IMG/VR virus record: IMGVR_UViG_3300033406_000242
Coordinates: 1 to 26,744 of that record
Origin: a virus
Taxonomy: Duplodnaviria; Caudoviricetes
DNA length: 26,744 nt
Direction: 5' to 3' (one strand)
The notes under the pieces are model-generated. The model was given only the letters and a program-made list of their open reading frames with translations, ran no database searches and was not told where the DNA came from. The position numbers were made by a program, and so were the translations under genes. Below are positions 1-26,744 of this stretch, piece by piece; position 1 is the first letter of the stretch; each line of letters starts with the position of its first letter.

Positions 1-141
1 CGGGCAATCATTGATACCGCCTATTCTAAATGTGAACACATTCTGGAAAAGCAGAAGGATAAGCTGATTGCCGTTGCCGAGTATCTCCTGGAGTTTGAGA
101 CCATGGAAGCCGACCAGTTCGAAGAAATGCTGGCGCAGTAA
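1..141 (+). CDS. ftsH: 3' end of ATP-dependent zinc metalloprotease FtsH (partial)
   Basis: Frame 1 reads RAIIDTAYSKCEHILEKQKDKLIAVAEYLLEFETMEADQFEEMLAQ*. This matches the C-terminal helices of peptidase M41 (IID.AY..A..IL..N.DKL..LAE.LLE.ET). Not in the ORF track. Confidence 0.8.
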   Translation, partial: RAIIDTAYSKCEHILEKQKDKLIAVAEYLLEFETMEADQFEEMLAQ

Positions 142-165
142 ATCAATCGGCCTTTGTTCAGACAG

Positions 166-210
166 AAGGCGCTTTGAAGGGATGCAACCGCCCTTTCAAA
201 GCGCCTTTTT
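166..210 (+). terminator. Intrinsic terminator after ftsH
   Basis: AAGGCGCTTTGAAGGG ... CCCTTTCAAAGCGCCTT stem followed by a T-run. Confidence 0.8.
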
Positions 211-297
211 GATTTATCTCCGCAACAGCGGTGAACCCACGACGTATGCCAGGGTGTTCCCATGCCTTGGGAGCACTTCCCGCCTTGATCGACAGGC

Positions 298-333
298 ACA
301 GAAGGCCTCCGGCGTAAGCCGGAGGCCTTCTGT
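298..333 (-). terminator. Terminator hairpin after nifJ
   Basis: Perfect 16-bp stem ACAGAAGGCCTCCGGC-GTAA-GCCGGAGGCCTTCTGT, 3 nt downstream of the PFOR stop codon. Confidence 0.7.
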
Positions 334-336
334 TGA

Positions 337-3300
337 TTATGAGTTATAAAGCTTGGACAGAGCCTGGAGATGGTTATATTTATCGACCGCGTTCTTCTGC
401 GCCGCTTCATAGAGCACCTTGGCGCGATCCGGGAAGGCAAGCTCCAGCGAGCTGTAACGAACTTCGCCGCGGATAAACTCCAAAAAGTCGGCGGTGGGAG
501 CCTTGGAATCCATCTGAAAGGGAGCCTTACCCTGGCTCTCCAGCCGGGGATCAAACCGGAACAGATGCCAGTAACCGGCGTCAACCGCGTGCTTCATCTC
601 CGCCATGGCGGAACCCATACCCTTTTTAATCCCGTGGTTGATACAGGGGGCGTAGGCGATGATCAGGGAGGGGCCGGGATAGGCCTCGGCTTCCGCGATC
701 GCCGTCAGTGTCTGCTGATAATTGGCGCCCATAGCGACCTGAGCAACATAGACATAGCCGTACTGAATGGCGATCTGAGCCAGATCCTTCTTCTTGGTAA
801 GCTTGCCGGCAGCGGCAAACTGAGCCACCGCGCCGGTGGGGGTCGCCTTGGAGGCCTGACCGCCGGTGTTGGAATAGACCTCCGTGTCATAGACGAAAAT
901 GTTGACGTTTTCGCCGGATGCGATCACATGATCCAGTCCGCCGTAGCCGATGTCATAGGCCCAGCCGTCTCCGCCGAAGATCCACATAGATTTCTTTGTC
1001 AGCATATCGCGCAGATCGGAGAGCTGACTGAAGCACAGAGCCTCCGGCGAGCTGCCGCCCTTGAGGGGTTCAATGATGGAAAGCAGCTGCTGTCCGGTGG
1101 CGCGGGACGCCTCCGCGTCGTCCTTGGCCTCCAGCCAGGCTTTGGCTGCCGCGGCGGCGGCGGGCTGTGTTTCCGTCATCTCCGCCACACGCTGAGTAAG
1201 CTCTTCTACCTTCTTACGGCGCTGAATCACCGCGAGATTCATTCCGTAGCCAAATTCCGCGTTATCCTCAAACAGGGAGTTTTCCCAAGCGGGACCACGG
1301 CCGTGCTGATCAACGGTGTAAGGCGTGGCGGGAGCGGAGCCGCCCCAGATGGAGGAGCAACCGGTGGCATTGGCGATATACATATGGTCGCCGTACAGCT
1401 GAGTGATGAGCTTGGCGTAAGGCGTTTCGCCGCAGCCGCCGCAGGCGCCTGAGAACTCAAACAGGGGCTTTTTAAACTGGCTTCCCTTCACGGTGAGGGG
1501 ATTGGCAAGGGAATTGGGCAGCGACTTGGCGGACACGGCGCCCTGGCTGTAGTTGAACACATCCTGCTGTGCCATCTGGGACTCCAGCGGCTTCATCACC
1601 AGCGCCTTATTCTTGGCGGGGCAGATATTGGCGCAGGAGCCGCAGCCGGTACAGTCCAGAGGGGACACCACAATGGTGAAATTAAGCCCCTCCACATCCT
1701 TGCCGTTGAGCTTGGTGGTTTTCAGGCCGGCAGGCGCGTTTTTCACCTCTTCGCCGTCCATCACAATGGGACGAACCACCGCGTGGGGACAGACGTAGGA
1801 GCACTGGTTACACTGAATACAGTTTTCGGGAATCCACTCGGGTACATCCACAGCGATTCCGCGCTTTTCAAAGGCGGCGGAGCCCTGAGGCAGAGTACCG
1901 TCCTTGCCGGGCATCAGGATAGAAACGGGCAGGGAATCTCCCCGCATCGCATTGGCGGGAATCATCACGTTTTTGACAAAGGCGGCCAGATCGGCGCGGT
2001 CAGTGTGAATTCCCTCGTCCTTCTGGCTGCTGTCGGTGGCATTTGCCCAGTCGGCGGGAACGGCGACCTCCACCAGCTTTTCCAGCCCGGCATCCACAGC
2101 CGCCTGGTTCTTCTTGACCACGTCCTCGCCCTTGCGGCCGTAGGTAGTGACGATGGCGTCCTTCATATAGTTCGTGGCGTCCTCAATGGGAATCACCTTG
2201 GCAAGCTTGAAGAAAGCGGCCTGCAAAATCATATTGGTGCGGTTGCCGAGACCCAGTCTGCGGGCCTCTCCGATGGCGTCACAGGTATAGAGCTTAATAT
2301 TGTTTTTCGCGATATACTGCTTCGCGTCGGCGGGGAGACGGCGGGACAGTTCCTCCACATCCCAGTCGCAGTTAATGAGGAACGCGCCGCCGGGCTTGCA
2401 GTCCTGCACCATCTGGTAGCGCTCAATATATCCGGGGGAGTGGCAGGCAACAAAATCAGCCTTGCTCACGTAATAGGTGGAGCGGATTTCCTCCTGCCCG
2501 AAGCGCAGGTGAGAAATGGTCACACCACCGGATTTCTTGGAGTCGTATTGAAAATACGCCTGCACCTTCAAATCGGTATTGTCGCCGATGATTTTAATGG
2601 AGTTCTTGTTGGCGCCCACGGTGCCGTCGGAGCCCAGACCCCAGAACTTACAGGCGATGGTGCTCTTGGCCGCCACGTCAGGCTCCTCGGCAATGGGCAG
2701 GGAGTGGTTTGTCACATCATCTGTGATGTTAATGGTGAAGCTGTTGCTTGGCTTCTCGGACTGGCCATTGCGGAAAGCGGCAAGGATTCCGCCAGGGGTA
2801 GTGTCCTTGGAGCCCAGGCCATAGCGTCCGCCGCAGATATTCAGGCCGCCGCGCCCAGAGGCGGAAAGAGCGGTCACCACGTCCAGATAGAGCGGCTCGC
2901 CAATGGCGCCCGGCTCCTTGCAGCGATCCATGACCACCACGTTCTTTGCCGTGGCGGGAATGGCGGCGGCAAAGCGATTCACAGAGAAGGGCCGGAACAG
3001 GCGCACTTTGACAAGACCAACCTTCTCGCCCTTTCCGTTGAGGTAATCCACCACCTCTTCGGCGGCGTCGCAGAGGCTTCCCATGGCAACCATAACGGTC
3101 TGCGCGTCGGGCGCGCCATAGTAGTTGAAGAGCTGGTAATTAGAGCCGATTTTTTCATTTACCTGCCGCATGCAGTCCTCGACGGCATCGGGCAGATCCA
3201 TATAATGCGTGTTCGCGGCTTCGCGTGTCTGGAAGAAAATATCGGGGTTCTGCGCGGAGCCACGGAGCACGGGATGATCAGGATTCAGCGCGCGGCCGCG

Positions 3301-3909
3301 AAACTCCGTCAGCGCCTCACGGTCCACCATGCCTGCCAGATCGTCGTAATCCCACACTGCGACCTTGCGGATTTCATGCGAGGTGCGGAATCCGTCAAAA
3401 AAGTGAAGAAACGGGGCTCTGGCGTGAATCGAGGCCAGATGCGCCACCGCGCCCAGATCCATTGCCTCCTGAGGATTGTTGGAGGCCAGCAGGGCGTAGC
3501 CCGTGGTGCGGCAGGACATCACGTCGGAGTGATCTCCGAAAATGGACAGCGCGTGAGTCGCCAGGGCGCGGGCGGAGACATGAATGACACCGGGCAGGAA
3601 GCTGCCGGCGATTTTATACATATTAGGAATCATCAGGAGAAGCCCCTGAGACGCAGTGAAGGTGGTGGTCAGCGCACCGGCGGTGAGCGAACCGTGAACC
3701 GCGCCGGCGGCGCCGGCCTCAGACTGCATTTCGGCAACGCGGACGGTTTGACCGAAAATATTCTTGCGCCCCTCAGCCGACCATTTGTCGGCGAGCTCGG
3801 CCATGACCGAAGAGGGGGTAATGGGGAAAATCGCAGCGACCTCGGTAAACGCGTATGCCACATGCGCGGCAGCGGTGTTACCATCCATGGTTTTAAGTTT
3901 GCGTGCCAT
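337..3909 (-). CDS. nifJ: Pyruvate:ferredoxin (flavodoxin) oxidoreductase, 1190 aa
   Basis: MDGNTAAAHVAY N-terminus, FPITPSS, EMQSEAGAAG, two 4Fe-4S motifs (CIQCNQCSYVCP, CTGCGSCANICP) and TPP motif GGDGWAYDIG. ATG 3909 follows RBS GAAGGAGG. Confidence 0.97.
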   Translation of the reverse strand: MARKLKTMDGNTAAAHVAYAFTEVAAIFPITPSSVMAELADKWSAEGRKNIFGQTVRVAEMQSEAGAAGAVHGSLTAGALTTTFTASQGLLLMIPNMYKIAGSFLPGVIHVSARALATHALSIFGDHSDVMSCRTTGYALLASNNPQEAMDLGAVAHLASIHARAPFLHFFDGFRTSHEIRKVAVWDYDDLAGMVDREALTEFRGRALNPDHPVLRGSAQNPDIFFQTREAANTHYMDLPDAVEDCMRQVNEKIGSNYQLFNYYGAPDAQTVMVAMGSLCDAAEEVVDYLNGKGEKVGLVKVRLFRPFSVNRFAAAIPATAKNVVVMDRCKEPGAIGEPLYLDVVTALSASGRGGLNICGGRYGLGSKDTTPGGILAAFRNGQSEKPSNSFTINITDDVTNHSLPIAEEPDVAAKSTIACKFWGLGSDGTVGANKNSIKIIGDNTDLKVQAYFQYDSKKSGGVTISHLRFGQEEIRSTYYVSKADFVACHSPGYIERYQMVQDCKPGGAFLINCDWDVEELSRRLPADAKQYIAKNNIKLYTCDAIGEARRLGLGNRTNMILQAAFFKLAKVIPIEDATNYMKDAIVTTYGRKGEDVVKKNQAAVDAGLEKLVEVAVPADWANATDSSQKDEGIHTDRADLAAFVKNVMIPANAMRGDSLPVSILMPGKDGTLPQGSAAFEKRGIAVDVPEWIPENCIQCNQCSYVCPHAVVRPIVMDGEEVKNAPAGLKTTKLNGKDVEGLNFTIVVSPLDCTGCGSCANICPAKNKALVMKPLESQMAQQDVFNYSQGAVSAKSLPNSLANPLTVKGSQFKKPLFEFSGACGGCGETPYAKLITQLYGDHMYIANATGCSSIWGGSAPATPYTVDQHGRGPAWENSLFEDNAEFGYGMNLAVIQRRKKVEELTQRVAEMTETQPAAAAAAKAWLEAKDDAEASRATGQQLLSIIEPLKGGSSPEALCFSQLSDLRDMLTKKSMWIFGGDGWAYDIGYGGLDHVIASGENVNIFVYDTEVYSNTGGQASKATPTGAVAQFAAAGKLTKKKDLAQIAIQYGYVYVAQVAMGANYQQTLTAIAEAEAYPGPSLIIAYAPCINHGIKKGMGSAMAEMKHAVDAGYWHLFRFDPRLESQGKAPFQMDSKAPTADFLEFIRGEVRYSSLELAFPDRAKVLYEAAQKNAVDKYNHLQALSKLYNS

Positions 3910-3987
3910 GAGTAAAGTTCCTCCTTCATGTTTCAACATATCGTGAATGATACTTACGAATGATGTGCCGATAACCTCTCATTAGAA

Positions 3988-4016
3988 AGTGTATCATTGT
4001 GTAAGAAGTCTGTAAA
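3988..4016 (-). promoter_or_regulatory. Sigma-A-type promoter for nifJ
   Basis: Minus strand TTTACA-17 nt-TACACT with an extended -10 TG. Confidence 0.55.
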
Positions 4017-4158
4017 CTTCGAAATAACAAAAAACATAAAATTCAGCAATGCAGTATGTGAAAGTGCAAATTTGAGGTAAAAAGACAGTAAAAATGACGA
4101 GACACATTGCATTGACAACGCAAATAAGGTATGATAGAGCTCTAAAAGAAGATCGACT

Positions 4159-4176
4159 TTGTCATTTTTTTCACAA
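4159..4176. promoter_or_regulatory. Possible Rex (NADH/NAD+ sensor) operator
   Basis: TTGTCATTTTTTTCACAA has 2 mismatches to TTGTGAAnnnnTTCACAA and lies upstream of a fermentation gene of the kind Rex often controls. Confidence 0.35.
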
Positions 4177-4314
4177 TCTCATGGTACGATTTAAGGAGTT
4201 TTCAACGCTCTTTATCCTGCTTATTGTGAATGCATGTTCTTATAAAGTATACCCAAATTGGTCAGATCGTACGTGACCCGCGGACAAAAATCCATTAAGT
4301 TGAGGTGTTGCGCC

Positions 4315-4527
4315 ATGGGAGAGTTCATGGCACTTTCTCTCTTCTACCTGCTTGGCGCGGCAGTGGGGCTTTTTCTCATCGCCGTTGCGATCCATCTGCA
4401 CAATAAGCTGTCTCATTTGATGATGGCGGTTTTTCTGTTTGGAGGCATTCTGATCGTATCTGCCTGCGGCTTTGTGGCATACCATGCATACATTCTGTGG
4501 CATATTTTTAATCTCGTATGGGACTAG
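4315..4527 (+). CDS. Small two-helix membrane protein, 70 aa
   Basis: RBS GAGGTG before ATG 4315; two hydrophobic segments. Confidence 0.6.
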   Translation: MGEFMALSLFYLLGAAVGLFLIAVAIHLHNKLSHLMMAVFLFGGILIVSACGFVAYHAYILWHIFNLVWD

Positions 4528-4596
4528 GCACGAGCCGCGCCCGCTGTGCATCAATCGAATATTAATATTTGGATATCTAGGGAGGTTATTTCAGTC

Positions 4597-5118
4597 ATGA
4601 TTCTGTCCGGAAGGGAAATACGAAAAAAAATCGGCAAGGAAATCATCATCGAACCGTTTGATGAGAAACGAATCAATCCCAATAGCTACAATCTTTCCCT
4701 GGCGAACGAGCTGTTGGTCTACGAAAATGAGATTCTGGATATGAAACGCCCCAATCCCACACGCAGTATGACCATACCGGAGGAGGGTCTTCTGCTGGAG
4801 CCCAATAAGCTGTATCTGGGACGCACCAATGAATACACCAAAACCGAATCGTATATTCCCATGCTGGAGGGCCGCTCCTCCACCGGACGGCTGGGCCTCT
4901 TTATTCATGTGACGGCAGGTTTTGGCGACATCGGCTTCGCGGGCTACTGGACGCTGGAGATGTTCTGCGTACAGCCCATCATAATCTATCCCAACGCCGA
5001 AATCTGCCAGATCTATTACCATGACATCGACGGGGAATACGATCTGTATTCTAGTGGAAAATATCAGAACAACACCGGAATCCAGCCCAGCCTGATGTAC
5101 CGGGATTTTGAGAAGTAA
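4597..5118 (+). CDS. dcd: dCTP deaminase, 173 aa
   Basis: MILSG start after GGAGG; NPNSYNL, EGRSSTGRLG, AGFGDIGF.G.WTLE and KYQ motifs of the dCTP deaminase family. Confidence 0.92.
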   Translation: MILSGREIRKKIGKEIIIEPFDEKRINPNSYNLSLANELLVYENEILDMKRPNPTRSMTIPEEGLLLEPNKLYLGRTNEYTKTESYIPMLEGRSSTGRLGLFIHVTAGFGDIGFAGYWTLEMFCVQPIIIYPNAEICQIYYHDIDGEYDLYSSGKYQNNTGIQPSLMYRDFEK

Positions 5119-5141
5119 CCGCGAGAGTCGCGGTGCTTTTT
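5118..5141 (+). terminator. Intrinsic terminator after dcd
   Basis: ACCGCGA-GAG-TCGCGGT then GCTTTTT. Confidence 0.65.
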
Positions 5142-5245
5142 CTGATTCCGGATGCGCTCAGGCTTGATGCACGGCGCGGGGACGTTCAGCTTCTAAAGGA
5201 TAGTTTCCCCCATGACAAAAAAGATATCGGAGAGAAGGTTCGGCA

Positions 5246-5341
5246 ATGGTCACCAAAATCCGCTCGTTGGGGTTAAACGGAATATCGGGCTACGAGGTCA
5301 CCGCCGAGTGCGATTTGTCCGGCGGCCTGCCCGCCTTTGAT
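5246..5341 (+). pseudogene. comM: 5' fragment (32 codons) of comM/yifB Mg-chelatase-like AAA+ ATPase, interrupted by the prophage
   Basis: ATG 5246 reads MVTKIRSLGLNGISGYEVTAECDLSGGLPAFD, the conserved YifB/ComM N-terminus (..G..G..V.VE.D...GLP.F.IVGL). The expected IVGL is replaced by AT-rich sequence that reads on to TAG at 5393-5395. Confidence 0.85.
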
Positions 5342-5370
5342 AAAGTAGTTAACAAATGCCGTCAGCAGAA
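5325..5370. other. attL junction (host comM / phage), crossover near TTTGAT-A at ~5340
   Basis: comM homology ends at GAT 5339-5341, GC content drops abruptly, and the 3' end of the serine integrase lies ~100 bp away. Confidence 0.75.
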
Positions 5371-5449
5371 AAGTGGCTATTTCAAAGGGTTTTAGCCTTT
5401 ATACACACATCCTAACTATTATATAGTAGGTAACATATACCGTCAGCAG
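5340..5449 (+). repeat. Degenerate 29-bp direct repeat (5340-5368 / 5421-5449)
   Basis: ATAAAGTAGTTAACAAATGCCGTCAGCAG vs ATATAGTAGGTAACATATACCGTCAGCAG, 25/29 identical. Confidence 0.85.
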
Positions 5450-7362
5450 TAGTCAACTTGCAGTTGCACTACTGCTTTTTCTACGTCTGTAAGCAAATTG
5501 TGCAGTGCACTTACTGACATATCCACAATCTGACTAACATCTATTCCCGCCTTATCCATAGGTATAGCAGTAATTACATTATCTAATCCTAACTGAGCCT
5601 GTGCAGTAGCAGTTATATATAGAGTGGGTATTAATGTAATCTTTGGCGTCTGACCTCCCCTAAGGGTATCACCGTAGACAGTAAGCTTTTCAACAATCTG
5701 CCACAGTTCATCCGGTGTGTAGACTTCTTTTTGGTTTTCTAGTAATACCAAAATATCTGTACAAATTTTAAGAAGTTTTTCAATCTCTGCAATGTACTCA
5801 ATAGGTGAGGTTGTTAACATAGCTAAAGATTGTTTTAGCTTTACAATATCAGTATTTTTGCTCTTTATGATTTCCTTAGTATCATCCGAAATTGCGCCCG
5901 CTAAGGATGCTGCCTCAATATAAACATTAAGGGTATTGCTCTTTTCTTTAATTTCAGCCCTAAGTGCCTGAACCTCATTTGTATCCGTGTTTTTAACCCT
6001 GTTTATGGTTGCAACAATGCGACTATAAATTTTACCAAACAACCGCTTATTATCTGTGCATATAATTTGATTTAGCTTACTATTACACATATTTTTCACA
6101 TAATCATCAATTTGCCAATCAAAAACATTGACAGCATTGCATTCTGAAGTTCCCTGTCTTTTCTTAACTTTACAGACATAGTAACCTTTTGGTCCATCTT
6201 GATATTTGTGTGAGATATTATGAACATATACTTGTCCACAGCGCCCACAATAGATTTTACCTTTATAAGCTGTATGCTCGCCTATAAATCTGCCCATTTT
6301 GTCACCCACTCTTTCACTATGCTTATCTTCGCAAAGCTTAAAAAGTTCAGGGCTAATTATGGGTTGTATGCTCTCTGTGTCAAGCTTCAGATGCTTCTTA
6401 TAATCTTCGTAGGGTATAGCATAGGTGCGCTTTGCAAAAACTGTGCCGTGATTGAACTTTTTTGTATTGATATAGCCAGCGTATTTTTCGTTGTCCAGTT
6501 TATGTTTTATTGTCATTTGAGCAAAATCTTTACCAGACCTAGTTTTGTACCCTAATTTTTTAAGAGTTTTTAATATAACCCTTAACCCAACGCCATCTAA
6601 GTCTCTTTTTGCACAGTTATCACACTTAAAATCACAAGTTGCCATAACTGCACCGTCACGCTCAAAATTATAGCAACCTGCATATAGTCTAAAAATTGTC
6701 TGTATTACAATAGCTTCAGAGGGTATGAATTCCAAGCGATTATTTATGGTTTTGTTTTTACCTCTCGGTATGTACTTATAACCATATAGGTCGTAATTTG
6801 CCCTTAAAATGCCGTTTTTCTGTGAGTTTCGATTACCATCTAGTAATTTACGGCTGAGGTCTTTTGAAAAGAAAGCATCATTATTTATCAAAAAGCTCAG
6901 TATCATCATATCTTGGTCACGCTCAGAAGTTAACTTTAAATCTAGGAAGTCAACATACACCTGCACTTTTTTCAGTTCTTCTAATATGGTTAAGATGTTG
7001 ATATTTCTAGCAAATCTTGAAGTATCCTTACATAAGATGCGTTCATATTTGGGTATTGCACCACTTTCGTGTACCGTAAAAACAAGAATTTTTCGGTCTT
7101 TCTGTAGTCGCTCATCATAAATAATCTTAATCTCATTTTCTACTGTAAGTCCTGCATCCCTAAGCATAATGGCAAAGTTTTTGCGGTCAAAAAGTTTTGT
7201 ACCGGAAATGCCCTCATCCTCATAGAAGCTATATAATTCATAGGCTTCTGAATTTTCCACAAAATCATTTAGTTTTTCCAACTGTGCCTCATAGCTCACA
7301 GACTGCTCTGCACTAAGGGTTGAAACTCTTCTGTAACAGGCGACTTTTATCTTATCACTCAT
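5443..7362 (-). CDS. Large serine recombinase (integrase), 639 aa
   Basis: Catalytic YRRVST, DEGISGT and DTSRFARN; recombinase-domain YGY; Zn-ribbon CGRCG...YYVC...C; coiled coil. ATG 7362 follows GAGGT. Confidence 0.95.
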   Translation of the reverse strand: MSDKIKVACYRRVSTLSAEQSVSYEAQLEKLNDFVENSEAYELYSFYEDEGISGTKLFDRKNFAIMLRDAGLTVENEIKIIYDERLQKDRKILVFTVHESGAIPKYERILCKDTSRFARNINILTILEELKKVQVYVDFLDLKLTSERDQDMMILSFLINNDAFFSKDLSRKLLDGNRNSQKNGILRANYDLYGYKYIPRGKNKTINNRLEFIPSEAIVIQTIFRLYAGCYNFERDGAVMATCDFKCDNCAKRDLDGVGLRVILKTLKKLGYKTRSGKDFAQMTIKHKLDNEKYAGYINTKKFNHGTVFAKRTYAIPYEDYKKHLKLDTESIQPIISPELFKLCEDKHSERVGDKMGRFIGEHTAYKGKIYCGRCGQVYVHNISHKYQDGPKGYYVCKVKKRQGTSECNAVNVFDWQIDDYVKNMCNSKLNQIICTDNKRLFGKIYSRIVATINRVKNTDTNEVQALRAEIKEKSNTLNVYIEAASLAGAISDDTKEIIKSKNTDIVKLKQSLAMLTTSPIEYIAEIEKLLKICTDILVLLENQKEVYTPDELWQIVEKLTVYGDTLRGGQTPKITLIPTLYITATAQAQLGLDNVITAIPMDKAGIDVSQIVDMSVSALHNLLTDVEKAVVQLQVDYC

Positions 7363-7406
7363 ACTTTTTACCTCATTAATTTTCAATAGCGGTCAGTACC
7401 TACATT

Positions 7407-7464
7407 ATAATAATATAAAAAATCCCGTTTGGCAATTGATTTATCAAACTGGTCCCGCTATACT
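7407..7464. promoter_or_regulatory. Back-to-back sigma-A-like promoters (integrase leftward, 7505 ORF rightward)
   Basis: Minus strand: TTGCCA (7430-7435)-17-TATTAT (7407-7412). Plus strand: TTGATT (7436-7441)-17-TATACT (7459-7464). Confidence 0.55.
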
Positions 7465-7504
7465 GAGACAAAATTACCTAGTGTCACTAAAGGAGGTGTA
7501 TAAG

Positions 7505-7798
7505 ATGGTAGATATATCAAGTGAACTGGCACGGGTACAAATAGACCACATTAAAAAAGAGTTGAAAAAGCTACGAGCCTGCTATTATGACGAAGTTGCC
7601 GATTATGAGTATGACAGCTTATGCAGAGCTTTTGGAGAAATGCTGTCACAGGTAACAACCATTGCAGAGGAGTTGACCTTATACACTATGTACTATCAGG
7701 CGGCCGTGAACTATCTTTTCCGTAACCTAGCTGAGGATGAGGGTACAGAGTATGTGTCCGAGGATGAAATAATAGAGGATGGGCAGTTGCCATTCTGA
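7505..7798 (+). CDS. Hypothetical helical acidic protein, 97 aa, ending EDGQLPF
   Basis: Strong RBS AAGGAGGTG before ATG 7505. Confidence 0.8.
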   Translation: MVDISSELARVQIDHIKKELKKLRACYYDEVADYEYDSLCRAFGEMLSQVTTIAEELTLYTMYYQAAVNYLFRNLAEDEGTEYVSEDEIIEDGQLPF

Positions 7799-7883
7799 AG
7801 GTAGGGACTTAGTAGTAAATGTAGTGGACATAAATATGGGCATATAAAATAATAAAAATGAAGAAGAAGAAGGTAAATTTTTT

Positions 7884-8630
7884 ATGGAAAACAACACAAT
7901 AACAATAAAAATGCTAGTAATGACAGCAATATCAAAGGCATTAGCAAAGGAAAATCTGCTACCTAGCGAGTTAAACAGGATGGTTGATGTGGTTCTGTCT
8001 GGAAGTAGCCTTGTATATACTGAGGAGACAAATAGTCTGCAAATTACAAGTGGCACCGACTTAGGCATAGCAGCAGAAATAGCCAACACCCAAATCCCTT
8101 GCCCCAAGTACCTATCTTTCACTTTTGGACTTGCTCCTGTTGTAGACCGCTCATTAGCTACCTTTGGCAGCACTAAACGCTACAAGCGAAGTTGGCAGTT
8201 GGAAAGCCACGAAAGCTTTGAATCACTTGAAAATTCAGTATCTATGCAGGAGGATGATGTTCAGTTTGCGGTACTTATTGATGGTGTGCCAGTTGACCTA
8301 AGCACAAAGGAAACCGAAGCGTGGTCTTGCAGCGCCGAGGTCATATGGGGTTTTGAAGCTTACACAGTTTCGTGTGTCCTACAAGGTATTCCAAGGGTTG
8401 AAAAGTTGCGTTCAAAGTGTCAAGTAGAAGAAAAAGTATTAGAGTTAGTAGCTGCAAAAGCAGAGGAAATCACAGTCCTTTGTGTAACTGATGCTAAACC
8501 TCTGCCTTTTACTATACACGGCGTACTGTATGATGGCTCACAGGGTAAGGCAAATTGTCTTAGTAAGGTAAGAAATTTGTGTTGGGTAGAAAAAAGTCCT
8601 TTTTATGAGGATGAGGATACTGATGATTAA
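7884..8630 (+). CDS. Hypothetical phage protein, 248 aa
   Basis: Long ORF with RBS-like GAAGG and a downstream hairpin; no motif recognised. Confidence 0.75.
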   Translation: MENNTITIKMLVMTAISKALAKENLLPSELNRMVDVVLSGSSLVYTEETNSLQITSGTDLGIAAEIANTQIPCPKYLSFTFGLAPVVDRSLATFGSTKRYKRSWQLESHESFESLENSVSMQEDDVQFAVLIDGVPVDLSTKETEAWSCSAEVIWGFEAYTVSCVLQGIPRVEKLRSKCQVEEKVLELVAAKAEEITVLCVTDAKPLPFTIHGVLYDGSQGKANCLSKVRNLCWVEKSPFYEDEDTDD

Positions 8631-8655
8631 TCAATTTGCTTGATATAGTAGCACA

Positions 8656-8684
8656 GAGGGGCAACCGTTTCACGGTTGCCCCTC
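8656..8684 (+). terminator. Stable hairpin/terminator
   Basis: GAGGGGCAACCGT-TTC-ACGGTTGCCCCTC, 13-bp perfect stem; weak U-tract. Confidence 0.6.
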
Positions 8685-8742
8685 ACTCATTTAACCTGCT
8701 TATCAGCACCCGCACAGCACCCGGTACAAGAAAGTCAAAAAT

Positions 8743-9111
8743 GTGGTACAAAAGAGAAACCTAGCAATAATAAGGAAATATTCAATTCTTGCTGTAAGTA
8801 ATTTACAATTATTTTCACTTTTGTACCACCATCATAAATTTATGGTGGACAGTTAACAGTTAAGGGTAGTGACATATTTGAGGGACAGAAATTTTTGAAA
8901 ATATACAGATAATTCCAATATGTAACCTAATTACTTCCATTTAGCCATTTTTGCAAAAATGGTACAAATCATTATTCCTTTTATTTCAACATTAAACCTA
9001 TATGTTTATGTAAATTATTTACATTATTTTGCGGTTTCGTACCATCACAGTACCGAGCGTAAATTTTGGGTGGACAGTAAAAGGTGGACATATGCCTAGG
9101 ACATAAATATG
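8743..9111. repeat. Two copies of an 85-bp inverted-repeat module, offset 216 bp, each followed by GGTGGACAGT
   Basis: TGGTAC at 8744/8960, TGTAAnTnATTTACA at 8793/9009, GTACCA ending 8828/9044; GGTGGACAGT at 8844/9069. Confidence 0.8.
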
Positions 9112-9278
9112 AAAAAAAAAATCATTGTCAAGAAGTGAATAATACAGATTGTTATAATTAGTATTTAGAAAGCTAGTGCCACTTAGTAATAAATTTTTAT
9201 TGTTACAAACCTAGTAATATCAGTAGTTTGCTTGTAATTACAAGGTTATTCTTATTTGAAAAATTATTGAAATACTTA

Positions 9279-9307
9279 TTGACAATTTCCATAATTTTTG
9301 ATACTAT
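9279..9307 (+). promoter_or_regulatory. Sigma-A promoter
   Basis: TTGACA-17 nt-TACTAT with an extended TG, upstream of the RHH gene. Confidence 0.75.
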
Positions 9308-9341
9308 ATGTATAGTAAGATACAGAATTGAGGTGAGCATA

Positions 9342-9521
9342 ATGCTAGACAAAAGTGTTTTTGAAAAGCAGAAAGTTGATAAATTACGCCAGACCACGCT
9401 CACAGCCACAGAGGATAAAGCCGTAGACGAGCGATTAGAGCAACTAGGTGGAATTAAAGCAGCACAGTACATCAGAAGTCTTATACAGCAGGACTTAAAG
9501 AGCGTAGGACTACTAGACTAA
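9342..9521 (+). CDS. Ribbon-helix-helix (Arc/CopG-like) DNA-binding protein, 59 aa
   Basis: RBS GAGGTG; strand RQTTLT, helix EDKAVDERLEQLG, helix AAQYIRSLIQQDL. Confidence 0.65.
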   Translation: MLDKSVFEKQKVDKLRQTTLTATEDKAVDERLEQLGGIKAAQYIRSLIQQDLKSVGLLD

Positions 9522-9574
9522 CAGTTAAAGGGTATTAAATAGCGGGTGTGTAAGCACTTTGCAGGAACATAAAG

Positions 9575-9668
9575 AAAAAGGAACACAAAGGTAGTTATTG
9601 AATTGTAGTAGCAGAATTAAGCTGTTTTAGCTTAGTCTGTCATAATTCATAACTTTGTGTTCCTTTTT
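9575..9668 (+). other. 94-nt long imperfect hairpin with U-tail (structured RNA / attenuator candidate)
   Basis: AAAAAGGAACACAAAG pairs with CTTTGTGTTCCTTTTT (16 bp); inner GTTAT-TGAATT/AATTCATAAC, CAGA/TCTG and TAAGCT/AGCTTA stems. Confidence 0.6.
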
Positions 9669-9702
9669 TTATTTCAAAATTAAAATTATGGAGGAAAATG
9701 CA

Positions 9703-10407
9703 ATGAAAAACTTAAAATTGTTTGCACTAGAACAGGAACTTAACACCTTGAGGGGTACAGATAACGCCGAGGCAGTCCTAGCCTTTGCAGGTAAGTTAGA
9801 TAAGTATGTAGGATTGAGTGACATACTTACAATTTCCGTAAGAGCAGCGCAGGTACTAGAAACCACCGGAGACCTTGAAGCCGTTAATGCTGACTTGGCA
9901 AACGTGCTTACAATGGTGCAGTTAAGGGAGCAAGAAATTGAAGAGTATGTAACCTCAGTAACACCCTTTTATGCAGAGGATGAGGTTAAAGCCTTGGTAG
10001 GACTACGATTTGAGGTTATGAGCAGCGTATACTACTACCTAAGCCAAACCGAAGAAGAAGTAATGTATGAGCAGTTGAGGGTACTAGAAAATGCAGCCAG
10101 AGCCGTAGACAAGATACTTGATAAAACGGGTAGAGCACTCACCCGCCGAGTAACCCGCAGAATAGATAAGATTGAGAGTGTTGGATATTTAAAGACCGTA
10201 AGTGACTGCAAGATTGATATAGTTAATGTTATTAACAAGCATCTACAAGGTTTCCCAGAGTATGTAACTCACGCCGAGGAGCTTGACCCTGACCTAGCAT
10301 TGGGTGACCAGTTTACTTTCTTAGATTTCGAGACTGAGATTGGAACTATACCAGCATCCACAGCACAGGCAAGAAAGTATGTTGACTTACAAGACATCCA
10401 CCTATAA
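9703..10407 (+). CDS. Hypothetical alpha-helical protein, 234 aa
   Basis: RBS GGAGG before ATG 9703. Confidence 0.8.
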   Translation: MKNLKLFALEQELNTLRGTDNAEAVLAFAGKLDKYVGLSDILTISVRAAQVLETTGDLEAVNADLANVLTMVQLREQEIEEYVTSVTPFYAEDEVKALVGLRFEVMSSVYYYLSQTEEEVMYEQLRVLENAARAVDKILDKTGRALTRRVTRRIDKIESVGYLKTVSDCKIDIVNVINKHLQGFPEYVTHAEELDPDLALGDQFTFLDFETEIGTIPASTAQARKYVDLQDIHL

Positions 10408-10409
10408 AG

Positions 10410-10465
10410 ACCGCTGATGAGCCTGTGAAACTCAGGCGAAACTACTCAGAAATGGGTAGTCCGGT
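10410..10465 (+). ncRNA. Type I hammerhead ribozyme
   Basis: Stem I ACCG/CGGT; core CTGATGA (10414-10420); stem II GCCTG/CAGGC; GAAA (10438-10441); stem III CTACTC/GGGTAG; GTC cleavage triplet at 10459-10461. Confidence 0.93.
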
Positions 10466-10515
10466 AGTTAGTTGAGAACAAAAATAAAATTATATGTCTG
10501 TAGGAGGACAATACA

Positions 10516-11373
10516 ATGAAAGCTTTGAATTTTGACCGAGTAGTAGCAGTTAGCACCACGGGTATAAAGGTAGACCTTACAAAGTACGAGCGCAAGCAGT
10601 TTAAGTTAGAGGATGACAGCATAAATGCTATCATCGACCTTAATCTGGACCTACTGGAACAGCAGGACTTGATAGAAGCCAATGTACGCCGTTGTAGTGC
10701 CACAGGTGCTTTTGTACGAGAGCATATAGCACACTTAAAGGCACTTAGGCAGCACGACCTAGACCAAGCGCAGGCAGAGGGTATACAGGCATCCAGAGTT
10801 CCGATTTCAGATGGTTTAAGGGCGTATATTGAACACTTTTGGGTTATAGGCTATACCAGTAGAGCTATCGAGGCCGCATTTGATGTTTCTGATAGTACGA
10901 TTTCCCGTTATACCAGAGAGCTAAGGACAGTCAACCGGGGTAAAAAGCATGGGCAAATTGTAGAGCTGCTGAAATCTTGGGAAGAGTTCAACATCACAGA
11001 GTATCAGCGTTGCCCGGGTACTGAGACCAGCTATACAGGTACTTCTAGTAATGCCCCATATACCGAAAATGAGATATACACCATAAAAACAATGGCATAT
11101 CAAGGGTATTCAGCCCAAGAGATTGCTAATGTAATTGACCGCAAGAGCCTTAACAACATCATAAAGCATATGAAGAAAGCCTTTACTAACAAGGAATATG
11201 CAGCCTTAAAGTGTATTCATTATAGTGAGACAGCAGCCTATGGTGGTGGATGGGGTGCCCGTGATTTACTGCAAAAGCGTGGAATGGAGTGGGTACTAGC
11301 CTACTATACCAGACACCTTGAATGCCTAGCTGCAAGGCAGACGCAACTAGAGGGTTTAGAACCCCTCTTTTAA
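10516..11373 (+). CDS. DNA-binding protein with two HTH motifs, 285 aa
   Basis: GYTSRAIEAAFDVSDSTISRY and YTENEI...QGYSAQEIANVIDRKS; RBS AGGAGG. Confidence 0.75.
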   Translation: MKALNFDRVVAVSTTGIKVDLTKYERKQFKLEDDSINAIIDLNLDLLEQQDLIEANVRRCSATGAFVREHIAHLKALRQHDLDQAQAEGIQASRVPISDGLRAYIEHFWVIGYTSRAIEAAFDVSDSTISRYTRELRTVNRGKKHGQIVELLKSWEEFNITEYQRCPGTETSYTGTSSNAPYTENEIYTIKTMAYQGYSAQEIANVIDRKSLNNIIKHMKKAFTNKEYAALKCIHYSETAAYGGGWGARDLLQKRGMEWVLAYYTRHLECLAARQTQLEGLEPLF

Positions 11374-11380
11374 AAGACTT

Positions 11381-11413
11381 AGGTTGTGCAGTTAGTATCT
11401 AACTGCACAACCT
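11381..11413 (+). other. Perfect 15-bp intergenic hairpin just before an RBS
   Basis: AGGTTGTGCAGTTAG-TAT-CTAACTGCACAACCT, no U-tract. Confidence 0.7.
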
Positions 11414-11430
11414 CGCAAGGAGGAGATTTT

Positions 11431-11910
11431 ATGATACAAGCAGAGAAAGCCTGTTTAAATTATGCGTTGAAAAACTGTATGCTGACTGAAACCTGTGAAA
11501 AACTGCGTAGTATCAATGACTACAAAAAGAGGGTTGCAACCTGCAACAGGTGCCACGACATACTGAAATACGACATTGTGACTGTATTACACAGCGTACG
11601 GCAGTCACAGCAGGATGCCCTACGCAGAGTAAAGATTTTGGAGCAAGAATTAGACGAGTTGAAATTAAAGGGTATTGAAAAACCGCAGGTTAAAGACTGG
11701 CGCTGGACAGAAGGCAAAACACTAGCATTAGAACCTCAGCAAATTCAAAGCATAGAAAAACTGCATTCAACAGGCTCTAGTATCCACGCAATTAGCGTGG
11801 AACTGGGTATAGACCGCCGGACTGTTGACAGGGTGTTGAAGAATGACTTTAAAAATGAACGCAGTAGAGCCAAGATAATAGAAGCCTTGAAAGATAAGGC
11901 TACTGAGTAA
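11431..11910 (+). CDS. Coiled-coil plus C-terminal HTH protein, 159 aa
   Basis: GSSIHAISVELGIDRRTVDRVL HTH; RBS AAGGAGG. Confidence 0.75.
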   Translation: MIQAEKACLNYALKNCMLTETCEKLRSINDYKKRVATCNRCHDILKYDIVTVLHSVRQSQQDALRRVKILEQELDELKLKGIEKPQVKDWRWTEGKTLALEPQQIQSIEKLHSTGSSIHAISVELGIDRRTVDRVLKNDFKNERSRAKIIEALKDKATE

Positions 11911-11939
11911 GATGGGTTAACCACCCCTCTTATTTTTTT
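11908..11939 (+). terminator. Probable intrinsic terminator
   Basis: TAAGATGGGT...ACCCCTCTTA followed by T7. Confidence 0.55.
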
Positions 11940-12149
11940 ATGCAAATTTTGCACCTTTTGACCACTTACACCCTAACCCACCTTACTTCCCCACCTGCGC
12001 ACAGTCTAGCACCTGTGCGCCCGCTTACCAGCACCCGCTACTGCCCTGCACCCGCAATTTTATAATTTTAGATAATTTTATGAGTAGTGGACAGTTGTTG
12101 GTTGTATAGCTACAGAAAAAATTAGTCTAAGCATAAAGAGGTGATTTTT

Positions 12150-12461
12150 ATGCCTGTACTACGCTGTGACCGTTGCAATCGTAAGCTTGGTGAGATAGAA
12201 CCGGGTACAAAAGGTGATGCCAACTTGACTTGTACATGCGGGTGTGCTTGCTACTTTGGCAGCAGTATACCAGCAAGTAAAAGAAAAAGAACAACGCGTG
12301 AACAACTGATGATGCAGAATCCTATCAGTACACCTATACCACCACAGCCTGTAAAAATTAAAAAAGAAAAAATGACTTTTGCTCAGATAAAAGAATCTTG
12401 GGACAAGGCTAAATATGAGGCCGACTTCGAGGCTGAACACGGTGAGAAACCACCATTCTAG
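12150..12461 (+). CDS. Zn-ribbon (Mu Com-like) protein, 103 aa
   Basis: RCDRCNRKLG ... TCTCG; RBS GAGGTG before ATG 12150. Confidence 0.65.
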   Translation: MPVLRCDRCNRKLGEIEPGTKGDANLTCTCGCACYFGSSIPASKRKRTTREQLMMQNPISTPIPPQPVKIKKEKMTFAQIKESWDKAKYEADFEAEHGEKPPF

Positions 12462-12470
12462 GAGGTAATT

Positions 12471-12632
12471 ATGACAGAGACTAAGAAACCAGTAATATGT
12501 AGCAAAACAAACAAAATTTTATGTTATGTAGATGAAAAAGCCGTTGGTGTGATTTGGGTATACTGCAAAAGCTGTAAAGCTGAACACAAAATTGAGCTGG
12601 GAGGATTATCTTATGAGGTTAATAAAGCTTGA
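12471..12632 (+). CDS. Small Com-like Zn-ribbon protein, 53 aa (not in ORF track)
   Basis: RBS AGGAGGT; MTETKKPVICSKTNKILCYVDEKAVGVIWVYCKSCKAEHKIEL... Confidence 0.7.
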   Translation: MTETKKPVICSKTNKILCYVDEKAVGVIWVYCKSCKAEHKIELGGLSYEVNKA

Positions 12633-12888
12633 TGGTATTAGAGCCGAGTATGCAGCCTTAAAAGAGCGTGCAGAGGCACTTGATGCAAGTATAAAAGTTT
12701 TTAAGCACTTAGCCAAAAATCAAGGTTTAGTAAGTGATGACGCAGAATTTGCCGAGCGTGTAGCCTTTGACATTGACCCTAAAACAGGTGCAATCACTTG
12801 GCTTTTACTTAGACCGGGTAAACAGCACGACCGTAACCCCTTTGGAGGCTATGGTGTGCAGACCTACGATGCCTACAAGATAGACTGA
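12613..12888 (+). CDS. Hypothetical protein, 91 aa
   Basis: RBS GGAGG before ATG 12613. Confidence 0.75.
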   Translation: MRLIKLDGIRAEYAALKERAEALDASIKVFKHLAKNQGLVSDDAEFAERVAFDIDPKTGAITWLLLRPGKQHDRNPFGGYGVQTYDAYKID

Positions 12889-12910
12889 GAACAGAAAGTG
12901 GGTAAGAAAA

Positions 12911-13045
12911 ATGTCCGTAAAATACAAAAATCTTTGTGAGAAGCTTGCCTATGTAGTAGACAGGCTTACAAGCAAAGATATAAAAGCAGCCTATATAAAA
13001 GCAGCCTATATAAAAGCAAAAGAACAGAAAGTGGGTATAAAATAA
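12911..13045 (+). CDS. Basic 44-aa mini-protein with IKAAY repeats (not in ORF track)
   Basis: MSVKYKNLCEKLAYVVDRLTSKDIKAAYIKAAYIKAKEQKVGIK*; its stop overlaps the amidase ATG (TAATG). Confidence 0.5.
   Translation: MSVKYKNLCEKLAYVVDRLTSKDIKAAYIKAAYIKAKEQKVGIK
12978..13018 (+). repeat. 15-bp tandem repeat ATATAAAAGCAGCCT, ~2.7 copies
   Basis: Read directly from the sequence. Confidence 0.9.
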
Positions 13046-13896
13046 TGGTATTAAAACAACTTTTCCTAACTAAAAACGACTGTTATAAAGCAGGAAAAAC
13101 GATAGTGCCTAAGGGCATTATGGTGCATAGCACAGGTTCAGAAAATCCTTGGATAAAACGCTATGTAGGACCAGATGATGGGTTGCTTGGTGTAAACTCA
13201 AACGGAAACCACTGGAATTGCAGTGGTTTAAGCGTTTGTGTACACGCCTTTATAGGTAAGCTAAAAGATGGCTCAATAGCCACATATCAGACTTTGCCTT
13301 GGACTTATAGAGGTTGGCACGCCGGAGGCTCTGCAAATAACACCCACATCGGGTTTGAGATATGTGAGGACGGACTTTCTGATGCTGACTACTTTGCTAA
13401 GGTCTACAACGAGGCCATAGAACTTAGCACCTATCTTTGCTATACATACAGCATAAACCCTTTAACGGGTATTATCTGCCACTCTGAGGGTTACACCAAA
13501 GGTATAGCATCCGGTCACGCTGATGTGATGCATTGGTTTCCAAAGCACGGTAAGAGTATGGATACTTTCCGTGCTGAGGTTAATACAGCACTAACAAAAT
13601 TAAAGGCTGCAGAAGCCACAAAAGTAGAAGCTTTAAGAATAGTTAAGTTAGTAGCATCATCCCCTGCTGATTGGTCTAACGCCCTCTCAGGCAGTTTAGA
13701 GGGTATATGGGCTTACTTCCCTGCTCTGATAGTAAAGACATACAATCAGCGTGGTAAGACCACCTTAGGCTATGTAGAGGTGTTAAAACAGGTCACAAGC
13801 AGTCCTGTTGAGTGGCAGACTGCCATAGCTGCACAAAAAACGGGTATCTTGCAGTATACAGGTGCTTTACTGGAAAAAATCTATAAGTTGTCCTAA
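13045..13896 (+). CDS. Endolysin, N-acetylmuramoyl-L-alanine amidase (Amidase_2), 283 aa
   Basis: IMVHST, VHAFI, WHAG, IGFEICE and ICHSE zinc-amidase motifs; C-terminal repeat domain. Confidence 0.9.
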   Translation: MVLKQLFLTKNDCYKAGKTIVPKGIMVHSTGSENPWIKRYVGPDDGLLGVNSNGNHWNCSGLSVCVHAFIGKLKDGSIATYQTLPWTYRGWHAGGSANNTHIGFEICEDGLSDADYFAKVYNEAIELSTYLCYTYSINPLTGIICHSEGYTKGIASGHADVMHWFPKHGKSMDTFRAEVNTALTKLKAAEATKVEALRIVKLVASSPADWSNALSGSLEGIWAYFPALIVKTYNQRGKTTLGYVEVLKQVTSSPVEWQTAIAAQKTGILQYTGALLEKIYKLS

Positions 13897-14144
13897 GCAT
13901 CAGATGGGGACATAAATAAAAATGGACTGCAGTTGTAAAATATTTTTACATATTTTATTCTGACAGTCCATCTTTTAAATTATTGGACAGTTTTATGGGC
14001 ATAAAAAATCATAATTAGTGAAGAAGAAGAATGCCACATACTAATCACATTACCGTTCTTAAATTCTTCGAATTTTCCTCCTACATGTCAAGTGGGGTTA
14101 TTGCATTGGCCTCACTTGACTCTTAAAGAAAAGAGGTAACTAAA

Positions 14145-14405
14145 ATGTTTGGAGATACAGATAAGTGTATACAGGACTTACGCATAGAGCTTATAAATTA
14201 TAGGTCTGATATAAATGTAGTTAATGCCCGTGTAAATAAACTTATAAGCGAAAATTCTGCACTTAAGGTTGAAGTTGATATATTAAGATTATACCTAGAA
14301 AGACATATAGGACAACATATACCTACCGAAGCTGATATTAAAAATGAGCGTGAAGTTTTAAGGCTTGAAACTGAGTTAAAGCACTTAAAATCAAAAATGA
14401 GGTAA
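14145..14405 (+). CDS. Hypothetical coiled-coil protein, 86 aa
   Basis: RBS GAGGT; heptad pattern. Confidence 0.7.
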   Translation: MFGDTDKCIQDLRIELINYRSDINVVNARVNKLISENSALKVEVDILRLYLERHIGQHIPTEADIKNEREVLRLETELKHLKSKMR

Positions 14406-14409
14406 TATT

Positions 14410-14760
14410 ATGAAAAAGTCTGAACCAACAATGGTAACCGTAACTATGATGTTAACCTTTCTAAGGTGCTTAAAATCTGAAGATGTTGTAGACCTAGAAG
14501 AAAATCTTCTTTATGCCTATAGTCATAAGACAGGTAAATGCCATAGCATCCTAGACTTATCACTACCAGCAAAGTCTATTTATTTTAAAGGCGACATAAA
14601 TGTTGATAGTGTTAAAGAGTATTGCACAGTAGCTAAGTTAGTGGACTTTTTGGAAATATATAACCCTAATTTTAACTGCGTGGGTACAAATAACGCTTTG
14701 ATACTATTAAATAGCACTTATAAATACGCTGATACTGTATACATAACTAAGGTAGAATGA
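14410..14760 (+). CDS. Hypothetical protein, 116 aa
   Basis: RBS GAGGT; tight operon spacing. Confidence 0.7.
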   Translation: MKKSEPTMVTVTMMLTFLRCLKSEDVVDLEENLLYAYSHKTGKCHSILDLSLPAKSIYFKGDINVDSVKEYCTVAKLVDFLEIYNPNFNCVGTNNALILLNSTYKYADTVYITKVE

Positions 14761-14761
14761 G

Positions 14762-15127
14762 GTGACTTATATGATAGATACATCTGAACGCAATATACTA
14801 CCGGGTACTGATATTGAACTTTGTTTAGCTAAGACAGATTTAACAGGGCATCCTGACTTTTCCTATTTTATTATAATAGGTATACATTCTCTTAACTGTA
14901 ATACTTATTCATTTACTTCTAATATGTTTGTTAAGTTAAAAGATGAGCCTGCATTACAATATGTAAAGAATTTTGTTTTATATGTAGCAGAAGAGTTAGA
15001 GGTTAGTGATGATTTTTGTGAATACTTAGCTTTAAAAGTAGAAAAACTGTTAGGCTTACAACCAGTAGGATTTAAAAATATTGATATTGTTTTAAATACA
15101 AAATACTTAAAAACCTTTAAATTGTAA
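14762..15127 (+). CDS. Hypothetical protein (~118-121 aa; start may be ATG 14771)
   Basis: GAGGTG overlaps the upstream stop codon. Confidence 0.65.
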   Translation: MTYMIDTSERNILPGTDIELCLAKTDLTGHPDFSYFIIIGIHSLNCNTYSFTSNMFVKLKDEPALQYVKNFVLYVAEELEVSDDFCEYLALKVEKLLGLQPVGFKNIDIVLNTKYLKTFKL

Positions 15128-15151
15128 GGTAAAATATTTCCATTTAACCTA

Positions 15152-15180
15152 TTGACATCCATAAAATTGTACGATACTAT
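15152..15180 (+). promoter_or_regulatory. Sigma-A promoter
   Basis: TTGACA-17 nt-TACTAT; the spacer shares TCCATAA with the 9279 promoter. Confidence 0.75.
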
Positions 15181-15301
15181 AATAGAGTAAAGTATATTTA
15201 CTTTACAGACGAAAGGCACGAACAGCAAGCTTAAATCTTTTTTAAAGACTTAATCAATTGTGCCTTGTAATAAAAGAATAACGAACGCAGATAGAGCCAT
15301 T

Positions 15302-15336
15302 GAGCCAGTTGCATATAAGTGCAGTTGGCTCTTTTT
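15302..15336 (+). terminator. Intrinsic terminator closing a ~150-nt leader
   Basis: GAGCCAGTTGCA-TATAAG-TGCAGTTGGCTC then TTTTT. Confidence 0.7.
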
Positions 15337-15362
15337 CTTTTTAAACGAGGAGGAAGAACCAA

Positions 15363-15821
15363 ATGATAAATGAAGAATTAAATAAACAATATAATGTATA
15401 TGATGAAGCTATAGTTTTTAAATCAGTATTTGGCATAGACGTTGATTCTGACGTATATAAAGTAGCTACTTCTTTACGTGAAATGGTTAATAAACAAGTT
15501 GAGGAATATTCAAAAATTCTATTTCTTGAAAAATGGTTAGAATTGTCCGAACAAGAAAAGGAAGAAATTATAACTAAGGTTATTTTTGAACTACCATCTG
15601 AATTACATAAATATTTTTCAAAATCAATAGAAGAATCATTGGGTATTGTGTTAGATGCTGTTAAGTTTATTACATACTATATACATACAAACCCACTAAT
15701 TTTGAATAAAACAGAAACAAACTGTATGCATAGTTTATGTTTAGAAGTAATTAAATATAAGCAAAATCCTAACTATTATGAAGAAAAACCGGAGTTTGAA
15801 CGCTCTTACCTTTCATATTAA
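15363..15821 (+). CDS. Hypothetical protein, 152 aa (AT-rich cassette)
   Basis: RBS GAGGAGG. Confidence 0.75.
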   Translation: MINEELNKQYNVYDEAIVFKSVFGIDVDSDVYKVATSLREMVNKQVEEYSKILFLEKWLELSEQEKEEIITKVIFELPSELHKYFSKSIEESLGIVLDAVKFITYYIHTNPLILNKTETNCMHSLCLEVIKYKQNPNYYEEKPEFERSYLSY

Positions 15822-15834
15822 GGGGTTGAACCAA

Positions 15835-16134
15835 ATGAAATTTGATTTAATGAATGAAGATATTAAAGTAGAGGTATTAAAGAAAGTTACAAAGTCTAGT
15901 ACTCAAATTATGTTTAATTTACATAATGAGCAACTACAAGGTTATTCATACTATATGAATGTTGAAAATGGTTATTGTGATACATCAGAAAAGAAAAATG
16001 AATATTTTGCATTTTTACTTATGTATTGTCTTAGAAATCTCACAGGAGAAGAACAGGCAGAGTTTATAAAAGCATTGCTAATACACGCTTTAAAACACCC
16101 AACAATAGAGGGTATTTTAGAGTTAAAGGATTGA
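15835..16134 (+). CDS. Hypothetical protein, 99 aa
   Basis: RBS AAGGGG before ATG 15835. Confidence 0.7.
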   Translation: MKFDLMNEDIKVEVLKKVTKSSTQIMFNLHNEQLQGYSYYMNVENGYCDTSEKKNEYFAFLLMYCLRNLTGEEQAEFIKALLIHALKHPTIEGILELKD

Positions 16135-16140
16135 ATTAAT

Positions 16141-16539
16141 ATGAACAGAATACTTGAAACATATTATAAATGGGTAAATGATTATAATTTAAATGATTAT
16201 TTATCTGAAAGTGAAAAGAAAAAAGCATTTTTATGTGATGTTATTTTAGATATGACTACTTATGATATGGGTATATCTATTGAAATAGGTGAAATGGTAT
16301 TAGAAACACTAATACAAATTAAAAATAGAACTACCTTTGAATACATAAAAGATGCAACAAATTATAAAAACTATATTTTGTCGTGTCAATTTATAATGGA
16401 CTGGCTTAACTGGGGCACTTCTATTCGTGGTGCTTGGTTTGATACATTTGAAGGTGTTATTGGGCATGCCTGTGGTGAACCAATATTATTAACTGAGGAT
16501 TTAATAAATCCTTTTATTGATTGGTTACAAAGTAAATAA
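16141..16539 (+). CDS. Hypothetical protein, 132 aa (WGTSIRGAWF motif)
   Basis: Operon spacing; RBS AAGGA. Confidence 0.75.
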   Translation: MNRILETYYKWVNDYNLNDYLSESEKKKAFLCDVILDMTTYDMGISIEIGEMVLETLIQIKNRTTFEYIKDATNYKNYILSCQFIMDWLNWGTSIRGAWFDTFEGVIGHACGEPILLTEDLINPFIDWLQSK

Positions 16540-16560
16540 AATTGAATTAAGTATAGACAG

Positions 16561-16613
16561 ATAGAGCCTTGAGCCAGTTGTTTTGAACAATTGGGTATCA
16601 AGGCTCTATTTTT
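16561..16613 (+). terminator. Long intrinsic terminator
   Basis: ATAGAGCCTTGA ... TCAAGGCTCTAT with inner CCAGTTGTT/AACAATTGG stem and a T-tract. Confidence 0.75.
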
Positions 16614-16672
16614 ATAAGAAAAACAGAATAATTTTATGGTGTCTATATGGTAGGCATAAGGGGGTTTTGGTA

Positions 16673-17140
16673 ATGAGGGAAACCTTACAGCACCGAGATG
16701 CCTTTGAAGCTTACTACAAGATGGGTACTAACCGTAGCTGCACCAAAGTAGCAACTAAAGTGGGTGTAAAACCTGAGACGGTTGAAAAGTGGAGTAAAGA
16801 ACTTCAATGGCAGCAACGGGTAGAAGATAGAGATAAAGAAATAGCAGACAGGGTAGCAAAAAAGAACATTGAAGAAGATATTGACACGAGGTTAATTCTC
16901 AATAAGGCAATTAACAAAAGTGTTCATATATACATAACTATGGTAGATGGTAAGACAAGCATAGACTTGGATACAGTAAAGATTTTGGACAGTCTGGTTA
17001 ATAGCCATATAAAGCTTACACCTGTAGAAGTTAAAGCTGAAAGCGTTGGTACAAAGGCCGAAGCCGTCAACAATGAGACTTCTGACACTATGAATCAAAT
17101 TGATGCAAGCCTGCAAGCCTTAAAGGGTGGTGCAAACTAA
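16673..17140 (+). CDS. Terminase small subunit (putative), 155 aa
   Basis: N-terminal HTH (AFEAY...RSCTKVATKVGVKPETVEKW..W); stop coupled to the TerL start. Confidence 0.75.
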   Translation: MRETLQHRDAFEAYYKMGTNRSCTKVATKVGVKPETVEKWSKELQWQQRVEDRDKEIADRVAKKNIEEDIDTRLILNKAINKSVHIYITMVDGKTSIDLDTVKILDSLVNSHIKLTPVEVKAESVGTKAEAVNNETSDTMNQIDASLQALKGGAN

Positions 17141-18372
17141 TGGAACTACTAAGTAGAAGACAGCTTGAAACCATAGCAACACTAGGAGACACAAGGATAA
17201 CGATTCATTATGGCCCGTATGGTTGCGGAAAAACATTTTGTATTTGTATGGCAGTTGGGTATAAGTGTATGCACTCAGAGCCTCCTAAGGGGGACTCAGT
17301 AATACTTGTAGTAGGTAAAACAGCGCAAGCTGCTAAAAGCAATATATGCAATGTATGGGCATCAATGTATGGCAATAACTTTCAGTATGACAGTAGTAGA
17401 AAAGATGGTTATACCAAGGATGCCACACTATTTGGACACAGAATAAGAATAGTAGGGTTGAATGATAATCTTGCAGAGGCTCGTATTCGTGGTATTAATG
17501 CCTATTGCATTATAGGTGATGAGTTAAGCACTTGGAGTGCTGAAAACTTTGACAAGCTATTAGGTCGTTTAAGGGGTTCATTGCCCTCAGGTTGGTCTTA
17601 TTTCTTTGTGGGTAGTACAAACCCTGACTCCCCTATTCATTGGATTAAAAAGCTTATAGACACTTCTAAAGATATTCTCTTTATTAAGTGGTCTGAATTT
17701 GACAACATAACCTCAAAGTCTCTTGAATACTATACAAATCTTAAAGCACGATACCAAAACAACCCCGCCTATTATGCCCGCTATGTGCTAGGTGAGTGGG
17801 CGGCAGCAGATGGCTTAGTGTACACAAGCTTCAATGAAAATAATCATGTACTTACTAATGAAGAAATTAAAAGAATTCCTCAAAATTCAATAGAAGGTTA
17901 TTGGATTGGTGTTGACTATGGGTTAAGAAATCCATCAGCAATTTTGGTAGGTTGTAAGACTAAGGATAATCAATGGATAGTGATAAAAGAGGAGTATCTC
18001 GTTCAAAATGAAAGTCATCCACAAGAGGTAAATCTTACTGAAATAGGTGAAAAAATATTAAATTTAGCACTAAAGTATAACATTAAAAAGATTTATATTG
18101 ACCCAAGTGCTGCACCAGTAAAGGATACCTTAGATAGGCTGGGTATACAAAATGACCTTTATGAAAATGGTGAAAATCGAGTTAAAGCAGGTATTCAAGT
18201 AGTATTTGACCTATTTTCTACGGATTCACTATTTATCAGCGAAGATTGTAAGGGGTTGCTTTCAGAACTTTATACCTACTGCTACAAGGGTGATGGAACA
18301 GATGCAGTAAAAAAAGATAATGACCACGCGTGCGATGCACTCAGATATATGATTATGGGAGAAAGGGGGTAA
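17140..18372 (+). CDS. Terminase large subunit (PBSX/SPP1-like), 410 aa
   Basis: Walker A GPYGCGKT, Walker B IIGDE, motif III STNP, nuclease GVDYG / DPS / NDHACDALRY. Confidence 0.93.
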   Translation: MELLSRRQLETIATLGDTRITIHYGPYGCGKTFCICMAVGYKCMHSEPPKGDSVILVVGKTAQAAKSNICNVWASMYGNNFQYDSSRKDGYTKDATLFGHRIRIVGLNDNLAEARIRGINAYCIIGDELSTWSAENFDKLLGRLRGSLPSGWSYFFVGSTNPDSPIHWIKKLIDTSKDILFIKWSEFDNITSKSLEYYTNLKARYQNNPAYYARYVLGEWAAADGLVYTSFNENNHVLTNEEIKRIPQNSIEGYWIGVDYGLRNPSAILVGCKTKDNQWIVIKEEYLVQNESHPQEVNLTEIGEKILNLALKYNIKKIYIDPSAAPVKDTLDRLGIQNDLYENGENRVKAGIQVVFDLFSTDSLFISEDCKGLLSELYTYCYKGDGTDAVKKDNDHACDALRYMIMGERG

Positions 18373-18378
18373 AGACAG

Positions 18379-19965
18379 ATGAGTTTAGCTTACATAGGCG
18401 CCGAAGGTAAGAAATCAAATGCTCAGATTTTAAAAGAAGACGATTTCAGTATATATAGCAAGGATGTTTGTGTATGGACTGGTGAGTTTCCGTATAAAAC
18501 TGGTGACCAATTTCCAACAAAAGCTATTAAGGATAGAGCTAATCAGTATAAAACAAATGAAGCCCTTTATGACTGCAATTATGGTCAAATCTATCCTAAT
18601 GTCATTAGCTTTATGGATGTATATAAAAAGGCTTTATCTAACTGGCCAATACTTCAACTACTACCTAACCTCCCCGAGTATAGAGAAATTACGGAAACCA
18701 ATGTAGACCTAATTGCAGCAAAGATGCCAAAAATAGATGGTGAAAAAGCTGAGATAGATTCTTTGAATAAGAGCATAATGGGTAGTAATTTTGGTATATC
18801 GTGGCAAGCAGTAGTCAGAAATTCACAGCAAAAGGGTAATTCAGTAAAAAAGCTAACCATAGTTAATGATAAGCCTAAGATAGTTGAAATGCCTGTGAAA
18901 TGCTGGGAGCCTTGGGTAAACAAATTTGATTCAACTGAAATAGAGTGCAACATCTTTTTTAACATTTATCAAAAAGATAAAGCAAAATTCATTGAGTTTG
19001 TTAGCTATTTACAAGATGGTACAGTTGAGAACCGCACTTTTAATTATGGTTCAGGGCGTATAGGAACACAGATTGGTGACATTGAAGTACATAAAGCTTT
19101 TGAGAATGCTGATATTTCCCCAATTGTTGTATTTACTGGTTGCCCTGATGATACCGGGGTACTTGGAAAAGACCTTTACCGCTACTGGGAAGCCTCCATA
19201 GCTGCCTCAATTCGTGCTTTTGGTACACTTCTTCAACTGCTTGAACGCACAAAGGAAATCACTAAAGTGATGCCCGCTAGTGCAACAACCCGTGATGAAT
19301 CTACTGGTGCAACCTATGATACAGGCTCGGACACTATATTGTATGACGATATAGAACACCCCGCTAAGGTTGAATATGTATCACCAACACTAGATGTAGC
19401 AGGTGCACTAAGCATATATGAACTTACAGTTAAGAGGGTAAGCCGTGATACATCCTTAGCTTTTGCAATGTTTGACACAAAAGAGTTAGGCAACAATGCA
19501 AGCGGTAAAGCTTTAAAGGTTGCAATGTACAAGTCAGAATTAAGGGCAAAATCTTTTATTACTTCTCTAATGGGTAGTCTTAAAGAACTCATATATAAGT
19601 TTGCAATTCTAAGTGGTATTGACATTGAATTATCTGATTTTTCCGTAATTTGTGATTTTGGATTTATCTCAGATGCAGAGGAAGAAACAAGAATTGTTCA
19701 GTCAAGGTTAGGAAATCAGCCAACAATGACACTTGAAGAAGCTATTGCAAAACTGGATGACTTAACTACATATGAGGCACAGAAAAAAGCTAATTCAATC
19801 CGTGGTGTACAAAGTACCGAGGACCTAGAAGATAAGCCAATAACACCAGTTGTAACATTAGAAGTAGCATTAACACAAGGTTCTGAGGAAGTAGATAAGG
19901 ACAATCAGTATGTAACTGGTGATGTTAATGCGGTATATCCCTTAGGAGGTGATGGCATTGGGTAA
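18379..19965 (+). CDS. Portal protein (SPP1/A118-like), 528 aa
   Basis: Position after TerL, size, ASGKALK motif and acidic tail. Confidence 0.8.
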   Translation: MSLAYIGAEGKKSNAQILKEDDFSIYSKDVCVWTGEFPYKTGDQFPTKAIKDRANQYKTNEALYDCNYGQIYPNVISFMDVYKKALSNWPILQLLPNLPEYREITETNVDLIAAKMPKIDGEKAEIDSLNKSIMGSNFGISWQAVVRNSQQKGNSVKKLTIVNDKPKIVEMPVKCWEPWVNKFDSTEIECNIFFNIYQKDKAKFIEFVSYLQDGTVENRTFNYGSGRIGTQIGDIEVHKAFENADISPIVVFTGCPDDTGVLGKDLYRYWEASIAASIRAFGTLLQLLERTKEITKVMPASATTRDESTGATYDTGSDTILYDDIEHPAKVEYVSPTLDVAGALSIYELTVKRVSRDTSLAFAMFDTKELGNNASGKALKVAMYKSELRAKSFITSLMGSLKELIYKFAILSGIDIELSDFSVICDFGFISDAEEETRIVQSRLGNQPTMTLEEAIAKLDDLTTYEAQKKANSIRGVQSTEDLEDKPITPVVTLEVALTQGSEEVDKDNQYVTGDVNAVYPLGGDGIG

Positions 19966-20995
19966 AAAGTTTAAATTTTATCAGATAGAGCATAGTGATA
20001 TGTTTGGACCGCCATCCAATGAAGATTTTGCTCTTATAAAAGAGTTTCTTAAATCTGAGGATATTATACAAGATTGTATTTTTGTTTACCCTGTAAAGCT
20101 ATGTGATAGCTTACCTGATAGAGATGGTGAGTGCTTTGCAGCTAAAGCTTTAGAGAGTGTAAAAACTCTTGTTGTAGGTAAACCGGGTATCAAGAATCAC
20201 GATTGGACATCTGACAATATTCACAGCCGAATATATAAGGCTGAAATAGAAGTGCAAGAAGATTGTACTTGTGTTGTTGGGTATGCTTACACAGTTGTAA
20301 CAGGCTCTACAGAGAGCCTTATACAAGATATAAAGTCAGGTCTGTTAAACGAGGTCAGTTTAGGTTTTAGTGCAGTATCTTACACTAAATTAGATACTGG
20401 AATACAACAAATAGATGATGTGAATGACGTTTACGAATGGTCATTTGTTGCCGTTCCGGCACAACCAAAGGCTGGTGTAGTAAAAGGACTAGAACAAAAT
20501 GAGAATGACAAGGGGGTAAAAACTATGGATTTTGAGGTAAAGTGCAAAGAACTTGAAGCTGATATAGCTACAAAGTCATTAAAGCTGAAAGAACTTGAGG
20601 AAGACCTTGAAAAAAAGTCAGTAAGAATCAAGGAACTAGAAGACGCTGTGATAGATAGTGCAATAGCATCAGCAGTTGCAGAGGTTCTTACTGGATTAGT
20701 ACCAAAGGGAGACAAGGCAGCTGAGATAGCTGATAGAGTAGCAAGAGAGGGTATTTCCGTTGATGATAACGGCGATATTCAGGGTATTGCAGAAGCCAAA
20801 GCGTGCTTAAAGTCAGATTATCCTTTTCTTTTTGAGGATGAAAAGCCTGATGAGGAAGAGAAGTCTGAGGAAGAGCCAAAGTCAGAGGATGCTAAAGAAG
20901 AAGAAACAGAAGTGAAATCAAAAGCTTTTATTGTTGACAATATAGTTAAGAAACAAGCTAAAAAGCCAGATTTTACATATATTCCAAATAAATAA
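19958..20995 (+). CDS. Prohead protease-scaffold fusion (start may be 19952 or 19958)
   Basis: DRDGE..., NHDW, EVSLGF and EWSFVAVPAQP of HK97-type (S78) proteases, followed by an acidic coiled coil; RBS AGGAGG at 19944. Confidence 0.8.
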   Translation: MGKKFKFYQIEHSDMFGPPSNEDFALIKEFLKSEDIIQDCIFVYPVKLCDSLPDRDGECFAAKALESVKTLVVGKPGIKNHDWTSDNIHSRIYKAEIEVQEDCTCVVGYAYTVVTGSTESLIQDIKSGLLNEVSLGFSAVSYTKLDTGIQQIDDVNDVYEWSFVAVPAQPKAGVVKGLEQNENDKGVKTMDFEVKCKELEADIATKSLKLKELEEDLEKKSVRIKELEDAVIDSAIASAVAEVLTGLVPKGDKAAEIADRVAREGISVDDNGDIQGIAEAKACLKSDYPFLFEDEKPDEEEKSEEEPKSEDAKEEETEVKSKAFIVDNIVKKQAKKPDFTYIPNK

Positions 20996-21032
20996 TTAAA
21001 CAAATTAAAGAAATTAATGGAGGTACATTATT

Positions 21033-22085
21033 ATGGCAACTACAGTTATAGAAGCTGCAAAAGCTTATTCCGGTGCAGTGGTTAGAGAACCACTGGTAAA
21101 TAGTGTTTATAGTCTTTTAGTTGACCCTACCAAGGTCCGTTATTCCAAGTATGGTAAGGAAACATTAGTTAGAGAAATCAAGGGTGGTAAAGCATCCAAC
21201 TACGACAAAGCAAAGGGCTTTCAGTCTGCAGGTTCTGCAGGTTCTGCATCTTGGGTATCTTACACAGCACCTTACGACAGAGAAATGACCTTTGTTGCAG
21301 ATGCTATGGATGAATACAATGCTATTGTTGAGGGTTTTGAACTTTCTGGCGTTGCAGTAGCAAAGCAGAATATGGTAGCAATGGGTGCAGAAATTGATGC
21401 AACCACAGCAGCTGCCCTTTATAGTGCAGTACCTTCCGCAAATGTCTTTACCTCAACGACTATGCCAATAGATAAAGCAAATGTCTTTACTACTCTGACA
21501 GCTATTGAAGCTAAGATTTTTAATGCTGGTTATACTGGCGATAGCTTTGTGTTTGCAAGAGCAACTGCTTATTCCAATATTGTAGCAGCATTGTTATCTA
21601 ACAATGCTCTGGCAAATGAGCAGGTTCTGAAGTACACCCCTGTAGGTGGAATGGAACTAGAGACCCGCATAATTAAATACAATAACCTTGTTATTGTAAG
21701 AGTTCCAGACAACAGACACTATACAGAAGTAACCCTTTTAGATGGTCTTTCTGCTGGTCAGGAAGATGGTGGTTATGTTGCTGGTACTACTGCTGCATAC
21801 ATAGACTTTTTAGTAGTTCCTGCTCCTGCTGCTAACTTATCCATTAGGCATGTAGTTGCTAACTTGTTAGTTCCTATGGCTTATATGGAGGGTTTAAATA
21901 CTGGTTCTTTAAACATTGAGTTAGGTGGAGTAAATGAGCTGACTGGTAATATGGTGTCATTCCAAAATGTTGGTGTAAATCAGAAGGGTGATGGCTTTGA
22001 GTATCAGACCCGTTTGGTCTATGGCCCTATTGCTTACAACATCTGGAAAAAGACTTTGTTTGCAGTAACCACAGCAATAGTTTAA
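21033..22085 (+). CDS. Major capsid protein, 350 aa
   Basis: Position and size; DREMTF.ADAMD and AEIDA motifs of Firmicute phage capsids; strong RBS; downstream terminator. Confidence 0.85.
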   Translation: MATTVIEAAKAYSGAVVREPLVNSVYSLLVDPTKVRYSKYGKETLVREIKGGKASNYDKAKGFQSAGSAGSASWVSYTAPYDREMTFVADAMDEYNAIVEGFELSGVAVAKQNMVAMGAEIDATTAAALYSAVPSANVFTSTTMPIDKANVFTTLTAIEAKIFNAGYTGDSFVFARATAYSNIVAALLSNNALANEQVLKYTPVGGMELETRIIKYNNLVIVRVPDNRHYTEVTLLDGLSAGQEDGGYVAGTTAAYIDFLVVPAPAANLSIRHVVANLLVPMAYMEGLNTGSLNIELGGVNELTGNMVSFQNVGVNQKGDGFEYQTRLVYGPIAYNIWKKTLFAVTTAIV

Positions 22086-22091
22086 TCAATA

Positions 22092-22119
22092 AGGGGAGGT
22101 AATCCCTCCCCTATTTTTT
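22092..22119 (+). terminator. Terminator after MCP
   Basis: AGGGGAGG-TAATC-CCTCCCCT then ATTTTTT. Confidence 0.75.
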
Positions 22120-22138
22120 AAAAAAAGGGGGACTTATT

Positions 22139-22375
22139 ATGTTTGTAAAAGTTATTGCAAATGGTGTAACACAATATATTTCACGCACTAAAACCGAGAT
22201 GATAGCTAGTTTAAAATCAGCATATGACTTTGCGATTGAACTAGATGATAATGGTGATTTTAAAATTTACTCTGATGATGAAGTGAAAGCTATTTTATGC
22301 CCAACAAAAGAAGTGCAGGCAGACCTAGCAGAAGCTTTGGGTATGAAGAAAACTACAAAGAAGTCCACAAAGTAA
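22139..22375 (+). CDS. Small hypothetical head-module protein, 78 aa
   Basis: RBS AAGGGGG; basic C-terminus. Confidence 0.7.
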   Translation: MFVKVIANGVTQYISRTKTEMIASLKSAYDFAIELDDNGDFKIYSDDEVKAILCPTKEVQADLAEALGMKKTTKKSTK

Positions 22376-22388
22376 GGGGTGACACACT

Positions 22389-22958
22389 ATGGCAACGTTG
22401 AGTGTAAATGTAAACAGTTATGTCACCTTAGAAGAAGCTGATACTTTTGTTGAAAATAATTATATGTCAATGTCTGCTGAGTATGTTAAATGGAATGAAC
22501 TTACAGATAACGACAAAATTGTAGCACTTACTTCTTCAGCAACAGCCTTGAATAATCTGCGTTACAAAGGTCAAAAGAAAATAAAAGGACAACTTTTAGC
22601 TTTTCCCCGTGTGTATCGCTTGGGCGTAGGATTTGGAATTGGGTATATTCCGTATGTCTCTCAGTATGTTGATTCCTCATTATATGAGGGCGTATCTTCC
22701 TCAGATTGTGGTTACACCTCAGCAAAAGAGGCACAGATTGTGAATGCAGTAGCTGGGGTTGCTGTGGATGCAGACCTAATATCAGATGTGCGTCAAAGGA
22801 CAGTACAGGCTATAAAGAGCGAGAGTATAGGCAAAGTAAGCAAATCTTATGATATAGACTCACCCCGCACCAAAAATATTATGCGTGGCATCTATGACTA
22901 TGACAGAGTTACTTATATTTTAAACGGTTGGCTGACCGACAGTGTTTTCAGTCTATAA
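22389..22958 (+). CDS. Head-tail adaptor (DnaT-like/NSY family), 189 aa
   Basis: NSYVTLEEAD, YKG....Q.LAFPR and KSESIG.VS.SY motifs. Confidence 0.75.
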   Translation: MATLSVNVNSYVTLEEADTFVENNYMSMSAEYVKWNELTDNDKIVALTSSATALNNLRYKGQKKIKGQLLAFPRVYRLGVGFGIGYIPYVSQYVDSSLYEGVSSSDCGYTSAKEAQIVNAVAGVAVDADLISDVRQRTVQAIKSESIGKVSKSYDIDSPRTKNIMRGIYDYDRVTYILNGWLTDSVFSL

Positions 22959-22980
22959 AGAGAGAATTGGGGTGAGGTGA

Positions 22981-23505
22981 ATGGTTTCAAAAATTTGTGA
23001 TGGATGCTTGGCAGTACTTGCAGTCATAGGAGCCGGGTTAGGCTGGTTCGTTGGTGGATTTGATGGCAGTATAATAGCACTTCTGATAATGATGTTAGTA
23101 GATATTGTCCTTGGTGTAATGTATGCCTTTCTTACAAAGACGCTCAGTAAGAAAAAAGCATTTAGAGGTGGTCTTAAAAAGGTTGCAATCTTTACATTAG
23201 TTGGTGTTTGCTCAATATTGGACCGTTATGTACTTAATACAGGTGACACACTAAAAGTGTGCTTTACCTTTTATTCAGTTGGTGTAGAGGGTTTGAGCAT
23301 TATAGGACACGCTGAGGATTTGGGTATACCTATCCCCGCAAAAATAAAAGAAGCTCTTGAAAAATTAAAAGAAGAAAATGAAACTACCACAACTACTACA
23401 TTATCTGATACTGCTGATACAGTTGTAGACGAGGTTACAGAGGTTGTAGAGGAAGATACCACTACTGATACCACAGCCACAGATGACAGCACAGCAGCAC
23501 AGTAA
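22981..23505 (+). CDS. Holin (phage holin family 4 / TcdE-like) with acidic Thr-rich tail, 174 aa
   Basis: GG.D...ALL.MM.VD...G, G..KK and EGLSII.H...LGIPIP motifs; 3 TM segments. Confidence 0.85.
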   Translation: MVSKICDGCLAVLAVIGAGLGWFVGGFDGSIIALLIMMLVDIVLGVMYAFLTKTLSKKKAFRGGLKKVAIFTLVGVCSILDRYVLNTGDTLKVCFTFYSVGVEGLSIIGHAEDLGIPIPAKIKEALEKLKEENETTTTTTLSDTADTVVDEVTEVVEEDTTTDTTATDDSTAAQ

Positions 23506-23520
23506 GGGGGGGTAACAGCA

Positions 23521-23823
23521 ATGTATCTAAAAGGATATTTTAGAACTGAAATTACATATAAGCCTTTGCTAGATACAGCTAATGATATGAACCTCCCAAA
23601 CTATGGAAGTGAAATCAAGCTAAAAGTAAGGGCAGATGGTCAAGTGGGTCAAAAGTATAGAGGTAATGAGCTAGTTAATTCAAGTGATTATGTCTATGTC
23701 ACAGATTACCCAATGGTTAAAGGCTCAGAAGTTAATGGGTACCCTGTAAAGATAGTATCCCCTGTGCTTAACCTCAACGGCAGTATAGACCACTATGAGG
23801 TTGTAGTTGGCAGTAATGGGTAG
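23521..23823 (+). CDS. Head-closure / stopper protein (putative), 100 aa
   Basis: Beta-rich; C-terminal G.IDHYEV; position in module. Confidence 0.6.
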   Translation: MYLKGYFRTEITYKPLLDTANDMNLPNYGSEIKLKVRADGQVGQKYRGNELVNSSDYVYVTDYPMVKGSEVNGYPVKIVSPVLNLNGSIDHYEVVVGSNG

Positions 23824-23832
23824 GTGGTCTTT

Positions 23833-24291
23833 ATGCAGGTTAAGGTAGATATTTCAAGTTTAACCGAACAAGCCATTAAACAAATTAAGTATAAACGCTT
23901 TGTAGATGAATTTTTAACTGATGCTGACAAAATGATTATAATTCAGCAGATTGCTCTTAGCACTTACATAAAGGCTCAGTTGCTCGTTCCGGTAGAGACT
24001 GGGGCATTAAAGGCATCGGGAGCAATGAGTATTACTAGCAACGGTGCAGAGATAGCCTACAACGAGCCGTATGGCGGCTATGTCCACGAGGTAATGTACA
24101 GACACCACCGCAAGCCTACACAGGCTAAATGGCTATTTGACAGCTTCGTAGACACCTTGAAAGATATGATATTGGTTTATGGTAGTGCAAACATCCCTGC
24201 ATTTTCAATTGATTTTGAATATCAACCTATTTTAAAAATGACATTATCACTTGATAACACAATTGGTAAGGATTGGAGGAGTTTTTTATGA
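23833..24291 (+). CDS. HK97 gp10-like neck/tail-completion protein, 152 aa
   Basis: VPVETGALKAS, Y..PYG.YVHE and AKWL motifs. Confidence 0.7.
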   Translation: MQVKVDISSLTEQAIKQIKYKRFVDEFLTDADKMIIIQQIALSTYIKAQLLVPVETGALKASGAMSITSNGAEIAYNEPYGGYVHEVMYRHHRKPTQAKWLFDSFVDTLKDMILVYGSANIPAFSIDFEYQPILKMTLSLDNTIGKDWRSFL

Positions 24292-24698
24292 CAAGCAAAT
24301 ACAAGCTATTATTTAACTACATAAAGACACTTCTCCCTGCTGATTACATAATCACATTTGGCACACAAGATATTAACAAAGAAAACACAATAGGTGTATT
24401 TTTCAAGGGTGGTATACCAGAAAACCGTGTTATAACAACCGGGGAGTATTTGATAAAGACAGCAAGCATCACTTTTAATGTGAATAGTAAAAAAGATTAT
24501 AACAGCGTTATGGAATGTATGACAATGCTAGAAGCTTTGAAAACAGCATTAGATACATCACACGACATTGAACATACAGAGGGTATAGATAGTGTGTATA
24601 TAGCCTATTTTGAAGCCTTTGGTGACATCAATCAACTTGGTTTTAACGAAATGGGTATACCTGTTTTCTCGTTAAACTATATAGCAAAATACAATTAA
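24288..24698 (+). CDS. Tail terminator (putative), 136 aa
   Basis: ATGA overlap with the previous gene; LG.NE.G.P.FS.NY C-terminus; position before the tail tube. Confidence 0.6.
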   Translation: MTSKYKLLFNYIKTLLPADYIITFGTQDINKENTIGVFFKGGIPENRVITTGEYLIKTASITFNVNSKKDYNSVMECMTMLEALKTALDTSHDIEHTEGIDSVYIAYFEAFGDINQLGFNEMGIPVFSLNYIAKYN

Positions 24699-24724
24699 CA
24701 CAGAAATATAAGGAGGTTTTTATT

Positions 24725-25162
24725 ATGGCATTTACAGTACCAGTTACTAATATAGGCTTTGATTTGCTTGTGGGTATAGCAGGCACACAGCCTACCACCT
24801 CAGCAGGTAGCATCAAGTCAGCACCTAGCATTGAGTACACACGCAACACAGCTAAGTTTAACCCTATCAATGGAGACGGTTTTGCTCAGATAATCCCTTT
24901 GTTCTATGAGGGACAAGCAGCTACTTTCGAGATTTATATGGGTGATGGTACAGGTTACACAACCGTAGAGACCGCATTTTTAAGTGATTCAGGTGCAGTT
25001 TCCATTGCTCTGAAGTATCCAACTGTGGGTACTCTTAAAAATCATTGGTATAACGGTGTAATTTCTAAATTGAAGAAGTCCGATGGTACAGAGCCAGAGG
25101 CAGCTTACTTTAGCTTTGAGTTTACACCATCCGGTGCACCACAAGAGTTTACAGTAGTTTAA
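24725..25162 (+). CDS. Major tail tube protein, 145 aa
   Basis: Strong RBS AAGGAGG; C-terminal FSFEFTPSGAP; downstream terminator. Confidence 0.75.
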   Translation: MAFTVPVTNIGFDLLVGIAGTQPTTSAGSIKSAPSIEYTRNTAKFNPINGDGFAQIIPLFYEGQAATFEIYMGDGTGYTTVETAFLSDSGAVSIALKYPTVGTLKNHWYNGVISKLKKSDGTEPEAAYFSFEFTPSGAPQEFTVV

Positions 25163-25172
25163 TAAACAGCAG

Positions 25173-25208
25173 AGGGCAGGTAGTCTATAAAACTGCCTGC
25201 CCTATTTT
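25173..25208 (+). terminator. Terminator after tail tube gene
   Basis: AGGGCAGGTAGT-CTATAAA-ACTGCCTGCCCT then ATTTT. Confidence 0.7.
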
Positions 25209-25274
25209 CAAAAATGAGTTTAATTAAGACCTAATTATACTTTGGGTCAATAACATATAAAGGGGTTGTCTTAA

Positions 25275-25700
25275 ATGGTTATTAAAGAGAAATTCACACT
25301 TGCAGATATGCAGACTCAATTTAATTCACTTGAAATCAGATACACAATGGAGACTATGCGGTATTGTGCTGAAAAAGATATTAATTTAGCAACAATAACC
25401 TATTTCTCCCTAAAAAATCTATTTACTTTAATAATGCTAGGAACAAAGGGTATTTCTGAAACCAAAGCTGAAGAGGTTATTTCAAAATGGTACGAAAAAG
25501 GGTTGTCTTTCCCTATGTTGCACACCTTAGCTGTGCAGGAGGCAAGAAACTCAGGTTTTTTTATAACGGAGGCAGACACAGCAGCAATGAGCGAGATGGA
25601 CATGACGGACTTGGACACTCTGAAAACTGTTCTGCCACAGGTAATGCAGGAGTTGGAAGCTATGAGGGGTTACAGTCAGGGTTTAAAGACCGCACTTTAA
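25275..25700 (+). CDS. Tail assembly chaperone (gpG-like), 141 aa
   Basis: Lies between tail tube and tape measure; SGFF motif; slippery sequence near the end. Confidence 0.75.
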   Translation: MVIKEKFTLADMQTQFNSLEIRYTMETMRYCAEKDINLATITYFSLKNLFTLIMLGTKGISETKAEEVISKWYEKGLSFPMLHTLAVQEARNSGFFITEADTAAMSEMDMTDLDTLKTVLPQVMQELEAMRGYSQGLKTAL

Positions 25701-26050
25701 AAGAAATATACTTAGACACAATGGCTTATAGCCTTTCATATGGTCTAGCCTATGCAGATTTTTTAAATATGACCTTATTTGAAGTTGAAGCTTTTAGGTG
25801 CAGAGTATCAGAAGTGCGAGAAGTTAATAACTACTCTTTAGCTGTGAAAGTTGGTCAACTCTTTTCAAAAGAGGGATTAAAACCACCTACTTTTAATCAA
25901 AAGTCCTCAAATTATGCAAAATACTCTACTGATATTAAACCAGTAGATGCCCGCACATTATCAGATAACGAAAAACAGCGTTATATAGACCAAATAATGA
26001 ATTATCAAGCTATACAATCACAAAAAAATGAAGAAGTGCTGAGGGGGTGA
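25679..26050 (+). CDS. gpT-like extension reached by -1 frameshift
   Basis: Open -1 frame with G...DF.NMT..E motif; slippery G GGT TTA / T TTA AAG at 25679-25688. Confidence 0.7.
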   Translation, partial: GFKDRTLKEIYLDTMAYSLSYGLAYADFLNMTLFEVEAFRCRVSEVREVNNYSLAVKVGQLFSKEGLKPPTFNQKSSNYAKYSTDIKPVDARTLSDNEKQRYIDQIMNYQAIQSQKNEEVLRG

Positions 26051-26055
26051 AACTA

Positions 26056-26744
26056 ATGGCAAATGACCAAACAACTGCTAATATTACAGCAAATTCAGAT
26101 AGTTATGATTATGTTATGCAAAAAATTATATATATGAACCAAAAACTGAATGCTGAAATAAGTAAGTCTAAGGATGCTCTAGAATCAACAAATGACATAT
26201 ATGCACAATTATCTTCTCAAGCTGATGATTTTGTACAGGCTATTGGTAGAGTTGTAGGTGCAAGCACTCAGGGTAATGGTCAAATAACTGATTCTTTGCG
26301 TCAAGTACAGAATCGTGTGTCTGACTTAGCCGGAAATACAAGGTCTGGTGGTATAAAAGCTATAGCTGAAAATGTGAAGTCCTTGACTGGTCTGCTTAGA
26401 GGTGGTGGGGGTAATTTTAGTGGTATCTTAACTTCTGCCCTAAGAACCACAGCTTCACAAGCACAAAATCTATCCTCTTCTATGGCCTCAACTTCTTCTA
26501 GCATAGCAGCCACAGCGCCCGCCTCAGGTGCAGCAAGTGCCGGAATAGCTGGTGTAGGCTCAACAGCCATAGCAGCCACAGCAGTAATCACTGGACTAGC
26601 AGTAGCCATAGCAGCCCTTATAGCTGGTATGTATAAACTAGGAGAGGGTGGTTATGAGTACGAATTAACCATAGCCAACGCAGAGAACACATTGGGTACA
26701 GGCTTTCAGAAAGCCTATGATTGGGCAGTAAAGTTGAATAATGA
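26056..26744 (+). CDS. Tape measure protein, 5' part (runs off window; not in ORF track)
   Basis: ATG 26056 after GAGGGGG; open to the window end; MANDQTTANITANS..., Ala/Gly/Ser-rich helical sequence. Confidence 0.85.
   Translation, partial: MANDQTTANITANSDSYDYVMQKIIYMNQKLNAEISKSKDALESTNDIYAQLSSQADDFVQAIGRVVGASTQGNGQITDSLRQVQNRVSDLAGNTRSGGIKAIAENVKSLTGLLRGGGGNFSGILTSALRTTASQAQNLSSSMASTSSSIAATAPASGAASAGIAGVGSTAIAATAVITGLAVAIAALIAGMYKLGEGGYEYELTIANAENTLGTGFQKAYDWAVKLNN

What the first reader, a model, noticed from the sequence alone, without database searches (positions are those of the whole stretch)
10402..10471. Intact hammerhead ribozyme splitting a prophage operon
Seen: every catalytic-core element of a type I hammerhead is present (ACCG-CUGAUGA-GCCUG[UGAAACU]CAGGC-GAAA-CUACUC[AGAAAU]GGGUAG-UC^CGGU). 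It begins 3 nt after the stop of the 234-aa ORF, and the predicted cut after C10461 lies ~40 nt upstream of the AGGAGG of the double-HTH gene. Established: hammerheads occur in Firmicute phage intergenic regions, and their role there is largely unknown. Inference: self-cleavage separates the RHH/234-aa mRNA from the two HTH regulator genes and gives the latter a 5'-OH end, i.e. a protein-free processing step in the phage regulatory operon. Any extended stem I would overlap the upstream stop codon, so terminating ribosomes could modulate cleavage.
Basis: partly seen in the sequence, partly recalled or inferred. Interest (0 to 1): 0.85.

Follow-up and report, generated by a model that had tools for sequence, protein, structure and literature searches.

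The report
Prophage hammerhead ribozyme abutting stop codon
A complete self-cutting 'hammerhead' RNA motif sits between two genes of a bacterial prophage, directly behind the first gene's stop codon, where it likely cuts the phage message in two; it is a solid new example of a kind known in phages since 2011.

Summary
The motif is real. A canonical type I hammerhead lies at 10410-10465 (+): all core bases, stems of 4/5/8 bp, GUC cut triplet. None of 1000 shuffles matched it. A model built from 23 relatives, without the window, scores it 57.8 bits. It reaches no Rfam cut-off.

It belongs to a widespread phage subfamily. The upstream ORF stops 5-12 nt before the core in 38 of 78 viral and 33 of 61 genome clusters. 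Here the UAA of the 234-aa gene overlaps the conserved unpaired A-rich 5' flank.

Most likely role (inferred, untested): cleavage splits the operon mRNA, as Perreault 2011 proposed. In a probable Clostridia host the 5'-OH end would be open to RNase J, not protected. Ribosome gating is possible: this copy has predicted competing helices, but they are not conserved in the family. The 'RHH' label is unconfirmed. No close relative or RNA run was listed.

This scan noted the same stop-codon layout on other genomes. Verdict: new member of a known kind.

The parts
10410..10465 (+). Type I hammerhead ribozyme: P1 4 bp, core CUGAUGA, P2 5 bp with 7-nt loop, GAAA, P3 8 bp with GAAA tetraloop, GUC triplet
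10461..10462 (+). Predicted cleavage site (3' of C17 = 10461); would give a 2',3'-cyclic phosphate upstream and a 5'-OH downstream
   Evidence: Position from the consensus; chemistry from PMC6155905 passages; not tested
10403..10409 (+). Unpaired A-rich 5' flank (UAUAAAG) holding the UAA stop (10405-07); likely the tertiary partner of loop 2
   Evidence: A at -6 in 67 of 78 viral and 54 of 61 genome clusters, with or without an abutting ORF; same UAUAAA is loop 1 of a type III relative, L017/L218; the contact itself is inferred
9703..10407 (+). 234-aa gene of unknown function upstream; its last 24 residues lie beyond the last invariant residue and run 15-18 residues longer than in its two homologues
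   Evidence: Two homologues at 33% identity; no informative family hit
10364..10370 (+). 7-nt coding stretch complementary to the P2 5' strand and loop (10421-27); predicted competitor on naked nascent RNA
   Evidence: Folding model only; not enriched in the family after composition control
10381..10396 (+). Last codons of the 234-aa gene, predicted to pair with the leader and Shine-Dalgarno region 10494-10509 of the next gene
   Evidence: -15.4 kcal/mol duplex; 24 of 4225 control windows as strong; not a family trait, p 0.67-0.71
10462..10515 (+). 54-nt A-rich leader of the predicted 3' product, with AGGAGG at 10502-07
10516..11373 (+). 285-aa HTH-containing protein, first gene of the predicted 3' product
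   Evidence: Pfam HTH_38 E 1e-6; PHROG transcription regulator E 3e-5; no sequence homologue found
11431..11910 (+). 159-aa protein with a C-terminal HTH-like region
   Evidence: Pfam HTH_23/HTH_38 below cut-off; PHROG HTH hits
9575..9668 (+). Long irregular hairpin followed by a U-run between the 59-aa and 234-aa genes; possible terminator or RNase III site that decides whether transcription reaches the ribozyme
   Evidence: z -6.4, 0 of 200 shuffles; arms; function inferred
9279..9307 (+). Best sigma-70-like promoter candidate upstream of the gene run
   Evidence: 10 of 12 consensus matches with TG; promoter-like sites are not enriched over shuffles in the region (9 against 10.6)

Best explanation
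A canonical type I hammerhead motif fills the gap between the 234-aa gene and the 285-aa HTH gene of a prophage, and it likely folds and cuts itself after C10461 soon after transcription, largely without a switch, splitting the operon mRNA in two. The upstream piece would keep its ORF, stop codon and the P2 and P3 hairpins with a cyclic-phosphate end (inferred to slow 3' decay). The downstream piece would start with a 5'-OH and an A-rich 40-nt stretch before a strong Shine-Dalgarno; in a probable Clostridia host it would be open to RNase J up to a bound ribosome. The two halves would then have separate lifetimes and translation rates. The overlap with the stop codon most likely reflects a compact module whose conserved 5' (U)AA flank doubles as the stop. 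Shown: motif, position, family layout. Inferred: transcription, cleavage, fate of the products.
For: All core bases and three stems are present; 0 of 1000 shuffles; 57.8 bits under an independent family model. Predicted P1 probability in context is 0.68, higher than in 125 of 139 relatives. The family layout is stop-ribozyme-start: cut-to-ATG median 38-39 nt; both ends tight in 37 of 78 viral clusters. Several relatives have two to five copies between consecutive genes. Print: clustered prophage hammerheads cleaved in vitro, those of one cluster also in E. coli, and 14 of 18 consensus hammerheads were active (PMC3088659). A 5'-OH ribozyme product is an RNase J1 substrate, and a strong SD stabilises Bacillus mRNA (PMC3997798; PMC11780869). 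In B. subtilis, terminators fold a few nt behind stop codons because RNA polymerase outruns ribosomes (PMC7858274). The A-rich flank is conserved even where no ORF ends there (A at -6 in 23 of 27).
Against: No expression or cleavage data for this copy. P1 has only 4 standard pairs (4 bp in 7 of 78 relatives; most have 5-6). On naked nascent RNA the folding model often prefers a misfold with 10364-70 (P1 0.01-0.28 for 5' ends at 10300-10360), which argues against simple constitutive cutting. The hairpin plus U-run at 9575-9668 may stop transcription upstream. Stop abutment is not clearly commoner in Bacillota (25 of 36) than in other taxa (13 of 23; Fisher p 0.41), so runaway transcription alone does not explain it. 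Runaway transcription and RNase J behaviour are carried over from Bacillus.
Confidence: 0.55

Rival explanations
1. Translation-gated cleavage. The non-conserved tail of the 234-aa ORF holds the ribozyme misfolded (10364-70 with P2) and masks the next Shine-Dalgarno (10381-96). A ribosome entering the last ~15 codons frees the fold, a ribosome at the stop blocks P1, and cleavage frees the HTH gene's start site from translational coupling.
For: Folding model: masking 10300-10377/10395 raises P1 to 0.56-0.78 on nascent RNA; masking to 10416 gives 0. SD unpaired 0.33 in the precursor against 0.67 in the 3' product. The anti-SD duplex is in the top 0.6% of control windows. Both helices lie in the tail absent from the two homologues. 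The stop is in frame with the flank UAA in 25 of 31 and 14 of 15 family cases.
Against: Neither helix is a family trait (anti-SD p 0.67-0.71; anti-P2 p 0.56 against shuffled own sequence). One of 19 other prophage start sites has a stronger upstream duplex. Predictions swing with the boundaries chosen (P1 from 0.03 to 0.78). No orthologous locus was available for covariation.
Confidence: 0.2
2. A leftover or slow copy. The module was inherited with a shuffled phage gene cassette, cuts slowly or rarely in vivo, and has little effect on expression.
For: Short P1 with a G-A mismatch at pair 5; predicted misfolds; a single copy in the window; 4 of 18 consensus hammerheads were inactive in PMC3088659.
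Against: All core bases and 17 standard pairs are intact, with the family loop 2 and 5' flank; the flanking ORFs are open with good SD sequences.
Confidence: 0.17
3. The cut mainly defines or stabilises the 5' end of the HTH mRNA, as an insulator (as 5'-OH ends do against RNase E in E. coli; recalled), rather than exposing it to decay.
For: A conserved short distance from cut to start codon (median 38-39 nt). A halovirus transcript 5' end maps within 3 nt of a hammerhead cut (PMC3088659).
Against: In Bacillus a ribozyme-made 5'-OH end is degraded by RNase J1; the leader here has no protective 5' hairpin (z +0.5).
Confidence: 0.08

Closest known systems
Hammerhead ribozymes in prophage and phage intergenic regions (Perreault et al. 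2011, PMC3088659; passages and Discussion part 1 of 2 read)
   Same: Consensus core, intergenic position in a prophage that carries an integrase gene, small unknown neighbours, proposed processing of polycistronic RNA.
   Different: A single copy rather than a cluster; no supported pseudoknot; the term 'stop codon' does not occur in that paper's main text, whereas the stop overlaps the 5' flank here and in about half of the subfamily.
Rfam RAGATH-1-hammerhead (RF03152)
   Same: Type I topology, identical core, same CUAUAAA run just 5' of P1.
   Different: 28.1 bits against a cut-off of 56.3; the model shows a 1-bp P2 and an upstream hairpin, whereas this copy has a 5-bp P2 with a UGAAACU loop.
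Rfam Hammerhead_1 (RF00163) and Hammerhead_3 (RF00008)
   Same: Catalytic core; loop 2 starting UGAAA matches the Hammerhead_3 consensus.
   Different: Below cut-off here (Hammerhead_3: 20.2 against 48.5, wrong topology). No hammerhead match in 20 relative loci reached a gathering score either (best Hammerhead_1 31.2 against 34), so this subfamily is poorly modelled by Rfam.
glmS ribozyme of Bacillus (PMC3997798, PMC11780869; passages)
   Same: Self-cleavage upstream of a gene leaving a 5'-OH end in a Gram-positive cell.
   Different: A different fold, metabolite-triggered, in a 5' UTR; a model for product fate only.

Membership tests
Hammerhead ribozyme class | Conserved core CUGANGA ... GAAA ... 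NUH | tested here: met
Hammerhead ribozyme class | Three helices around the core, with the G-C pair opening P2 and A15.1-U16.1 opening P3 | tested here: met
   P1 4, P2 5, P3 8 bp. In 23 relatives 12 of 16 pairs change on both sides (those sequences were preselected for pairing)
Hammerhead ribozyme class | Site-specific self-cleavage | not testable with these tools
   needs in vitro transcription or end mapping
Type I topology | Stem I open, stems II and III closed by loops | tested here: met
Natural (fast) hammerheads | Tertiary contact between stem I periphery and loop II | tested here: inconclusive
   A conserved unpaired A at -6/-7 of the core suggests one. A 4-bp loop II/3'-tail pseudoknot possible in this copy is not supported in the family (p 0.16-0.58)
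Rfam RAGATH-1-hammerhead RF03152 | Score at or above gathering threshold 56.3 | tested here: not met
   28.1 bits
Rfam Hammerhead_1 RF00163 and Hammerhead_3 RF00008 | Score at or above gathering threshold | tested here: not met
   No gathering-level hit; Hammerhead_3 20.2 of 48.5
Phage type I subfamily with UGARA loop II (defined here) | Score under a model built without the window | tested here: met
   57.8 bits; 52 matches in 35 relative loci score 27-74 bits
Prophage mRNA-processing hammerheads (Perreault 2011) | Intergenic, co-oriented with flanking phage genes | tested here: met
Prophage mRNA-processing hammerheads (Perreault 2011) | Transcribed and cleaved within a polycistronic RNA | not testable with these tools
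   no RNA data could be laid on the locus
   No family hit; no homologue; single-sequence model is one helix, pTM 0.37, uninformative

The most novel reading that the evidence does not exclude
Phage hammerheads of this subfamily use the upstream gene's stop codon as part of their own folding element, so the ribosome gates cleavage. In this copy the extra C-terminal codons of the 234-aa gene act as an RNA switch that holds the ribozyme off and hides the HTH gene's Shine-Dalgarno until a ribosome passes: a translation-sensing ribozyme in a prophage regulatory operon.
Probability: 0.15. Interest if true: 0.72.

Novelty: new member of a known kind. Interest (0 to 1): 0.33.

Why it matters
Why bacteria and phages carry self-cleaving ribozymes between genes is still open (PMC6765202 passages). 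This copy does not answer it. It does offer a compact test case in front of two HTH genes. The subfamily statistics give a concrete handle: the upstream stop codon sits in the ribozyme's 5' flank in about half of 139 clusters. One reporter series can tell constitutive mRNA splitting from ribosome-gated cutting. Rfam also misses this large subfamily at its cut-offs, so annotation pipelines leave these elements unmarked.

Tried and rejected
Orthologous loci: none in viral contigs for either flanking protein or for the two distant homologues and their alignment. One weak match with an internal stop in 401 genomes had no hammerhead nearby. A near-exact ribozyme pattern in metagenome contigs returned only the window's own record (L367). 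A phage blastn gave only short partial hits. Conservation in related prophages is therefore untested.

Sequencing runs: none was listed; this is no evidence either way.

Second ribozyme in the window: a loose descriptor hit at 19145 (2-bp P2, inside a coding region) and weak candidates at 15370 and about 25370 were rejected; the family model finds one hit only.

Loop II/3'-tail pseudoknot: rejected as a family feature. Extended stem I: not conserved. Family-wide anti-SD pairing: rejected. Family-wide upstream anti-ribozyme pairing looked significant against mismatched loci but vanished against shuffled own sequence (p 0.56) and a farther upstream control (p 0.20). A Bacillota bias in stop abutment: not found (taxa assigned by me from record titles, 2 unassigned).

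The first pattern scan required TATAAA upstream, so it was not used for the stop-codon counts.

Protein function: the Atlas gave no usable hit for the 234-aa protein and only HTH-type leads under 0.9 for the 285-aa protein. A fold prediction for the 234-aa alignment had not finished, so no fold search was run.

Papers: two further bacterial-hammerhead papers were not held. No supplements were read. Any of these may already note the stop-codon overlap.

Full report
Observation. It has P1 of 4 bp, the core CUGAUGA, P2 of 5 bp with loop UGAAACU, GAAA, P3 of 8 bp with a GAAA tetraloop, and a GUC triplet with the predicted cut after C10461. A descriptor scan found this hit, and 0 of 1000 dinucleotide shuffles of the window gave one as complete (42 of 1000 gave a loose one). 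The 56-mer folds as a hammerhead at minimum energy. Rfam reports nothing at gathering score. At relaxed thresholds the best match is RAGATH-1-hammerhead, 28.1 bits against 56.3. A covariance model of 23 relatives, window excluded, scores it 57.8 bits, with the next hit at 12.1. In 35 relative loci, 52 matches score 27-74 bits (the top one was in the training set). It is the only hammerhead found in the window.

Setting. The window is a virus record. Host-like genes of 55% GC (PFOR, dCTP deaminase) are followed by a serine recombinase, the gene run in question, an amidase, terminase, scaffold and holin. The amidase is closest (70-73%) to endolysins of Oscillospiraceae, Oscillospirales and unassigned gut phages, so a Clostridia host is likely but not shown. 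On the + strand a promoter-like site at 9279-9307 (such sites are not enriched over shuffles) precedes genes of 59, 234, 285 and 159 aa. The last two have HTH signal. The 59-aa 'RHH' label could not be confirmed. The 234-aa protein has two homologues at 33% identity, so it is probably a real gene. It runs 24 residues past the last invariant residue, against 6 and 9 in the homologues. The other junctions also carry structure: a long hairpin with a U-run at 9575-9668 (z -6.4) and a 15-bp hairpin at 11381-11413 (z -4.8).

The subfamily. Of 109 distinct viral matches, 95 fold as type I, 5 as type III and 9 as neither. Of these 95, 91 had P2 of at least 4 bp and at least 240 nt upstream, giving 78 clusters. 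The longest upstream ORF of 50 codons or more stops at -12 to -5 of the core in 38 clusters, at the core's own UGA in 11, at -120 to -13 in 18, and is absent in 11. The background expectation for an 8-nt window is about 0.03. In the genome set, 83 of 120 distinct matches were type I, 78 had enough flank, and 61 of 65 clusters were not shared with the viral set; the counts are 33, 5, 18 and 5. Where a UAA at -9 to -7 is reached by a long ORF, that ORF is in frame with it in 25 of 31 and 14 of 15 cases; an antisense control gives 1 of 78 and 1 of 61. Of 11 further copies found by the model and not by the pattern, 5 have an ORF of 40 codons or more stopping at -12 to -5. The window's UAA is at -9. 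The median distance from cut to next ATG is 38-39 nt (65 of 78 and 50 of 61 had one within 200 nt); here it is 54. Neighbours vary: 11 of 64 upstream and 17 of 67 downstream ORFs (from loci with at least 600 nt upstream) match PHROGs. They include anti-restriction, Gam-like, primase, repressor and integrase families, and several upstream matches run almost to the stop.

What the stop overlap means. The adenine at -6 is conserved whether an ORF ends in the flank (35 of 41), ends in the core (9 of 10) or is absent (23 of 27). UAA at -9 to -7 is present in 14 of 27 clusters with no abutting ORF, against a background of 8%. In a type III relative the same UAUAAA forms loop 1 (L017/L218). The flank is therefore most likely a structural element of the ribozyme, the partner of loop 2 (such contacts: PMC6155905 passages), that also serves as the stop codon. 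Stem I is not extended over the stop in the family. A ribosome ending at 10405 would cover the flank and P1 (footprint size recalled), and the model then gives P1 = 0. Whether that matters depends on timing. In B. subtilis RNA polymerase outruns ribosomes and terminators sit a few bases behind stops (PMC7858274 passages). But abutment is not clearly commoner in Bacillota than elsewhere (25 of 36 against 13 of 23, p 0.41). Ribozyme junctions are about one ribozyme longer than other junctions (median 97 nt, n 77, against 52 nt, n 182; crude ORF calls), which fits simple compaction.

Features of this copy. P1 has 4 standard pairs; 7 of 78 relatives share that. In contexts reaching the SD the hammerhead is predicted at about 0.68, enclosed by a helix between the last codons (10381-96) and the SD region. 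SD bases are unpaired 0.33 of the time in the precursor and 0.67 in the 3' product. That duplex (-15.4 kcal/mol) is matched by 24 of 4225 control windows and beaten by 1 of 19 other valid start sites (one further control position was not a start codon). It is not a family trait. On nascent RNA, 10364-70 competes for P2, and masking it restores the fold. Predictions swing from 0.03 to 0.78 with the boundaries, and the effect is not enriched in the family after composition control. Both helices lie in the C-terminal tail missing from the homologues. These are leads only.

Most likely working. Shown: motif, position, family layout. Inferred: the RNA is made, folds and cuts after C10461, splitting the message. 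The upstream half keeps two hairpins and a cyclic phosphate. The downstream half has a 5'-OH and a weakly structured leader. In Bacillus such an end is degraded by RNase J1, while a strong SD protects (PMC3997798 and PMC11780869 passages). I give this 0.55, translation gating 0.2, a slow or leftover copy 0.17, and a stabilising role 0.08. As a prior for activity, 14 of 18 consensus hammerheads cleaved in PMC3088659.

Known and new. Perreault et al. 2011 describe hammerheads flanking genes in prophages, propose processing into operon- or gene-length mRNAs, and show cleavage for clusters including one from Clostridium scindens (passages and Discussion part 1 of 2). Reviews of 2017 and 2019 call the bacterial role open (PMC6155905, PMC6765202; passages). 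I did not find the stop-codon overlap described in print. 'Stop codon' is absent from the main text of PMC3088659, and the searches (listings and abstract starts; passages of PMC13725137 and one 2026 preprint) showed nothing on it. Two relevant papers were not held and no supplements were read, so this is a weak negative. Earlier notes of this scan report the same layout on other genomes (consulted after my counts were made); none exists for this genome or sequence.

Verdict. A real, canonical type I hammerhead and a new member of a known kind. Its subfamily is under Rfam's cut-offs (no hammerhead match at gathering score in 20 loci) and shows a strong stop-codon overlap whose meaning is untested. 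Interest 0.33.

Noticed in passing
window 5246-5345: A short ORF start that by eye resembles the N-terminus of ComM/YifB (recalled) and turns into AT-rich sequence beside the serine recombinase: probably the left attachment site inside comM. Pfam, NCBIfam and PDB searches gave no hit for the 32-36 aa piece.
   Followed up: partly
window 9575-9668 (+): Irregular hairpin of about 40 bp with an A-run before and a U-run after, z -6.4; possible terminator or RNase III site between the 59-aa and 234-aa genes.
   Followed up: partly
window 11381-11413: 15-bp hairpin between the two HTH genes, just before the SD of the second; scored as a minus-strand terminator. It could also be an operator or a stabiliser.
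   Followed up: partly
window 11905-11990: By eye a hairpin plus U-run right behind the 159-aa gene's stop; the folding tool prefers a longer-range pairing (z -3.2). A C-rich stretch follows.
   Followed up: no
window 12875-12909 and 13008-13042: A repeated stretch (about 20 nt nearly identical, 133 nt apart) upstream of the amidase gene.
   Followed up: no
window 13045-13896 and 22981-23505: The amidase lies before the terminase module, about 10 kb from the holin, an unusual order.
   Followed up: no
L148 (258-2669), L122, L193, L209, L146, L266: Clusters of three to five type I hammerheads within about 3 kb.
   Followed up: partly
L227:538-606 and L243:50-114: An HDV-like ribozyme above its Rfam cut-off and a type II hammerhead just under it, each within 300 nt of a type I hammerhead.
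   Followed up: no
L270:1959-2501: A Mu Gam-like gene that reads through stem I and ends at the UGA of the catalytic core; 16 of 139 clusters end their longest upstream ORF there.
   Followed up: partly
L259, L334, L354: The same hammerhead subfamily occurs in contigs labelled as archaeal genomes (Thaumarchaeota, Bathyarchaeota).
   Followed up: no
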